A stretch of DNA of 64,000 nucleotides from an uncultured Akkermansia sp. (GTDB lineage Bacteria > Verrucomicrobiota > Verrucomicrobiia > Verrucomicrobiales > V1-33), in NCBI GenBank assembly GCA_964523105.1, contig CAZFZN010000003.1, forward strand, positions 251,707-315,706, given 5' to 3'. The first letter of the stretch is position 1, and the number at the start of each line of letters is the position of its first letter. This document shows, piece after piece, positions 1 to 64,000 of this stretch. Made by a program: the position numbers and the translations under genes. The notes beneath the pieces are model-generated. The model was not told the DNA's origin, ran no database searches, and saw only the letters and a program-made list of their open reading frames with translations.

Positions 1-468
1 ATGCTCTGGATGTATGACACCTACGAAGGCATGACGGCGCCCACCGAGCATGACGTCTCCCTCAAAGGCGCCAAAGCGACTGACAAGTTTCAGAAACGGA
101 AGACCGGGGACGACACCTCCGACTGGTGTCTCGCGCCGCAGGACGAAGTGGCGAAGAACGTGGAGTCCACCGGCTACCCGGCGGAGCGGATGAAGTTCGT
201 GAAAGGCAAGGTGGAGGAAACGCTCCCGGACACGAAGCCTGACAAAATCGCCCTGCTGCGGCTCGACACCGACTGGTACGAGTCCACCCTGGCGGAAATG
301 AACCACCTTTTCCCGCGCCTCGTGCCCGGCGGGGTGCTGCTCATCGACGATTACGGCGAATGGCAGGGTGCCCGCAAGGCGGTGGACGAGTACATCGGGA
401 AGAACCGCGTTCCCCTGCTGCTCAACCGCGTGGACAGCACCGGCCGCATGGCGGTGAAACTGCGCTGA
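1..468 (+). CDS. TylF/MycF-family SAM-dependent O-methyltransferase, C-terminal part (5' end outside window)
   Basis: The frame is open from base 1 to TGA at 466-468. LRLDTDWYEST..PGGVLLIDDYGEWQGARKAVDEY resembles the conserved core of macrocin-O-methyltransferase-like enzymes (recalled family pattern, no search run). Confidence 0.75.
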   Translation: MLWMYDTYEGMTAPTEHDVSLKGAKATDKFQKRKTGDDTSDWCLAPQDEVAKNVESTGYPAERMKFVKGKVEETLPDTKPDKIALLRLDTDWYESTLAEMNHLFPRLVPGGVLLIDDYGEWQGARKAVDEYIGKNRVPLLLNRVDSTGRMAVKLR

Positions 469-481
469 ATTTCCCCCGGCC

Positions 482-1510
482 ATGAATGTGCTGATTCTCA
501 GCGACGGCCGGGCCGGGCACGTCAATCAGTCGCGCGCGGTGTGCCGGGCGCTGCAACGCAGCGTTCCGGTGCGCATCACGGAGGTCCGCTGCAAACTGAA
601 AGCAGGCGCCTTTCGCTACCTGCTGCGCACGATGCTCAATGCCGGCGGGATGCGGCCGCCGCTGAAGCTGTGGCGGGCCTTTCACAGCGGCGATGCGCTG
701 CCGGCGGAGAAGCCTGACATCATCGTCTCCGCCGGCGGGCACACCGCCTGCGCCAATGCATGGCTGGCCAGGGCGTGGCGCTGCCGGAACCTGTTTTCCG
801 GAGAGTTGCGCGGTCTGCGTCCGGGACTGTTCGCGGGCGTCATTACCGCCTTCGATCCGCCCGCGCCGCATCCCCGCTACATTCGCTGCACCACGCCGGT
901 ACCGGTGGAGCCCGCGGAACTGGAGGAAAAGGGCGCCGCATGGCGGGCACGGACGGATTGCCGCGACATCTGCTGGAGCCTGCTCACCGGCGGCCCGGGC
1001 GCCGGCTACGGGTATTCCGCCGCCGACTGGAAACTTCTCGCCGCAGCGTTGTCCGCCATTTCCGCCCGGCATGGCGTGCATTGGCTCGTGAGCACCTCCC
1101 GGCGCACCGGTGCGGAGGGCGAAGCGGCGCTTTTCGACGGTCTCGATCCAGCACTGCTCGCGGGCTCGATCCGCGCCGTGCAGGGCGGCGGCGATATTTC
1201 CTATCATGAAATTCTCGGCACCGCGGAACGGCATTTCGTGACCGAGGACAGCCACATGATGATCACTGAAGCCATCGCCAGCGGACGGCCGGTGCACACG
1301 CTGCAGCCGGAGGAATTTCGCACGGATGAAGGAAATCTGCACTTTTTGAAGCTCTATGAGGAGAATGGCTGGATCGTGCGCCAGTCGATCGCAGAACTGG
1401 CCGCGAGCGGGCTGGAAAGTCTCCCTCCACCGCCGGCTGCGCCGCCGGCCATTCTCGACGACCTGGCGAAAAAGCTGGCGGTGTGGCTGAAGGCCACGGC
1501 GGCTCAGTGA
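482..1510 (+). CDS. ELM1/DUF1022-family protein (putative glycosyltransferase-like)
   Basis: 342-aa ORF. The N-terminus MNVLILSDGRAGHVNQS and the overall size fit the bacterial ELM1-like family as recalled. It starts 13 nt after the upstream stop, which suggests co-transcription. Confidence 0.65.
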   Translation: MNVLILSDGRAGHVNQSRAVCRALQRSVPVRITEVRCKLKAGAFRYLLRTMLNAGGMRPPLKLWRAFHSGDALPAEKPDIIVSAGGHTACANAWLARAWRCRNLFSGELRGLRPGLFAGVITAFDPPAPHPRYIRCTTPVPVEPAELEEKGAAWRARTDCRDICWSLLTGGPGAGYGYSAADWKLLAAALSAISARHGVHWLVSTSRRTGAEGEAALFDGLDPALLAGSIRAVQGGGDISYHEILGTAERHFVTEDSHMMITEAIASGRPVHTLQPEEFRTDEGNLHFLKLYEENGWIVRQSIAELAASGLESLPPPPAAPPAILDDLAKKLAVWLKATAAQ

Positions 1511-2247
1511 GCCGCAGGCTTGCGCACAAAATGGACCACGCCGGTCATGGGATGATCCAGCCCGGCGTTCCTCGTCTCCGAGGGGTCGCGCAGGTCCTCC
1601 GGACGCAGCACGGAAACTTCGAATCCCGTCGATCGCAGCAGCGCCGCATAGTCCTCCCCGTAATGCCGCAACTGCTCCAGCGGGCGGTCGTGCCCGCGAT
1701 TCGTGCCCTCGATCGTCCGCGTGGCTCCGTCCGAAAACAGCGGGACATTCAATACCGCCCAGCCGCCCGGGCGCAGCACGCGGAGGATCTCGCGCAGCGC
1801 GCGCGCATCGTCCGGGACGTCCTGCAGCACGTGACTGCAGTACACGGCATCGAAGCTCGCTGCAGGTTTGTCGATCGCCATCACGTCCATGCGCTCCATG
1901 ACGTCCTGACGATAAATGTCCGCGCTGAGATAACCGGTGCCGCAGCGGGTGCGAAAGAATTTCTCCAGCTGCGGCTCCGGGGCGATGTGCAGCAGATCGA
2001 ATGGAAGGTGGCTGAACAGCTCCGGATGGCGGCGAAAGAAAAGCATCGCCAGCCGGTCGCGCTCTTTGGAACGGCAAAACGGACAGGCCGCCTGTTCCCG
2101 TCTCCGCGGACCGGATCCGGCCGGACGGAACCGGCGTGCCGTGCGGTCGCAGACCGGACACCACACGGCCTCGCCCCGGTAAAACACCGGAGCCAGCGCC
2201 GAGCGCAGCGCCCGCAGTTTGAGTTCGGCCTTCTGAAAAAATCGCAC
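1504..2247 (-). CDS. class I SAM-dependent methyltransferase with N-terminal 4-Cys zinc-ribbon
   Basis: A CPVC...CPFC pair lies near the N-terminus. FDAVYCSHVLQDVPDDARALREILRVLRPGGWAVL is a Methyltransf_11-type motif. The 3' end overlaps 482..1510 by 7 nt (convergent). Confidence 0.8.
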   Translation of the reverse strand: MRFFQKAELKLRALRSALAPVFYRGEAVWCPVCDRTARRFRPAGSGPRRREQAACPFCRSKERDRLAMLFFRRHPELFSHLPFDLLHIAPEPQLEKFFRTRCGTGYLSADIYRQDVMERMDVMAIDKPAASFDAVYCSHVLQDVPDDARALREILRVLRPGGWAVLNVPLFSDGATRTIEGTNRGHDRPLEQLRHYGEDYAALLRSTGFEVSVLRPEDLRDPSETRNAGLDHPMTGVVHFVRKPAAH

Positions 2248-2414
2248 GGTAATGAGTCACGTCATAACGCGACGGCGCGTGACGGCTGCAACGATTTTCT
2301 CAATCCGCGGAGTCGAAAGGCATCGCGCCCATCCTGCCGGAGAAACAGACGCAGAGCCAGGTGCTGCAGTCGGGACCGCCGGCGTGGCGAGGCGGCCGGT
2401 TTCCCTAACGCCCG

Positions 2415-3473
2415 TCATTTATTGTTTCTGCCGAACACGAAAGGTTTCGCGTCCTCGATCTGGCTGGTCACATCGCCGTTGAGCGAGAGGATATTCTTCT
2501 CGACCTGGAGTTCCCTCTCGGGTTTTCCACTGCTGAAGTCGAGCTTGCTCATGTCGATCCAGACCACGTTGGGGGCGTCGGTGCTCTCGAAATAGTAGCG
2601 ACCGCCGGTCAGGTCCTGGACGGTCCTGAAGATGGTGCTGGAGACGTTCGGCTTTTCCGGATCGGGTTTTCCGAAGGGGACCGACACGTTGCGGATGACG
2701 CTGAACATGTACGCCGCCCCTTCATCCTGGTTGGTTGGCCTGGGCAGGCCGTCGGCATAATAGGCGGCACGCACGAACCGGTCAGTTGGAGTGCGCTCGC
2801 CGGGCAGCGGTTTGTCGCCGCCGAAGGTGCGGTACTGCTTCAGGTTCTCGATCTGCTTGTCGTAGGTGGGCTCGTTGGTCATCACGGTGAAGCGCTTGTC
2901 GTGATACACCTGCGCTTTGCCGCCGACATACTCGATCACTGCGGAATCGCCGGATTTGTCCGACAGCGAGATGTGCACCAGGGTCGGAAAGCCATTGGGC
3001 AGGATCAGAGGATCGATCTGAAACGTGATGGTCTTTTGCGCCTCGACGGCTTCGGCAACGGACGCGTAGTTGTCGAGGTAGTATTGTGCCCACTGCATGA
3101 TGCCGATGCCTTCCCGATTGGTGTCGCGCTTCCCGAAATCTGAAGCGCCGGCAAGATAAAGAATATGGGCGCTCAGGCCCTTTTCGTTGACGCCCTCATG
3201 GGTGCCGATGTCGTAGCCTGTGACGACCAGGCTGCCGTACTTTGACGTCCACTTGTGGGGGTTCTCGGCCACCGCCCCGGTTCGCTCAATCCCGCGCGGA
3301 TACACATGGAACGCCGAGTTGATTTTCTCCGTCCAGTCCTGGGTCCGGCCGACGAAGATATGCCCGTTGCCGGAGTTCCAGAGGACGCGCGAGCAGGGCA
3401 CGGCAGTGGTGGCCAGGGAGAGGGTGGTGATGCCATAAAGGGCATGAGCAAGGCAGCGTACGGATTTATTCAT
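2415..3473 (-). CDS. secreted choloylglycine-hydrolase-family linear amide C-N hydrolase (Ntn hydrolase), copy 1
   Basis: ATG at 3473. A signal peptide is followed by Cys (..TTAVPC/SRVLWN), the expected N-terminal nucleophile. The motifs KWTSKYGS, GVNEKGL, GDSAVIEY and MTNEPTYD are shared with the paralog at 9759..10808. Confidence 0.85.
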   Translation of the reverse strand: MNKSVRCLAHALYGITTLSLATTAVPCSRVLWNSGNGHIFVGRTQDWTEKINSAFHVYPRGIERTGAVAENPHKWTSKYGSLVVTGYDIGTHEGVNEKGLSAHILYLAGASDFGKRDTNREGIGIMQWAQYYLDNYASVAEAVEAQKTITFQIDPLILPNGFPTLVHISLSDKSGDSAVIEYVGGKAQVYHDKRFTVMTNEPTYDKQIENLKQYRTFGGDKPLPGERTPTDRFVRAAYYADGLPRPTNQDEGAAYMFSVIRNVSVPFGKPDPEKPNVSSTIFRTVQDLTGGRYYFESTDAPNVVWIDMSKLDFSSGKPERELQVEKNILSLNGDVTSQIEDAKPFVFGRNNK

Positions 3474-3580
3474 GAGGTTGGTTTATTGGGAAGCTTTGGC
3501 GGGTGTGGTTTCCTGCAAAAGAGAAGGGAGGCGGGCTGCAGAATTCCGGATGACGCTGGCTGATGGCAGGATGTTGAGGG

Positions 3581-5485
3581 TTAGCGGGGAGTGGCCATGG
3601 CGCCCATCATGTCAGACAGGAAGACGCAGAGGCAGGTATTGCAGCCGGGACCGGGAACGGCCGGCGGGACAGGCAGACCGAGGTCCGTGAAAGGTTTGCT
3701 GCGGGCGGCGGCCGCGAGGGCGCGGGAAAGGGTTTGGTCGCCAAGGTGGCGGCGCTGCAGGCTGCCGGTTTCCTTTTTACGCTCCGCCCCGGTCATGGCG
3801 AAAACGGAGACGCCTTCCTTGATGGTCTCGAGTCCTTTGATGCGGTCGAGATTTTCAGGGTCCACAGCCGTCGGGTCTTTACTGAGAATGATGAGATCGG
3901 CGAGCTTGCCGGGCTCGATGGAGCCCTTGGTCTTTTCCTCAAAGTGCTGCCATGCGGCCCAGAGGGTCATGGCCTTGAGGGCGGTCATCACATCCACGCG
4001 CTGATCGGGGCCAATGATGTCACCGGAACGGCTGCGGCGGGTGACGGTGGCGTCCAGCACGCGCATGGAGTCGGGGAAGGCGACGGGAGCATCGTGGTGA
4101 GAGGTGAATTTCATGCCGCGCTTCACACACCAGCCGGTGGGCGAGATGTTATTGGAGAGTGCAGGCCCGACGGTGTGATCGCGGTGCCAGTCGCCCCAGT
4201 AGAAGGTGTGCATGGGGAAGAGCGAGGGCAGCACACCGAGGGCGTTGCAGGAATCCACCTGGTCCTCACGGAGGAATTGGCCATGGATGAGCACTGGGCG
4301 GCGGTCACCCGCACCATGCTTTTTCTGTGCGGCATCAAGGCAGGCGATCAACTGATCCGAGGCGGCCTCGCCGTTGCTGTGGGTGAGGATCTGGATGTTG
4401 TTCGCGTAGGCCCAGTCGATGGCGTCGCGCACCTGTTCGGCCTGCGCGGCAGGATAGCCGGCATAGCCGGGCGGGTAGTTGCCCACAGGCTTGTAATAAG
4501 GCCGGTCGCGCCATGCCGTGAACCACTGCGGCGAGCCATCGATGGTGAGCTTGGCGCCGCCGACGCGGAAGCGGTTGTTGTAAGTGGCGCTGAACTTCGC
4601 CTTTATCATCTCACGGTCCACGAGGACGTCAGGATAGGTGACGACATCAATCTTGAGGCCGCCGGCATCCGCGACGGCCTGCATGGCCTTCACCGAAGAG
4701 GGCATGGAGCGGCCTTCCTGAGCCGTGGTGTAGCCAAAGCGGGCCCACAATTGTCCTCCTGCCTTCATGAAGGTGTCAGCGCCGTCCGGCCCGATGCGGC
4801 CAAGAAGTTTCAGCAGCGCGGTGTAATGCGCCGTCTCCTCCAGTGTTCCACTTGGTTCCTTGCCGTCCGCCTTGCGTTGGATAACGCCGCCCGCGGGATT
4901 GGTGGATTCAGCAGTAATGCCGCATACCTCCAGAGCCTTCGAATTCGCGCTGCTGAGGTGGCCGGATTGATGCATAATGATCACCGGGAATTCCGTGGTG
5001 ACCGCGTCCAGTTCCTCGCGCGTCGGGTGGCGCAGCTCGGCGAGCTGGGAGTTGTCGTAGCCAAACCCCACGACCACCTGGATACTGACCACCGCCTCTC
5101 TGTTGGCGGCGATCCAGTCCCGCAGGGTCTTTTGGAGGTCGGCGATGTTGCGCACCTCTCCGTCCGGCGGGGCCAGCAGGTTGGCGGAGAGCGCCTGAAT
5201 GCCGCCGCCGAAGACATGGCCATGGGCATCCACGAAACCAGGGAGCATGGCATGGCCCGCAAGGTCCGCGAGCTTTGTGGCGTCGCCTTTCGTCTTCAGT
5301 ACATCGTCCTTTTTCCCCACGGCGAGGATCCTGCCGTCTTTGACCGCGACGGCCTCGGCGCGCGGCGCGGAATCGTTGATGGTGATGACCGGACCACCGT
5401 GGTAGATGACGTCGGCGGTTTGGGCGGAAGCGTGGTTTAATGAGAACGCGCAGACTGCGGCGATGGTTTGATGTTTGATTTTCAT
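3581..5485 (-). CDS. secreted metal-dependent amidohydrolase (Amidohydro_3 / YtcJ-like), paralog A1, with Cys-rich C-terminal tail
   Basis: ATG at 5485 with a signal peptide. LPGFVDAHGHV is the HxH metal motif. ILTHSNGEAA and FTSHHDAPV are also present. By eye it is about 75% identical to 10888..12771. The tail ends GCNTCLCVFLSDMMGAMATPR. Confidence 0.85.
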   Translation of the reverse strand: MKIKHQTIAAVCAFSLNHASAQTADVIYHGGPVITINDSAPRAEAVAVKDGRILAVGKKDDVLKTKGDATKLADLAGHAMLPGFVDAHGHVFGGGIQALSANLLAPPDGEVRNIADLQKTLRDWIAANREAVVSIQVVVGFGYDNSQLAELRHPTREELDAVTTEFPVIIMHQSGHLSSANSKALEVCGITAESTNPAGGVIQRKADGKEPSGTLEETAHYTALLKLLGRIGPDGADTFMKAGGQLWARFGYTTAQEGRSMPSSVKAMQAVADAGGLKIDVVTYPDVLVDREMIKAKFSATYNNRFRVGGAKLTIDGSPQWFTAWRDRPYYKPVGNYPPGYAGYPAAQAEQVRDAIDWAYANNIQILTHSNGEAASDQLIACLDAAQKKHGAGDRRPVLIHGQFLREDQVDSCNALGVLPSLFPMHTFYWGDWHRDHTVGPALSNNISPTGWCVKRGMKFTSHHDAPVAFPDSMRVLDATVTRRSRSGDIIGPDQRVDVMTALKAMTLWAAWQHFEEKTKGSIEPGKLADLIILSKDPTAVDPENLDRIKGLETIKEGVSVFAMTGAERKKETGSLQRRHLGDQTLSRALAAAARSKPFTDLGLPVPPAVPGPGCNTCLCVFLSDMMGAMATPR

Positions 5486-5522
5486 ATCCGTTGGCGGCTG
5501 CTGTTTGGGAAGTGGTAGTGGG

Positions 5523-7532
5523 TCAGCGCGCCGCCGGGAAAATCAGTTCAGCGAGGAGGGGTCCGGTGGAACAGGAGCAGCCGGCATTCGCGCAGGAAGC
5601 AGCTTGTGTTTGCGCCATCAAACTGTCGCGCAGGAATTTAGGCATGGCCGGATCCGAAGCAGCCGGTGAAGCAGGGACGGCATCCGCAGCAAGGCCAGGT
5701 GTGGAAACAAGCCGCAGGGAGACAGGCCGGAAGTTTTCAGGCAGGCGGACCCCGGCGGTCTTCCTGCCGCCGGCCGTCTTCACGGGATGCACACGGCCTT
5801 CATGCACGGTACCCCAGACGGCGATGTCCTTGATCTTCGCGGCATCGCAAGTCACCGGGTTCTCGGCGAGGATGGTGAAGTTGGCAAGTTTGCCGGGGAC
5901 GATGCTGCCGATCTCTTTCTCCAACTGGAGCGAGTAGGCGGCTTCGAGCGTGATCGCTTTCAACGCGCCTTCGCGGCTGACCCGTTGCCCGGGAGCGGCG
6001 ACGCGACCCGACTGTGTGGTGCGGTTGACGCCGCAGTGCATGAGGAAGAGCGGCTGGGCGGGAGCCATCGGCATGTCGGAGTGATAGGAGTAGGAAATGC
6101 CGGCGCGTTCGACATCGCCCATGCGGACCATGCTGTTGGCGCGTTCGGGGCCGAGACCGGCCTTGCTGTAATTGTCCGCCAGCGCAGTCGGGTAGTAGGC
6201 GTTGGCGCTGACGATGGCGCCGAGGCGCTGGATGCGATCGACCTGGTCCTTCTGTGAGACGGCGAAGTGGACAATCACGGTGCGGTGGTCGTGGCGCGGA
6301 TGGCGGCGCATGTTTTTCTCCAGAGTGTTCAGCACCATGTCGAGGCCGGCGTCGCCGTTGACGTGGATGTGAATCTGATAGCCGGCGTCCCAATAGACGC
6401 GGAAGCTCCGCTCGAAGAAATCGAGGTCCATCATCCACTCACCCTTGTGGCCGTCGGTGTAGGGTTCGCGGACCTGCATGGCCTGCGAGTAGATCGCGCC
6501 ATCGGCGAAAAGTTTCACCTGCTTCGCCACATACTGGGTCTTTCCCTGGCCCCATGTGAGCAGCTTCTCGGTTTCGGGAATGACCTGATCATCGGGATGA
6601 GCGGCGGTGATGCTCTTGCCATCGGCAATGTAGTAGTAGCGGAAGGGCGTGGAGGGATCGCTGAACACGGCATTCTGCGCGTCCTGCAGCGGCTTGGAAA
6701 GGAGGCCGCCGGGTTCGCATCCCACGGTGATGCCATTGGCATGGAGGTATTCCTCCACGAAATGCAGGCCTTCGTCCAAACGCTGCGGCGTGAAGACCGC
6801 CGGAGCAATCAGCGGCAACACCGCGAACATGCCTTGCTCCCAGAAATGTCCTTCGTCGAAGTTCGACTGCTCCCTGGCGCTGCCCTCGAGTTTGTCATAC
6901 CAATCCCTGGTGACGCCGAACTTTTCCATCGCGACGCTGTTCAGATAAAATTCATGGCATGAGCGGTGCCACACCAGGATGGGACGGGTGGCGCTGATCT
7001 TGTCGAGATCGGCCCGGGTCAGCTTGCCGTGGAAGTATTGGTGAAACCCCCAGGTGAGCAGCAGGGCCTCCGGGTCCTCCAGTTTCGCGTGCGCATCTGT
7101 GAGGCGTTTGATGTAATCGTCATGATCCTTCGCGGCGGGCACCGTGCCGGAAGGCAGCACCCAGTCTTCGATGGCGATGATCTCGGAAGTCATTGCCAGC
7201 GCGGCGAGGAAGGGATGGTCGTGCTGTGCGATGAATCCGGGAACGATGACCTTGTCCGCGAAACGGCTATCGACCACATAAGGCTGGGCACCCGCCGCCT
7301 TCTTCAGCTGATCCAGGGACCCGACACCGAGAACGCGGCTGCCGACCACGGCGACGGCCTCGGCCATCGGTTTGCCAGGATCGAGGGTGATGATTTCCTT
7401 CGCGGTGTAGATGGTGGCGGAAGGAAGGGATGCGGTGGCGGCCGCCATGTCCTGGAGGGACTTGGTTTCCTCACCGGTGGCGGTGATGAGGCTCGCGCCG
7501 AAGAGGGCGAGTTGTGGGAGTTTGGCTTTCAT
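5523..7532 (-). CDS. secreted metal-dependent amidohydrolase (Amidohydro_3-like), paralog A2, with extended C-terminal tail
   Basis: ATG at 7532 with a signal peptide. PGFIAQHDHP (HxH-like), IHIHVNGDAG and YHSDMPMAP are present. The C-terminal ~80 aa are Pro/Ala-rich and end SCANAGCSCSTGPLLAELIFPAAR. Confidence 0.8.
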   Translation of the reverse strand: MKAKLPQLALFGASLITATGEETKSLQDMAAATASLPSATIYTAKEIITLDPGKPMAEAVAVVGSRVLGVGSLDQLKKAAGAQPYVVDSRFADKVIVPGFIAQHDHPFLAALAMTSEIIAIEDWVLPSGTVPAAKDHDDYIKRLTDAHAKLEDPEALLLTWGFHQYFHGKLTRADLDKISATRPILVWHRSCHEFYLNSVAMEKFGVTRDWYDKLEGSAREQSNFDEGHFWEQGMFAVLPLIAPAVFTPQRLDEGLHFVEEYLHANGITVGCEPGGLLSKPLQDAQNAVFSDPSTPFRYYYIADGKSITAAHPDDQVIPETEKLLTWGQGKTQYVAKQVKLFADGAIYSQAMQVREPYTDGHKGEWMMDLDFFERSFRVYWDAGYQIHIHVNGDAGLDMVLNTLEKNMRRHPRHDHRTVIVHFAVSQKDQVDRIQRLGAIVSANAYYPTALADNYSKAGLGPERANSMVRMGDVERAGISYSYHSDMPMAPAQPLFLMHCGVNRTTQSGRVAAPGQRVSREGALKAITLEAAYSLQLEKEIGSIVPGKLANFTILAENPVTCDAAKIKDIAVWGTVHEGRVHPVKTAGGRKTAGVRLPENFRPVSLRLVSTPGLAADAVPASPAASDPAMPKFLRDSLMAQTQAASCANAGCSCSTGPLLAELIFPAAR

Positions 7533-7622
7533 GGCTTTGATTGGTTCATTGCGTGGGGCGATTCGGGGTGCTCAGGACCTTATTTTAGAGAGTGGATGAG
7601 CGTTCGAAGCCCGATGTCGCGT

Positions 7623-8636
7623 TCAGCGGACCACCTCGGGCTTCGGGAAAACCCAGCTTCCGTCGAGCACCTTGGCCTTGGGGCGATACATTCGGACCGT
7701 GTAGTTCCAGCCGGGCATGATGCGGAGATAATTGTCCGCCTTGGGATCTCCGCCAAAGTTCACCGTCACGCTGCCGTCGGCGCCGCGCTTGGCGGTAACG
7801 CTGTTGAGCGAGGCGGCGCTGGCCGGTGCCTCGTAAAAGCCGTCCTTGTTGTAGACGGTGATGGACCAGAAGGCGTCCACCGGCACGTCCTTGACCTTGA
7901 GGCGCATGGCGGTCTCGCCGTCGTTTTGTTTGGGGACTTCGATCAGATAGAGCGCGTCTTTTTCGGCGTTGCCGAAAATGCCGCCGGCGGTGCCGATGAA
8001 ATGGCGCACGTCGTCCGTCTCCTCCTTTTTGCCGAAGGTCCGGCGGCTGTCGGGCATCCAGGGAGTCATGGTCAAGATGGCCTTGCGCAGGTTCGTTAGG
8101 CTCTCCTGATCCCAGTTCAGCACCTCGAAACTGCCGGGGCTGGCCTGGATCACTTTGATCGCGTCCTGGGCCTTGCGCATCTCCTCGATATCGGCCGGGC
8201 TGTTCGGATCCACGAGGGTGCGGAAGGTGACCTGGACATAGCGGGTCCCCATTTCCTCACGGGTGAAGGTGTAGGTGCCGGGCTCATAGATGGCGCGCTG
8301 GATGTAATGATCCTGGTTGATCACCAGCATGGATTGGAAGCGGCCGCCGATCTCGGGTTTGACGATGGTGAGCGGTTGGGTCAGGTCGAACACGCCGGTG
8401 CTATAGGGTGTGTCGCGGTTCATGCGGATCACGATTTGCTTGTCCACATCGACCGGACCGCGCTCATGGTGGAACTTACCGAAGGCTCCTTGCTCGAAGC
8501 GCTGTTTGAAGTAGCGATCGGTCTCGGCACGCACAAAGGTATCGACAGTGACAGGAATCGTCTCGGTCGCTGCGAGCATGCTGGTGGCCAGCAGGCAGAT
8601 GGCGGGAACAAGGGCTTTGAAGATCTGTTTCTTCAT
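7623..8636 (-). CDS. secreted DUF1254/DUF1214 domain protein
   Basis: ATG at 8636 with a signal peptide. NRDTPYSTGVFDL..GGRFQSMLVINQDHY is DUF1254-like and AFWSITVYNKDGFY is DUF1214-like (recalled motifs). Confidence 0.8.
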   Translation of the reverse strand: MKKQIFKALVPAICLLATSMLAATETIPVTVDTFVRAETDRYFKQRFEQGAFGKFHHERGPVDVDKQIVIRMNRDTPYSTGVFDLTQPLTIVKPEIGGRFQSMLVINQDHYIQRAIYEPGTYTFTREEMGTRYVQVTFRTLVDPNSPADIEEMRKAQDAIKVIQASPGSFEVLNWDQESLTNLRKAILTMTPWMPDSRRTFGKKEETDDVRHFIGTAGGIFGNAEKDALYLIEVPKQNDGETAMRLKVKDVPVDAFWSITVYNKDGFYEAPASAASLNSVTAKRGADGSVTVNFGGDPKADNYLRIMPGWNYTVRMYRPKAKVLDGSWVFPKPEVVR

Positions 8637-8693
8637 GGTGAATTCCGTTGAGTTATGAAAAGTCGGCCCAGGAGGCTAAGGAACCGGGTCAAA

Positions 8694-9599
8694 TCATGGC
8701 GTTGCAGGTTTGACCGCATCGGAGGGCGTGTGCAGAATGAACTCCACGATCAGTCGTTTGATATCATCACCGCGTTCGTTCAGCATGTTGTGGCCGCAGT
8801 TGGGAAGTGCGACCAGCCAGGCCTTTGGTCTGGCCTTGGCGATCATCAAGGCGCTTTCCGGCACTGCCACGAGGTCCTGCAAGCCGGTGAGAATCAGCAT
8901 GGGCGCGGTCCCGCCCAACCGCCACTGATCCTTCGGCGTGGCATCACTGGCTTTCGCTTGCGCGGCCGCCAGCTCGGGGAACTCACCTTGTGCCTGGTCC
9001 AGCTTGGCCAGTTCTTCGTTGCCCGGAGCATACATGAGTTCTCCCTGCAATTTCAGCCACTCTTCCTTGCTGGTCGAAGGGTCGAGGTAACGTTTGTATT
9101 TCTCCATGGTTTCCTTCGCCGGCAGGACCTCTCCGCCGGCACCGATCAGGATGACCCCCAGAACGCGCTCGGGATGATCCTGCGAAGCGGTTCGGACCAC
9201 CCGGTTTCCATAGGTCTTGCCGGCGAGGAACACCTTCTGCAACCCGAGGCCATCCGCGACTCTCCACACGTCATCCGCCCAGTCGTGCAGCGTCAGGTTG
9301 TCGATCCTGCCGGTGCTGGCACCCAGGGTGCGGTAGTTGTAGGTCACCACCTTGATTCCGTTCGCTGAAATGGCCTTGGCCAGAGCATCGAGTTGCGCCG
9401 CCGGACGACCATTGCCGGCCGCCATGATCAAGCTCACGGGGCCATCACCGAAAACAAAAGCCTCCAGTTGGAAGCCATCCGCTTGGATGATCTTTGCAAC
9501 GCCGCCGTTCTTATCCGCCTGGGCATGGCTCGAAGCCGCCGCGAAAAAACAAACCACAGGTAATAACCACAGGGTTCTGAATTGAGTCGGTGTTTTCAT
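8694..9599 (-). CDS. secreted alpha/beta-fold hydrolase with Thr at the nucleophile-elbow position
   Basis: ATG at 9599 with a signal peptide. The elbow reads FLAGKTYGN (G-x-T-x-G rather than G-x-S-x-G; the Thr codon is at 9213-9215). The acid and His candidates are TGLQDLV and NCGHNML. Confidence 0.7.
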   Translation of the reverse strand: MKTPTQFRTLWLLPVVCFFAAASSHAQADKNGGVAKIIQADGFQLEAFVFGDGPVSLIMAAGNGRPAAQLDALAKAISANGIKVVTYNYRTLGASTGRIDNLTLHDWADDVWRVADGLGLQKVFLAGKTYGNRVVRTASQDHPERVLGVILIGAGGEVLPAKETMEKYKRYLDPSTSKEEWLKLQGELMYAPGNEELAKLDQAQGEFPELAAAQAKASDATPKDQWRLGGTAPMLILTGLQDLVAVPESALMIAKARPKAWLVALPNCGHNMLNERGDDIKRLIVEFILHTPSDAVKPATP

Positions 9600-9758
9600 T
9601 TCTGTTCTGGATTGGGTGTTGAATGGTTCTTTTCTCTATTAGCCCCGTGTGTCCACGGCTTGCGGGGAGACTGCGACTGTCAGACCGCAGAGCGAGGCGA
9701 GGAGATGGCTGGCTCTCATGGGATTGGTGGCGTTTCCTATTCTGTCGCTGATCAAAAA

Positions 9759-10808
9759 TCAGAACGGGGCGCGCTCCGCTTTTTGGAAGCGCTCGGTCAC
9801 GTCGCCGGAAAGGGCGATGTTGTCGGGATCGAGCGTCATCACCGGGGCGCCGGGTTTGAGATCGAACTTCGTGAGGTCGGCCCACAGGACGTTGGGGCTG
9901 GTGGTCAGCTCGAAGAAGTAGCGGCGGGTGTTGAGGTTGATGGCGGTGCGGTATTCGGTGTTGTAGATGCCGAAGTCCTTGTAGGGCGCGCCGAAGGGAA
10001 CGGAGATGTTGCGGGCGATGGCGAGGAGGCCGGCGATGGCCTCGCGCTCGGACTTGGGTTCGGGCAGCATCGAGGTGAAGTAGGCGGCGCGCTGGAAGCG
10101 GTCCTTGGCATTGACGTTGCCGGGCAGCTTCGTGTCGCTGCTGGGCTTGGAGAAGTCGTGCTCTTTCAGAAGCGCGAGCTGCTCGTCGTAGGTCGGGTCG
10201 TTGGTCATGAGTCGGTATTCCTTGCCGTGATGCACCACTGCCTTGCCGCCGATGTATTCGATGATGGCGGAGTCGCCCGAGGCATCCTCGATGGCGAGGT
10301 GGACAGTGGCTTTGTGGCCGTTGGCCGACATCATCACGATCTGGACCTTGTCGAGCAGGGCCAGTGCCTCCTTCACGTCGGCGGCCTGATCGAGCAGGTA
10401 CTGGAGCCAGAGTCCGGCTTGCACGCCGGGCTTGCTGGCGTCGCGCGGTCCGAAATCGGTGGCCCTCAGATAGAGCATGTGGCCCGCGAGGCCTTTTTCG
10501 TTCACGCCATCGGCGGTGCCGACGCCGTAAACGGAGGTAATGAGGCTGCCGTATTTGGAAGTCCACTTGGCGGGGTTTTCCTTGTCCACCTCCACGGGGC
10601 CGGCCATGCCGCCGTTCCTTTCCATGCCGGCGGGCAGGATGGTGAGGATGGGCATGGTGGACTCCGGCCAGTCCATGGTGCGGCCGGCGATGACGGCGAG
10701 CTGGTTGTTGTTCCACAGGATGCGGCTGCAAGCATCGGCGGCGGGGCTGATCGCGGCGACCAGGGTGGCTGCGGTGAAGATGGCGAGGTGTTGTTTTGTT
10801 GGTTTCAT
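9759..10808 (-). CDS. secreted choloylglycine-hydrolase-family linear amide C-N hydrolase, copy 2
   Basis: The ORF-track frame extends to 11063, but the Pro/Thr-rich extension overlaps the upstream gene. ATG at 10808 gives MKPTKQHLAIFTAATLVAAISPAADA/CSRILWN, a signal peptide followed by the nucleophile Cys. It shares KWTSKYGS, GVNEKGL, GDSAIIEY and MTNDPTYD with copy 1. Confidence 0.85.
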   Translation of the reverse strand: MKPTKQHLAIFTAATLVAAISPAADACSRILWNNNQLAVIAGRTMDWPESTMPILTILPAGMERNGGMAGPVEVDKENPAKWTSKYGSLITSVYGVGTADGVNEKGLAGHMLYLRATDFGPRDASKPGVQAGLWLQYLLDQAADVKEALALLDKVQIVMMSANGHKATVHLAIEDASGDSAIIEYIGGKAVVHHGKEYRLMTNDPTYDEQLALLKEHDFSKPSSDTKLPGNVNAKDRFQRAAYFTSMLPEPKSEREAIAGLLAIARNISVPFGAPYKDFGIYNTEYRTAINLNTRRYFFELTTSPNVLWADLTKFDLKPGAPVMTLDPDNIALSGDVTERFQKAERAPF

Positions 10809-10887
10809 GGTGTTGGTTGGAGACTTGGTGGGATGAGGCGGTCCGCCTTCGGACGGGCTAACGCTTCTCAGTTTTATTGGAGCTTGG

Positions 10888-12771
10888 TTACCGGTTTCCT
10901 GTGGCGATCGCTTCACCGAATTTCGCCATGAAGCCGCAGAGGCAGCCGCCGCCGTGGGCGTGGGCATGATCGTGGCCGTGTTCGTGGTCGTGGGCTTCGG
11001 CGACGGCGAGCATGGCGCGGGTGAAGGCGAGTTCGGAGGGGTCGCCGGGTTGCAGGCTGGCACCGGCCTTCTTCAGGCTGGCGATGTTGAAGATGGTGAC
11101 GCCTTCCTTGATCGTCTCCACGACCTTGATCTCGTCGATGTTTTCCGGGTCGATGGCAGTGGGATCCTTGTCGAGGATGACGAAGTCGGCGAGCTTGCCG
11201 GCCTCGATGGAACCTTTGCTTTTCTCCTCGAAGTGCTGCCAGGCGGGCCAGATGGTCATGGCTTTGAGGGCGGTCATCACATCGACGCGCTGGGCCGGGC
11301 CGATGATGTCGCCCGAGCGCGATCGGCGGGTGACGGTGGCATCGAGCACGCGCATCGAGTTTGGGAAAGCGACGGGCGCGTCGTGGTGGGAGGTGAATTT
11401 CATGCCGCGGTTCACGCACCAGCCGGTGGGGGAAATGTTGTCGGCCAGTGCGGGGCCGACCGTGTGGTCGCGGTGCCAGTCGCCCCAATAGAACGTGTGC
11501 ATCGGGAACAACGAGGGAATGACAGAGAGGCGATTGAAGGAATCGATTTGGTCCTCACGAAGAAATTGTCCGTGGATCAGCACCGCTCTGCGATCACCCC
11601 CGCCGTGCTTGCGGGAGGCGGCATCGATCGCGGCGATCAGAAGGTCGGAAGCGGCTTCTCCGTTCGAGTGGGTGAGGATTTGGATCTTGTTCTCGTAGGC
11701 CCAATCGATGGCTGAAATCACCTGTTCCCCGGTGGCCGCAGGATAACCGCGATAGCCAGGCGGATACTTCCCGACGGGAGCGTAGTAAGGCCGGTCGCGC
11801 CACGCCGTGAAACCCTGGGGCGATCCGTCGATGGTGAGTTTCGCCCCTCCCACGCGGAGCCTGTTCTTGTATTCCTGAGTGACGTTTTTCCTGATGAACT
11901 CCCGGTCCACCAGGACATCGGGATAAGTCACTACGTCGTTTTTGAATCCACCCTCATCCGCCACGGCTCGCAGGATATTGGCGACCGCAGGAACCGAGCG
12001 GCCTTCCTGGGCCGTGGTGTAGCCGAAGCGCGCCCACAACTCCGCGCCGGAGCGGGCGAACTGCCTGGCACCCTCGGCACCGGCCCGCGACAGCAGTTTC
12101 ATGACCACCGGAAACCCCGCGGTTTCCTCGAGCACCCCGTTGGGCTCCTTGCCATCGTCGCCGCGGCGGATCACTCCCCCGGCCGGGTTGGGGGTTTCCG
12201 AAGTCACGCCGCAGACTTCCAGCGCCTTCGAGTTCACGGCGAAGAGGTGGCCGGACTGGTGGACGATGCACACGGGAATGTCCCTCGAAACCTGATCGAG
12301 GTCCTCACGCGTCGGGTGCCGCAACTCCGCGAGCATCGCATTGTCGTAGCCGAAGCCGACAATGAGCTGGATCTTGTCCACGGTGGCCTGGTTCGCACTG
12401 GTCCATTCCTTCAAGGTCTGGACCAGCGACGTAATGTCCTTCACCTCGCCATCGGGTGGAGCCAGCATGTTCGCCGAGAGCGCCTGGATGCCGCCCATGA
12501 ACACGTGGCCGTGGGCATCGACGAAACCGGGGAGCAGGGTTTTTCCCGATAGATCGACGAGCTTGGTGGTGTCGCCTTTGGTTTTGAGAACATCGTCTTT
12601 ATTACCGACAGCGAGGATTTTCCCGTCCTTCACGCCGACGGCTTCGGCGCGCGGCGCGGAGTCGTCGATGGTGAGGATGGAGCCGTTGTGATAGATGGTG
12701 TCGGCCGTCTGCGAAAAAGCGGTGAAGGTTAAACTCAGAAGCGCGGCGATCAGTGTTGGTGTTGTTTTCAT
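10888..12771 (-). CDS. secreted metal-dependent amidohydrolase (Amidohydro_3 / YtcJ-like), paralog A3, with His-rich + CxC C-terminal tail
   Basis: ATG at 12771 with a signal peptide. LPGFVDAHGHV and ILTHSNGEAA are present. The tail reads HDHEHGHDHAHAHGGGCLCGFMAKFGEAIATGNR. Confidence 0.85.
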   Translation of the reverse strand: MKTTPTLIAALLSLTFTAFSQTADTIYHNGSILTIDDSAPRAEAVGVKDGKILAVGNKDDVLKTKGDTTKLVDLSGKTLLPGFVDAHGHVFMGGIQALSANMLAPPDGEVKDITSLVQTLKEWTSANQATVDKIQLIVGFGYDNAMLAELRHPTREDLDQVSRDIPVCIVHQSGHLFAVNSKALEVCGVTSETPNPAGGVIRRGDDGKEPNGVLEETAGFPVVMKLLSRAGAEGARQFARSGAELWARFGYTTAQEGRSVPAVANILRAVADEGGFKNDVVTYPDVLVDREFIRKNVTQEYKNRLRVGGAKLTIDGSPQGFTAWRDRPYYAPVGKYPPGYRGYPAATGEQVISAIDWAYENKIQILTHSNGEAASDLLIAAIDAASRKHGGGDRRAVLIHGQFLREDQIDSFNRLSVIPSLFPMHTFYWGDWHRDHTVGPALADNISPTGWCVNRGMKFTSHHDAPVAFPNSMRVLDATVTRRSRSGDIIGPAQRVDVMTALKAMTIWPAWQHFEEKSKGSIEAGKLADFVILDKDPTAIDPENIDEIKVVETIKEGVTIFNIASLKKAGASLQPGDPSELAFTRAMLAVAEAHDHEHGHDHAHAHGGGCLCGFMAKFGEAIATGNR

Positions 12772-12804
12772 GGAGCAGTAGTGAGGAGGTTTGCGCCCGT
12801 CCTG

Positions 12805-14958
12805 TCAGCTCTTCTTGAACTCCAGTCCCGGATCACCCTCGGGCGCGCCGATGAGGACAAACTTCATGTCCTTGTCGCCGGTTAGGGTGACTTCCGAAAT
12901 CATCTGGGAGTCTTTGCCGGTGAGGACGAGCAGGCCCTTGTCGTTGAGGCCGTAGGTTCCCTTCATTTCGGTCTTCTGGTCGCCGTTCATGTAGGACCAG
13001 GTGTAGTTGCCGTCGGCGGCCATGGAGAAAGTGACCTTGCCGTCCTGGCCGCGGTCGCTGACCCAGTTGCCGACGAGTTTGTCAGGGGCCACGGGGGCCG
13101 GGCGATCGACGGGCGCATCGTCCACCTCGCCGTCATCGGGCAGGGAACTTTTCGCGAGATCGCGCAACTGGTGGGCGGTGCCGTCGGCGGGCTGAAGTTT
13201 GGCGGTGATTTCAAACTCGGCATAGGCCTGGTCCATGTGGTCGGTGACGAGGTAGTGGTAGCCGAGCACGAAGTGTCCCTCGGCGGCGTCGGGCTTGCCT
13301 TTCACATAGTCCTCCAGCTTGCGGAGCTGATGGGTGTAGGTGGAGGAGGAATCGTAGAAACCGACCATGGTTTCCCAGCCCCAGCCGGGGCCGGAGGCGA
13401 GGACGGGATTGAGCACGCCGGCGGATTCGGCGTATTTGCCGAGCGCGAAGAGGACCAGCGCGCGGTATTCGTGGAGCGTCACATCCCCGGGCGTGTAGCT
13501 GATGGCTTCATCCACCGTGCTCATGGCGGTGACGTAGTCGCCTTTCTTGAACGCCGTCCGTGAACGATCGAGGGCTTCGGCGGATTTGGTTTCGGCGGTA
13601 GTCGCGGTAGCTTCGTCACCGGGCGGGGCCTTGGCGGCGCTAACAGACAGCGGCTGGGTATAGACCACCGTGGTGTTTTGCACCGGCGGCGCCGGATAGG
13701 GGTTCCGGTAGGTCTGGTAGCCCATGTCATAGATCATGTTGCCCATACTCCAGGCGGCGATGCCCCACATGAGACCTTTGGCGAAGTCGTCATCGTCATC
13801 GTCATACCACCAGCAGCGGTGATAGTGGTGATGATTGTAGCCATAGCCCCAGTGGCCGTGGTGCCATGAGTGGCAATGACCCGCGCCCCACCACGGACGC
13901 GCGCCCCAGTAGTTGGGACGGTAGGAGTAATTGAAGCTGTTCCGGAAGTTGTTGTTGATATTGATGTTCACATTGTTGCCAATGTTGACCCGGTTGCCCC
14001 AGATGCTGTTGTTGCCGCCCCATCTGCCGGTGTCCCAGTTGGGCACGCGCGCCGGAAGGGTGGACGGCCGGTTGAGCCCGATGTTCTCGCGCCCGATGTT
14101 GATGTTGTCGATATGGACGGGGTTCCGGTTTCCGATGTTGATGTTATCGCGCCCGGGGCCACCGATGCCAGGGCGAGTGTTGCCGGGCCGGTTCGGATAG
14201 GTGATCATTCCTGGCAGGGTGGAGGGCCGGCTGGTGCCGGGACGATTGGCCAGCGGGCCGTCGTTATTGCCGGGGCGGTCGAAACCCGGGCGGTTGTTGT
14301 CGCCGGGGCGGTTGAATCCGGGACGGTTGTTGTCGCCGGGACGCAGCCCGGGAAGATTGTTGCCGGGCCGGTTGTCTCCCGGGCGGAGGTTGCCGGGGAG
14401 TGTTTCCGGGCGGTTTTGGCCCGGGCGGAGATTCCCCGGGCGGTTGTCAGGAAGATTGTTGCCAGGGCGCTCGCCCGGTCTGGTTTCCGGCCGGTTGAGG
14501 CCGGGGCGGTCGCCGCCGCCCGGCCGGGTCGGGCCGGGGCGGGTTTCCGGACGGTTAGGGGCCGGCGCCGGCCGCGTCGTGGGCCGCTCTACGGAGGGAC
14601 GCCCGGACGGCCGGGTCTGCGGACGCTCCACGGGCCTTGCCTGCGGACGCTCCGCGGGCCGGGTTTGAGGACGGGCCGCGGGCCGGGTCTGAGGACGGGC
14701 TGCGGGCTGCGGCGCAGGACGGGAGACGGGGCGTTGAATCTTGGATCCTGTGGCGGGATTCCGGGGCGCGGAGACCCCGGGACGCGACACCCCGGGACGT
14801 GACATACTGGGACGCGACATGCTGGGACGCGACATGCCTCCGCCTCTGGAGGCGCCGGCGGAACCTTTTCCCCTGCCGACGCTGCCGCGGGCTTCGAGTT
14901 CCGGAACAGCAGCGCTCAAACTGAGGAGCGCGACGACATAGACACTGAATGGTTTCAT
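12805..14958 (-). CDS. secreted low-complexity (Pro/Arg/Gly/Asn-rich) protein with a His/Trp-rich acidic core and TPR-like C-terminal half
   Basis: ATG at 14958 with a signal peptide. About 320 aa of xRPxxRP and NRPG repeats follow, then GHCHSWHHGHWGYGYNHHHYHRCWWYDDDDDD. After that come TPR-like helices (GDYVTAMSTVDEAI..YRALVLFALGKYAESA..GHFVLGYHYLVTDHMDQAYAEFE) and a small beta-rich C-terminal domain. Confidence 0.7.
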   Translation of the reverse strand: MKPFSVYVVALLSLSAAVPELEARGSVGRGKGSAGASRGGGMSRPSMSRPSMSRPGVSRPGVSAPRNPATGSKIQRPVSRPAPQPAARPQTRPAARPQTRPAERPQARPVERPQTRPSGRPSVERPTTRPAPAPNRPETRPGPTRPGGGDRPGLNRPETRPGERPGNNLPDNRPGNLRPGQNRPETLPGNLRPGDNRPGNNLPGLRPGDNNRPGFNRPGDNNRPGFDRPGNNDGPLANRPGTSRPSTLPGMITYPNRPGNTRPGIGGPGRDNINIGNRNPVHIDNINIGRENIGLNRPSTLPARVPNWDTGRWGGNNSIWGNRVNIGNNVNININNNFRNSFNYSYRPNYWGARPWWGAGHCHSWHHGHWGYGYNHHHYHRCWWYDDDDDDFAKGLMWGIAAWSMGNMIYDMGYQTYRNPYPAPPVQNTTVVYTQPLSVSAAKAPPGDEATATTAETKSAEALDRSRTAFKKGDYVTAMSTVDEAISYTPGDVTLHEYRALVLFALGKYAESAGVLNPVLASGPGWGWETMVGFYDSSSTYTHQLRKLEDYVKGKPDAAEGHFVLGYHYLVTDHMDQAYAEFEITAKLQPADGTAHQLRDLAKSSLPDDGEVDDAPVDRPAPVAPDKLVGNWVSDRGQDGKVTFSMAADGNYTWSYMNGDQKTEMKGTYGLNDKGLLVLTGKDSQMISEVTLTGDKDMKFVLIGAPEGDPGLEFKKS
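14611..14706. repeat. 4 x 24-bp tandem repeat encoding (A/V)(A/E)RPQ(T/A)RP
   Basis: The units ccgggtctgcggacgctccacggg / ccttgcctgcggacgctccgcggg / ccgggtttgaggacgggccgcggg / ccgggtctgaggacgggctgcggg were read directly from the sequence. Confidence 0.85.
14771..14835. repeat. about 4.3 x 15-bp tandem repeat encoding (M/V)SRP(S/G)
   Basis: The units gagaccccgggacgc / gacaccccgggacgt / gacatactgggacgc / gacatgctgggacgc / gacat were read directly from the sequence. Confidence 0.85.
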
Positions 14959-14979
14959 GGTGCGGGAGTGGCTGAGATT

Positions 14980-15966
14980 TTATTTTTCCGGCGCGGCTTC
15001 GGTGTCGGCGGGGTCCGGCGCAGGCTCGGTGACAGCGGGCTCCGGTGCCTGCCGCACGACGCTCAATTCATTGTCAGGCAGGCTCTCGCCATCGATCAGG
15101 CGGTCGCGGCTGATCCATTTGAAGGCATCCTTGCCGTCCAGAACGATGCGCTGGGTGGCGCTGGTGGATTCTCCGTCGGCGGTGGTGCCCTCCATGCGCA
15201 TTTGCCAGCCGTCATCCGTGGGCGTCCAGTCCGTTTTGGAGAAGCCGCCGCCGTCATCAAACATCCAGGCGGTCACGGTCTTCCTCGCTGCATCCCAGCC
15301 CAACCGGAAAGTGGTGGTCATCGGCGGGGCATCCGCTTTGCTGACGAGAAGCTTGCCTGCCAGGAATTTGCCGGATTCATGCCAGCCGACGGCGAGGTCG
15401 AAGCGGGTATCATCCTTTTGACTGGTCCAGTCCCCCTTCAGGCTGTCCGCGAGATCCGCGAGGTGGCCTTCCGCGCTGGTGGCGTCACCGAGTGACCGGG
15501 TGCCGGCGATGAGCCATGCTCCTCCATCCACCTTCTTCAAAACCGCCGTGTAGTTCACCGAGCGGGCCGGCTCATCCTCGCCTGGCGGCGTGTAATGAGC
15601 GGTACCGTCCTCGATGGCGAGGTCGGCGGCAACGAGCCGCACCGAACTGACTTCGACCGCGAGGGACGGCACCGTTTCCCCGCGAAATTCCTCTTCATAG
15701 TGAGCCTTGATCGCGGCGCGCCCGGAGGTGATTTCTTCGCCCTTCAGGTCCGCCATTTCCCCGGATTCGGTGAACAGGGCCGCGAGCGCGGCCGCGTCCC
15801 TGTTATTATAGGCAACGACGAAATCCGCGGCCGCCTGGCGCAATCCTGCGATTTCCGGCGAAGGTTCCTCCTCTGCGCTGTCCACAGCGGGCGGCGGTTC
15901 CTTTTGATTCTGCGCGCACAAAGATGCGGCCAGACCGGCGAACAGGGTCAGTGTCAGGAGTTTCAT
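14980..15966 (-). CDS. secreted NTF2-like (DUF4440/SnoaL/SgcJ-type) domain protein
   Basis: A signal peptide is present. LRQAAADFVVAYNNRDAAALAALFTESGEM is typical of DUF4440/SgcJ-like NTF2 folds. A second related half and an acidic Pro-rich tail follow. Confidence 0.65.
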   Translation of the reverse strand: MKLLTLTLFAGLAASLCAQNQKEPPPAVDSAEEEPSPEIAGLRQAAADFVVAYNNRDAAALAALFTESGEMADLKGEEITSGRAAIKAHYEEEFRGETVPSLAVEVSSVRLVAADLAIEDGTAHYTPPGEDEPARSVNYTAVLKKVDGGAWLIAGTRSLGDATSAEGHLADLADSLKGDWTSQKDDTRFDLAVGWHESGKFLAGKLLVSKADAPPMTTTFRLGWDAARKTVTAWMFDDGGGFSKTDWTPTDDGWQMRMEGTTADGESTSATQRIVLDGKDAFKWISRDRLIDGESLPDNELSVVRQAPEPAVTEPAPDPADTEAAPEK

Positions 15967-16132
15967 GTGTTATTCAATGGTTTGGAGATTGGACTCACGG
16001 AGGAGAGGAAACGGGACGGGGTGCCGCACCGGCACACCCGGGAAGATCCGCCGCCGTCCCGTCCTCTATATCCGTGGGAGCAATTTTTGATATAGGACCA
16101 AGTGCCCACGCCGCCCCGGTGCGCAGTCTGAT

Positions 16133-16759
16133 TCAGCGCGGCGGCACCGCGGGGGAAACGCCAGCCTCTTTTGCCAGTTGGAGCATCCCGGCGACAGACG
16201 AAATGCCCAGTTTGGCAGTAATCTGACCGCGGTGGTTTTTGATCGTCTTTTCGGCCGCTCCGAGCACGTCGCCCACCTGCTTGTTCAGAAGGCCCGCAAT
16301 CAGCAGCCGGAAGACTTCAAGTTCGCGCCCGGTGAGTTTTGCCAGTCGTTCCCTTGCATTGCGTGCGGCACCTTCAGCTCTCGCAATTTCCGCGGCCCTG
16401 GCCAAAGCGCGGCGCACGGCTTCGAGCAGTGCCTCGCTGCTGAACGGCTTCGACAAAAAATCCACCGCCCCCGCTTTCATGGCCGCCGCACACATGGGCA
16501 CGTCGCCGTGAGCCGTGATGAAAACGATCTGATCGTTCCGCCCCGCCGCGAGCAGCCGTTCCTGAAGCTGCGTACCGCTCAAGCCAGGCATTTTGACATC
16601 CAGCACAAGGCAGCCGGGAACTCCGCGCACCGGCTGTGCCAGGAACGCCCCGGCGGAGGCAAACGTCTCCACTTCAAGGCCCGCGGCAGTGAGCACACGC
16701 GCCAGACTGCGGCGCACGGAATCGTGGTCGTCTATAACGGAAACGAGCGGACGGGTCAT
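16133..16759 (-). CDS. FixJ/LuxR-family response regulator (REC + GerE-type HTH)
   Basis: The receiver motifs are VIDDHDSVR, LVLDVKMPGLSG and DFLSKPF. The C-terminal LTGRELEVFRLLIAGLLNKQVGDVLGAAEKTIKNHRGQI is a LuxR-type HTH. Confidence 0.9.
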   Translation of the reverse strand: MTRPLVSVIDDHDSVRRSLARVLTAAGLEVETFASAGAFLAQPVRGVPGCLVLDVKMPGLSGTQLQERLLAAGRNDQIVFITAHGDVPMCAAAMKAGAVDFLSKPFSSEALLEAVRRALARAAEIARAEGAARNARERLAKLTGRELEVFRLLIAGLLNKQVGDVLGAAEKTIKNHRGQITAKLGISSVAGMLQLAKEAGVSPAVPPR

Positions 16760-18606
16760 GACAGGGGGGATTCGTTCACTGGCAGAGAAAAGGTGAAACA
16801 GGCGCCGCCGCCAGGGGCATTCTCCGCCCGGATGTCACCGCCGTGGGCTTCGACGATAGTGCGCGCGATGGCGAGGCCCATGCCCATGCCGCCAGGCTTG
16901 GTGGTCTGAAAAGGCTCGAACCACCTGGCACTGTCTCCGGGTGGCAGCCCGGGACCAAAGTCGCGGACACTCACCTCAATCCTGCCCGCCGCAGGCACCG
17001 CACTGACGACGATGCGGGATGCGCCGGCCCCCGGAACTGCGGAGGCATCCATCGCATTGAGCAGAAGATTCACCAGCACCTGTTGAATCTGCACCGGGCG
17101 CACTTCGACCGGCGGCAGTCCGGGCATCGTCTCCACACTCACTGTGCAGCCGCGGGAGGCACATTCCGGAGCGGTCAGGCTACGGGCCGCCGCGATCAAC
17201 TGCGTCATGTCCGCCTGCTGAAACTCTCCCGCCTCCGGCTGCAGCATCTGCCGGGTGCTGCGCATCAGTTGACCGGCATGCTCACCGTCGGTTTCAATGT
17301 CCATGAGAATCTCCCGGCACTCCCGGGTGTTAACCGGCTCCTCCTCCAGCAGACGGCGTGCGGCGCCGGCGTTGTTCACCATCGCCGTCAGCGGCTGATT
17401 CAGTTCGTGCGCGAGAGCGGTCGCCATCTGATTCACCGTTGCCACGCGCAGCGCATGAGAAAGCTGGTCGCGCTGCTGATGCAGCAGTTCCTCGGCCCGC
17501 CGCCGCCGCCGCCGCTGCACCAGCAGGCGGGCGATCAGCAACCCCTGCACGAGGATGGCCGCCGAAACGACGATCATGGTGTGGCGGTGTTCCTCCCACA
17601 GTCCGGGACGGCGAAACCGCACGTCCGCGCCCGCCGGGAGGAGCTTTTCGTCGAGACCCCAGCGCTGCAGTTGCCGCCAGTCCCACCAGGTAACAAAGGC
17701 GCGGCTCGCGGCCGGCGGCACCTCCGAGGCGCTCCCCGCGCGCAGCACCGCCGCCGCCTGGGCTGCCAACTCATTACCCAGCGAGGCATAATCCACGGTG
17801 ACCGCGGCGGTCACCCCCTCACCGGCCAGGGCGTCATCGAGAGCAAAGACCGGCACGGGTGCAATCCCGGCGAGTTCCGCACTCGGCGAGTGCGGCAGCG
17901 TTCCGCCCGCGATCACGTTTCTGAAGAGCAGGAGAGTATCCCTGTCCAGCGCGCGCACCGTTTCGAAGACCTCCGGCTTGGGCCGTGCGGTTAAATTCAG
18001 GAAGGCCATGCCGCTGGCGGAGGCGAAGTCGCGCGCCCCGGCGATCCACGCCTCCCGCTGTTCCGGCTGCGGAAAATAAGCTCCGGAAACAAACGCCAGC
18101 TTCTGCGCCCGCGGCATCAACCGGTGAATGGATTCCAGAAATCCGGTCAGATCGCGGTCCAGCGTGACCCCCGTTACATTTCCTTCTCCCGCGAACCGGC
18201 GATAACGCAAGGCATTGATCCCCGAGACAAGCAGCGGCGATTCCGGCCAGAGTTCCCTGCGAAACTGTACACCTAAGATTGATCCCGGAGTTTCATAAGC
18301 CACCAGCAAATCCACGCGCCGGCCCTGGTATTTCGCATGCATCCATGTATCCAGTTCCTTTTGATAGCCGGTCAGGCCGGGCGCCACATCCTCTGTCAAC
18401 ACGGTCACGGGACGATTACAAAGCCGCGGCAGTTCCGCGGTGAACTGCCGCAGGCAAATCGCCATCGCCTCGCGATGCACGCTCGCCGGCAGGAGGAAAA
18501 CGATGGTCTTCCGCTCCTCCTCCGCCGGCGCGCTGCACATCAACGCCATCCACGCCGTCACCCGCAGCAGCAGGGTTCTGCGTAAGATCAATGGCAGCCG
18601 GTTCAT
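16756..18606 (-). CDS. sensor histidine kinase with large periplasmic (ABC-substrate-binding-like) input domain
   Basis: ATG at 18606. About 300 aa of extracytoplasmic domain lie between hydrophobic segments. The H-box is ATALAHELNQPLTAM and the ATPase G-box is GMGMGLAIARTIVEAHGG. The stop overlaps the response-regulator start (ATGA at 16756-16759). Confidence 0.85.
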   Translation of the reverse strand: MNRLPLILRRTLLLRVTAWMALMCSAPAEEERKTIVFLLPASVHREAMAICLRQFTAELPRLCNRPVTVLTEDVAPGLTGYQKELDTWMHAKYQGRRVDLLVAYETPGSILGVQFRRELWPESPLLVSGINALRYRRFAGEGNVTGVTLDRDLTGFLESIHRLMPRAQKLAFVSGAYFPQPEQREAWIAGARDFASASGMAFLNLTARPKPEVFETVRALDRDTLLLFRNVIAGGTLPHSPSAELAGIAPVPVFALDDALAGEGVTAAVTVDYASLGNELAAQAAAVLRAGSASEVPPAASRAFVTWWDWRQLQRWGLDEKLLPAGADVRFRRPGLWEEHRHTMIVVSAAILVQGLLIARLLVQRRRRRRAEELLHQQRDQLSHALRVATVNQMATALAHELNQPLTAMVNNAGAARRLLEEEPVNTRECREILMDIETDGEHAGQLMRSTRQMLQPEAGEFQQADMTQLIAAARSLTAPECASRGCTVSVETMPGLPPVEVRPVQIQQVLVNLLLNAMDASAVPGAGASRIVVSAVPAAGRIEVSVRDFGPGLPPGDSARWFEPFQTTKPGGMGMGLAIARTIVEAHGGDIRAENAPGGGACFTFSLPVNESPLS

Positions 18607-18658
18607 ATCTCCGCATCAAGTAACCGTCCGCGTCGCCCTGTCCAACGCCGCGCCGCGG

Positions 18659-20497
18659 TTATTCAGCCATCGCGGCATCCAGTCCCGCCAAACACAGCAG
18701 GCGCGGCGTGATGCCGGAAACGAGAAACTTGTCCCAGCGTCGCGCGCGGCTGACGTATTTGGCGATGTCGAAGCGCCCGCGCAGATAGCCGGAGCCGGCG
18801 ATGATCTCCAAAATGGCCTCGCGGTTTTCGCGGAGGAATGCCTTGCCATTCCAGCGGAAGCCCTGCTTTTGCTGACGCCATTGCGTCGGCAGCGGTGTCA
18901 GGGCGTCGAAGAGCCGGCGCAGTTCGTGTTTGTTCCACTGCTGCACGAACTTCCGCGCATACCCGCTGCGCGCCCAGGGCAGCAGTCGGTAATCGAGCAG
19001 CGGGCTGCGGCCCTCGATGCCCCACATCATCGAGTTGCGGTCGTTGTGCCAGATCCATTCGCCAAGCTGACCGCCGGGGGAAATGTCGCGGCGCACGGTT
19101 TCATCGTAGCCGGCCTCCATCCCGGCGAGCGGATCGCCGGAATGCGTCGCGCTCCGGTGCAAGCCTAGCGTCATCGCCGCGGGCGACCATCGCTTGCGCC
19201 AGGCTTTGAATTTTCCGCCGCCCAGCAGGCCGCCGCTGAGGCGCTGGAGTTTGGCCTGACGGATGAGGCGCCGGTCGTAGGGATGCGCAAACGAATCCGC
19301 GAGCCATGCGCGGTTGCCCTCCTGCCGCGCACTGCGCAGCGCGGCGGGATAATAGCGCTCCCAGTAGCCGCCGAAAAGCTCGTCGCCGCCCGTACCATCA
19401 AGCACGACGCGCACGTCGCTCTGCTGCGTGATGTTCTCGAACATCTCCGCCATGGCGATGCTGCTGCCGAGAAACGGAAACGGCTTTTCGTGATGCCGGC
19501 ACATGGCCAGCACGCGCTGCAGGGTGTTCTTTCCGTAATCCAGATTCACTACCTGCGCCTTGATGCCGAGCTGCGCGATGCACTTCTGCCCATACGCCGC
19601 ATCCTCCGAACGCCCGGTCTCGCCGATGAAGCAGTGCACCTGCTCCTGCAGCCCCAGCGCGTGCAGCGCGGAGAGGATCAGCGTGCTGTCGATGCCGCCG
19701 GAGAGCAGCAGCCCGACCTCGCGGTCGCTCACCAGACGCAGCCGCACGGCGTCGGTGAATGTTTCGCGCAGCGCCTCGTCGCTGGTGTCTGCGGGAGCGG
19801 ACATGGCGGCCTGGAAATCGAACCACGCGCGCAGTTTCAGCGACCACGCACGCAGATCGAACTCCAGCGCATGACCCGGCGGCACCTGACAAATGCCCTC
19901 CATGTGCGTCCTTTCTCCCGCGCGGGGAAAGGCCGCGCCGTGCGCGAGGTAGTCGTCCACAAAGGCATCGTTGAGCACCGGTTTCCTGCCCAGAATTTTG
20001 TGAATCGCCAGAATGCCCGACGCGATGATGAGGTGGTTCTCATCATGATAGTAGAAGAGCGGTTTCTTTCCGTAGCGGTCGCGCGCCGCGAGCAGGCGGC
20101 CCGTTTCCTCATCCACCATGCTGAACGCCCACATGCCGTTGGCCTTGTGAAGAAAGTCCAGCCCCTGCGCGGCCAGTCCGCGCAGCAGCACTTCTGTGTC
20201 GCCGGTGGTCGTGAACGGTTCGCCGTTTTCCAGGGCCGGGCGCAGGTCGCGGTAGTTGTAAATCTCGCCGTTGAAGACCATGTGCCGGCGCCCGCGAGCG
20301 AATGGCTGATGCGAGCGCGGATCTAAATCGAGAATGGACAGCCGCTGATGCCCCGCCGCGCAGTGAACGCCGGCCACTTCCATGAACGCCGCGCCCGTGT
20401 GATCCGGTCCGCGGTGCTGCATGCAGGCGAGCGCGGCCGCGAAGCGTTCGCGGTCCACCGGCCCGGGCCGCGAAAACACATGGAGAATGGCGCACAT
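18659..20497 (-). CDS. asparagine synthase (glutamine-hydrolysing)-like amidotransferase
   Basis: I moved the start to ATG 20497 so that the protein begins MCAIL, giving the Cys2 nucleophile of class II amidotransferases. The PP-loop LLLSGGIDST is present. The length is about 612 aa. Confidence 0.85.
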   Translation of the reverse strand: MCAILHVFSRPGPVDRERFAAALACMQHRGPDHTGAAFMEVAGVHCAAGHQRLSILDLDPRSHQPFARGRRHMVFNGEIYNYRDLRPALENGEPFTTTGDTEVLLRGLAAQGLDFLHKANGMWAFSMVDEETGRLLAARDRYGKKPLFYYHDENHLIIASGILAIHKILGRKPVLNDAFVDDYLAHGAAFPRAGERTHMEGICQVPPGHALEFDLRAWSLKLRAWFDFQAAMSAPADTSDEALRETFTDAVRLRLVSDREVGLLLSGGIDSTLILSALHALGLQEQVHCFIGETGRSEDAAYGQKCIAQLGIKAQVVNLDYGKNTLQRVLAMCRHHEKPFPFLGSSIAMAEMFENITQQSDVRVVLDGTGGDELFGGYWERYYPAALRSARQEGNRAWLADSFAHPYDRRLIRQAKLQRLSGGLLGGGKFKAWRKRWSPAAMTLGLHRSATHSGDPLAGMEAGYDETVRRDISPGGQLGEWIWHNDRNSMMWGIEGRSPLLDYRLLPWARSGYARKFVQQWNKHELRRLFDALTPLPTQWRQQKQGFRWNGKAFLRENREAILEIIAGSGYLRGRFDIAKYVSRARRWDKFLVSGITPRLLCLAGLDAAMAE

Positions 20498-20554
20498 CCT
20501 CCGCGGGATAAGAATCCCCGTCCGCCTTGGCAAGAGCCTTCTCCGCCGCCGGTG

Positions 20555-20576
20555 CCGTCCGGCAGGTCCCGGACGG
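20555..20576 (-). terminator. candidate hairpin downstream of the LamG gene (no clear U-tract)
   Basis: ccgtccgg-caggtc-ccggacgg forms an 8-bp perfect stem with a 6-nt loop. It lies 44 nt after the stop at 20620 and before the asnB-like start. Confidence 0.3.
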
Positions 20577-20619
20577 ACCTTTCCTGTGTGGGCGCTGCGG
20601 GCTGAGGTCGCCGCGGCGT

Positions 20620-23600
20620 TCAGTTCCGTTCGACTGAAAAGAAGACGCGGCTCAGGCTGCTGAAGGAGGCGGCGGTCGTGTAGGTGGTGGTGTCGCCGCC
20701 GCTCGCGATGTCGTCATTCTCGTCAGCCCACGTGTCCACAGAGCCCGCAAGATCTGTGCTGTAGCGCAGCGTGTAGCTGGCGCCGGGTTTGGAATTCCAT
20801 GTCAGGGTGATGGTGCCGTCAGGATTCACATTCCATGCGGTGACGACGAAGTTGTCCGGCCCGATGATGGCGGCGGAGCCCTGGTCGCGGAGGTTCTTCA
20901 TCTGCTCATCGGTGAGGATGCCGGCATAGACGAAGACGTTGTCGATCGCTCCGTCCCAAGGTTCACTGATGATGTCAGGGCGAATATCGCCCACGGCAAA
21001 GGTCGGAAAGCCGTCACCGAAAGTGCTGGCTTCGTATTGTTTGAACAGCGGATCGGCCGTGGAGGCGGCATCGATGTCGGCGTAGAGTGTGGTCACGGCA
21101 GCCGTCTGATCGTAAGTGGCGGCGATGAACGCCCAGTCGGTGGTGTTTACCGGGCCTGGCGTGCCGCCCATCGGCCCGGCGCCGGTGAACGTGGTGTAGC
21201 GGAAGGCGCCGTTGCGGTTGTCGAGCCCGAGCGACCGGTCCCATGCCCCGTTGTCATGTCCCATGAATTTTGAAAGCGACGAGGCGACCGAGTTTGTGCG
21301 AACCCACGCACCCCATGACATCTGCGGCATCGTGCCGGGATTGACATCCAGCGGCACGATGAGCCGGTCCATGGAGAACTCGAAAGCGCCGGAATTGCCG
21401 AATCCACTGGATGGTCCCCAGAGCGGATCGGTGCCGCCGAGATCGGTAATGTGAAGTCCGTTACCGCTGTCGTCGCGCAGCGGCGCCCCGGAGTCGTCGA
21501 AAGAATAGAAGGCAGCGAGGGCGGCCGGGGGCACGACGACGACGCTGGCATCGAGTGGAATGTTGAAGCCCGGCGAATCGGCATCCGAGCTGGTGATTCC
21601 CAGCGAAGCCGTGAAGTCACCGGCCCCCCCTGGCGCGAGGGCGACGACGATGTCGCCCTCCGTTCCTGGCGGGAGAGTGGCCGGTGCAGAGACGATGCCG
21701 TAGTTTGCCGCGCTGGCGCCGGTGATCGTTGGCGTATTCACAGTGAGCGTGCCTGCGACCCCGGTGTTGCGCACGGTGACACTGCGCTGGATGAGCGCGG
21801 GCACAGCGTTGAAGGTCAGCCGCCCGAACAACGGCGACGCCGCGGTGACTTCGATATTGGGGTCAGTCATCACCGTGGCATTCAGACTGATGGTTGCCTG
21901 AGGCATGTCCTCGTCATTGCTGGAGACTCTCAATTCCGCCGTGAAGCTGCCTCCGGCCGCCGGCGGAGTGAACACAACCTCCACATCGGCGAAGTTACCG
22001 GGCGCAATGGGTCCGGGCAGCGGGGGGGTGACACTGTAGAGTGCCAGGCTGGCCCCGATGGGTTCGATGGCGGTGACGATCAGATTCTGCGTGGCGCCTG
22101 AATTTGAAATGCGGACGAGTCGGGCAACCGGCCCCGGGCCGGGCCCGAGTGCGGTGAGGTCGCCGAACGGGTTCGCCGGACTAACCGTGATGTTCGGGTC
22201 GCCGACGGGCACGTTGCGCAGTTCCAGCAGGCCCCGGTCGCGGATGGCGGTGATTTTGGCCGGTGTCAGGACATCCTTGTAGAGGAAGACCTGGTCGATG
22301 GCGCCGTCCCATGCTTCATTGGCATTGGCGGGACTGATGCCCCCGATGGCCATGGTGCCGTTGCCGCCTCCAAAGCCCGCGAGTTCGGTCACCGCCACCA
22401 GCGGATCCGCCGTCGTCGCGGCGTCGATGTCCACATACATGGTCGTGGTCAGCGTCGTCTGATCGTAAGTGGCGGCGATAAAGGCCCAGTCGGTGGTGTT
22501 GGCGGGTCCCGGCGTGCCTTCCAGCGGGCCGGAACCATTGGCGATGCCGGTGAAGGTGGTGTAGCGGAATGAAGCCGGATTGCGGCTGTCGAGACCGATG
22601 GTGCGGTCCCATGCGCCGTCATCGTGGCCGAGGACCTTGTACTGGCCGGCGACCAGAGTATCCGTGCGCACCCACGCGCCCCAGGTCATTTTCGGCATGA
22701 CGTCAGGATTGATGTTGATGCCCGCGGTCAGGCGGTCGCCGGAGTAGTCGTAAGCACCGGTGCCGTTGAATCCTGCGGATCCGTTCCAGACCGGATCCGT
22801 GCCGGCGGTGCCGGTGATGTGATTCAGATGGGTGCTCTCGTCCTGCTGGGGATTTCCCTCATTGTCGAACGTGTAGAGGCCGATGAGCCGGTTGAAGACA
22901 TAGGCGTTGAGCGGGATGGAAACCGGCGGGGAATCCGGATCATCGCCGGCAATCACCAGGGCGGCGGTGTGGCTTGCGTTGATGCCCCCGGTGTTCAGTG
23001 AAATAACAATATCGTCCTGCGTGCCCGGGGCGAGGGTGGACGGGGCGGAGACAATGGTGAAGTTGCCGGCGTTCACACCGGTGAGGGCCGGCGGATTCAG
23101 TGTGAGGGTGGCGGAACTGCCGGCGTTCCTGACGGTGACACTGCGGGTGACGCTGGCCGGCACGCTGTCGAAGGGAATATCCCCGAAGAGCAGCGGCAGG
23201 GGACGCACGACTTCCATGTGCGGCTCGTTGTAAGTGCCCAGCAGTTCCGGCAGACCGCGGGTGCGAATGCGGTGCATCTTTTCCGGAGGCAGCACTTCAT
23301 CGTAAATGAAAACCTGATCGATCACCCCGTCCCATGCTTCACCGGCTGCGGCGGGGGAAATGCCGCCGATGCCGAAGAATCCGGCAACACCCGCGCCAAA
23401 AGAGGCGGGCTCAGTCACCGCCACCAGCGCGTCGGCGGTGCTCGACGCATCCTGGTCCATGTAAAAGGTCATCGATCCGATGGTCTGGTCATAGCTCGCG
23501 GCGATGAAGGACCAGGTCGTGGTATTGAGCGGCGGCAGGGTGCCCTCCACGGGACCCGTGGCGGCGAGTCCGGTAAATCCGGTGTAGCGGAACGTTCCGG

Positions 23601-24003
23601 CAATGCTGCCGCCGCCGGAATTGGTGTTGCGGTTGTCGAGTCCGATGGTCCGGTCCCACGCGCCGTTGTCATGCCCGAGCACTTTGCGCAGGCCGCTGGC
23701 CACCGTGTCCGTGCGCACCCAGGCGCCCCACGTCATCTTCGGACGCACCGCGGGATTGACGTCGATGGGCACACGGAGCCGGTCCACGGAGTAGTCGTAG
23801 GCACCCGTGCCGTTGAAACCGATGGTGGAGCCATAGACGGGATCGGTTCCGGCACTGTCCACGATATGGTTCGCCGCTCCGCTGGAGTCATTGAACGGAT
23901 TGCCGGAATCGTCGAACGTATAAAGACCGATAAGGCCGGCGCGGGCGGACCCGCCGGTAATCAGGGTGAGGACGCAACAGAGCAGGGCAGTGCGGAGGTT
24001 CAT
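20620..24003 (-). CDS. giant secreted protein with three LamG (Laminin_G_3/concanavalin-like) modules separated by Ig-like (choice-of-anchor-D/HYDIN-like) domains
   Basis: I moved the start to ATG 24003 (MNLRTALLCCVLTLITGGSARA, a signal peptide). Three modules repeat the pattern LIGLYTFDD..GTDPV.G..GFNGTGAYDYS.DRL...INP...P.MTWGAWVRTDT...KVLGHD.GAWDRTIGLD.RN..FRYT.FTG..DWAFIAATYDQT. Their approximate spans are 23245-23937, 22220-22895 and 20880-21525. Confidence 0.8.
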   Translation of the reverse strand: MNLRTALLCCVLTLITGGSARAGLIGLYTFDDSGNPFNDSSGAANHIVDSAGTDPVYGSTIGFNGTGAYDYSVDRLRVPIDVNPAVRPKMTWGAWVRTDTVASGLRKVLGHDNGAWDRTIGLDNRNTNSGGGSIAGTFRYTGFTGLAATGPVEGTLPPLNTTTWSFIAASYDQTIGSMTFYMDQDASSTADALVAVTEPASFGAGVAGFFGIGGISPAAAGEAWDGVIDQVFIYDEVLPPEKMHRIRTRGLPELLGTYNEPHMEVVRPLPLLFGDIPFDSVPASVTRSVTVRNAGSSATLTLNPPALTGVNAGNFTIVSAPSTLAPGTQDDIVISLNTGGINASHTAALVIAGDDPDSPPVSIPLNAYVFNRLIGLYTFDNEGNPQQDESTHLNHITGTAGTDPVWNGSAGFNGTGAYDYSGDRLTAGININPDVMPKMTWGAWVRTDTLVAGQYKVLGHDDGAWDRTIGLDSRNPASFRYTTFTGIANGSGPLEGTPGPANTTDWAFIAATYDQTTLTTTMYVDIDAATTADPLVAVTELAGFGGGNGTMAIGGISPANANEAWDGAIDQVFLYKDVLTPAKITAIRDRGLLELRNVPVGDPNITVSPANPFGDLTALGPGPGPVARLVRISNSGATQNLIVTAIEPIGASLALYSVTPPLPGPIAPGNFADVEVVFTPPAAGGSFTAELRVSSNDEDMPQATISLNATVMTDPNIEVTAASPLFGRLTFNAVPALIQRSVTVRNTGVAGTLTVNTPTITGASAANYGIVSAPATLPPGTEGDIVVALAPGGAGDFTASLGITSSDADSPGFNIPLDASVVVVPPAALAAFYSFDDSGAPLRDDSGNGLHITDLGGTDPLWGPSSGFGNSGAFEFSMDRLIVPLDVNPGTMPQMSWGAWVRTNSVASSLSKFMGHDNGAWDRSLGLDNRNGAFRYTTFTGAGPMGGTPGPVNTTDWAFIAATYDQTAAVTTLYADIDAASTADPLFKQYEASTFGDGFPTFAVGDIRPDIISEPWDGAIDNVFVYAGILTDEQMKNLRDQGSAAIIGPDNFVVTAWNVNPDGTITLTWNSKPGASYTLRYSTDLAGSVDTWADENDDIASGGDTTTYTTAASFSSLSRVFFSVERN

Positions 24004-24062
24004 GAGTTCACGGTGGATTGGAGTGAATGGCAGGCAGAAAAGGACAGGGCGCCGGACGCGGC

Positions 24063-27000
24063 TCACGGAGTCTGCGTCACGTAAAGGCGTAAGAAGGTCC
24101 GGCCCGGCGCCGTGGATGTCAGGCTGCGCCAGCGCCGCGTCATCGTGCCGTCGCCGTGGTCGGTGACGGAAACGAGTTCCACGCCCGCGGGAGACCACGA
24201 CTGCATGTCGCCGGAACTCTCGATGCGCGCGGTGAGGCCGCTGGCGCCGATCAGTTCGCGGACCGCCATGACCGTATAAAGCTCCGCGGCTCCGCCGGTG
24301 GTGAAGGATTCCAGTGTCACCGACGGCAGAAAAGCCGCGGACGGCAAGGTGCGCGCCCCGGTGGCAAAGGCCAGCATCTGGCTGATGCCGTCTTTGTCAG
24401 GGTCGGCGAGAGGATCGGGGTTGGCCTGCGCCGCGAGCCATGAGGCGAGCGTGGTGCGGTCGTCCGCGCCGGGCTGACCGCCGCCGGCCGCGCTGGGCCG
24501 CCAGTTTTCGGGCAGACTCATGCCGGCGTTGTCCGGCGGAGCGCTGGGATTGATGAGCGCCAGGGCTGGCCCGAAGCCGTCCGGCGATTTCGGCCATGCG
24601 CCCGCGTCATTGTAGGTGAAGCGCCACAGGTCTGCGCCCGCGGCATTCACCAGCGCGATGGATTCGCCGTCGTTGTTCAGATTGCCGGCCGCAAACTGGC
24701 CGAAGACCTTCACGCCGGCCCCGTAACGCGCCGCAAACGCCGCGGCATTGTTCACAACGACGCCGCGCTGGCCCGGCGCGAGTTCCGCCACGTCATCGGG
24801 AGCGAACGTGAAACTGATGCCGTCCACGATCTCCAGGCCCGCGAGGCTGATGGAGCGCGTGCCGTAGTTCATCAGTTCGATAAACTCGAACATCCGCGGG
24901 TCGGCAAATCCCGCGCTCACTTCCACCGGCGACGGGCCGGCAGGATTGTAGTGAATCTTCGAGATCACCAGATTCGCCGCTGTGGCCGGCTCCGCGGCGA
25001 CAATGAAGAAGGCCTCCGTGAGGGCCGACCACTCGCCGCCCGCCGAGCGCGTCCGGGCTTTCACGGTCCCGCTTTGCGTCAGGGTGATGCCGCTGTTGGA
25101 AATCTGCGCCTGCAGCGCGACATCGATTCCAAGATCGCTGCTGCCCGCGGTCTCCTGGTGCAGTTCGACGGCCAGCACGTTCACACCGTTCCGCAGCACG
25201 CCGGCGGGAGGCACGTATTCGATCCGCGTCACCGCATCCTCCGGACTCGCGCCGCCGCTGGCGAAACTCGCATAAGTTTGGTTGCCGCCGGCCATGTTGG
25301 TCCGTCCGGCCTCACGCCCGTTGATGTAGAGGATCGCACCGTCGTCGCGGATGACATCGATGAGCAGCTTGCTCACGCGCGTCGCATCGGCCACGGTGAA
25401 AGTCTTGCGGAAGTAGGTCGTGGGATATCGGTTCAGTGGGTCGCCGCCGAATCCGACCGTGGTCCGCATAGTGCGGTTCGTGATGCTGCCATAACCCAGC
25501 ATTGCCTGCCCGGTGCCCCACGCCGTGTCGTCGAAGTCCTCATGCTTCCAGTTGGTCAGGCTGTAAGCGGGATGCCCGGAGACGATTTCACTGTCGCCCA
25601 GTCCGGACGGTGTCGTGAAATACCGCCATCCCGGCGCTTCGAGGGCAAAATAGGATTCCGTCACACTGCCGCCGGCCAGACCGGTGGCCGCAGGATTCAC
25701 CGCGCCGCCGGGCAGCCGCGGATCGGATCCGTCCGTGGTGTAATAAACCGTGCCTGCGGGTGAGTTGGTGAAATTGATCAGCGGCGGATCGATCACCCCG
25801 CCGTGCTGGGTGAATTCGGGCGCATCGGTTGCCGGGTAGAGATTCGCGGCGCGGAACTGTGCGAGCGCGATGGCAGGGCGGTTCGGCATGTAGGAATTCA
25901 GAATGGTGTCGCGTGCCGCGATCCAGTGACTCTTGCGGAAATCGCGCACGCCCTGGCGGGTGTTCGGGTTGTCGCCCCAGCGCGCCGCCTCCGCGTCGAT
26001 CGCGGGCTCGATGTGTGCCGCCATGGCCGAATAGCGGGCGATCATCGTCGCGGAGGTGAGCGGACCGCCGTTGAAGCAGTGTTTGTGCACGCGATCGGCG
26101 AAGAGCAGGCGGAACTCCGCGTTCAGTTTGGCGCGGTCGTAAAACCGCGTCGGCGTCACGGTGGCACTGACCCCGAGCCGGTTGGCGTTGAGGTCGAGCA
26201 GCGTGTACTCCGAGTCCCACGGCACGAATTTGAACCCGCCGTCCGCGCCGTCGCGCCGTCCGAAGGCGTACCAGTTTTTGCCTGGCCAGTCGAGATTCGA
26301 GAGGAACGAATTGGCGATGACATAATCCGCCAGACACGTCATGTCCACATACTGGCGGAGATTGCCGTAGGCGACCGGGTTGGTCATGTCCTGGGCGCTG
26401 ATTGCGAGTGCCTGCTGCCAGCGGTCGGAGGTGCCGCTGACCATTTCGTAGCTGTTGGTCGGGGCGGAGGCGGGGCCTGTCAGGCTCTGATGCTTGAGCG
26501 CATCGTAATCCTCGTCGCGTCCGCCGTAATGACTGGAGGCATAATCGTCGTCAGGGCGCTCCGTGGGATTGTAAATGCCCCAGTAGAGACCGTTGAGGTA
26601 AAGATGCACGAATGTCCCGCGCGAGGCCGGCTGGCCCATGGCGAGATAGGTTTCGCGCATAAACGGATCGCGCAGGTATTGCGCCGGGTGTGCGTTGTCC
26701 ACCCACGCATCGCTGAAGGTGGCCCGCAGATTGATGCGGTCGAATTCCGAAATCTCCCCCTCGCCGAAGAGCGGGAAGTTCAGTTTCCCGGGGCCGTACT
26801 GCTTATTGAAAGTCAGGCGCAGCGACTTCTTCGGAGTGGCTTCGTAATGCCGGCTCCACCCGCCGATCAGCCGCACCGCGCATTCGATCTGAACCTCGCG
26901 CGCCCCGTCCGGCTGGATCCACTCCATGCTGCACTTCCGGTCCGGATTGAACGGCGATTGCGTGAAGACACCGATGCCATTCACGTCGCCAAACGGATTG

Positions 27001-28919
27001 GGCAGGATGCCGTCGTTGCCGAACAAGTCCGCCGGGTCCGCGACGATGGACATCGTCGGCAGGGAGCGGAGTGCCGCGATCATCGCGGGGCGGTTCGCGT
27101 TCACGATGACCGGCTTCATTTCGTAGTCTGCCGGCACCGGCACGCCGGCCGTGCTGCCGTTGGTGCCGGTGAAGACACCCCACGTCGCCGGAAAGCCCGG
27201 CGGATTCGCGGGCTGGTCGATGGATGTCGCCGGAAAAAGATAGGTCTGCGTGTCCACTCCGGTGCTGACCCAGCCGGGGCGGAACGCGATGGCACGCAGC
27301 ACGGTGGTCTTGTTGATCGCCACCGCCGCCGACGGCGTCTGGCCCGCGGCCGGCGTGACCACGGTCCCGTTCGCAGGCGTGGGCTCGGTGCCATTGGTCG
27401 TGTAGGAAATCGAGGCGTCCGGCGTCAGGCTCGTGATGTTCACCGTGATCGGCGCATCGAAGAAACCGCGGTCGATGTCGAATTTCGTGTCCTCCACGAA
27501 TCCGGCCAGGGCCGCGCCGTTGGGCGCTCCTGGCGTGGCCGGCACGAAAAATCCTGGCAGGCCGGTGCCCTCGTCAGTGCCCCAGGAAGCATCCGTCTGC
27601 TGCGGAGGAACGTTAGTGAATTCCGAGACCACCGTGGTGCCGTCCGGCGCCAGCAGCTGCAGCGTTTCGCCGCCGGCGGACAGCTGAAACGTGGTGTGCA
27701 GAAACCCGCCGGCGTCCGTGTAGTTCGCCGCTGCCTGACCCGACGCAAATACGACGAGCCGTGCGTTGCCCGCCAGTGGCACCGCCGGAAAGATCCAGGT
27801 CGTGGTGCTGTCCCGCAGTCCATAGCCGTCGAGCGCGATGCCGAACGCATTCGGATTCCAAATCTCGATCCAGTCGGAGGCATTGCCGTCGCCGTCGTTC
27901 AGCGCCGCGCTGTTCGACGCCATGAATTCCGTGAGGCGCGGCGGGAGCACGGTTTCGTTCACCCCCACCGTTACCTGAGCCGTCACGGAACCGGCGCCGT
28001 TCGCCGCCGTCAATGTGTAGGTTGTCGTGACTCCGGGGCTAACGTTTACGCTGCCGGTCGCACCGCTGATGGCCGGTGCGCCGTGGTTGATTGCGAGGCT
28101 GTCCGCGCGCGAAGTGTTCCATGAGAGCGCCGTGCTTTGCCCGGAAGTGATGTTTCCGGGCAGTGCGGTGAAGGAATTGATCTTCGGCAACTGCACCACG
28201 CCGCCGGCGTCGCGCAGGGCCTTCACTTCCACGGCCGTCAGCACGGTGTCGTAGAGAAAGACATTGTCGATCGCCCCGTCCCACGGCTCGGAATTGATGT
28301 CAGGCCGGATGGCGCCAATGGCGAAGGTATTCCAGCCCGCGCCAAACGCGCCCGCCGCCGTCACCGACACCAGCGGGTCCGCCACTGTGGCGGCGTCGAG
28401 ATCCACATACATTGTCACCTGCTTTGCCGGCTGATCATAACTCGCGGCAATGAACGACCACTGCGAAGTGCTCACCGGCCCTGGCGTGCCGGTGATCAGA
28501 CCGTTGGCGTTCACAGCATCATTTCCGATGAAGGTGGCGTAGCGGAAGGTTCCGCCCGGGTTGCGGTTGTCCAGTCCCAGCGTGCGGTCCCAGCTGCCGT
28601 TGTCGTGGCCGAGCACCTTATAGAGATTGCTCGTCAGAGTGTCTGTCCGCACCCACGCGCCCCATGTCATGCGCGGCAGCGCAGTCGGATTGATGTCCAC
28701 CGGGACGATGAGCCGGTCCCCGGAGAAATCGTAGGCGCCGCTGCCGTTGAAGCCGGTCGTCGCTCCCCACACCGGATTGGTGCCGGCATTCCCGCTGATG
28801 TTGTTGCCATGGCCGCTGGCGTCCAGATAGGGATTGGCAGCATTGTCGAAGTCGAAGTAGGCGATCAGTTCAGCCCGGGCGGCGACGAGCAGGAGGTGGA
28901 GAAGCAGTATGATGCGCAT
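24063..28919 (-). CDS. giant secreted CotH-kinase-family protein with N-terminal LamG module, lamin-tail (LTD) domains and chitobiase/FN3-associated-like domains
   Basis: I moved the start to ATG 28919 (MRIILLLHLLLVAARA, a signal peptide). The LamG module at about 28200-28870 is paralogous to those in 20620..24003. The CotH-like core reads KKSLRLTFNKQYGPGKLNFPLF..INLRATFSD..YLRDPFMRE..VHLYLNGLYWGIYNPTERPDD. An LTD-like segment reads LVISKIHYNP..FEFIELMN. YTTNGTEPT and YYTTDGSDP segments are present. Confidence 0.8.
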   Translation of the reverse strand: MRIILLLHLLLVAARAELIAYFDFDNAANPYLDASGHGNNISGNAGTNPVWGATTGFNGSGAYDFSGDRLIVPVDINPTALPRMTWGAWVRTDTLTSNLYKVLGHDNGSWDRTLGLDNRNPGGTFRYATFIGNDAVNANGLITGTPGPVSTSQWSFIAASYDQPAKQVTMYVDLDAATVADPLVSVTAAGAFGAGWNTFAIGAIRPDINSEPWDGAIDNVFLYDTVLTAVEVKALRDAGGVVQLPKINSFTALPGNITSGQSTALSWNTSRADSLAINHGAPAISGATGSVNVSPGVTTTYTLTAANGAGSVTAQVTVGVNETVLPPRLTEFMASNSAALNDGDGNASDWIEIWNPNAFGIALDGYGLRDSTTTWIFPAVPLAGNARLVVFASGQAAANYTDAGGFLHTTFQLSAGGETLQLLAPDGTTVVSEFTNVPPQQTDASWGTDEGTGLPGFFVPATPGAPNGAALAGFVEDTKFDIDRGFFDAPITVNITSLTPDASISYTTNGTEPTPANGTVVTPAAGQTPSAAVAINKTTVLRAIAFRPGWVSTGVDTQTYLFPATSIDQPANPPGFPATWGVFTGTNGSTAGVPVPADYEMKPVIVNANRPAMIAALRSLPTMSIVADPADLFGNDGILPNPFGDVNGIGVFTQSPFNPDRKCSMEWIQPDGAREVQIECAVRLIGGWSRHYEATPKKSLRLTFNKQYGPGKLNFPLFGEGEISEFDRINLRATFSDAWVDNAHPAQYLRDPFMRETYLAMGQPASRGTFVHLYLNGLYWGIYNPTERPDDDYASSHYGGRDEDYDALKHQSLTGPASAPTNSYEMVSGTSDRWQQALAISAQDMTNPVAYGNLRQYVDMTCLADYVIANSFLSNLDWPGKNWYAFGRRDGADGGFKFVPWDSEYTLLDLNANRLGVSATVTPTRFYDRAKLNAEFRLLFADRVHKHCFNGGPLTSATMIARYSAMAAHIEPAIDAEAARWGDNPNTRQGVRDFRKSHWIAARDTILNSYMPNRPAIALAQFRAANLYPATDAPEFTQHGGVIDPPLINFTNSPAGTVYYTTDGSDPRLPGGAVNPAATGLAGGSVTESYFALEAPGWRYFTTPSGLGDSEIVSGHPAYSLTNWKHEDFDDTAWGTGQAMLGYGSITNRTMRTTVGFGGDPLNRYPTTYFRKTFTVADATRVSKLLIDVIRDDGAILYINGREAGRTNMAGGNQTYASFASGGASPEDAVTRIEYVPPAGVLRNGVNVLAVELHQETAGSSDLGIDVALQAQISNSGITLTQSGTVKARTRSAGGEWSALTEAFFIVAAEPATAANLVISKIHYNPAGPSPVEVSAGFADPRMFEFIELMNYGTRSISLAGLEIVDGISFTFAPDDVAELAPGQRGVVVNNAAAFAARYGAGVKVFGQFAAGNLNNDGESIALVNAAGADLWRFTYNDAGAWPKSPDGFGPALALINPSAPPDNAGMSLPENWRPSAAGGGQPGADDRTTLASWLAAQANPDPLADPDKDGISQMLAFATGARTLPSAAFLPSVTLESFTTGGAAELYTVMAVRELIGASGLTARIESSGDMQSWSPAGVELVSVTDHGDGTMTRRWRSLTSTAPGRTFLRLYVTQTP

Positions 28920-28925
28920 AGGGGA

Positions 28926-28957
28926 TTTTGGCAGAATAATGGGGGCAGAATGATGAT
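28926..28957 (-). repeat. start-proximal leader element, copy 1 (reads ATCATCATTCTGCCCCCATTATTCTGCCAAAA on the minus strand, then TCCCCT-ATG of 24063..28919)
   Basis: Read directly from the sequence. It forms an imperfect inverted repeat with copy 2 about a centre near 28967. Confidence 0.8.
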
Positions 28958-28977
28958 TTGAGAAGACTTCTTCGCTT

Positions 28978-29003
28978 ATCATTTTGCCCCCATTATTTTG
29001 CCC
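28978..29003 (+). repeat. start-proximal leader element, copy 2 (ATCATTTTGCCCCCATTATTTTGCCC, then ATCCCCTGCC-ATG of 29014..29802)
   Basis: Read directly from the sequence. Confidence 0.8.
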
Positions 29004-29013
29004 ATCCCCTGCC

Positions 29014-29802
29014 ATGCCAATCATCCTGCACACCCCCGTTCGCGTGCTCAATCAGCAGGAGTTCCACGAACTGAACCATCAGGTGCTCGGCGTCATCTTC
29101 CAGGTCCACAGCGAGTATGGCAGGCTCGCCGACGAAGCCGTCGTCAAGTCCGCCATCGCCGCTGAATGGAACCGCACGGGAATCGCCGCCCGCGATATTC
29201 CCATCCGCCTGACCCACGGCAGTTACTCCAAAACCCTCTACATGGACCTGCTCTTCGAGTCCTCGCTGATGATCGAAGCCAAAACCGCCGACCGGCTCAG
29301 CGGCTCGCACCGCGCGCAGGCACTCAACTATCTTTTCCTCACCGGAATGCACCACGGCACGCTGGTCAACCTGCGCACCCCGCGCGTGGAGCATGAGTTC
29401 GTCTCCACGCACATCAGCCCGGAGGCACGCCGCGTCATCCAGGTCCGCAAATTCCACCGGCCTGAGGACGCGGACTCCGCGCGCCTCCTCACCTGTGCGG
29501 AATCCCTGCTCCGCGACTGGGGCTCGTATCTGGAAGTCTCCCTCTACCGTGACGCCATCGCTCATCTGCTGCAACTCGGCGAATCCTCGCCCGTATCTGT
29601 TTTTCATGATGGCCAGCGCATCGGGCATCAGCCCATGCTGCTGCTCAACGAAACCACCGTCCTCGCCTGCACCGCGCTCACCAGCGGCCACGAAGACCTG
29701 TCGAGCCATCTCCAGCGACTCCTCTCCCACACCCAACTCACCTCGCTGCGCTGGCTGAACTTCAACCACACCACCCTGGAACTTCGCGCCCTCCCCGCCT
29801 AA
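29014..29802 (+). CDS. GxxExxY-like PD-(D/E)XK nuclease-fold protein with ~130-aa C-terminal extension
   Basis: ATG at 29014 (the ORF-track start at 28984 is a TTG inside the repeat). YMDLLFESSLMIEAKTADRLSGSHRAQALNYLFLTGMHHGTLVNL matches the D..(V)E.K...aQ.lnYLk.tg...GlLiNF core of GxxExxY proteins as recalled. The name-giving motif is degenerate (LADEAVV). Confidence 0.65.
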   Translation: MPIILHTPVRVLNQQEFHELNHQVLGVIFQVHSEYGRLADEAVVKSAIAAEWNRTGIAARDIPIRLTHGSYSKTLYMDLLFESSLMIEAKTADRLSGSHRAQALNYLFLTGMHHGTLVNLRTPRVEHEFVSTHISPEARRVIQVRKFHRPEDADSARLLTCAESLLRDWGSYLEVSLYRDAIAHLLQLGESSPVSVFHDGQRIGHQPMLLLNETTVLACTALTSGHEDLSSHLQRLLSHTQLTSLRWLNFNHTTLELRALPA

Positions 29803-29803
29803 G

Positions 29804-29833
29804 TATCATTCTGCCCCCATCATTTTGCCAAAG
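29804..29833 (+). repeat. start-proximal leader element, copy 3 (TATCATTCTGCCCCCATCATTTTGCCAAAG), overlapping the 5' end of the CRTAC1-like gene
   Basis: Read directly from the sequence. It begins 2 nt after the TAA of 29014..29802. The downstream ACCATCATCCTGCAC mirrors ATGCCAATCATCCTGCAC of copy 2. Confidence 0.8.
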
Positions 29834-31543
29834 ACCCCCACCATCATCCTGCACCTTTCCGCGCTGTCCCTCACCGCGCAGTCCTCCCTCCTGTCCCCCG
29901 ATCTAAAACCCATCCTCGACCGACTCGATCCCTCGACCGACGCCGGCTGGGAATCGGAGGAGTCCAGTGATGCCGCGCAGAATGTGTTGAAGAAACTCAT
30001 CGCAGCTGTCGCCGATTCGTCTGCGGGAAAGATCAAAGCACCGGAATTCCGCACCCATCGCTGGCGGCCGGCGGCACGGGAGAAGGTCTTCGCTGACAAG
30101 AGCGTGGAAGTCTGGCGCGCGAAGCCTGACAAAAACGAAGTTCCGCCCGCGGAGGCGATGACATCCCTGCGCGAACCTTACGATGCGAAGGCCAGGCTGG
30201 AGGTGAAGCTCAAAACTTTCCGCGTCACACCGCCGTCGGAGAAGGACGGTTCATTTGCCACCGAAGTGCTGGTGCTCGCGGGAGGCGCAGGCAGGCAAGG
30301 CACCGTGCAGCAGAACGCGCACTGGCGCTGCGAGTGGACCGGCGGCGCAGAGCCGGTCCTGCGTTCCATCGAGGTGTTGTCGTACGAGGAAATCCTGCCG
30401 GTGGCCGCAGGGCTGCATTATGAAGACGTGACGCCCTCCGCCTTCCGCGGTGTGGAGTCGTTCCGCACGCAGTTGTTGCGCGGCATCGATCACTGGCGTC
30501 CGCGTTTGCAGGGCGACTACGGCAATGACGTCAACGGCCTCGAAGGTCTCGCGCTCGGCGATGCCGACGGCGACGGACTCGACGACCTTTACGTCTGCCA
30601 GCAGGGCGGGCTGCCCAACAAACTCTATCTGCGCAATGCCGACGGCACACTGCTCGACTTCTCGTCAGAGTCCGGTGCCGACTGGATGGAGGTGACCCGG
30701 GCCGCGCTCTTCGTAGACCTCGACAACGACGGCGATCAGGACCTCGCGCTCGCGCAGGGCTGGTATTACATGCTCATGGAGAATGATGGCAAAGCGCATT
30801 TCACAAAGAGGGCGGAAGTCCGCGCGGAGGCGAATCTGCACTCGCTCGCCGCCGCTGATGCCGATCTCGACGGTGATCTCGATCTTTATCTCTGCGGACG
30901 CAATCCGGCGCGCGAGATGGCGCAGAGCGAGGGCATTCTCGGCCAGCCTGTCCCCTATCACGACGCCAACAACGGCGGGCCGAACATTTATCTGCGCAAC
31001 GACGGTAATTGGAAATTCACCGACAACACCGTGGCCAGCGGCCTCGATGCGAACAACCGCCGCTACAGCTACGCCTGCTCTTGGGAGGATTACGATCTCG
31101 ACGGCGATCCTGATCTCTACGTCGCCAACGACTTCGGCCGCAACAATCTCTACCGGAACGACGGTGGCAAATTCACGGACGTGGCCGCCGCGCTGGGCGT
31201 GGAGGACATCTCCGCCGGCATGGGCGTGACGTGGGGCGATCCCAACAACGACGGTCGCCCTGACATCTACGTGAGCAACATGTTCTCCAGCGCCGGCAAT
31301 CGCATTGCCTACCAGCGCCACTGGCGCGCCGGCGCGGCCAATGCCGAATTCCAGCGCCATGCCCGCGGCAACAGTTTGTTTCTGAACGCCGGCAACGTAT
31401 TCAACGACGCGAGCGTTTCCGCCGGCGTCACCATGGGCCGCTGGGCGTGGGGCGCGCACTTCGCCGACCTCAACAACGACGGCTGGGAGGATCTTTACGT
31501 GGCCAACGGCTTCATCACCACGGAGGACACCGGCGACTTGTGA
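29825..31543 (+). CDS. CRTAC1/ASPIC-type FG-GAP (VCBS) repeat protein, N-terminal part, ending at an in-frame TGA
   Basis: Repeated Ca-binding-like motifs are present: GDADGDGLDDLYV, VDLDNDGDQDL, DADLDGDLDLYL, DYDLDGDPDLYVAND, DPNNDGRPDIYVSN and DLNNDGWEDLYVANG. There is no ATG at the 5' end, and TTG 29825 is the first start-like codon. The TGA at 31541-31543 is in frame with 31565..33505. Confidence 0.75.
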   Translation: MPKTPTIILHLSALSLTAQSSLLSPDLKPILDRLDPSTDAGWESEESSDAAQNVLKKLIAAVADSSAGKIKAPEFRTHRWRPAAREKVFADKSVEVWRAKPDKNEVPPAEAMTSLREPYDAKARLEVKLKTFRVTPPSEKDGSFATEVLVLAGGAGRQGTVQQNAHWRCEWTGGAEPVLRSIEVLSYEEILPVAAGLHYEDVTPSAFRGVESFRTQLLRGIDHWRPRLQGDYGNDVNGLEGLALGDADGDGLDDLYVCQQGGLPNKLYLRNADGTLLDFSSESGADWMEVTRAALFVDLDNDGDQDLALAQGWYYMLMENDGKAHFTKRAEVRAEANLHSLAAADADLDGDLDLYLCGRNPAREMAQSEGILGQPVPYHDANNGGPNIYLRNDGNWKFTDNTVASGLDANNRRYSYACSWEDYDLDGDPDLYVANDFGRNNLYRNDGGKFTDVAAALGVEDISAGMGVTWGDPNNDGRPDIYVSNMFSSAGNRIAYQRHWRAGAANAEFQRHARGNSLFLNAGNVFNDASVSAGVTMGRWAWGAHFADLNNDGWEDLYVANGFITTEDTGDL

Positions 31544-31574
31544 AGTTTCTACTGGCGGCAGGTCGTGTCGCAGT
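31541..31574 (+). promoter_or_regulatory. candidate recoding site: in-frame TGA plus downstream bulged hairpin with GGU-containing loop (possible bacterial SECIS; unproven)
   Basis: TGA is at 31541-31543. The hairpin spans 31551-31574 with pairs A51-U74, C52-G73, U53-A72, G54-C71, (G55 bulged), C56-G70, G57-C69, G58.U68 and C59-G67. The loop is AGGUCGU. With U of UGA numbered +1, the GGU falls at +21 to +23. Confidence 0.3.
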
Positions 31575-33505
31575 CACCGCAAACCACCGAGACCACGCCG
31601 GACAAAGCCGAGCGCTACCGGCTCGGCTGGAAGGCTCTCAGCGAACTCATCGGTCAGGGCCGTGCCTTCAGCGGGCACGAAAAGGACACCTGCTTCCTCA
31701 ACACCCGGGACGGGCGCTTTGCCGACGTGTCGGTCGCCAGTGGACTCGATTTCGATGACGACGGGCGTGCCCTGGCCACCTGCGACTGGGACTTCGACGG
31801 ACGCACCGACTTCTGGGCCAGCTATCGCACGTCGCCGCGCGTGCGCCTGCTGCGCAACGCGACCGCGGCGCCAGGAAACTGGCTCGCGCTGCAACTCAGA
31901 GGTACGACCTGCAATCGCGACGCCATCGGCGCGCGTGTCGTCATCACACTTCCCGGCGGGCAAACCCGCACGCGCTGCCTGCGCGCCGGCGAGGGATTCC
32001 TCGCGCAGTCGAGCAAGTGGCTGCATTTCGGCCTCGGGATCGCAGAGAACGTGAAAAGCGTCACCGTCCACTGGCCGGGCGGCAAAGCTGAGAACATCAG
32101 CGGAGTCGTCGCCGGAAAACATCAGCGTATCGTCCAGGGCAGCGGCAAAGCGGAAATCATCACGCCGCCGGCGAAGGCCGCGCTGAAGGCTGCTGCCTAT
32201 CCAAAGCCTCCGGACGACAGCCTGATGCGCACCTGGATCATCGGCCGTCTGCCGTTGCCGGAAAGCTCGCTCATTCCCGCGACGGGCAAACCGCTGCTCG
32301 TCAATTTCTGGTCGCAGACCTGCGCGCCGTGTGTTGCCGAAATGGCAGAGTGGACCAAACGCGAAAAGGAAATCCGCGCGGCCGGACTCGATATTGTCGC
32401 ACTCAACATGGATGGCCTGACGCCCGGCGGACAACCCGCACCGCCGCCCAAGGGGTTTCCCTTCCGCACTGCCAATGCCGACACCGCGACAGTGGAGGCC
32501 ATGGAACTGCTCCATCGCGTCACGGTCGAACTGCAAGCCCCGCTCCCCGCGCCCACGAGTTTCCTTTTGGACAAGGAAGGCCGCGTCGCTGCCATTTATA
32601 AAGGCGCCGTGCCGCTGGAACTTCTTCTGACTGATCTCGCGCTGCTGGAAAAGCCGGTCGAATCCCAGCGCGATGCCGCCGTGCCCTTCAAAGGCCGCTG
32701 GGCCTCGCAGCCCTTTCCGCCACAGCCGCTGCGCTACGCCGAGGCCTTCGCCAACATCGGCCAGCCCGCGCGGCGGCTCGCGTACCTTGCACATTATAAT
32801 AGCAGAGCATCCGAAGCGGCGGTGCAGATGCGTCTCGGCGAACTGTATCTGGAAGCGGGCCGGGCGCAGGAAGCGGTCAGCACCTGGGCCGCGTTGCCGT
32901 CGGATCGCCCCGATCTGCACCGCACCGCCGGCATCGCCCTGCTGCAGCGCAACCTCGGCGAACCCGCACGCCGCCATTTGCGCACGGCATTGCCGGCTTT
33001 TGAGAAGGATCCCGCCTTCCGCTTCAACTGCGGCATCGCCGAAGCCTCCACCGGACACCTGCCGGCAGCCCTCGGGCATTTTCAGGCGGTGACACAGCTC
33101 GACCCCCGGGACGCCGCCGCCTTTTTCCAGACCGGCAACCTTCTCCAGGCCGCCAAACGCAGCAAGGAAGCCATCGCTGCCTACCAGGAAAGTCTGCGGC
33201 TCAAACCCGGCTGGGCTTTTCCCGCGAACAACCTCGCCTGGCTGCTCGCCACCGATCCCGATCCCGCCGTGCGCAACGGTCAGGAAGCCCTGCGTCTCGC
33301 ACAGGCCGTCGTTAAGGCGGACGGCGGCAAAAACCCGGCCACGCTCTCCACGCTCGCCGCCGCGTATGCTGAGACCGGCGACTTCGCCCAAGCCGTCAGT
33401 GCCATGGAAGCCGCCATCCGCCACACGCCCGACCCGGCACAGGCGCAGCGGCTGCAGCCTTCACTCCAGGCCCTGAAAGCCGGGCAGCCGGTACGGACTC
33501 GCTGA
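31565..33505 (+). CDS. CRTAC1/ASPIC-type protein, C-terminal part: UnbV/ASPIC-like segment + TlpA/thioredoxin-like domain + TPR repeats
   Basis: It is in the same frame as 29825..31543, and the sequence between them (SFYWRQV) is open. NWLALQLRGTTCNRDAIGARV..GEGFLAQSSKWLHFGLG..VTVHWPGG is ASPIC/UnbV-like. LLVNFWSQTCAPCVAEM carries a CxxC thioredoxin-fold motif. The C-terminal part has TPR-like repeats (AIAAYQESLRLKPGWAFPANNLAWLLAT). Confidence 0.75.
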   Translation: MSQSPQTTETTPDKAERYRLGWKALSELIGQGRAFSGHEKDTCFLNTRDGRFADVSVASGLDFDDDGRALATCDWDFDGRTDFWASYRTSPRVRLLRNATAAPGNWLALQLRGTTCNRDAIGARVVITLPGGQTRTRCLRAGEGFLAQSSKWLHFGLGIAENVKSVTVHWPGGKAENISGVVAGKHQRIVQGSGKAEIITPPAKAALKAAAYPKPPDDSLMRTWIIGRLPLPESSLIPATGKPLLVNFWSQTCAPCVAEMAEWTKREKEIRAAGLDIVALNMDGLTPGGQPAPPPKGFPFRTANADTATVEAMELLHRVTVELQAPLPAPTSFLLDKEGRVAAIYKGAVPLELLLTDLALLEKPVESQRDAAVPFKGRWASQPFPPQPLRYAEAFANIGQPARRLAYLAHYNSRASEAAVQMRLGELYLEAGRAQEAVSTWAALPSDRPDLHRTAGIALLQRNLGEPARRHLRTALPAFEKDPAFRFNCGIAEASTGHLPAALGHFQAVTQLDPRDAAAFFQTGNLLQAAKRSKEAIAAYQESLRLKPGWAFPANNLAWLLATDPDPAVRNGQEALRLAQAVVKADGGKNPATLSTLAAAYAETGDFAQAVSAMEAAIRHTPDPAQAQRLQPSLQALKAGQPVRTR

Positions 33506-33547
33506 CCGCTGCCGGTTGTGATCGAACCGCAAGGCCGCCCTCCACTG

Positions 33548-34069
33548 TCAGGTGAACAGGATGTGCGTGCCCGTTCCGGCGGATTCCTGGTAGAAATCAC
33601 CCACTGTCAGCACGCCGTCCACGCGTTCCCACAGGTCCTCTCTTTTCAGTTTGAACATATCCATCGCGAGTTTGCAGGCGTAGATTTTTCCGCCGGAGTC
33701 GGAAATGAGTTCGAGGAATTCCCGCACGGGCGGGATGTCGAGCTTTTCCATTTCGCGGTTCATGAGATGACTGGCGAAAGCCGACACTCCGGGAATGGCG
33801 CCGAGCCACGTGGGGAAGGGGAGGGTCATGGGCATGCCGAGCATGGGCATGGCCATGTTCAGCGCGGAATTGCCGACCGTGGCCACTTTGAGCCTGTCCA
33901 GCGTCTTGTTTGTCAGGGCATTGAGGCCGAAGAAGGTGAAGAACAGGGAGGCCTCGATGCCCTCCATGCGTGCTCCGTTCGCCATGATCAGCGCCGGATA
34001 CACGCCGTCGAGCGAGCCCCGGCTCACGATGATGGAGACCTTCTTCACGGGTTGTTTGTCGTCGTTCAT
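33548..34069 (-). CDS. DsrE/DsrF-like (COG2210-type) sulfur-relay family protein
   Basis: ATG at 34069. KKVSIIVSRGSLDGVYPALIMANGARMEG and the conserved Cys context GGKIYACKLAMDMF are present. Confidence 0.75.
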   Translation of the reverse strand: MNDDKQPVKKVSIIVSRGSLDGVYPALIMANGARMEGIEASLFFTFFGLNALTNKTLDRLKVATVGNSALNMAMPMLGMPMTLPFPTWLGAIPGVSAFASHLMNREMEKLDIPPVREFLELISDSGGKIYACKLAMDMFKLKREDLWERVDGVLTVGDFYQESAGTGTHILFT

Positions 34070-34093
34070 AATAATTGTCAGGACGGAGTGGAA

Positions 34094-34405
34094 TCAGATG
34101 CAGCCCACCGGCTTCGGGATGCCGGCGATTTTGGAGGACTTCTTGAGCGGGCCGCCGGGGAAGAGGTCGTAGAGTTCCTTCGTGGTCACGACCCCGCTTT
34201 TGCCCATGCTGCGAATGGTAAGGGCCGCGCCTTTGGACTGCTGCTCGCGCAGATAGCGGATGACTCTCATGTGGGCTTCGGTGAGCGGCGCGATGCCCTC
34301 CGCGGCGGCGATTCCCGCAGCGATGGATTCGTTCCACTGCGACATGTCGGTGAGGTAGCCCTCTTCGTTCACGTCCAGTTCTGTTCCGGCGATGGTCGTT
34401 TTCAT
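34094..34405 (-). CDS. TusE/DsrC/DsvC-family sulfur-transfer protein
   Basis: 103 aa. LDVNEEGYL...WNE and LT..H..VI.YLR are present, and the C-terminal IPKPVGCI has the penultimate-region Cys typical of the family. Confidence 0.8.
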   Translation of the reverse strand: MKTTIAGTELDVNEEGYLTDMSQWNESIAAGIAAAEGIAPLTEAHMRVIRYLREQQSKGAALTIRSMGKSGVVTTKELYDLFPGGPLKKSSKIAGIPKPVGCI

Positions 34406-34445
34406 ACGGGTGGTTGGTTGGGGGTTGGGATGCGACAGGGAGGCG

Positions 34446-35672
34446 TCAGGCCGCGGGTTTCTTTTTCCGCCGGCTGATGCCGGGAAGCGGCCGCGCTTTC
34501 AGCAGCACGTTCCAGTAAACATGGCGGAAGGCCAGTTTGCCCCAGTGATTGAGACGGCTTTCCTCCAGCAGTTTCATGGGGCCGAAGGCGAAGGGAAACC
34601 GGCCTTCGTGCGGTTCGTACTCGTAATTGAAATCAATGAGCAGTGCCTTGCCGTTGCCGGATTCGATGAAGCAGTTCGAGTGGCCGTCGAATTCCTCCTT
34701 GAGCGGTTCGCCCCGGATGTGCCGCATCACATTGTCCGCCAGCGTTTCGCTTTCAAAGTGGGCCACCGATCCGGCTTTCGACGCAGGCAGATTGGTGGCG
34801 TCGCCGATCACAAAGACATCGGGGAATTGAAGCGACTGCAGCGTATGCTTGTGCGTGGGAATGAAGTCGAGATCGTCGCCGAGGCCGCTGCGCCGCACGG
34901 CTTCATCGCCCATGTTGGTCGGCGTGGTCACGAGCAGATCGTAGGGCACTTCGCGGCCGTCGAAGCAGACGAGTTTGTCGTTCTCCTGATCCACCTTTTC
35001 CGCCACGAAGTCGGTCACCAGTTCGATGCCTTTATCGGTGAGCAGGTGGCTGAGCTTCCTGGAGGCCTTCGGTTTGGTGAAGGCGCCGGAAAGCGGCGTG
35101 ACATAAGTGAGGGTCACCTTGTCGCGGAGGCCGCGCTCGCGGAAGAAAGTGTCGGCGAGAAACGTGAACTCCAGCGGCGCCACCGGGCATTTGACCGGCA
35201 TTTCGTTGATGTGAACCACGACGCGGCCCCCTGGAAAGTTCGCCAGCCTGTCCCGCAGCGCCCTTGCGCCGTCGAGTGTGTAAAAGTCATGCACGTTCAC
35301 GCGCCACTTGGGCCCCGTCATTCCCTCCGTCTCCTCCGGCGCGGTGCGACAGCCCGTGGCGATGATCAGGACGTCGTATTGGAGTTCCCGGCCGTCCTTG
35401 AGAGTGACGGCGTGTTCCGCCGGAGCCATTCGTTCCACTTCCGCGTGCAGAAATTCCACGCCCCGCGGGAGAAAGTCCCGCGTCTCGCGCACGATCTGGC
35501 TTTCCTTGTAGATTCCGAACGGCAGGAACAGAAACCCCGGCTGATAGAGATGTTTCTCCGACCGGTCCACCACCGTCAGGCGCCATTCCCCGGCGGGAAG
35601 GCGGCGGCGCAGGTGGTTGGCCATCATGGTGCCGGCCGTGCCGGCGCCGAGGATCAGAAGATGTTTGCTCAT
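34446..35672 (-). CDS. sqr: sulfide:quinone oxidoreductase-like FAD-dependent oxidoreductase
   Basis: I moved the start to ATG 35672 (MSKHLLILGAGTAGT, a Rossmann GxGxxG). The longer ORF-track N-terminus is Arg/Pro-rich with no homology pattern. KCPVAPLEF and VFVIGDATNLPASKAGSVAHFE are SQR-like. Confidence 0.8.
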   Translation of the reverse strand: MSKHLLILGAGTAGTMMANHLRRRLPAGEWRLTVVDRSEKHLYQPGFLFLPFGIYKESQIVRETRDFLPRGVEFLHAEVERMAPAEHAVTLKDGRELQYDVLIIATGCRTAPEETEGMTGPKWRVNVHDFYTLDGARALRDRLANFPGGRVVVHINEMPVKCPVAPLEFTFLADTFFRERGLRDKVTLTYVTPLSGAFTKPKASRKLSHLLTDKGIELVTDFVAEKVDQENDKLVCFDGREVPYDLLVTTPTNMGDEAVRRSGLGDDLDFIPTHKHTLQSLQFPDVFVIGDATNLPASKAGSVAHFESETLADNVMRHIRGEPLKEEFDGHSNCFIESGNGKALLIDFNYEYEPHEGRFPFAFGPMKLLEESRLNHWGKLAFRHVYWNVLLKARPLPGISRRKKKPAA

Positions 35673-35702
35673 GGCGGTGGTTCCAGGGTTCCGGGGATTT
35701 CT

Positions 35703-35722
35703 ATATGAGCACATACGCATAT
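35703..35722. promoter_or_regulatory. AT-rich inverted repeat ATATG-N10-CATAT 31-50 nt upstream of the SQR start (possible operator/promoter)
   Basis: The sequence tatatgagcacatacgcatatgcaatgaggaattttt is an isolated AT-rich island in GC-rich DNA. Its function was not tested. Confidence 0.25.
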
Positions 35723-36340
35723 GCAATGAGGAATTTTTCACTGCGGAGGCAAATTCGAGCGGAGTCCGGCTGCGGAAGGCCATGGCCGGCCCGCGCCGCC
35801 GGAGGCTGACGCGGGTACAGAAGGAGGCGCGTCGCGTGATGCCGCTGCGCCACCGGCCACGGCATGGCTCCCGCAAGTGCTGCCGGGAGATGCCGCCGCA
35901 GACGCCGCCCCGGCCAGTGGCGCACTTCACGGCAACCCCTCCGGCATCGCGGCCGACTCGCCTGTCCTCCACTGCAGTTCCAAACCTGGCTGGCATAATC
36001 ATCCGACCGGCGATCGTTCCCCGGATTGCATGATCCAATGGATGTCAGTGCACGCAAGTTCCCCGGTAACGTAAAAACCCTGGTAACATGAAAACTGTTC
36101 CTCCACGGACGAAGAGGCGCGGAGCCGTCCCCGGCTCTCCAATGCCGCAGCCCGGCTCCGCTCCCCCGGCATTCGCCGCCGCCTCATGAGTGGGACGCGC
36201 ACAGCGCATCCCTACCGCTTAATTTTTGGCGCTGCGCGCTCTTGGATCGGGCATCGTGCTGGAAGATTGGAATTTCAGAATCGCGGTGATACGATCCGGC
36301 CCGGATTATCGCATAAAGAGCCAGCAGCAAACCGCCGCCC

Positions 36341-39300
36341 ATGAACCCCGAAGAGCAAATCTTCGAAGCCGCCACCGCCCTGCCGGCCGCGGACCGCCCG
36401 GCTTATCTCGACCAGGCCTGCGCCGGGCAGCCGGAACTGCGCGCCCGCATCGAGGCCCTGCTGCGGTCGCACGAGGTCACGGGCTTCATGGAACATCCCA
36501 CCGTCGTGCCGCCCGGCCCGCCCACCGAGCAGCCCGGCGATCTCATCGGACGCTACAAGCTGATGGAGAAGATCGGCGAGGGCGGGTTCGGCGTCGTCTG
36601 GGTGGCCGAACAGCAGGAGCCCGTGCGCCGGCGCGTCGCGCTCAAGATCATCAAGCCCGGCATGGACAGCCGCGAGGTCATCGCGCGCTTCGAACAGGAA
36701 CGTCAGGCGCTCGCCATGATGGACCATCCCAATATCGCCAAGGTCTTCGATGCCGGCGCCACCGACAAAGGCCGGCCGTTCTTCGTCATGGAACTCGTCC
36801 GCGGCGTCAGGATCACCGACTACTGCGATCAAGCCAGCCTCCCGACCGCGGAACGGCTCAGCCTCTTCATCAATGTCTGTCAGGCCGTGCAGCACGCGCA
36901 CCAGAAAGGCATCATCCACCGCGACCTTAAGCCGTCCAACATTCTCGTCACGCCCGGCGACGACGGTGAGCCCCATAGCAAGGCCGTCCCGGCCTTGAAT
37001 GAATGCAACAGGCCGGGACGGCCTGACTACGCTGCTCCGCCTGTCGTCAAAGTCATCGATTTCGGCGTCGCCAAAGCCATCCAGCAACAGCCGCTGACCG
37101 ATGGCACGGCCTATACGCAGTTCGAACAGATGATCGGCACCCCCGCCTACATGTCGCCGGAACAGGCTGGCCTTGGCCCGATGGACATTGATACCCGCAG
37201 CGACGTCTATTCCCTCGGCGTCCTGCTCTACGAACTGCTCACCGGCCGCCCGCCGTTCGATTCCAAAGAACTCCTCCGCGCCGGTATGGACGAAATGCGC
37301 CGCGTCATCCGCGAAGTCGAACCGCCCCGGCCCAGCACGCGCAGAACGCAAATGGCCGCGGCTTCAATCGCGGGACACCACCCTGCCAAATCTAAAATCC
37401 TAATTCCTAAATCTAAAATCCCCGCCGACCTCGACTGGATCGTGATGAAGGCCCTGGAGAAAGACCGCGCCCGCCGCTACGAAAGCGCCGCCGGCCTCGT
37501 CGCCGACCTCCGCCGGCACATGGAGAGCCTGCCCGTTCTCGCCCGCCCGCCCGGTCGCGCCTATTTGCTGTCGCGGTTCATCCGCAGGCACAAAATCGGA
37601 GTGGCGGCGGGCCTCGCAGTGTCGCTGTCTCTCTTCGCGGGCCTCGGCGCGGTTTTATGGGGAAAGAAGCAGGCGGAGGAGGAAGCCAAGAGGACAAGAC
37701 TTGCGAATGAGGCCAACGAACGAAACCTTCATCTCGCCAGCATGGCCGACTACGCCGCTGCGGTGAAGGCGCTGGACGAAGACCTCGAAGCCACGCGCAA
37801 AGGCCAGCGAGCCCTCGGATTCAAGGGCAAGTCCCGCTGGCACGAAGGCGTAGCGCTTCTCGTTCGCGCCCTGGAGCGTGAACCTGGAAATCGCCAAGCC
37901 GCGCTCGAACTTTACGATACGCTTCGCAGACGCCAAGGCGCCAAGCGGGACTGGGCACTTCATATTTTGAAACAAGAGGGGCCTGTGAGGACGGCGAGTT
38001 TCAGTCCGGATGGCACGAGGATATTCACGGTGAGTAACGAGGGAACCGCGCGCCTTTGGGACACTGACACCGGCCAGCCCATCGGCGAGCCGTTACCCAT
38101 CGGCAAACCGATGCCACAACATGGCAGAGTGAATGCCGACGGTTTCAGCCCGGATGGCACCAGAATAGTAACGGTAAGTGATGATGGCTCTGCGCGCCTT
38201 TGGGACGCGGCGACCGCTGAACCCGTAGGCGAACCGATGCGCCACAAGAACATAGTGGATCCTCCCAGATTCAGCTTTGACGGCTCCCGGCTAGTCACGA
38301 CAGAGCTTAATGATGAATTCGCGCGAGTGTGGAATTCGGCAGACGGCCGACTCGTTGGCGAGCCAATGAGGCATCCGGGCATCGTAGAAACCGCGAGTTT
38401 TAGCCCGGATGGAACTCTGATATTGACTACCTGCACGGATGGCACCGTGCGCCTTTGGGACGCGGAGAGCAGCAAACAAATCGGCCACCCGATGCGGCAC
38501 AGGGAGAGATTAAGTTCCGCAACATTCAGTCCGGATGGTTCCATAATCCTCAGTGTCGAGAGGTCGGGCAACGCTCGGATTTGGGAGGTAGCATCCGGAC
38601 GTGAGATCAGACAACTCACGCGACCGGATGGACTCTTACAGGAAACCAGAGCAACTTTTTCGCCAGATGGAACAAAGATTCTTGCCATCCACAAGCCGGA
38701 CTATGCGGGACCGACAAGGGGTGTGAGAACTACGGATGTAGCGCGGATTTGGGATGTGGCAACGGGCATTCAATTAGGCGCAGATATTCCTGAGATTTAT
38801 GGCAGGTGGGATGGGGGCGGGAGCTTCGAGTTCTGCCCTGATGGCACCATGGTCGTCACTGCGACGGGCGTTGACATGACGACCCGTGTATGGGACGCGG
38901 CAACTGGCGATCCCATAGGTCAGCCGATCCGCCATAACGACTCGCCTAACACAGCGCTATTCAGTGCAAACTTTAGTCCGGACGCTACGTTGATCGTGAC
39001 CGGCGGTGATTATGAGAATGCGCGGTTGTGGGAAGCGAGGAGCGGATGGCCTATTTCTTTGCCGCTGCGCCATGAAAATAGAGTGTGGGACATTATGTTT
39101 AGCCCGGATGGGACTAAGATTATCACCATCGGTGATGAAGTAAAGATATGGGAAGTGCCCTCGACCACGCGCGCGTGGGACGATGCATTCATAGAATATG
39201 GAGGATATGGTAGGATGGCTGACTGGGCGAGTGAGCGTGCATTCGCTCGTGCGATGACCCCAACCGAGTCAGCTGCCATTGTTCCCATTACACCGGCGAT

Positions 39301-39943
39301 CTTAGACTGGGCACGCAGTTTCTCAGGACTGAGTTTCGATGAGGAGGGACAACTTCATCTCATTTCCGATGTGGAGCGCCTTTCTTTTATGGCTGCGATC
39401 TCTTTGCCCGACGGCCCTTGGGCCGATCTCATCAAATGGATCAACATCCCATCCCGCCAACGCTCCATAGATCCTAAATTAAGTGTCACTTTCAGGCAAA
39501 TCGCCGAGCGCTATCGCGACAAGTATGGGACCGATGGTGCGGAGAATGGCAACCTATCGAACCTCGAACACTCGCTAGCATTGGATTCTACGGTGCCGCT
39601 CACTCGGCTCCTGCTCGCTGCGGCATTAGAGAAGCGAGATGGCGCTAAAAAAACTGGAAACCGGGATCCGCACATTCCCCAGCGCGCCGCCTTCCTGCGC
39701 CGTTATGATCTTGATGCGCTAGATCGGCAGAAGGGTAAATTGAAGGATGCGGAGTTGGCAGCGCTCTGGGCACGGGCAGCCGCGCATTTGTTCAAGCTGC
39801 CGCCGGAGACGAAGGTGGGAATCGGACCGAAGACCACCACGGCGCGCGAAGAAGCGGAGAAAGCGGCGCGGAAGGCCTTGGAGTTGGTGTCCGGTCTTCC
39901 GGAGGCGGAGGAAGTGCTCAAGAAAATAGAAGAGTCGAAATGA
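36341..39943 (+). CDS. Ser/Thr protein kinase - TM - WD40 repeat protein (1200 aa)
   Basis: ATG at 36341. The kinase motifs are GEGGFGVVW, VALKIIK, HRDLKPSN, DFGVAKA and GTPAYMSPE. A TM segment (IGVAAGLAVSLSLFAGLGAVLW) follows, then about nine SFSPDGT..(A/V)R(L/I)WD WD40-type repeats and a helical C-terminus. Confidence 0.9.
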   Translation: MNPEEQIFEAATALPAADRPAYLDQACAGQPELRARIEALLRSHEVTGFMEHPTVVPPGPPTEQPGDLIGRYKLMEKIGEGGFGVVWVAEQQEPVRRRVALKIIKPGMDSREVIARFEQERQALAMMDHPNIAKVFDAGATDKGRPFFVMELVRGVRITDYCDQASLPTAERLSLFINVCQAVQHAHQKGIIHRDLKPSNILVTPGDDGEPHSKAVPALNECNRPGRPDYAAPPVVKVIDFGVAKAIQQQPLTDGTAYTQFEQMIGTPAYMSPEQAGLGPMDIDTRSDVYSLGVLLYELLTGRPPFDSKELLRAGMDEMRRVIREVEPPRPSTRRTQMAAASIAGHHPAKSKILIPKSKIPADLDWIVMKALEKDRARRYESAAGLVADLRRHMESLPVLARPPGRAYLLSRFIRRHKIGVAAGLAVSLSLFAGLGAVLWGKKQAEEEAKRTRLANEANERNLHLASMADYAAAVKALDEDLEATRKGQRALGFKGKSRWHEGVALLVRALEREPGNRQAALELYDTLRRRQGAKRDWALHILKQEGPVRTASFSPDGTRIFTVSNEGTARLWDTDTGQPIGEPLPIGKPMPQHGRVNADGFSPDGTRIVTVSDDGSARLWDAATAEPVGEPMRHKNIVDPPRFSFDGSRLVTTELNDEFARVWNSADGRLVGEPMRHPGIVETASFSPDGTLILTTCTDGTVRLWDAESSKQIGHPMRHRERLSSATFSPDGSIILSVERSGNARIWEVASGREIRQLTRPDGLLQETRATFSPDGTKILAIHKPDYAGPTRGVRTTDVARIWDVATGIQLGADIPEIYGRWDGGGSFEFCPDGTMVVTATGVDMTTRVWDAATGDPIGQPIRHNDSPNTALFSANFSPDATLIVTGGDYENARLWEARSGWPISLPLRHENRVWDIMFSPDGTKIITIGDEVKIWEVPSTTRAWDDAFIEYGGYGRMADWASERAFARAMTPTESAAIVPITPAILDWARSFSGLSFDEEGQLHLISDVERLSFMAAISLPDGPWADLIKWINIPSRQRSIDPKLSVTFRQIAERYRDKYGTDGAENGNLSNLEHSLALDSTVPLTRLLLAAALEKRDGAKKTGNRDPHIPQRAAFLRRYDLDALDRQKGKLKDAELAALWARAAAHLFKLPPETKVGIGPKTTTAREEAEKAARKALELVSGLPEAEEVLKKIEESK
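36981..37024. repeat. perfect 15-bp inverted repeat (aggccgtcccggcct / aggccgggacggcct) with 14-nt spacer, inside the kinase CDS
   Basis: Read directly from the sequence. The arms are 36981-36995 and 37010-37024. A further tag/cta pairing at 36976-78 and 37027-29 extends the structure. Confidence 0.9.
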
Positions 39944-40349
39944 CGGCGGCCATCCATTCTGCGCATCGAAGTCATGTAGTCCGGATCCGTGAAGATGCCG
40001 GCTGATGAAACTGGGAGGGGAGCACAGGCGCCCCGCCTGTCGTGAGCGGCGCCCCCGCCGTTCACTTAAAGCCAACGGCGCAGCCGCACTTCTGAGACGG
40101 GACCTTTCCTGCGCACCTTTGAGTGTGCGGCTTTGCCGGGATGGTTTAAAGTTCCCCGCGGGGCGCGGGGAACGACAGGCGAGGGCACCTGTGCCCCCCG
40201 ATTTCCTCTCACCTGGCGACTTGAATGATTCGCACCGCCGGTCCCTAACGCCTCCGATACTTCCTGCGCTGCTGCCGGAGTTGCGCGAGGCGGCGGTAAT
40301 TCACCCGCTGCCCCGTTGCATTGCCCGGCGGCGCGGTAGCCTCGCGGGC

Positions 40350-40955
40350 ATGATTACCTTTCTCCGCGGACGCCTTGTGACCAGTTTGCCGGACCGCGCC
40401 TGTCTCGATGTGGGCGGGGTGGGCTATGAGGTTTGGGTGCCGCTGAGCACTTATGACCGGCTGGGGGAAACGGGGCGCGAGGTCACGGTGCTGACGCACT
40501 TTCATGTGCGCGAGGACCAGCAGGCGCTCTACGGATTCGCCACCGACGAGGAGCGCGATCTTTTCCGGCTGCTCATCAATCGTGTCACTGGCGTGGGGCC
40601 GAAGATGGGTCTCGCGATTCTCAGCGGTATGAGCGTGCGCGATTTCAAACGCCACGTGGTTCAGGGCGACATCGCGGCGCTCTCGAAGATCAGCGGTGTG
40701 GGGAAAAAGACGGCGGAGCGGATCATTCTCGAGTTGAAGGACAAGGTCGGCGTCACCGAAGCCTGGAAGGACAGCGGGCCGGCGGTCCTGACGCCGCAGC
40801 AGGCGGTGGCGAACGACGTGGTGCTGGCGCTGATCAATCTCGGCTATCGTCAGGCCGAAGCGCAGAAGGCGGTGAAGCGAGTGCTCGACGACGGCGCGGC
40901 GCCGGAGCAGGGTACGCTGGTCCGCGCGGCGCTGCGGCTGCTGAGTCAGGCGTGA
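40350..40955 (+). CDS. ruvA: Holliday junction branch migration protein RuvA
   Basis: I moved the start to ATG 40350 (MITFLRGRL...). The motifs are GVGYEV.VPLST, LYGF....ER.LF..LI.V.GVGPK.AL.ILS and ISGVGKKTAERIILELKDK. Confidence 0.9.
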   Translation: MITFLRGRLVTSLPDRACLDVGGVGYEVWVPLSTYDRLGETGREVTVLTHFHVREDQQALYGFATDEERDLFRLLINRVTGVGPKMGLAILSGMSVRDFKRHVVQGDIAALSKISGVGKKTAERIILELKDKVGVTEAWKDSGPAVLTPQQAVANDVVLALINLGYRQAEAQKAVKRVLDDGAAPEQGTLVRAALRLLSQA

Positions 40956-40984
40956 GTCGGGGACGCTTTGCGTTCTGTAGATTC

Positions 40985-41022
40985 GGTAGGGACGTGCTGT
41001 GCACGTCCGATTATTGTGGGGG
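40985..41022. repeat. REP-like palindromic element, copy 1 (ggtaGGGACGTGCtgtGCACGTCCgattattgtggggg)
   Basis: The 8-bp stem is 40990-40997 / 41001-41008 with a 3-nt loop. It lies in the convergent intergenic region between ruvA and the sulfatase. Confidence 0.7.
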
Positions 41023-41092
41023 TGGAGAACACCGGGGGCACAAAGTGTGGCGCTGGTTCGGGAACGGCTCCGCACCTCCTCCGCCCACGGAA

Positions 41093-41132
41093 GAGTGGGA
41101 CGTGCGCAGCACGTCCCTACCATTATTATGGG
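41093..41132. repeat. REP-like palindromic element, copy 2 (gagtGGGACGTGCgcaGCACGTCCCtaccattattatggg)
   Basis: The 9-bp stem is 41097-41105 / 41109-41117 with a 3-nt loop. It has the same ATTATT(G/A)TGGG tail as copy 1. Confidence 0.7.
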
Positions 41133-41141
41133 CCGGGCAAA

Positions 41142-42470
41142 TCACTTCTTCGCCGGTCCCATGCCGGTGGGGTCGCTGCGCGGGGCGATGGCGGCTTTGG
41201 GGAACTCCTCCAGCTTCGCGGTCAGTTCCTTGAGTTTCTCCGGTTCCTTGTCGGCGAGGTTGGTCTGCTCGCCGGGATCCGCGGCGAGGTTGAACAGTTC
41301 GGTATTCGCTTCACCACCGCCGTTTCTTCTCCCGCCGGCGTAGTGGCGCACCAGTTTCCAGTCGCCGAGCCGGAGCGCGCTGGAGACCGGGTCGTGATGA
41401 ATGAGAATGGCGGCGTGCGGAGATTTGGCGCCGCTGGTGAGGACGGGAAGAATGTCGCGTCCGTCGAGCGGGCGCTTCTGGTGTTCGGCGTCGAGAGGAA
41501 TGCCGGCGAGTCCGGCCACGGTGGGGAACCAGTCAACGGCGTGCAGCGGCTCGCTGATCTTCGAGCCGGGCTTGATGCGGTCCTGCCATGACACGCAGGC
41601 AGCGACGCGGTGACCGCCTTCGTAGGGCGTGCCCTTCTTTCCGCGCAGGGTGCCGTTCTTCGCAGGACCGACGCCGCCGTTGTCGCTGCTGAAAACGATG
41701 AGCGTATTCTTGCGCCGCCCGCTTTCGTCGAGCGCCGCCAGGATTTGGCCGATGGCGGTGTCCATTTCACTGAGCATGGTGGCATACTGTCGTCGGCCCT
41801 TGGGCATGTCCGCGAAATCATTCTCCCGCCCCGGCGCGACATGATAGGGCGAATGCACGGCATTGAACGGCACGTAGAGGAAGAGCGGTTTGTCCTCCGG
41901 CTGCTCCTTCAGAATGCGGCAGGCTTCTTTGGCGAGCAGATGTGTAGCGTAGCCTTCGTCCTTGCTGGGCTGGTCATTGCGGTACCAGTCGAGCTTGCCG
42001 TCGCGCAGGTGGGTGGTGTAATTGAGCGCGCCGAAGAAGTGGCCGTATTGCATGTCGAATCCGCGCCGCGTCGGCAGGTAAGCGGGATCGAACTCACCGA
42101 GGTGCCACTTGCCGGTGATGGCGGTGGTGTAGCCGGCTTCGCGCAGGGCCAGGGAAAGCGTGCGCTCCGCCAGGGGCAGCCCGTATTTCTCGCCGGGCCG
42201 GATCACGCCCTGCTGCAGGCCATAACGGATCGGATAGCGACCGGTGAGCAGCGCGGCGCGTGTCGGTGAGCAGACGTGCTGCACGTAGTAGCTGGTGAGC
42301 ACGGCGCCGCTGGCTGCGAGTTTGTCGAGATGGGGTGTGGGAATGTCCTTGCCGCCATTGAAGCCGGTGTCCGCGTAGCCGAGATCGTCGGCGAGGATGT
42401 AGAGGAAGTCGGGCTTTTCCGCGGCGGACGTTAAACCGCAAAGAAGCAGGAGAGCGCAGAGGATTTTCAT
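41142..42470 (-). CDS. arylsulfatase (formylglycine-dependent sulfatase family)
   Basis: I moved the start to ATG 42470 (MKILCALLLLCGLTSAAE, a signal peptide). The motifs are DDLGYAD, CSPTRAALLTGR (the FGly motif) and GKWHLG. Confidence 0.9.
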   Translation of the reverse strand: MKILCALLLLCGLTSAAEKPDFLYILADDLGYADTGFNGGKDIPTPHLDKLAASGAVLTSYYVQHVCSPTRAALLTGRYPIRYGLQQGVIRPGEKYGLPLAERTLSLALREAGYTTAITGKWHLGEFDPAYLPTRRGFDMQYGHFFGALNYTTHLRDGKLDWYRNDQPSKDEGYATHLLAKEACRILKEQPEDKPLFLYVPFNAVHSPYHVAPGRENDFADMPKGRRQYATMLSEMDTAIGQILAALDESGRRKNTLIVFSSDNGGVGPAKNGTLRGKKGTPYEGGHRVAACVSWQDRIKPGSKISEPLHAVDWFPTVAGLAGIPLDAEHQKRPLDGRDILPVLTSGAKSPHAAILIHHDPVSSALRLGDWKLVRHYAGGRRNGGGEANTELFNLAADPGEQTNLADKEPEKLKELTAKLEEFPKAAIAPRSDPTGMGPAKK

Positions 42471-42550
42471 GGATAGGGAATGCAGAAAAATCCAGTGTGT
42501 CGTCCACCCGACTGAGTGGGAACTGCGTAATCGCGGGTCAGCGGCTGCGC

Positions 42551-43609
42551 TCACGGCTCGAACAGCAGCACATCGTCCACGAGCAGTTCGGAGCCTTTGG
42601 GAATTGTGAAGCGCAGTTCGTCTGCAAAGGCGCCTTTCGTTCCGGCGGTGAAGTCCAGGCAAGACTCGACCCATTCGTTCGGTTTCGGCGTCAACGGTTC
42701 TGCATTCCAGACTGTGCCGGTGCTGCTGTTCGCCAGCGTGACGTTCACCGGTCCGTCACCGGTGAGCTTGCAGCGGAAGCGCAGGCGATTCGTCGCACTG
42801 AGCGGACGCAGGCCGCGCATTTGCACGCGAATCCACGGCGCGCCGTCCGCCGCATTGAGAACGGACTTTGCGCAGTCCCATGTCAGCGGTTTCACATGCG
42901 GCACGATGGTGAAATCACCCGGCCATTCCTTGCCCTGCTCTCCGGTATCGAACCAGCCTGTGAAGATGACGCGGCGCGGGAGTGGCTTCTTTTCGTCCGC
43001 CGGCGCGGCTTCGTAGAGCACAATGTCGTCAATGAGCAGATCCGCCTCCGGCGTGATGTAGAACTGGATGTCATCAATGCGCTCATCCGCCGCGAGCGGA
43101 CCGCCGGTGCCGTCGGGCCGGCGCAGTTGCCTCATGTCAAGGTCCGTGTGCTCCCACTTTCCCTGCGGCAAATTGGTGAGGTAATGCCGGCGGTGATAGC
43201 CGTTGGTCAGACTGTAGATCTGGACGCGCAGGGTGTCGGTGCCGGTGAGGCGGTAGCGGAAACTGAGTCGCGTGTGCGCCCCCATCGGCGGTCCGGGCAC
43301 TGGATTGAAGATGACTGCTTTCCATGTCTTTGACGGATCGCCCTGCTTGTCATCGAAGTCTTTCGTCTCCGCAGCCCGGCAGGCGCGGCTGTTGGCCACT
43401 GACATTGACAGCGCCGGAGCCAGTTCCTTCGCTACCGTCACCGGCGCCCCGCGCAGCCACCAGCGCTTCTCGATTTCCGTTTCGTAGTCCTCGAAGACGT
43501 GCACCCGCAGCGGAAGCAGCGGGGGTTCTGCGGCAGGCGCCGGCGGGGGCAGCGCCGGAAGAATTGTCAGGAATAACGCGGCTCTCACCCCGGGAGTAAA
43601 AGTCTGCAT
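42551..43609 (-). CDS. secreted hypothetical protein made of two tandem paralogous beta-sandwich-like (CBM/galactose-binding-like) halves
   Basis: A signal peptide is present. The two halves align: RLSFRYRLTGTDTLRVQIYS...IDDIQFYITPEADLLIDDIVLYE with RLRFRCKLTGDGPVNVTLAN...ADELRFTIPKGSELLVDDVLLFE. Confidence 0.6.
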   Translation of the reverse strand: MQTFTPGVRAALFLTILPALPPPAPAAEPPLLPLRVHVFEDYETEIEKRWWLRGAPVTVAKELAPALSMSVANSRACRAAETKDFDDKQGDPSKTWKAVIFNPVPGPPMGAHTRLSFRYRLTGTDTLRVQIYSLTNGYHRRHYLTNLPQGKWEHTDLDMRQLRRPDGTGGPLAADERIDDIQFYITPEADLLIDDIVLYEAAPADEKKPLPRRVIFTGWFDTGEQGKEWPGDFTIVPHVKPLTWDCAKSVLNAADGAPWIRVQMRGLRPLSATNRLRFRCKLTGDGPVNVTLANSSTGTVWNAEPLTPKPNEWVESCLDFTAGTKGAFADELRFTIPKGSELLVDDVLLFEP

Positions 43610-43755
43610 CCGGCGGCGTCAATTCCGCGGGAACGGCCGCCTACGCTGCGGTCCTCCCCCTGCCGTCCCGCCCCGTGAATACGGCAGCGGCGGCCTGCTG
43701 ACAAACTGCTGACAGCGGTGCTTCATGGCTGGCTACGCCTCCCGACCACACCGCC

Positions 43756-44016
43756 ATGAATGCTGCACCTCCGACGCCGGGGAAACTGCCCGCCCTTCTC
43801 TGCCTGTTCATCGCCCTGCTGGCCCGCCCGCTGGCGGCGGCGGAGGACAGCGTGGTGCGCGGCGCGGACGAGTTGTTCTGGGTCCCGACGCTGGAGCAGG
43901 CGCTGGAAGTGAGCCAAGCCACCGGCCGGCCGATCTTCCTCATGGGCTATTCGCTGGTGCCTGACGGAAGCACCTACACCGGGCTCCAGGAGGACTACTG
44001 CCGCGGAGTTTACTGA
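43756..44016 (+). CDS. secreted DUF255/thioredoxin-like protein, N-terminal part, ending at an in-frame TGA
   Basis: The signal peptide is LPALLCLFIALLARPLAAAE. WVPTLEQALEVSQATGRPIFLMGYS resembles the ..A...A..e.KPIFLSIGYS N-terminus of DUF255 thioredoxin-like domains. The TGA at 44014-44016 is in frame with 44044..44829. Confidence 0.7.
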   Translation: MNAAPPTPGKLPALLCLFIALLARPLAAAEDSVVRGADELFWVPTLEQALEVSQATGRPIFLMGYSLVPDGSTYTGLQEDYCRGVY

Positions 44017-44042
44017 CCCGGCTTCCGGTTCGAGGAGAGCCG
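44014..44042 (+). promoter_or_regulatory. candidate recoding site: in-frame TGA plus downstream bulged hairpin with GGU-containing loop (possible bacterial SECIS; unproven)
   Basis: TGA is at 44014-44016. The hairpin spans 44019-44042 with pairs C19-G42, G20-C41, G21-C40, C22-G39, U23-A38, U24.G37, (A36 bulged), C25-G35 and C26-G34. The loop is GGUUCGA. The GGU falls at +14 to +16, which is closer to the UGA than in E. coli fdhF. Confidence 0.3.
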
Positions 44043-44043
44043 T

Positions 44044-44829
44044 GTGCTTTCCAAACCAGAGGTTCACACGAGACTCGCGAAGCATTTTGTCGGCGTGCGG
44101 TTCGACTGGGAGCAGGGGAATCATTATAAGCCGAAGCTGGGATTCATCCCCGGCACGGGCGATCAGGTGCTGCTGACGCCCGGCGGTGAACTCATCCGCT
44201 CCCCCGGGCCTGACAAACCCGGAAAGAACTCCGCGATTCACGGGCGCCACGGCCGCGATACCACCGGTGCCGTGCTCGACGAGGTCATCAAGGTGCATCC
44301 GGTGAAGCGTCAGGAATTGAAGCTCGACTGGTTCCTGTGGCCGATGAAGCCGGCCCGGCGCCCTGGCGGACATTACCCCGTGCCCTATGCCGCCATCGCC
44401 GGATATGCCAGGCTGCCGTACGTCGTCGTGGATGGCCCCCTGCCGCCGGCGCTGGAGGACGCGAAGTTTCTCCACTGGCACGTGCGCCAGTTCATCTGGG
44501 TGCGGGGAAATCCGGATGCGCCCGCCCGGCTCACGGTGCGCCGGGTCAAGGATGGCCTGAAAGACGGTATGCCTGCCGAACTCGCCACGCTCGACCCCGC
44601 CGCCCTGACACAAAAGGAACTGGGGACGGCGCTCGACAAGGCGTGGCTCACCTACATGAAGGACCGGCCGCTCACCGCCCGCGGGTATCTGGAGAATGTT
44701 CACGGCAAATGGATGCGCGGTCAGGCATCTCAAATGATTCACGAGGACGACGAAACCCGCGCCCGCGCCGTCGCGGGCACCCTCATGGCACCCGGCAGAA
44801 AACCGGGCGAAGCGCCGCCTTACGAATAG
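44044..44829 (+). CDS. DUF255/thioredoxin-like protein, C-terminal part (same frame as 43756..44016)
   Basis: The ORF-track start is a GTG. The 27 nt between the TGA and this GTG are open in the same frame (PGFRFEESR). SKPEVHTRLAKHFVGVRFDWEQ aligns with the ..d.eVa..lN..FV.IKVDREE segment that follows the CxxC in DUF255 proteins. Confidence 0.7.
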   Translation: MLSKPEVHTRLAKHFVGVRFDWEQGNHYKPKLGFIPGTGDQVLLTPGGELIRSPGPDKPGKNSAIHGRHGRDTTGAVLDEVIKVHPVKRQELKLDWFLWPMKPARRPGGHYPVPYAAIAGYARLPYVVVDGPLPPALEDAKFLHWHVRQFIWVRGNPDAPARLTVRRVKDGLKDGMPAELATLDPAALTQKELGTALDKAWLTYMKDRPLTARGYLENVHGKWMRGQASQMIHEDDETRARAVAGTLMAPGRKPGEAPPYE

Positions 44830-44961
44830 GCCGGTCCGATCCGCGAGTGGTTCACGCCAGGAGAGCCTGGGCACGGTTTCAACGACCCGCACACGCGGCG
44901 GGGGATGATCCTGTGATCCTGCGCAGGATGCGGCTCCGGTCATGCCGTCCCTTTTCCTGCT

Positions 44962-46392
44962 ATGCGTTTCTGTATTCTGATTTTTCTGTTCTGTGGTCCC
45001 TTCCGGTTTGTCGATGTGAGCGTGGCTCAGGCGCCGCCGCGGCCTAACTTTGTGGTGGTGTTCATCGACGACATGGGCTGGGGGGGGTTTTCGTGTTTCG
45101 GAAACCGGGACGCGAAAACTCCTAACGTGGACCGGCTGGCGACGGAGGGCGGTAAATTCTTCCGCTTTTACGTGAACTCGCCGATCTGCTCGCCTTCGCG
45201 CTGCGCGCTCGTCACCGGTCAGTATCCGCAGCGCTGGCGGATCACATCTTATCTCAACAACCGCGCCGACAATGCCCGCCGCGGCGTGGCCGACTGGCTC
45301 GATCCCGGTGCGCAGACGCTGGCTCGCCTGCTCAAATTGAACGGTTATGCCACGGGGCATTTCGGCAAGTGGCACCTTGGAGGGCAGCGGGATGTGGATG
45401 ACGCGCCGCCCATCACCGCCTACGGCTTCGACGAATCCCTGACGAATTTTGAAGGCGTGGGGGCGAAGCTGCTTCCGCTCACTCTCAAGCCCGGCGATGC
45501 GAAACCAGGCCGAATCTGGGAGGATGCGGAGCGACTGGGAAAACCGGTCACGTGGATGCCGCGTGCGGAAATCACCGGCGGCTTTGTCGCCGCGGCGGCG
45601 AAATTCATGGATGCCGCCGCCGCGGCTGGAAAGCCCTTCTACGTCAATGTCTGGCCCGATGACGTGCACACGCCGCTGTGGCCGCCGGTGTCTGACTGGC
45701 GCGAAGGCAAACGCGCGAAGTATCTCGCTGTGCTGGAAAACATGGACCGGCAGCTCGGCGTGCTGTTCGATCACCTTCGTGACGATGCGAAACTGCGCGC
45801 CAACACATTTGTGCTGGTGTGCTCCGACAACGGACCGGAACCGGGAGCCGGCTCAGCAGGGCCATGGCGCGGCAGCAAGGGTACGCTTTTCGAGGGAGGC
45901 ATCCGGTCGCCGCTGGTCGTCTGGGGGCCGCGCTTCATTGCCGCGGACGAAGCGGGTTTTCACGACCGTGAAACGACGCTCGCCGCGTTCGACCTCGCGC
46001 CTTCGCTGCTGAAACTGGCGGGCATCGATGCCCCCGGCGACGTTCGCTTTGACGGCGAGGACATGTCCGCGGCCCTGACCGGAAACTCCACGCGGCAGCG
46101 CAAGGCCCCGCTTTTCTGGCGCCGGCCGCCGGACCGGAAAACCATGCCGGGTTCCACCGAAGGCCGGCTGCCGGACCTCGCCGCCTGCGAGGGCGAATGG
46201 AAACTGCTTTGCGACTACGACGGGTCGCAGCCGCGTCTCTATCAACTCAATGACGACCCGGGTGAGAAGTCCGATGTCGCCGCAAAGTATCCCGAAGTGG
46301 TCGCTCGCCTGCGGGCCGCCGTGCGCGATTGGCATGCTTCCTTGCCGCCGGACCATGGCCCGGAACTGGGAAAACAAAACGCGCCGAAGTGA
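44962..46392 (+). CDS. sulfatase (formylglycine-dependent family)
   Basis: ATG at 44962 with a signal peptide. The motifs are FIDDMGWG, CSPSRCALVTGQYP (the FGly motif) and GKWHLGG. Confidence 0.9.
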   Translation: MRFCILIFLFCGPFRFVDVSVAQAPPRPNFVVVFIDDMGWGGFSCFGNRDAKTPNVDRLATEGGKFFRFYVNSPICSPSRCALVTGQYPQRWRITSYLNNRADNARRGVADWLDPGAQTLARLLKLNGYATGHFGKWHLGGQRDVDDAPPITAYGFDESLTNFEGVGAKLLPLTLKPGDAKPGRIWEDAERLGKPVTWMPRAEITGGFVAAAAKFMDAAAAAGKPFYVNVWPDDVHTPLWPPVSDWREGKRAKYLAVLENMDRQLGVLFDHLRDDAKLRANTFVLVCSDNGPEPGAGSAGPWRGSKGTLFEGGIRSPLVVWGPRFIAADEAGFHDRETTLAAFDLAPSLLKLAGIDAPGDVRFDGEDMSAALTGNSTRQRKAPLFWRRPPDRKTMPGSTEGRLPDLAACEGEWKLLCDYDGSQPRLYQLNDDPGEKSDVAAKYPEVVARLRAAVRDWHASLPPDHGPELGKQNAPK

Positions 46393-46421
46393 TCCTGACT
46401 TCCCGCGCGACTCACAAGAGG

Positions 46422-47399
46422 TCACGCGTCAGGCTGCCGCGCCGTGTCTGTGGTGGCTTCGCCGGGAGCGGGTCCGGGGCTGGCCTCAAGTGTCGGCGCG
46501 TCAGTGGTGGCCGGGGCCGTTTCCTGCCCTGGAGCTTCGGGGGCGGTCTGATTTGAGACGGGCCGGTCTTCGCGCGGCTCGCGCGGCTCGCGTGGCGGGC
46601 GGTTTTGCTTGAGGCGGCTGATTTCACTGCGGGCGCTGTTCAGCTGGGCGCGAAGCTGTTCGGCCTCTTTGCGTGCTGCGGCGAGGTCGCCGGAGACGGA
46701 CGAACTGGTGGCAATGGCGGCGCGGGTGGCGGCGAGCGTGGTTTCGAGTCCTTTGATGCGCGACTGGGCGTCGGCGAGGTCGCGGCGCAGCCGGTTCGCG
46801 GTGCCTTCGGCGCTGCGGGCGGCCTGACGCGCTTTGTCGGCCTCGGCGCGGGCTTCGCGCAGTTCCGGAGGCGGGCCGGCATGGCGCGCCTGAATGGTAA
46901 GGGCGGCGGCTTCGAGCTGCGCGACGCGGGCCCGGGCCTGTTCCAGTTCCCGCGCGAGCACACTGCTTCTGACAGTGACAGCGGCGTGTTCGGCGCGGGC
47001 TTTGGCGGCTTCCTCGCGAAGGGAAGCCAGTGTGCTGTCGCCGGCTGCGGCAGTCAGGGAGCGGCGCGCTTCCTCGAGCTGTTCACGCAGCGATGCCGCT
47101 TCGGCGGAGGCGGCGGTCTCCATGCGCCGGGCCTCCCCCAGCTGTTTTTCCAGCGCGGACACCGACTCCGGATCGATCCCGGCGAGAGTCTGGCCGCGCG
47201 AAAGTGCTGCCTCCGCCGCCGCGGCGCGCGCCGTGGCCTGTGCCTCCGAGTTGCGCGCGGCTTTCAGATTCAACTCCGCTGCCGCGAGTGCGTCGTGCAG
47301 GCGCTGATGCTCGCGGTCGCGTTCATGCGCGCGTTTGTGGATTTCCTCGGCAGCGGCGATGCGGGCGCGGAGATTCTCGGGGAGGAGGGATTCGTCCAT
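46422..47399 (-). CDS. Ala/Arg/Glu-rich coiled-coil protein with Pro/Thr-rich C-terminal tail
   Basis: There is a long heptad-like helical sequence (..LEKQLGEARR..LREQLEEARRSL..ELEQARARVAQLEAAAL..). ATG 47399 (MDESLL) is preferred over the upstream non-ATG start at 47423. No family was recognised. Confidence 0.5.
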   Translation of the reverse strand: MDESLLPENLRARIAAAEEIHKRAHERDREHQRLHDALAAAELNLKAARNSEAQATARAAAAEAALSRGQTLAGIDPESVSALEKQLGEARRMETAASAEAASLREQLEEARRSLTAAAGDSTLASLREEAAKARAEHAAVTVRSSVLARELEQARARVAQLEAAALTIQARHAGPPPELREARAEADKARQAARSAEGTANRLRRDLADAQSRIKGLETTLAATRAAIATSSSVSGDLAAARKEAEQLRAQLNSARSEISRLKQNRPPREPREPREDRPVSNQTAPEAPGQETAPATTDAPTLEASPGPAPGEATTDTARQPDA

Positions 47400-47448
47400 G
47401 GGGCGGATGACACCGGGACGCAAAAGTCCGGCGGAGCAAGCCCCAACT

Positions 47449-48753
47449 TCAAATCGCCAGCGGGCCGCCCTCGCAGAGCCGCGGATTGCCGAAGGTCTTC
47501 AAATCATGGCCGAACGCATGCGCGATGGAGAGCCAGAGCCGGTTGTGCGCCGCGCCTCCGAAATCGTGTGCGTGACCGTATTTGAATCCAAGTCCGCCGC
47601 CCACGAGCACGAAGGGGATGTTGTCGTGACTGTGCGAATTGCCTTTCCCCAGTTCATTGGTCCAGAGCAGCGTGGTGTGATCGAGCATGGATCCGGTGCC
47701 GCCGGGCTCCGGTGTTTCCGCGAGAGATTTGGCCAGATGGGCGAACTGCTCGCAGAGCCAGACGTTGATCCTGGCCAGCTTCTCCTGCGACTCGGCATTG
47801 AGGTCGGGGTCGTGGGAAAGCTGGTGGTGCCCCTCATTGACATCGAGCCAGCGGAAGCGGGCCTGGCCGACGGAATTGGTGAACTGCAGCGTGGCCACGC
47901 GCGCCATGTCGTTGGCGAAGGCATTGACCAACAGGTCATTCGTCATGCGGAAAATCTTCGGGATGTTGTCATTCTCGTTCCCCACGCCGGGCTCCAGTTT
48001 TACCTGCGGGGCGGTGAGCTTTTGCTCCGCTGACTCCTGCAGTTCCTTTTCCATGTCCCGCACAAAAGTCAGGTGCTTGTCGAGCAGCGCCCGGTCTTCA
48101 GTCGTGACCACGGCAGCTACCTTTTTGATGTCCTCGGTGACTTCATCGAGCACGCTGGCGAGGTTTTCGCGGTCCTTGACGCTGCCGTAGAGCTTTTCGA
48201 ACAGCTCATACGGATCGCTCACCGGCGTCACCGGCTGATTGGGGCCGGCGTAGCTCCAGCGCGTCCATGGATCGGCGCGGTTCGGCACTCCGACGCCGAG
48301 ATCGAGTGAGCCGAAGCGCGTTTTGGTTTCAGGTTTCGACTGGAGAAAATTCTTCAACTCCTGGTCGATGGAAATGCCGCTGCACCAGCCGGCGGGCGTG
48401 TCCGAGCCGCCCTGGATGTTGCCGGGGAACAGTTCCTTGCCGGTGAGCAGACAACTCATGCCGCGCATGTGGCCGTCGCCGTCGCCGCGCACCTTGTTGG
48501 AAAGGCCGCGCAGGGTGAGCACCTGTTTCTTGAACGGCTCCAGCGGCGCGAGAATGCGCTTCAGTGTGAAGTTCTCACCGGTTTCGTCGGGCCAGAACAG
48601 CGGCGGCAGGGTGCCGTTGGGACTGAAGAACAGCACGAGCCGCTGCTTCGGCCTGGCAGCATCGGCGGCGCGGAGCGAGGGCATGCCGCCCAGCAGCGGC
48701 AAGGCGGCGGCGGAGAGTCCGAGATCGGTGAGGAAACGGCGGCGGGATTTCAT
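47449..48753 (-). CDS. DUF1552 domain protein with twin-arginine signal
   Basis: ATG 48753 gives MKSRRRFLTDLGLSAAALPLL, a Tat-type signal. The motifs are LVLFFSPNG, HMRGMSCLLTG, HHQLSHD and NIPFVLVGG, typical of DUF1552 as recalled. Confidence 0.8.
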   Translation of the reverse strand: MKSRRRFLTDLGLSAAALPLLGGMPSLRAADAARPKQRLVLFFSPNGTLPPLFWPDETGENFTLKRILAPLEPFKKQVLTLRGLSNKVRGDGDGHMRGMSCLLTGKELFPGNIQGGSDTPAGWCSGISIDQELKNFLQSKPETKTRFGSLDLGVGVPNRADPWTRWSYAGPNQPVTPVSDPYELFEKLYGSVKDRENLASVLDEVTEDIKKVAAVVTTEDRALLDKHLTFVRDMEKELQESAEQKLTAPQVKLEPGVGNENDNIPKIFRMTNDLLVNAFANDMARVATLQFTNSVGQARFRWLDVNEGHHQLSHDPDLNAESQEKLARINVWLCEQFAHLAKSLAETPEPGGTGSMLDHTTLLWTNELGKGNSHSHDNIPFVLVGGGLGFKYGHAHDFGGAAHNRLWLSIAHAFGHDLKTFGNPRLCEGGPLAI

Positions 48754-48888
48754 GGCGGTCTTTCGAGCCGATATTCTACGCATCGCGCGGCCGGTTCAAT
48801 CAGCAAACCTTTACACCGGTGCGGAGTGCCAAACCCACCGTTGCAATCCTCCCGCGCCCGGGAATTCTCACTGCGTTCCCCAACCGCC

Positions 48889-49572
48889 ATGAAAGCTCTG
48901 CTGCTCTTCGTGTTTCTGACCTGTTTTTCCCTGCCGCTGTTCGCCAAAGGCACTGGCGCCAAAGAGGCCCTGCGCACCCTCGCGCGGCTCCGCGGTGCGT
49001 CGTGGCTGGAACGCGTCATTCAAATGAACGGCGACCGCGGACAGGACCAGCCGGCGACGTGGCACATCATCGCCGCCGGCGCCAAAGGCGGGCTCCAGGA
49101 GTTTTTTGTCAATGCGAAGGGCATCGTTACGGAAGGCCCGATTCCGCCGGAGATTGCGGCGAAACTGAACGGCCCGGTCGTGACTCCGAAGAAGTTCGTC
49201 ACCGATTCGACGCACGCCTTTGTCGCCGCCGAGAAAGTGGCCAAACAGCAGCGGTTCGGGTTCGACTCCGCGAATTTCCGCCTCCGCTGCGCGCCGAACT
49301 CGACGCAGCCTAACTGGTATATGGAACTGCTGGACGCCAATGGCTTCAAGCTGTCGGAAGTGCGTGTGTCCGCCACCAGCGGCCGGGTGACGCATGCCGT
49401 GGTTTTCCCGCAGCCGGTGCCTCCGGGGCCGCCGCCCACGCAGACGCAGCGGGCCATGGAGCAGGCGCGCAAGGCCGTGAACAGCGGCGTCAAGAGCGTT
49501 GGCCGCGGCTTCCAGAAAGCCGGCTCGTGGATCTCCCGTCAGTTCACTCCGAAGTCCGCGCCGCAGCCCTGA
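48889..49572 (+). CDS. secreted hypothetical protein
   Basis: ATG 48889 gives MKALLLFVFLTCFSLPLFAKG, a signal peptide. The coding-like composition continues to the stop at 49572. The upstream part of the ORF-track frame (48469-48888) overlaps the DUF1552 gene and was rejected. Confidence 0.55.
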   Translation: MKALLLFVFLTCFSLPLFAKGTGAKEALRTLARLRGASWLERVIQMNGDRGQDQPATWHIIAAGAKGGLQEFFVNAKGIVTEGPIPPEIAAKLNGPVVTPKKFVTDSTHAFVAAEKVAKQQRFGFDSANFRLRCAPNSTQPNWYMELLDANGFKLSEVRVSATSGRVTHAVVFPQPVPPGPPPTQTQRAMEQARKAVNSGVKSVGRGFQKAGSWISRQFTPKSAPQP

Positions 49573-49610
49573 GCCGGCCTGTCTTCATCCTTCATCCTTC
49601 ATCCTTTTCC

Positions 49611-51059
49611 ATGCCTCTCCCGTCCCTCCCCATCCTCCGCCTTGGCAAAGCCTACACGTCGCTCGACGTCGCCGAGGTCACCAACGTCGCCACCGGCGCG
49701 CCCGTCGTCCGCGTCAGTCAGGCGAACACCGGACTCATCGCACGCGATCTTCCGGAAACGGCAAAGTCCCGCGCTGCTCTCCGCCGCATTCCGGCCCGGG
49801 AGCGCGTCGAGATGGTCCGCCGGGCCGGGGAGATTTTTCAAAACGACACTCTCCCGCTCGGTGACGACGGCACCATGCAGTCGCCTGACGACTATCTGCT
49901 CCAGCTCGCCGGCACCAGCGGCCTGCCGCATTCGCTCATCCGCATGAACATGAAGCGCCTCGGCGGCATCTTTGCGGACATCGGCATCATCCTGCGCGGC
50001 CTCACGCGCGGCATGGACCTCGACGTGCTCGATCGCGGCTACGGCGTGCAGGGCGGCGCGCCGGTTTCCTATCATTGCGTCACCGACAATCTTGCCGTTA
50101 TCCTGCCCAGCAATTCCCCCGCAGTGAATGCCCTGTGGATTCCCGCCATCGCGCTCGGCGTGCCGGTCATTCTCAAACCCGGACGCGAAGAACCATGGAC
50201 GCCGTGGCGCGTCATTCAGTCGCTCATCAAAGCCGGCATCCCGCGCGAGGCTTTTGGATTCTATCCCACCGGCCACGACGGCTCCGGCCTGCTGCTGCGC
50301 CGCGCGGGACGCGTGATGATGTTCGGCGACGACGCCACCGTCGCGCAGTATGCCAGCGACCCGCGCGTGGAAGTTCACGGCAGCGGGCGCAGCAAGATCC
50401 TCATCGGTGAGGATAAAATCGAGCAGTGGCGCGACTACCTGCCCGTGCTGGTGGAAAGCGTCAGCGCCAACAGCGGACGCAGTTGCATCAACACCTCCGC
50501 CATCGTCGTGCCGCGCTATGCGGAGGAAATCGCCCGCGCCGTCGCGCAGGAATTGCTGACGATGGTCCCCCGCGCCGCCGATGATCCGGAAGCAACGCTC
50601 AGCGGCTTCGCCAATCCGGCCATGCCCGAGTGGATCGACAGCACCATCACCGACGGCCTGACCACTCCCGGCGCCGAAGACGTCTCCATGATTCTCCGCA
50701 ACGGCACCCCGCGCCGCGCCAGCCGCGACGGCATGAACTACCTGCTGCCCACGATCATTCACTGCAGCAATTTCGACCACCCGCTGGCCAACCGCGAGTT
50801 CCTCTTCCCCTTCGCCAGCGTGACGAACGTCCCCCAGGCCGCCATGCTGGATACGATAGGCCCCAGCCTCGTCGTCACCGCCATCACCGGCGACAAAGCC
50901 TGGATGACGCAACTGCTCGAAAGCCCGCACATCGACCGCCTTAACCTCGGCCCCACGCCCACCAATCGCGTCCAGTGGGACCAGCCCCACGAAGGCAACC
51001 TCTTCGAGTTCCTCTACAAACGCCGCAGCATCGGCTTGCCGCAGGAGATGGCGGCGTAA
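49611..51059 (+). CDS. aldehyde dehydrogenase superfamily protein (divergent)
   Basis: ATG at 49611. The motifs are ILPSNSPAVNALW, VILKPGREEPWTP, MFGDDATV and ANSGRSCINTSAIVV (the catalytic-Cys context). Confidence 0.7.
   Translation: MPLPSLPILRLGKAYTSLDVAEVTNVATGAPVVRVSQANTGLIARDLPETAKSRAALRRIPARERVEMVRRAGEIFQNDTLPLGDDGTMQSPDDYLLQLAGTSGLPHSLIRMNMKRLGGIFADIGIILRGLTRGMDLDVLDRGYGVQGGAPVSYHCVTDNLAVILPSNSPAVNALWIPAIALGVPVILKPGREEPWTPWRVIQSLIKAGIPREAFGFYPTGHDGSGLLLRRAGRVMMFGDDATVAQYASDPRVEVHGSGRSKILIGEDKIEQWRDYLPVLVESVSANSGRSCINTSAIVVPRYAEEIARAVAQELLTMVPRAADDPEATLSGFANPAMPEWIDSTITDGLTTPGAEDVSMILRNGTPRRASRDGMNYLLPTIIHCSNFDHPLANREFLFPFASVTNVPQAAMLDTIGPSLVVTAITGDKAWMTQLLESPHIDRLNLGPTPTNRVQWDQPHEGNLFEFLYKRRSIGLPQEMAA
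50984..51059 (+). repeat. 76-bp direct repeat, copy A (the functional 3' end of the aldehyde dehydrogenase gene, encoding PHEGNLFEFLYKRRSIGLPQEMAA*)
   Basis: It aligns without gaps to 51808-51883 with 9 mismatches in 76 positions (my manual count). Confidence 0.85.
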
Positions 51060-51129
51060 AACTCGTTGGCATCCGGGCCATCTCAACTACCTTTGCCCCA
51101 TGCCCTCCGCACACACTCAATCCGCCATC

Positions 51130-51372
51130 ATGGAACGTGTCGTCCGCCCTGCGCGGGCGAAGATGACGAAGGCCGCTGCGAAGGGATTGCTCCAGCTTCA
51201 GTTCACGCCCGCAGACCACCGGCGCATGAGCCGTCTGCTGACGGCGGCACAGTCCGGTGCCTTGACGCCGGCTCAGGCCTTAGAACTTGAGAACTACCGC
51301 AACGTGGGGCGCATGGTGGACCTCCTGCACAGTCAGGCCCGACTCACACTCCGGCCCGCCGCCGCTCGTTGA
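51130..51372 (+). CDS. small conserved partner protein of HNH endonuclease (unknown function)
   Basis: ATG is at 51130 (alternative at 51100). LQLQFTPADHRRMSRLLTAAQSGALTPAQALELENYRNVGRMVDLLHSQARLTL resembles the small ORFs I recall preceding this HNH type in cyanobacteria and other phyla. Its stop lies 3 nt before the HNH start. Confidence 0.55.
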   Translation: MERVVRPARAKMTKAAAKGLLQLQFTPADHRRMSRLLTAAQSGALTPAQALELENYRNVGRMVDLLHSQARLTLRPAAAR

Positions 51373-51375
51373 TTT

Positions 51376-51780
51376 ATGGCTCGTGTGCCTCGTCGTTTGC
51401 TGGATGCGGTGCGCCGCAGAGCGGACGGGCGCTGTGAGTATTGCCGGCTGCCGGAGCAATGCACCTCGCTGGCTTTCCAGCCGGATCACATCATCGCCGT
51501 CAAACACAGCGGACGCACGCACGAGGCCAATCTCGCCTGGGCCTGCTTCTACTGTAACAGTTACAAAGGGGCCTGCATCGCCGGTCCGGATCCTGCCACC
51601 GGCAAGGTCACCCGCTTGTTTCATCCGCGATTCGACGGCTGGGCGGAGCACTTTCGCTGGGCCGGCGCCGCTCTGGCAGGCCGCACGGATATCGGTCGCG
51701 CCACCATCGCCGTGCTCAGCATCAATCACCCGGACGCCATCCGCCTCCGCCGCTCCCTCATGCGCGAAGGGCTGTTCTGA
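51376..51780 (+). CDS. HNH endonuclease
   Basis: CEYCRLPE...FQPDHIIAVKHSGRTHEANLAWACFYCNSYKG carries the HNH/Zn-finger motifs CxxC...DH...N...CxxCN. Confidence 0.85.
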   Translation: MARVPRRLLDAVRRRADGRCEYCRLPEQCTSLAFQPDHIIAVKHSGRTHEANLAWACFYCNSYKGACIAGPDPATGKVTRLFHPRFDGWAEHFRWAGAALAGRTDIGRATIAVLSINHPDAIRLRRSLMREGLF

Positions 51781-51807
51781 ATCTCTGCCGGCTTCATCCC
51801 AGAGAAG

Positions 51808-51883
51808 GCCCCACGAAGGCAACCTTTTCGAGTTCCTCTACAAACGCCGCAGCACCGGCGTGCCCCGGGAACTGGCGGCATAG
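51808..51883 (+). repeat. 76-bp direct repeat, copy B (orphan gene-end remnant encoding PHEGNLFEFLYKRRSTGVPRELAA*)
   Basis: It has the same length as copy A and retains the reading frame, with its stop codon at the equivalent position. Confidence 0.85.
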
Positions 51884-51981
51884 TGTCTGATGCGCCCGGC
51901 CCGAATTCTTTGAAAGTGCCGGCAGAACCGGAACTGATTTAGCTGGAAATCCGTGGCTCTGTCGCGCGTAGTGTTCAGTCT

Positions 51982-52770
51982 ATGAAAACTCTTCGCCTCG
52001 CAGCTCTCGCCGCCCTGCCCGTGCTCGCCGCCGCCATTGCCCTGGCGCAGCAGGACAGCAAATCTGCTTCGACTGCACCGGCCGCGGTAACTGAGCCCGG
52101 CTTCGTTTCGATTTTCGACGGGCAGTCGCTCAAGGGCTGGCATGTGAGTGCGAAGAGCGGGCACTCGCGCACGAGCAAGAACGAAAGCGGCGGGCGCTGG
52201 GTGGTGGAGAACGGCGCCATCACGGGCAGTCAGGATATTCCGGGCAATGGCGGGCTGGTGATGACGGATGAGGAGTTCGGCGATTTCGAAGTCGCGCTGG
52301 AGATGAACAACGACTTCGGCCCGGACAGCGGGTTGTTCCTGCGCAGCACGGAGGATGGCAAGGCGTGGCAGGCGATGATCGATTATCATGCCGGCGGAAA
52401 TCTCATGGGCATCTACGGCGAAGGGCTGGGCGGGAAGCCGCACGTGAGGAATTACAACTTCAAGACGCTGGTGACGGAGATCGAGGATAAGAAAACCGGC
52501 GAACCGCCCACCCCGCTGCCGGTGTTGCCGGCAGCGTGGCCTTACTTCTGGCGCGCCGGGCAGTGGAATGAACTGCGCGCGCGCATCGAGGGCAATCCGC
52601 CGCACATCACCACATGGATCAACGGCGTGAAGATCATGGAGTGGCAGGAGAAGGAGGTGCGGCATCCGGAGAAGGGCCGCATCGCGCTCCAGGTGCATGG
52701 CGGCGGCGATCACACCAAAGAGTTCGTGCGCTACCGCAACATCCGCGTGAAGCGGCTGGGCGGAGAATGA
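51982..52770 (+). CDS. secreted DUF1080 (3-keto-disaccharide hydrolase-like) domain protein
   Basis: A signal peptide is present. The motifs are GFVSIFDGQSLKGW, F.DFE...E...... NSG.F.R-like and GRIALQVHGGG...V.YRNIRVK. Confidence 0.8.
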   Translation: MKTLRLAALAALPVLAAAIALAQQDSKSASTAPAAVTEPGFVSIFDGQSLKGWHVSAKSGHSRTSKNESGGRWVVENGAITGSQDIPGNGGLVMTDEEFGDFEVALEMNNDFGPDSGLFLRSTEDGKAWQAMIDYHAGGNLMGIYGEGLGGKPHVRNYNFKTLVTEIEDKKTGEPPTPLPVLPAAWPYFWRAGQWNELRARIEGNPPHITTWINGVKIMEWQEKEVRHPEKGRIALQVHGGGDHTKEFVRYRNIRVKRLGGE

Positions 52771-52809
52771 TCGTGCGCACCGGCGGGATGCGCAGTATTA
52801 TCACCCGTC

Positions 52810-53094
52810 ATGACATCACTGCTGACAGAACCGGAAATCGCGGCGCGCCTTGCGCAGGTGCCGGCGTGGTCGCGTGAGGGGAAGGAGATCACGCGCACGG
52901 TGAAGCTGAAGAACTTCGCGGAGGCGATGAGGTTTGTGAACGCCGTGGCGGAGATCGCGGAGCGTCGAAATCATCACCCTGACATCACGATCCGCTGGAA
53001 CAAAGTCACGCTGACGCTGAGCACGCACAGCGCCGGCGGCCTGACGGAAAAGGATTTTGCCGCCGCGGCGGAGTTCGATCAGGCGGCGGACTGA
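52810..53094 (+). CDS. phhB: 4a-hydroxytetrahydrobiopterin dehydratase (pterin-4-alpha-carbinolamine dehydratase)
   Basis: 94 aa. The sequence F..A..FVNAVAEIAERRNHHPDI...WNKVTLTLSTHSAGGLTEKDF is the hallmark core. Confidence 0.85.
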   Translation: MTSLLTEPEIAARLAQVPAWSREGKEITRTVKLKNFAEAMRFVNAVAEIAERRNHHPDITIRWNKVTLTLSTHSAGGLTEKDFAAAAEFDQAAD

Positions 53095-53660
53095 GTTGGC
53101 TGCCGGGCCGGCTGCTGCGCGAAGTGCATGCGCACCGATTCCGCGATCCCATAGGCCGCCTCGTCGGGCGTCAGTTCGCCGGTGTCGGCCTCAAGGTCGC
53201 AGGCGGCTTCGTAAAGCGGGCGGCGCTTTTCGAGCAGGTCGTGCACGGTCTGCCGGGGATTGGGCGTGCGGAGCAGGGGACGGCCGCGGTTGCGCGAGAC
53301 GCGGTGCCAGAGGGCGGGCTCCGGCAGGTCGAGCCAGATGACGTAGCCCAGCGCGCGCAGTTTGGGAATGTTGTCAGGGACTGTGACCACGCCGCCACCC
53401 GTGGAGACGACCATGTGCTGCCGCGTGAGCAGTTCGTCGAGCACGGCGGACTCGATGCGGCGGAATCCGGCTTCGCCGTCCCGGGCGAAGATTTCCGGAA
53501 TGGAGCAGCCGGCCTTTCTGACGATCAGTTCGTCCATGTCCACGAACTTGAGTCCCAGCATCTGCGCGAGCCGCGCCCCGAGCGTGGTTTTCCCGCAGCC
53601 CATGAAGCCGATGAGGACGACATTGAGCGGCGTGCGGCGCGGGGCGGCGTCGGGTGTCAT
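53079..53660 (-). CDS. aroK: shikimate kinase
   Basis: I moved the start to ATG 53660. The motifs are the Walker A LIGFMGCGKTTLG, FVDMDELI, FRRIESAVL and VVSTGGGVV. The 3' end overlaps phhB by 16 nt (convergent). Confidence 0.85.
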   Translation of the reverse strand: MTPDAAPRRTPLNVVLIGFMGCGKTTLGARLAQMLGLKFVDMDELIVRKAGCSIPEIFARDGEAGFRRIESAVLDELLTRQHMVVSTGGGVVTVPDNIPKLRALGYVIWLDLPEPALWHRVSRNRGRPLLRTPNPRQTVHDLLEKRRPLYEAACDLEADTGELTPDEAAYGIAESVRMHFAQQPARQPTQSAA

Positions 53661-53781
53661 GCGGGACACTGTGGGAAGCCGGGGCGAAATCACAAGTCCC
53701 GGAGTGGGGTGTGCGCCCGCCGCGCGAAGGCCGCATCCCGGCTTGCGGCTCTCACAGAAATGACGCATCCGTTTCGCGCTC

Positions 53782-56700
53782 ATGGCGACAGCGGATGACA
53801 CGACTGCGATGCGCTTCGGAAATTACGAAGTGCTGACAAGGCCCGACGGCAAACCAGATGAACTGGGACGCGGCGGGTTTGGACGCACGTACCGGGCGCG
53901 GCACATCTTTCTCGGCACCGAGGTGGCGCTCAAGGTGATCATCGACCGGCTTGCGTTCGACGAGACGGCGAAGAAGCGGTTTCTCAAAGAGGCGCGCGAG
54001 GCGGCGCGGCTCAATCACCCGGGCATCGCCCGCATCACTGACTTCGGCGAGGAGGAGGGCACGTTTTTCTACGCGATGGATCTGTGCCGCGACGGCGATC
54101 TGAAGGAATACGTGCGCCGCCGCGGGCCGCTGCCGCCGGCGGAGGCGCTGGAACTGATTCGCCAGACGGCGGAGGCGCTGAGCTATGCGCACGGTCACGG
54201 CATTCTGCACCGCGACATCAAGCCGTCGAATCTGCTCATCGTGATGGACAGCGGCACGCCGCAGGTGAAATTGATAGACTTCGGACTGGTGCGCCGCATT
54301 GCCCACAACGCGGACGAGACGATGGAGGCGGCCTCGCCTTCGCAGTGGTCGCCGGTCTTTGCCAGCCCGGAGCAGATTCGCGAACTGCCGCTGGACGAGC
54401 GCACGGATATTTTCTCGCTGGGCATGACCGCGTGGTATTTGCTGCGGGGCAGCGGGCCGGTGGACGGCAGCACGCATGAAATCGTGGCCGAGCGGCTCGG
54501 TTCCGAAAGCTATGAATCCCGGCTGCCCGCCTCGCTCCAGGGCGTGACGCGCCGCGTCGTGGCCCGCATGGTGGAGAAGGCCGCGGACCGCCGCTATCGC
54601 CAGTGTTCCGAACTGCTCGACGACCTGCGGCACGCCCTGAGCGGCACCCCGGCGGAGCCGCCGCGCGGCGTGCAGAGCATGGCGGAGCGGTTCGTGCTGC
54701 AGCCGGCGGGGCGCGAGTACGCCGGCGAGGTTTTTCGCGGTCACGAAACGACCACAGGCCGGCCCGTGCGCGTCACCCGGGTGCACCGGGAGCATGAGCC
54801 GGAAACTCTCGCGGCGGCGGCCGAAAAAGTCAGGGCGCTCGCGGCGGCCGGAGCGCCGGGCCTCATTCCTCTGCTCGAAATGTCGGAGTTCTCCGACGGC
54901 ATGGCCATTATCGAGGAGGAAGTGTCAGGCCGGAGTGTGGAGGAAACCCTGCGCCGTGAAGGTGCGGTGCCGCTGGCGAAGCTGGCGACGATCCTGTGGG
55001 ATGCGGCGACTGGAGTGGACACGGCCGTGAAGTGCGGCGCCGTGCCGGGCACGCTGGATCAGGCCATGTTCACCGGGGTGGACCGCAGTCCGGTGGACTG
55101 GAATGCGGCGCAGATTTTTTTCCCCGTGAAAGTGATCGCGGATACTGCGGACTGGGTGCGGGAGGCGGACGTGACCGCTGCGCCCGTGCCGGCTTCGCCG
55201 CTGAAGTCGTTCGCCAGCCTCGTCTATCTCGGCGTGGGCGGCCGGCATGTCAGGCCCCAGGCGCTGCATTCCTCCTCCGCCTGTATTCCGATCCCTGGAC
55301 TCAGCGCGGGCGGGAATCGCCTCCTGGCCGGTGCTTTGTCAGGAGAATCACAGCCGGAGAACTGCCTCGCGCTGCTGCAGTCGCTGCTCGCTGCGGAGGC
55401 GGTGCCGGCCGAGAGTGTGGCGCGGCGATCGCGCGAGCGTCAGCACCGGATTGCGGTGGACCGCTCCGCCACCGCGGAGCGTGCCGCCCGCACCACCACC
55501 GGCACCCGCACTGCGACCGCCGCCGCGCGCACCGCCACCGCCGCGCGCACTGCCACGGCCCCTCCGCCTCTGCCGCCGGAGGCGCCGCCAGCCACTGGCA
55601 TTACCGAAACGGTGCGCATGGAGTTTCTCGGCCGCATCGAGGCCAGCGCGCGCCAGGCGAAGGAGCATGCCAACGAAACACTCCGCGTGAAGCTGCCGCC
55701 CGGACGCGATGATGCAGAACTCTGCCAGTTTCAAATCGAGGCGCGCAAATGGGCCCGGGAAGCCGCTTCCGTGCACCAGCACGCGCAGGAAATGACGGCG
55801 GCGGGAACTCTCCATGCCGCCGCGGTGAAAGACCTGACCGATTCCGCCGCCGCCGCGGCCGCGGAAGTGGCGCGCCTGCTCGCCATGGCGCGCGGTCTCG
55901 CCGCGGATGTCCATGTGCCGGTCGAGGAAACCCAGTACGAGCCGCTGTCGGCCACGGTGCCGGTGCCGCCATCGGTTCCGCTGATGGATGCGCCCGCGCC
56001 GCTGCCGCAACCCGCGCCGCCGGGCGGAGTGCCTTTCCCGCGGCACGAAATGCCGCCCCAGCCTCCTCCTCCGGAGATTCACGCCGCCTCTGCGCCGCCT
56101 GAACTGCGGCCGGTCCGCCATGAGCCGGCGCCACCGGCTCCGGTTCCCCTGACACCGCTCCCCACCGTTCCGAAAAAGGGGAATCCCATGGTGGCGGCTT
56201 CCATCGTCCTCCTGCTCTGCGCCCTCGGCGCCGGCGGATGGTATTATTACGAGTTCCACTGGAAAAAGAAATCCGGCGCCACCGTCGTGGCGGACAACAC
56301 CCCGCCCCGGGAAAACGGCAAAGGCAACGGCCCCGACAAAGAACCGGTGAAGGACCCTGTCAAAGATCCGGTCAAGGATCCCGTGAAGGATCCCGTCAGC
56401 ATTTCCACTCCGCCTCCGCCGCCTCCGCCGTCGAAGCGCGAAGTGGTCGTCATGTTCACCGGTGACCTGCCGGAGAGTGACGACGTCTCCTTTCGCGGGG
56501 TGAAGAACAAGCCGCCGATGACGAAGTCCGGCGGCGGTGCGGTCTTCGCATTCGAACTCGAGCCCGGTGCGCCGGACCCCGAGCCCATTGTCAACGGCGA
56601 GCGGTTTTCCAGCACGCTGGTGAGCCGTGAGTCCGACCGCATCACCTACAAACTCAAGCGCCAGCTGCCGCCCAACAAGCTGCGCCTCCTTGGCATCGAG

Positions 56701-57180
56701 GCGCGCGATCCCGCTAGTGTCACCATCGGCGGCAGAAGCGGAAAAATGGAGGACGACGAACTCGTTTTCGAGCGCGCCGCCGACGACAAAGGGAATTTCA
56801 CCCTCGATACCCCGGCATGGATCGTCGTGGACAAACCCGAGTGGGCCGGCCCGGGCGAGTGGGAGGCGGAAATGGAACTGGCGCTTCAGGAGGTGACACT
56901 CAAAGCCGGTGCCAAAGTCCCGTGGCGCGCCGTCATTTTCACCGCCGTGAACCCCTCCGTGCTGCCGGACCTCGGCGACTATTCCGGCGACCTCGGCGCC
57001 TCCAGCGCCGGTGCCTCGGATGTGAAATTCGATTTCATCTCCGGGGTGCTCGATTCCGTGGTGCTGCCCGCCGGAGACTGGAAAGTGACCTGGCAAAGCG
57101 GTGACACCTCCACACCCGACAAGGATGGCGGGACGTTCACCGTCAAATACGGGGAACAGTCGAATCTGACAGTTCCCTGA
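53782..57180 (+). CDS. Ser/Thr protein kinase followed by a degenerate kinase-like region, low-complexity linkers, a TM segment and a beta-rich extracytoplasmic C-terminal region
   Basis: The kinase motifs are GRGGFGRTY, VALKVI, HRDIKPSN, DFGLVR and ASPEQ. A second region (YAGEVFRGHETTTGRPVRV...LIPLLE..AIIEEEVSGRSVEE) lacks the HRD and DFG motifs. ARTATA and KDPV repeats are present. The TM segment is MVAASIVLLLCALGAGGWYYY. Confidence 0.85.
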   Translation: MATADDTTAMRFGNYEVLTRPDGKPDELGRGGFGRTYRARHIFLGTEVALKVIIDRLAFDETAKKRFLKEAREAARLNHPGIARITDFGEEEGTFFYAMDLCRDGDLKEYVRRRGPLPPAEALELIRQTAEALSYAHGHGILHRDIKPSNLLIVMDSGTPQVKLIDFGLVRRIAHNADETMEAASPSQWSPVFASPEQIRELPLDERTDIFSLGMTAWYLLRGSGPVDGSTHEIVAERLGSESYESRLPASLQGVTRRVVARMVEKAADRRYRQCSELLDDLRHALSGTPAEPPRGVQSMAERFVLQPAGREYAGEVFRGHETTTGRPVRVTRVHREHEPETLAAAAEKVRALAAAGAPGLIPLLEMSEFSDGMAIIEEEVSGRSVEETLRREGAVPLAKLATILWDAATGVDTAVKCGAVPGTLDQAMFTGVDRSPVDWNAAQIFFPVKVIADTADWVREADVTAAPVPASPLKSFASLVYLGVGGRHVRPQALHSSSACIPIPGLSAGGNRLLAGALSGESQPENCLALLQSLLAAEAVPAESVARRSRERQHRIAVDRSATAERAARTTTGTRTATAAARTATAARTATAPPPLPPEAPPATGITETVRMEFLGRIEASARQAKEHANETLRVKLPPGRDDAELCQFQIEARKWAREAASVHQHAQEMTAAGTLHAAAVKDLTDSAAAAAAEVARLLAMARGLAADVHVPVEETQYEPLSATVPVPPSVPLMDAPAPLPQPAPPGGVPFPRHEMPPQPPPPEIHAASAPPELRPVRHEPAPPAPVPLTPLPTVPKKGNPMVAASIVLLLCALGAGGWYYYEFHWKKKSGATVVADNTPPRENGKGNGPDKEPVKDPVKDPVKDPVKDPVSISTPPPPPPPSKREVVVMFTGDLPESDDVSFRGVKNKPPMTKSGGGAVFAFELEPGAPDPEPIVNGERFSSTLVSRESDRITYKLKRQLPPNKLRLLGIEARDPASVTIGGRSGKMEDDELVFERAADDKGNFTLDTPAWIVVDKPEWAGPGEWEAEMELALQEVTLKAGAKVPWRAVIFTAVNPSVLPDLGDYSGDLGASSAGASDVKFDFISGVLDSVVLPAGDWKVTWQSGDTSTPDKDGGTFTVKYGEQSNLTVP
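56338..56397. repeat. 5 x 12-bp tandem repeat encoding K(E/D)PV
   Basis: The units aaagaaccggtg aaggaccctgtc aaagatccggtc aaggatcccgtg aaggatcccgtc were read directly from the sequence. Confidence 0.85.
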
Positions 57181-57263
57181 CCTCCTCCCCGGACTTCGGC
57201 GGCACATATTCCGCAAACCAAACCCCTTGCCTCGCCCGGGCAGGTGTGACACTACCCCGTAAC

Positions 57264-57647
57264 ATGGTCACCAAGCTGCTCCACACCCGCTACCGCGTGC
57301 AGGACCTCGACCGGACGATCGCTTTTTACAAAGACGTGCTCGGTCTGGAGGAGGTGCGCCGTCATGAGTCGCCGCGCGGGTCGGTGCTCGTGTTTCTCAA
57401 GGCTCCGCACAGCGAGGAACAGATCGAAATCTGCAAATACGACGCCAGCGGGCCGGTGGTGGTCGGCCCGGACCTGACACATCTCGCCTTCGAAGTGCCG
57501 GACCTCGCCGCCTTCGCCGCACATGCCGCCGCGAAGGGGTACCCGCTTTCAGACGGCCCCACCACCACTTCCACCGGCACCACGTTCGCCTTTATCGATG
57601 CGCCGGAGGGTTACGAAATCGAACTCATCCAGCGCCGCACTGACTGA
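57264..57647 (+). CDS. VOC-family protein (glyoxalase I / lactoylglutathione lyase-like)
   Basis: ATG at 57264. The motifs are LLHTRYRVQDLDRTIAFYKDVLGL, THLAFEV and DAPEGYEIELIQ. Confidence 0.75.
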   Translation: MVTKLLHTRYRVQDLDRTIAFYKDVLGLEEVRRHESPRGSVLVFLKAPHSEEQIEICKYDASGPVVVGPDLTHLAFEVPDLAAFAAHAAAKGYPLSDGPTTTSTGTTFAFIDAPEGYEIELIQRRTD

Positions 57648-57648
57648 T

Positions 57649-57927
57649 ATGGATTTTGACTGGATAGACCCGCCGTTCGACCTGAAGAAAATCTCGCCGC
57701 GCGAGATTGAGGAGAGTTTCGAGGATCCGTTTTCGCTCCGTCTGCTGCCGGAAAATGAATCCGCCGGCGGCGAATCACGCTTCTTCTGCCTCGGCAAGTC
57801 GGTCGGCAACCTGCCGGTGTTCAGTGTTTTCTGGACGGACGGGAAAAAATACCGCGTCCTGTGTGCGCGGGAGATGACGCCGGAGGAACTGAGTTTTTAC
57901 GAGCGCCGCAATTCTGAGCTGTCCTGA
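57649..57927 (+). CDS. brnT: BrnT-family (DUF497) type II toxin
   Basis: ATG at 57649, 1 nt after the upstream stop. The sequence MDFDWIDPPFDLKKISPREIEESFEDPF...GKKYRVLCAREMTPEE is DUF497-like. Confidence 0.75.
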   Translation: MDFDWIDPPFDLKKISPREIEESFEDPFSLRLLPENESAGGESRFFCLGKSVGNLPVFSVFWTDGKKYRVLCAREMTPEELSFYERRNSELS

Positions 57928-57929
57928 CC

Positions 57930-58214
57930 ATGAATAAGATCACCGATTGGCGCACCATTCCGCAGTTTGAAAGCGAGGAGGAGGAAGCCGCCTTCTGGAT
58001 GCAGCACCAGATCGAGGCCCGACTCATGAGCGCGGCACTGCACCGGCCGGATGTGCGCGAGAGCACCACGATCACGCTGCGATTCGATCCGCGCATGCTC
58101 GCCCGCATCAAGCGACTCGCCCGCAGCCGCTATTTGAACTATCAAAGCATGATCAAGCAGTGGCTCAGCGAGCGGCTGGAGAATGAAATGCAGGGCGGGG
58201 GAGGATCGAGGTAA
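57930..58214 (+). CDS. brnA: BrnA-family antitoxin (RHH-like C-terminus)
   Basis: It starts 2 nt after the brnT stop. The motifs are FESEEEEAAFW, ITLRFDPRMLARIKRLARSRYLNYQSMIKQWLSERL. Confidence 0.75.
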   Translation: MNKITDWRTIPQFESEEEEAAFWMQHQIEARLMSAALHRPDVRESTTITLRFDPRMLARIKRLARSRYLNYQSMIKQWLSERLENEMQGGGGSR

Positions 58215-58215
58215 T

Positions 58216-59337
58216 TCACCCCGCCAGAATCGCGGCGTCCCAGTCCTTCCACACCGGATCGAAGCCCCGGCCGCGCAGCATCCGTGCAATTTCCTCCGGC
58301 GAACGGTGATCCGCGATGTCGAACTGACCGGTGGCGCTGTCGCAGGCGGAGCGCTGCTCCAGTTCCACGCGGCGGCCGCGCACCGTGAGATGCAGATCGT
58401 CGCGCGCCTGGCCGGTGTAGCCGCCCGGTTCGGTGTGGCTGCCGGCGCTCATGCTGGTGATGCCCAGAGGGATCAGGGCATCGCGCAGTTTGGCAGGCTC
58501 CCGCGTGCTGAGCACGATGCCCGTCTGCGGAAAACAAATGCGAAACGCACAGACGAGCTGCACGAAACTGCGGTCGTCGAGCCACGTCCGCGGCTGGAAT
58601 CCGCCCGCTGCCGGTCGCAGGCGCGGGAAGGCCACCGTGTAACTCGCCTTCCACCAGCGCGACTGCATGTATTCGAGATGCGCCGCGAGCGCGAGAGCTT
58701 CGGTCCGCCAGTCCGCGAGGCCAAAGAGTGCGCCCAGCCCGATGCGGCGAAAACCTCCGGCGCAGCCGCGCTCCGGACACTCCAGCCTCCAGTCGAAATC
58801 GCGCTTCGGTCCCGCCGTGTGATACTCCGCATAGGCCGCCCGGTCGTAGGTTTCCTGATAAACGACAAGCCCCTCGGCACCGGCCTCCACCATGCGGCGG
58901 TATTCACCGGTTTCCATCGGCCCGACCTCGATGGCCAGGGTTGGAACGCGGTCGCGCAGTGCCGCGAGGCACTGCTCGAGGTAACCGTTGCTGACAAATT
59001 TCGGATGTTCTCCCGCCACCAGCAGAATGTGCCGGAATCCCTGCGCCAGAAGGTGCTCGGCTTCGCGCACCACCTGATCCACGCCCAGCGTCACCCGCAG
59101 AATGGGATTGTCGCGTGAGAAACCGCAGTAGGCGCAGTTGTTCACGCACTCATTCGAGAGATAGAGCGGCGCGAACAGCCGCATCGTCTTCCCGAAATGC
59201 TGCCGCGTCAGCCGCGCCGCCTCCGCCGCCATCGCCTCCAGTTCCGCCGGCGATTTCGGTCCGAGCCACTGCTCCATGCGGCGGAGCAGCGCGGACTTCT
59301 CCTGCGGCAGGCGGTTGAAAGTTTCGACGAAGGTCAT
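58216..59337 (-). CDS. thiH: 2-iminoacetate synthase ThiH (radical SAM)
   Basis: ATG at 59337. The motifs are YLSNECVNNCAYCGF (the CxxxCxxC cluster), QETYD...Y...H..GPK.DF.WR and MSAGS.T.PGGY. Confidence 0.85.
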   Translation of the reverse strand: MTFVETFNRLPQEKSALLRRMEQWLGPKSPAELEAMAAEAARLTRQHFGKTMRLFAPLYLSNECVNNCAYCGFSRDNPILRVTLGVDQVVREAEHLLAQGFRHILLVAGEHPKFVSNGYLEQCLAALRDRVPTLAIEVGPMETGEYRRMVEAGAEGLVVYQETYDRAAYAEYHTAGPKRDFDWRLECPERGCAGGFRRIGLGALFGLADWRTEALALAAHLEYMQSRWWKASYTVAFPRLRPAAGGFQPRTWLDDRSFVQLVCAFRICFPQTGIVLSTREPAKLRDALIPLGITSMSAGSHTEPGGYTGQARDDLHLTVRGRRVELEQRSACDSATGQFDIADHRSPEEIARMLRGRGFDPVWKDWDAAILAG

Positions 59338-59395
59338 TTCTCGAAACGAGTCCGCCGCGTCGGTTGTGCAATGAGGAAATCATTTCACCGCACCG

Positions 59396-59581
59396 TTATG
59401 GAGGCGGGATTTCGAGGTCTTTGCAGATTTTCAGTGCGGTGAACTCCTTCACTTCGCTGTGGCGCGGCACCGCTGAGATTCTTCCTCCGCTGCGCTACAC
59501 GTAGAGCGTATGACCGCCTCCCTCGCGCAGCAGTTCGCATCCGTGCCTTTCGAGGTGCCGGATCAACTCACGCCGCTTCAT
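59396..59581 (-). pseudogene. hicA: hicA-family toxin gene disrupted by an in-frame TAG (codon 29)
   Basis: The minus-strand translation from ATG 59581 is MKRRELIRHLERHGCELLREGGGHTLYV*RSGGRISAVPRHSEVKEFTALKICKDLEIPPP*. The TAG is at 59495-59497. The ATG overlaps the hicB stop (ATGA). It is not in the ORF track because both pieces are under 60 aa. Confidence 0.75.
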
Positions 59582-59817
59582 GCAGGAGCGAGGATCAGTT
59601 CTTCACGCTGTGCGTTGCAGCCGGCGGTGTTTTCCTCTGCGAGGAGACGATAACCCTCGATCACCAGTTCCACCGCTTCGCGCAGATTGGCGCGGGCTTC
59701 CTCCAGGGTTTCGCCTTGAGTGTTGGCCCCCGGCAATTCTTCAACGAATGCGGCGTATCCACCCTCGGCGCACGGGACATAGACTGCAGTCAGTTTCATG
59801 GCAGGAGTGTTTGGCAT
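59578..59817 (-). CDS. hicB: HicB-family antitoxin
   Basis: The sequence MKLTAVYVPCAEGGYAAFVEELPGANTQGETLEEARANLREAVELVIE is the typical HicB N-terminal fold pattern. The start is either ATG 59817 or ATG 59799. Confidence 0.75.
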   Translation of the reverse strand: MPNTPAMKLTAVYVPCAEGGYAAFVEELPGANTQGETLEEARANLREAVELVIEGYRLLAEENTAGCNAQREELILAPA

Positions 59818-59850
59818 TGCTGCGGAGTTGCCAAGAGCGAGTCCCCGATG

Positions 59851-60936
59851 TCACTCCCGCCATTCGCTCTCCCCGGGGTAGCACCTCCGCCGGAAGGCAT
59901 CCCTCTGCTGCGGATGCCGGTGCAGCAGCGGGGTATTCGGATACGAACCGAGCAGAATGCATGGGCGTTCGTGAACGGGCCGCGCGGCGTGGCGGTCGTT
60001 GATTTCTTTTTCGGCTTCGGCCACCAGCGGGTCGTCGCAGTGACCTTCGATTTCGGCGAAGAAGAGGTACTCGAACGTCCGCTCCAGTCTTGGATAGGGA
60101 TAAAGCACGGCCACGCTGATGCCGCGTTTGGCGAAGGCTCCCAGAGCGCGGTGCATGGCGCCAGCGGTATCGGGCAAGTTCAGCAGGTAGCAGGTTTTCT
60201 GTACATGGTGATCCACCGTGCCGGTGATCTGCGCCAGCTGGTCGCGTTGCGTGACGGTGATCCGGTTGTGAGGCGGTGCGATGGCCGGCATAGGCCGCGG
60301 TCCCAACACCCAGAACCGGGTGAAGCCCTGGCGAAAATCGGTGAGGCAGGCGGCATCCGGCCATTCCACCCCGGTGCCGTCGAGGCTGACTTCGCGGAGT
60401 TCATTGCCGTGATGCTCCATGGCCTCCGGCGATGCCATCGCGGCGACCGCGGGATCGGCGAGGGCTTCCTTGACTCCCTGACCGGTGCTGAGTGCCTGCG
60501 TAATTTCGATTTCCGGCATCGCCTTCTGCACGGCGGCAAGGAAACGCGAGCACTGGCGCAGGGCGCTGGCGTGACTGGCGATGCGGCGCACGTCGGTCAT
60601 GCGGCCGCTGCGGTTGATGAGCAGGTGGCGGATGGGCAGCAGTTCCTCCCAGCAGATGTAGGGCCGCTGCGGGCGTGCGGTTTCAAAAAGCCGCTCCAGT
60701 TCCCGGATGGACTCGATGATGATGCCGTCGAGCGTGTTCTCCACGGCGATGACTCCGTAATCGATCTCTCCGGCGGCCGCGGCCTGGATGATGTCGGCGT
60801 GTGACTTCATCCCGCACGCGGCGAGTTGCTCCATTCCCCTGACATCCCCGGTCAGATGCGCGGCAAAGCGCGCCGCGGCGGTGTAGCCGTTGGTGAGCGG
60901 AGCCGGAGCGAGGAAGCCGATGCGGGGTGCGGACAT
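59851..60936 (-). CDS. pheA: prephenate dehydratase (PDT + ACT domains)
   Basis: I moved the start to ATG 60936 (MSAPRIGFL). The motifs are YGVIAVENTLDG, IASHASALRQC and TRFWVLG, and the ACT region is LPDTAGAMHRALGAFAKRGIS...FFAEIEGH. Ends LGSYP plus a tail. Confidence 0.75.
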   Translation of the reverse strand: MSAPRIGFLAPAPLTNGYTAAARFAAHLTGDVRGMEQLAACGMKSHADIIQAAAAGEIDYGVIAVENTLDGIIIESIRELERLFETARPQRPYICWEELLPIRHLLINRSGRMTDVRRIASHASALRQCSRFLAAVQKAMPEIEITQALSTGQGVKEALADPAVAAMASPEAMEHHGNELREVSLDGTGVEWPDAACLTDFRQGFTRFWVLGPRPMPAIAPPHNRITVTQRDQLAQITGTVDHHVQKTCYLLNLPDTAGAMHRALGAFAKRGISVAVLYPYPRLERTFEYLFFAEIEGHCDDPLVAEAEKEINDRHAARPVHERPCILLGSYPNTPLLHRHPQQRDAFRRRCYPGESEWRE

Positions 60937-61006
60937 GTTGCCTCGATTCTTGAACAGGAGTGAACAGAGGAAACAGAGAATTGGCGGCAGGCCGGTCTCC
61001 CAGCGG

Positions 61007-62449
61007 CTAATTCTTAGCCGGCAGAGCGGAAGTGATGACTTCGACGACTTTCTCCGCCAGATGGAGAGAACCGGCAGCGGTGAAATGCACGTCCGCGCGC
61101 CTTTGCAGTTCCGGTTTCTCCATGGCGCGGGTGTAGAGGGCATCGGTCGGAATGCCGGCCGCGGTCATCACCCGGGCGGCAGCCTCGTTGTATTTCAGTT
61201 CGTCGCCTTTGCTCCGGCCTTTGGCGCCGTCCGGCACCGGCGTCGTTTCCGCCCAAATGAGCTTCGACCCGGTGGCTTTGAGGCGTGCGGTTAGGTCCGT
61301 GAGATTCTTCGCGTAATCCGGCAGGGGGACCTGCGGGTGCGCGCCTGCGGATCTCACGTCCACTATCCCATCACCTTTGGCTCCGACGTATTTGAGGTCG
61401 TGCAGCCCCCAGTTGAAGTGAATGACGCTCCACTGCCTGCCGGCGAGCCAGTCGTCGAGGAATTCCACGCCGCGCGTCGTGGGACCGCCATTCACCGGCA
61501 CGCGCCAGACGTTGGCGCGGCCTGACAGGAGCCGGCGCACATCCGCGGTGTAACCGATGGAGATGGAATCGCCGATCAGCAGCACGTTGGGCAGCCCGGG
61601 CTCCACTTTTTCCGGAACGGACAAACGCGCGTTCACTTCACTGCCGCCAGCTTTGAAGTTTCCGAGAAGGAAATCCACGATCGGTGCCGGGTCTTTCAGG
61701 CTGTGCGGATGATGTTTCACACCGGGCTTGTGGATGACTTTGATTTCTCCGCCGAGTTCCGTGTATTTCTTTTCGAGCAGGCCGGTGTTTTCCTCGTAAG
61801 GCACCACGTCGTCAGCGTCTCCCACGACGTGCAGAAGCGGGATGTGCGCTTTGGCGAGCGGTTCCAGATGGTTGATGGGACTTTGTGCGCCGGTCTGCGC
61901 CTCTTCGTCAGTCAGTCCATAGACCTTCAATAATCGCGCCCGGTCTTCGGGAGAGTTTTTTCCCTTTCCGGCACCCAGCGGCCAGCTGCGGAAGTCGCAG
62001 ACCGGCGCATCGTTGTAGATGCTGGAAACGCTGCCCGGATTCCTGGCCGCCCAGTTCAGTGAGAACAGCCCGCCGCGACTGAATCCCTCAAGAACAACCT
62101 TGCCTGCGAGACCGCGGCCGGAGGTCATCCGGCGGTAAAACTTATCCATGGCATCGAGCGCCGGCGGACCTCCGTAGAGATTCTGCACGTCGAGATAAGC
62201 CACGTGCCAGCCCTTCGCCAGCAGGGCGGCATCGGCCTGCGGTTCGTGGTCGAAAAACTCCATGCGCCAGATCCACGGACGTCCCGCGGCCGGTTGCGCC
62301 GGGCAGACCAGAATGGCGGCGCGTCCTTCGCAGGTGAAGTCGTGACGTTCTCCGCCGTGCCATTCGCTGAGGCGCTCCGCCGCCTGGCTGGTGGCGACGG
62401 CAGCGAAAGCGGCAAACAGGACAGGGCGGAGCAGTGCGGGAGCAGTCAT
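61007..62449 (-). CDS. secreted bifunctional-looking hydrolase: alpha/beta-fold (dienelactone-hydrolase/esterase-like) N-domain fused to SGNH/GDSL C-domain
   Basis: I moved the start to ATG 62449 (MTAPALLRPVLFAAFAAVATSQA, a signal peptide). The N-domain has the LEGFSRGG elbow, GDADDVVP and HHPHS. The C-domain has block I VLLIGDSISIGY, HFNWGLHD and HF(T). Confidence 0.7.
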   Translation of the reverse strand: MTAPALLRPVLFAAFAAVATSQAAERLSEWHGGERHDFTCEGRAAILVCPAQPAAGRPWIWRMEFFDHEPQADAALLAKGWHVAYLDVQNLYGGPPALDAMDKFYRRMTSGRGLAGKVVLEGFSRGGLFSLNWAARNPGSVSSIYNDAPVCDFRSWPLGAGKGKNSPEDRARLLKVYGLTDEEAQTGAQSPINHLEPLAKAHIPLLHVVGDADDVVPYEENTGLLEKKYTELGGEIKVIHKPGVKHHPHSLKDPAPIVDFLLGNFKAGGSEVNARLSVPEKVEPGLPNVLLIGDSISIGYTADVRRLLSGRANVWRVPVNGGPTTRGVEFLDDWLAGRQWSVIHFNWGLHDLKYVGAKGDGIVDVRSAGAHPQVPLPDYAKNLTDLTARLKATGSKLIWAETTPVPDGAKGRSKGDELKYNEAAARVMTAAGIPTDALYTRAMEKPELQRRADVHFTAAGSLHLAEKVVEVITSALPAKN

Positions 62450-62490
62450 GGCACCGCATAAGCCGCGATGCCCCAGCCTGGCAAGCCGGC

Positions 62491-64000
62491 TCACTCTCCC
62501 TGAATGCGCAGCACCCCTTTCATCACCATCCAGTGCCCCGGAAACGTGCAAATGTAAGGATATTCGCCTGCTTTCGCGGGGGCGTCGAAGTGGATGGTGA
62601 ATTCACCGTTGGGGTTCACCATATCCGTCCAGGCAAGCACTTCCGGGACATCCGGCACGTAATGCCGCGAGAATCCCCGGGGATCCGAAATCAGCCTGTT
62701 GGCCAGTTCGCCGACTTTTTCAAAGGACCCGGGCGAGAGCAGCACCCAGTTGTGCGGGAGAACATCCGGATTGGCAAATGTCAGGCTCACGCGTTCCCCG
62801 GCGCGGGCGGTGAGGTCTTTGGTCGCGAACTGCAGGCCGGCGGCGGATTCCACGCGCAGCGTCCGGCCGGGCTGACCTTTGGTGAAGGGATTGGCCATCA
62901 GCGGCGCGTCGTCGGCCTGCCCGTTCTGACCTGTCCACAAGGTCTTCGCGATCACTTTGTATTCCGGGTACTCCGTGAACGGCAACCCGAGCACATGAGC
63001 GGTGATAAAGAGTTCCCGCCACGCACCGTTTTGCGGCTGCACCGCGAGATGGATCGTATGCGCGGGCTGCAGTTGCGGGATTTCCAGAAACAGCGAGCGA
63101 CCATCACGCAGGATATGGGCGGAAGTGATTTCCAGCACATCGTGACCGGGTGTGTTGGGATAACGCAGCGAAAGTTCCGGCGAACCGTAGGCGGCGGAGT
63201 AACGGTAATTCCAGCACTGCGCGAAATGTTGCTTCGCCTCCCCGGCACCGGCATCGAGCCTTTCCGAAAACGTCAGGAGAATCCCGTTGTCCCGGGCCTC
63301 GAAAGCCACCGGCAACTGCACGGGCCCGCCGGTATAGCGCACGCGCTGCAGGCAGCCGTCGTGCGGCGTGTAGGTGCCCCAGCCGCACATGCCGCTGAGA
63401 TACAGCTGCCCGTCGTGCGGGCTGAAGCGCGCGCGGTGCACGCCGGCATTGAAGTCTCCCGGCAGCGGCACGGCAGCCCCCTGCCAAACATCCCCGATCC
63501 TCTGCCGCAGGATCAGCATGTGCGTGCCCGCGCCATAGCTCGTGTGAATCAACTGACCTTTCAGCGGTCCCCAGCGGTCGTCCGGCACCCATGTCTGTCC
63601 GCCGGAGGAATTATCGATGCCGCGCGGCAGCCACACCAGCGGCGGCAGCGTCTTCTTGCCCGGCTGCGGGCCGCGATAGCCGTAGAAGCCGCCCGGCGTG
63701 ATTTGCGCGATGGCGCTCGTCGGCGTCCATTCGCCCTCGGAATACGGCACCGTCAGGGTTCCGTCCGGCGCGAGGCCGAGCCCGTCAGGATTGCGGAATC
63801 CGGTCGCGATCACCTCCGCCCTTCTTCCCGGCGTGAGCTTGAGCAGACCGTCATTGGCGGATGCCGTGTAGAAGTTCCCCGCTGCATCGCGCTCCAGCCC
63901 GCACATGAAATCGTGCCCGCCCGTCGGGGTCTCGAAATCATTGGTCAGGCACTCGTAAAAGTCCGCTTCGCCGTCGTCGTTCAGGTCATGGAGCCGCGTG
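62491..64000 (-). CDS. C-terminal part of a large PVC-type putative dehydrogenase/beta-propeller protein ending in an azurin-like cupredoxin domain (5' end outside window)
   Basis: The frame stays open to the window edge (..HDLNDDGEADFYECLTNDFETPTGGHDFMCGLERD). The C-terminal sequence PHNWVL...YICTFPGHWMVMKG supplies His, Cys, His and Met type-1 copper ligand spacing. Confidence 0.7.
   Translation of the reverse strand, partial: TRLHDLNDDGEADFYECLTNDFETPTGGHDFMCGLERDAAGNFYTASANDGLLKLTPGRRAEVIATGFRNPDGLGLAPDGTLTVPYSEGEWTPTSAIAQITPGGFYGYRGPQPGKKTLPPLVWLPRGIDNSSGGQTWVPDDRWGPLKGQLIHTSYGAGTHMLILRQRIGDVWQGAAVPLPGDFNAGVHRARFSPHDGQLYLSGMCGWGTYTPHDGCLQRVRYTGGPVQLPVAFEARDNGILLTFSERLDAGAGEAKQHFAQCWNYRYSAAYGSPELSLRYPNTPGHDVLEITSAHILRDGRSLFLEIPQLQPAHTIHLAVQPQNGAWRELFITAHVLGLPFTEYPEYKVIAKTLWTGQNGQADDAPLMANPFTKGQPGRTLRVESAAGLQFATKDLTARAGERVSLTFANPDVLPHNWVLLSPGSFEKVGELANRLISDPRGFSRHYVPDVPEVLAWTDMVNPNGEFTIHFDAPAKAGEYPYICTFPGHWMVMKGVLRIQGE

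Follow-up and report, generated by a model that had tools for sequence, protein, structure and literature searches.

How did a pair of small genes come to lie directly behind an intact aldehyde dehydrogenase (ALDH) gene, enclosed between two copies of that gene's end? The question arises in a stretch of 64,000 nucleotides from an uncultured Akkermansia sp., referred to here as the window. A preliminary description of the window, made from its sequence alone, had noted that the last 76 bp of the ALDH gene recur downstream of a small open reading frame (ORF) and an HNH endonuclease gene, and had read the arrangement as an insertion that brought, or regenerated, a replacement end for its target gene. 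An ungapped comparison of positions 50984-51059 and 51808-51883 reproduced this repeat in its position, its 9 mismatches in 76 bp (88% identity), its common frame and stop position (TAA in the upstream copy, hereafter copy 1; TAG in the downstream copy, copy 2) and its translations, which are PHEGNLFEFLYKRRSIGLPQEMAA for copy 1 and PHEGNLFEFLYKRRSTGVPRELAA for copy 2. A repeat search of the sequence returned the pair 50984-51058 and 51808-51882 at 89% identity, and blastn of the 3.8-kb against the 3.6-kb flanks gave an E-value of 9e-24. The local alignment score of 55 lies far beyond chance, shuffled sequences having reached at most 12 (n = 20), and the similarity breaks off abruptly on both sides. 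A duplication reaching past the stop codon was rejected, as the similarity ends at the stop. The coordinates of the features are collected in Table 1, together with the repeats that we found at other loci.

Table 1. Features of the insertion in the window, and repeats bracketing the same gene pair at 12 other loci.
Feature	Position	Strand	Description	Basis
ALDH gene	49611..51059	+	aldehyde-dehydrogenase family; intact; target gene	Pfam Aldedh, E 4.5e-18
Copy 1 (upstream)	50984..51059	+	functional last 24 codons of ALDH and stop TAA	repeat comparison
Inserted segment	51060..51807	+	748 bp: 40-nt leader, two ORFs, 27-nt trailer	absent from empty site L087
Small ORF	51100..51372	+	90 aa, predicted all-helical; upstream partner of HNH gene	conserved pairing, AlphaFold
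HNH endonuclease gene	51376..51780	+	134 aa (CxxC...DH...N...CxxCN); Cas9-HNH / McrA / PtuB type	Pfam PF01844, E 2.9e-9
Right-hand trailer	51781..51807	+	27 nt; 6-bp inverted repeat TCTCTG...CAGAGA	direct reading
Copy 2 (downstream)	51808..51883	+	non-functional remnant of ALDH 3' end, stop TAG; abuts native spacer	repeat comparison
Native spacer (51884-51981) and hydrolase gene (51982-52770)	51884..52770	+	3-keto-disaccharide-hydrolase family	Pfam PF06439
Repeat at L097			208 bp; end of one gene, intergenic spacer and 5' end of next gene	
Repeat at L111			at least 86 bp, 100% identical	
Repeat at L113			85-92 bp; inside a gene, replaces its last codons	
Repeat at L117			two blocks, 46 and 54 bp	
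Repeat at L121			20 bp	
Repeat at L133			39 bp	
Repeat at L139			42 bp	
Repeat at L144			about 110 bp	
Repeat at L146			294 bp, 98.6% identical; gene 3' end	
Repeat at L156			42 bp	
Repeat at L160			55 bp; lepA 3' end	
Repeat at L164			about 127 bp; gene 3' end	

The ALDH protein is 482 aa long as called on public contigs (e.g., L001), or 510 aa if a GTG at 49527 is used, and its orthologs are 91-95% identical and end at the same position. Duplication took in the sequence from codon -25 to the stop, so that copy 1 completes the ALDH frame and copy 2 decays; ALDH is not disrupted because its stop codon happens to be part of the duplicated target. That the segment between the copies was inserted, as had been proposed, is borne out by a related metagenome contig, L087, whose ALDH gene is 94% identical to that of the window and which represents an empty site: a single ALDH end is followed directly by the spacer and by the same hydrolase gene, which is the direct downstream neighbor of ALDH there. 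Upstream synteny is as in the window (a DUF1552 gene and a 272-aa ORF), and L087 carries MKTLRLAALAAIPVLAAA 183 nt past its ALDH stop, with 84% DNA identity to the window. Behind copy 2, the spacer aligns weakly to the post-ALDH spacer of L087 (25 of 35 columns, P about 0.03). In L087 the sequence is no chimera of the two copies in the window, and the site therefore looks as if it had never been occupied. Neither the cassette nor a second copy of the gene end was present at about 85 ALDH ortholog loci, so the observation named beforehand as evidence against an insertion, relatives that lack the cassette and yet carry both copies, was never made among them. The ancestral order is accordingly ALDH stop, spacer, hydrolase gene, and the present order is ALDH with its terminal 76 bp, insert, second 76 bp, spacer, hydrolase gene. 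This empty-site comparison covers the window locus, one of 13 repeat-bracketed loci.

We then considered where the two gene ends came from, polarizing the 9 mismatches with L087, L005, L006 and L088 and scanning 116 ortholog C-termini. Copy 1 has 3-4 private substitutions relative to L087, L005 and L006 (TTG, GAG, ATG, TAA), and copy 2 has 5-6 (CTT, I>T, CCC, Q>R, GCA, TAG). On the question of which copy follows the local ortholog phylogeny, both fall within one narrow '[VIL]PQELAA' clade, each with its private changes; no foreign replacement gene end is evident, and this part of the original reading was not sustained. A different route by which a donor end could have arrived is one-ended homologous recombination coupled to an illegitimate join (homology-facilitated illegitimate recombination, or imprecise 'homing'), an explanation that we regard as rather unlikely. 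Here a donor from a closely related lineage, with the cassette just behind its own ALDH gene, would have recombined homologously on the left, inside ALDH, and non-homologously on the right, at position -76 of the recipient, such that copy 1 would be the donor's end and copy 2 the recipient's original one. This would account for a repeat that ends precisely with the stop codon, as lineages lose their homology outside the coding region, and the 12% difference between the copies is close to that between orthologs of different lineages (10%). Copy 2 also retains the ancestral GTG..GAA CTG, which copy 1 does not, and sliding divergence reveals a gene that is visibly mosaic between lineages along its whole length, so homologous exchange does occur here. 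The same sliding divergence, however, has no tract of local excess upstream of 50984, which led us to reject a co-conversion tract there, and the 40 nt that follow copy 1 bear no resemblance to the native spacer of any ortholog.

The insert itself consists, as the preliminary description had it, of only the small ORF and the HNH gene, joined by TGA-TTT-ATG such that the HNH gene starts 3 nt past the small-ORF stop. The start of the small ORF had been placed at 51130 and is most likely the ATG at 51100, giving 90 aa: homologs keep an N-terminal 'MP...QSAI(L/M)ERV', and the Met at 51130 aligns with their Leu. An upstream ORF of at least 50 aa is present at 79 of 82 cassette loci (window included), and nearly all of these ORFs align to one family. 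The small protein matched no family in Pfam, NCBIfam or PADLOC, and a word-indexed homolog search returned only 6 close matches. Its AlphaFold model (pLDDT 79) has four helices and found no significant match among PDB folds, the best being YnzC (E 0.55). The HNH protein has 1190 homologs at E<=1e-3, and more than 563 loci of its family exist in genome collections. Residues C20, C23, H38, N52, C57, C60 and N61 are invariant in 26 homologs compared, and its model (pLDDT 93) has its best fold matches in the Cas9 HNH domain, EcoKMcrA, Gme HNH nickase and Septu PtuB. With the catalytic His and Asn, the metal ligands and the zinc-binding CxxC pairs in its sequence, and with this fold, it belongs to the HNH (beta-beta-alpha-metal) nuclease superfamily. 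The initial characterization of the pair as widespread and poorly characterized fits both the many loci at which it occurs and the small ORF's lack of a family.

In agreement with the first report, a domain search of the large ORFs from 36 to 64 kb found neither integrase nor transposase; the window insert has no terminal inverted repeats (P = 0.16), and the 64-kb window holds no second copy of the cassette. Rfam gave no match in 50500-52500, nor did promoter-like or terminator-like sites appear in 50800-52100. DNA homology to the cassette at L004 is limited to 51091-51776, and the trailer is not similar to the trailers of other cassettes. The insert's GC content is host-like (64.4%), with a GC3 of about 75% compared to 80-84% in neighboring genes.

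A survey of other copies of the pair for flanking duplications, which had been suggested as a check, covered loci in Verrucomicrobiota, Planctomycetota, Acidobacteriota and other groups. Bracketing direct repeats were found at 12 of 79 other small-ORF/HNH loci, or 13 of 80 with the window (about 1 in 6, or about 16%), and 66 of the 79 had no detectable repeat; loci of the latter kind may be older insertions or may have been inserted differently. In a control with shifted placements, repeats bracketed 7 of 68 real positions vs 3 of 321 shifted ones (Fisher P = 3e-4). The repeats at the 12 loci are 20-294 bp long (39-294 bp in 11 and 20 bp in one) and 70-100% identical. Pfam confirmed real genes at the repeats, and what is duplicated differs among loci: the 3' end of a gene, intergenic DNA together with the 5' end of a gene, or internal sequence. 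Inserts range from 748 to 1498 bp, and six of them (748-921 bp) are just the two ORFs. In L113 and L164 the stop of the first gene overlaps the start of the second. A search of 13 inserts found no terminal inverted repeats and no common end motifs. At about one in six loci of other phyla, then, the cassette is bracketed by duplications of variable length, often as the two genes alone and with neither transposon ends nor a recombinase. Genomic contexts are diverse across 80 loci. As for the closest homologs, L004 adjoins an amidohydrolase gene, and L169, the closest relative of all (HNH 81% identical), has a different right flank. L103, L114, L122 and L129 share both flanks. With its low copy number and, in places, vertical inheritance, the cassette therefore does not resemble an actively proliferating element.

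Several explanations can be weighed against this wider set of loci. That the bracket arose by chance, or that the ALDH end was duplicated in tandem independently of a cassette that fell in later, is scarcely credible: no ortholog locus has two copies and no cassette, the bracket recurs at 12 other unrelated cassette loci, and shifted control placements are rarely bracketed. For one-ended recombination, L097 would require a donor in which a gene had already been disrupted, given that its duplication comprises a gene end, a spacer and the start of the next gene, and the near-identical repeats of L111, L146 and L117 fit a duplication made in situ more simply. The preliminary description had also invoked the logic of homing elements and of islands that integrate into gene 3' ends. 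This fails because the cassette contexts are unrelated and the duplications, at 20-294 bp, vary in length and are not always 3' ends (L097, L113); the window insertion is neither homing nor site-specific integration at a gene end. Even a recombinase acting in trans, with the cassette as the remnant or satellite of a gene-3'-end integrative element carrying a replacement end (attL/attR), is very improbable. The repeat does cover a gene 3' end in the window, L146, L160 and L164, and one boundary lies 0-8 nt past the stop codon in the window, L146 and L160, which speaks for such an element; against this, no integrase was found in the inserts or in the window's large ORFs at 36-64 kb, the targets are unrelated genes or non-genic DNA with repeats of widely different length, L097 and L113 are not gene-end restorations, and no att-like sequence is common to the inserts. 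Indeed, insert ends and repeats share nothing between loci that could serve as an att core.

Template switching during replication or repair is a further alternative, in which the nascent strand would leave just after the ALDH stop, copy the cassette from another molecule and re-enter the chromosome 76 nt upstream, a route that needs no cassette-specific nuclease or recombinase. The final structure would be identical to that produced by a staggered break, and the variable length of the duplications, the undefined ends of the element and the absent recombinase are all compatible with it. We nevertheless consider it improbable, as inspection of the junctions found no visible microhomology, even in the young L117, L111 and L146, and as it leaves the enrichment of the footprint at this particular cassette unexplained.

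The explanation that we consider probable is that the 76-bp repeat is a long target-site duplication, produced when the 748-bp segment of small ORF and HNH gene was inserted at the ALDH 3' end. The cassette would have arrived as a DNA fragment by horizontal transfer and been joined to the chromosome at a break with cuts 76 nt apart on the two strands, and fill-in of the two single-stranded overhangs would have duplicated the target. The HNH enzyme of the cassette, whose class includes nickases, may itself have made the two nicks, with the join left to host repair; the small ORF most plausibly encodes the nuclease's partner or its inhibitor, as in an antitoxin-like pair. The insertion is old: the copies differ by 12%, and the base composition of the cassette matches that of the host. 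The 66 loci with no detectable repeat and the low copy number of the cassette count against this explanation. So does the exact coincidence of the window duplication's right end with the stop codon, which a staggered random cut does not predict and which we attribute to chance plus selection. In a post hoc test, 3-4 of 26 repeat boundaries lay near stop codons, with a nominal P of 0.004-0.08 depending on the ORF length cut-off; this is unexplained, and we do not count it as a result.

Insertion with long target duplication has been described for restriction-modification (RM) genes by Kobayashi's group (Furuta, Abe and Kobayashi 2010, PMC2853133), where a long-target-duplication insertion in H. 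pylori is credited to Nobusato et al. 2000 (reference 37 therein). The criteria of that screen were direct repeats of more than 30 bp, an empty site with the repeat once and both flanks aligned, and an insert of less than 20 kb with no other mobility genes or mobile-element repeats; inserts had homologs of both restriction and modification genes, with a lone mcrA and an orphan methyltransferase also accepted (PMC2853133). The window agrees with these in repeat length, empty site, insert size and lack of mobility genes. It departs from them in having an HNH nuclease and no methyltransferase, and thus resembles the lone case, a solitary short mcrA-like gene with only an HNH domain that was inserted alone in Burkholderia sp. 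383 with a repeat identity of 384/412 (PMC2853133). The RM insertions and the window have much in common: a unit built on a nuclease gene, direct repeats of variable length from tens to hundreds of bp that sometimes overlap gene 3' ends, a one-copy empty site in a relative, and no transposase, integrase or inverted ends. In contrast to the published cases, which are mostly from Proteobacteria and Campylobacterota and mostly young, the window case is old (88% identity), its unit combines, in conserved fashion, a small helical protein with one of the HNH type (134 aa), and its type of footprint recurs within a single protein family in Verrucomicrobiota, Planctomycetota, Acidobacteriota and further phyla.

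Other known systems share some of these traits. Free-standing homing endonuclease genes, such as phage T4 mobE and the seg genes (PMC2790892), are likewise small HNH genes between conserved genes, with presence/absence polymorphism and an intact neighboring gene; homing, however, works through homologous repair, which places a copy of the gene at the same site without duplicating the target, whereas the cassette is found at unrelated sites with a duplication. Elements that integrate at gene or tRNA 3' ends also leave a direct repeat that holds the gene end and keeps the gene functional, but the cassette has neither an integrase nor a common core, its repeats vary in length, and some of them duplicate sequence other than 3' ends. 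Direct repeats of the IS1634 and IS1549 type can reach hundreds of bp. The long and variable repeats of these two IS4-family elements are discussed in PMC2266710; they share the unusually long, variable target duplications but encode a DDE transposase and have inverted ends, both of which the cassette lacks. The gene organization, in which the small protein's gene leads a short, co-directional pair with coupled or overlapping reading frames, is reminiscent of type II toxin-antitoxin pairs, although the small ORF has no known antitoxin domain. Overall, PtuB has the fold most similar to that of the HNH protein (TM 0.65), and the nearest local matches are McrA and the Cas9 HNH domain, yet there is no PtuA ATPase partner as in Septu and no modification-reading domain as in McrA. 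Our literature search found nothing on this specific small-ORF/HNH pair.

A footprint showing how the pair moves had been expected to be new information. This expectation is borne out only in part, the type of footprint having already been published for restriction genes, including the solitary mcrA-like HNH gene (PMC2853133). The footprint is thus of a rare kind already described, of which the window provides a further example, both compact and recurrent. For annotation, insertion of the cassette explains short orphan gene-end fragments beside HNH genes. Long-target-duplication footprints have gone without a mechanism for the 25 years since they became known (PMC2853133), and they bear on the old open question of how restriction genes, toxin-antitoxin pairs and similar 'selfish' units move between chromosomes without a recombinase. 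One may tentatively postulate, as a real if minority possibility, that the pair moves autonomously, as a type of mobile element still to be characterized, whose own HNH enzyme nicks the two strands tens to hundreds of nt apart, perhaps preferring the ends of reading frames, and whose 0.75-kb cassette is then inserted by host repair with a long target duplication and without a transposase or recombinase. If this were true, the cassette would be the minimal unit that explains the long-target-duplication insertion of restriction genes, seen since 2000. As the cassette is tiny (two genes, about 750 bp) and widespread, with footprints that span all stages of decay between 100% and 70% identity, it offers a practical system for testing the mechanism: whether it is the cassette's nuclease that makes the insertion site, and whether that nuclease is under the control of the small protein.

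A repeat search of the window recovered a direct repeat whose upstream copy is the real end of an aldehyde-dehydrogenase-family gene (ALDH; Pfam Aldedh), and whose downstream copy is separated from it by 748 bp containing two ORFs, a small ORF and an HNH endonuclease gene, which we refer to as the cassette. As the preliminary description had stated, the two copies align without gaps and show 9 mismatches over 76 bp; they share a reading frame, and their stop codons coincide. These stop codons are TAA upstream and TAG downstream. The similarity breaks off sharply, at 50983/50984 on its left side and with the stop codon on its right, and the repeat is far above chance (local score 55, compared with at most 12 in 20 shuffles; blastn E = 9e-24 between the DNA flanking the cassette on its two sides). 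The same description had correctly paired the two genes and noted their 3-nt coupling, but it placed the small ORF at 51130..51372; we read it from the ATG at 51100, because its homologs retain the N-terminal motif 'MP..QSAI(L/M)ERV' and have Leu opposite the Met at 51130. No further cassette copy was found in the 64-kb window, and no integrase or transposase domain among the large ORFs between 36 and 64 kb. Other small addiction-type genes occur near cassettes, namely a BrnT-toxin-family gene about 6 kb downstream in the window (about 57649 onward; 8442-8573 in the fetched public locus L001) and a HicB/HicA pair 3 kb from the cassette in locus L004 (6314-6717). A 1132-aa ORF (53782-57180) adjoins a shikimate-kinase-family gene; its beginning looks kinase-like when the translation is read by eye, it has no precomputed Pfam hit, and it contains a short tandem peptide repeat, DPVKDPVKDPVKDPV.

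Close ALDH orthologs, 91-95% identical at the protein level, occur in metagenomes, and slightly more distant ones carry Verrucomicrobiales names. Across about 85 ortholog loci, the HNH gene, the small ORF and a second ALDH C-terminus were absent from all except three contigs identical to the window. The proposal that an insertion had duplicated the end of the host gene is borne out by an empty site in one relative, L087, where ALDH is 94% identical and the upstream genes (a DUF1552 gene and a 272-aa ORF) are as in the window. There, a single ALDH stop codon is followed by a 183-nt spacer and the start (MKTLRLAALAAIPVLAAA) of a 3-keto-disaccharide-hydrolase-family gene, the same gene that lies 3' of the window cassette (84% DNA identity). 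The spacer 3' of the downstream copy aligned weakly with the L087 spacer (25 of 35 aligned columns, P about 0.03), and the sequence 3' of the upstream copy aligned with nothing in this comparison. Taken together, the L087 gene order and the spacer alignment show that the ancestral order was ALDH, spacer and hydrolase gene, to which the window adds a 748-bp insert and a second version of the final 76 bp of ALDH. Beyond the ALDH stop codon, synteny differs in every close relative other than L087, with RbfA in L005 (7452-7864), a convergent PDZ gene in L006 (7446-7459) and another convergent gene in L088 (7449-7465); given this variation, the ALDH 3' end is a recurrent rearrangement boundary.

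We polarised the mismatches between the copies using L087, L005, L006 and L088. About five changes plus the stop codon are private to the downstream copy (CTT, Ile>Thr, CCC, Gln>Arg, GCA) and about three plus the stop codon to the upstream copy (TTG, GAG, Leu>Met), and where one copy is derived the ancestral state stays in the other. Both copies encode the tail '[VIL]PQELAA', which among 116 orthologs is confined to the closest clade. This excludes a foreign origin for either gene end, and the suggestion that a replacement end was brought in from outside did not hold. Because the single L087 copy shows no chimeric mix of the window's two versions, the L087 site looks never occupied rather than revertant. 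Divergence is 12% between the copies and, over the entire ALDH gene, 10% between the window and L087, the GC content of the cassette is host-like with GC3 only slightly lower, and the insertion event is old. A sliding comparison of the ALDH gene with the same four relatives found no special divergence just 5' of 50984 and revealed a mosaic between lineages: at gene positions 901-1125 the window differs from L087 by 6, 2 and 6 per 75 nt and from L005 by 16, 14 and 17, and at positions 226-375 the pattern is reversed, with the window nearer L005. Since closeness flips along the gene, these alignments suggest that these Verrucomicrobiales lineages have exchanged DNA by homologous recombination.

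A search with the HNH protein finds 1190 homologs at E<=1e-3, and a scan of one genome per species yielded more than 563 HNH loci, 80 of which were fetched; these span Verrucomicrobiota, Planctomycetota, Acidobacteriota, Sorangium, Chloroflexota and others. Of 82 cassette loci (window counted), 79 have an ORF of at least 50 aa, nearly always of one family, directly 5' of the HNH gene; in several, the stop codon of this ORF overlaps the HNH start. DNA similarity among non-orthologous loci is limited to the two ORFs. Four loci from Prosthecobacter-like Verrucomicrobiaceae (L103, L114, L122 and L129), each with HNH at about 4001-4405, carry the cassette in orthologous positions with 74-88% identity in both flanks, for which reason it is vertically inherited and stable there, not recently mobile; compared with L122, L114 has ~700 bp more on the upstream side. 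The catalytic and zinc-binding HNH residues are invariant among homologs, and the structural model (pLDDT 93) matches the Cas9 HNH domain, EcoKMcrA and a Geobacter HNH nickase, with Septu PtuB a match across the whole length. The small protein is modelled as four helices (pLDDT 79), for which structure and family searches returned no significant structural match and no family match.

Aligning the DNA upstream of each cassette to the DNA downstream identified bracketing direct repeats at twelve loci besides the window, so that the footprint does recur at other cassette copies, which the preliminary description had proposed to survey. Scores of at least 20 were obtained for 7 of 68 real placements versus 3 of 321 placements shifted by 1.8-3 kb and tested in the same way (Fisher P = 3e-4). 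The copies are 748-1498 bp apart across loci; at six loci the intervening 748-921 bp consist of just the gene pair plus a short leader and trailer segment. The inserts have neither terminal inverted repeats nor shared end sequences, the trailer inverted repeat of the window is not conserved in other cassettes, and inspection revealed no junction microhomology.

Coordinates and properties of the window insertion and of cassette-bracketing repeats at other loci
Locus	Feature	Coordinates	Size, identity	Description
Window	ALDH	49611-51059 (+)		target gene
Window	Upstream copy	50984-51059	76 bp	boundaries 50984/51059
Window	Small ORF	ATG at 51100	90 aa	first ORF of insert
Window	HNH endonuclease gene	51376-51780	134 aa	PF01844; starts 3 nt past small-ORF stop codon
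Window	Insert trailer	inverted repeat 51782-51805	27 nt	6 bp, TCTCTG, 12 nt, CAGAGA; no T-run
Window	Downstream copy	51808-51883	76 bp	boundary 51883
L146	Repeat	boundaries 3659/5207	294 bp, 98.6%	YHS/TPR gene: last 97 codons, stop, 3 nt
L097	Repeat		208 bp, about 91%	ECF sigma gene last 24 nt, spacer, kinase-STAND gene first ~150 nt
L164	Repeat		about 127 bp, 72%	FAD-binding oxidase gene 3' end
L144	Repeat		about 110 bp	
L113	Repeat		85-92 bp, 96%	within 3' part of convergent gene; insert now supplies its last codons
L111	Repeat		at least 86 bp, 100%	extends to contig end
L160	Repeat	boundary 4494	55 bp, 93%	lepA: last 15 codons, stop, 8 nt
L117	Repeat	2656-2926, 3748-3873	46 + 54 bp	two blocks
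L139	Repeat		42 bp	
L156	Repeat		42 bp	
L133	Repeat	boundary 3608	39 bp	begins 1 nt before end of upstream ORF's stop codon
L121	Repeat		20 bp	marginal

Several loci have further structure. Three repeat blocks are permuted in L164 (2576-3321 and 4501-5155), A-B-C upstream and B-C-A downstream, with block A 99% identical and at the contig end; such an order would come either from the assembly or from a more involved duplication of the FAD-binding gene. The two L117 blocks are collinear with gaps of 172 nt upstream versus 26 nt downstream, a difference that points to one copy having gained or lost about 146 bp after duplication. The L111 insert has, on its left side, about three tandem copies of a ~17-nt unit (CCCCAAGAGCCCC-GGA; about 3500-3560), which separate the target duplication from the small ORF. 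In L126, a shifted control placement ~3 kb downstream of the cassette gave a very strong direct repeat (local score 242) that belongs to a different repeated element and has no relation to the cassette.

At 4 of the 13 loci, one duplication boundary falls close to where a long ORF stops, with offsets of -1 to +8 nt relative to its stop codon (0 nt in the window, +3 in L146, +8 in L160 and -1 in L133). Such boundaries number 3-4 of 26 compared with a background of 0.6-3% per position, giving a nominal, post hoc P of 0.004-0.08, and they may represent chance, selection or a real preference for reading-frame ends. Selection explains the L146 boundary, as the native spacer to the convergent AcrB gene is only 11 nt, and is not obviously the cause in the window. 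The sole reason that ALDH remains intact is that its stop codon lies within the duplicated target; insertions damaging neighbouring genes would have been lost.

With a nuclease unit inserted between direct repeats of variable length (tens to hundreds of bp), one repeat copy in the unoccupied relative, and neither a recombinase nor transposon ends, the window feature belongs to the class 'insertion with long target duplication'. This class was described by Kobayashi's group for restriction-modification genes, first in H. pylori and later across many bacteria with Types I to IV, including a Burkholderia case in which a short mcrA-like gene whose sole domain is HNH was inserted alone; the repeats likewise sometimes overlap gene 3' ends, and the authors, who suspected that double-strand DNA breaks were involved, offered no mechanism (PMC2853133). 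The logic of homing or of gene-end integration, invoked in the preliminary description, is not supported. Homing leaves no duplication and cassette homologs occupy unrelated sites; integrase-type insertion is rejected given no integrase, no common core, variable repeat length and some duplications away from gene ends, and an integrase acting in trans also fits poorly.

The mechanism we propose for the demonstrated features (insertion, duplication, recurrence with this cassette and no transposon-like features) is that the cassette would enter as a DNA fragment and be joined into a break whose two strand cuts lie 76 nt from each other, and the duplication would arise when the overhangs are filled in. 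The cuts may be made by the cassette's own predicted HNH nuclease, whose relatives include nickases, and host repair may perform the joining; the small protein, whose gene is always coupled and comes first, is plausibly a restraint on the nuclease or its partner. One may postulate instead a one-ended homologous recombination completed by an illegitimate join, which would account for the 12% divergence of the window copies and for a repeat that ends with the stop codon but is a poor fit to L097 and to the near-identical repeats. Replication template switching is another candidate, although the microhomology is not visible and the process would lack specificity for this cassette. The footprint had been put forward as new information; it was already published for restriction-modification genes (PMC2853133), and what is new is its recurrence with one compact, widespread two-gene HNH cassette outside restriction-modification. 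This cassette provides a practical handle on an insertion mechanism open since 2000.
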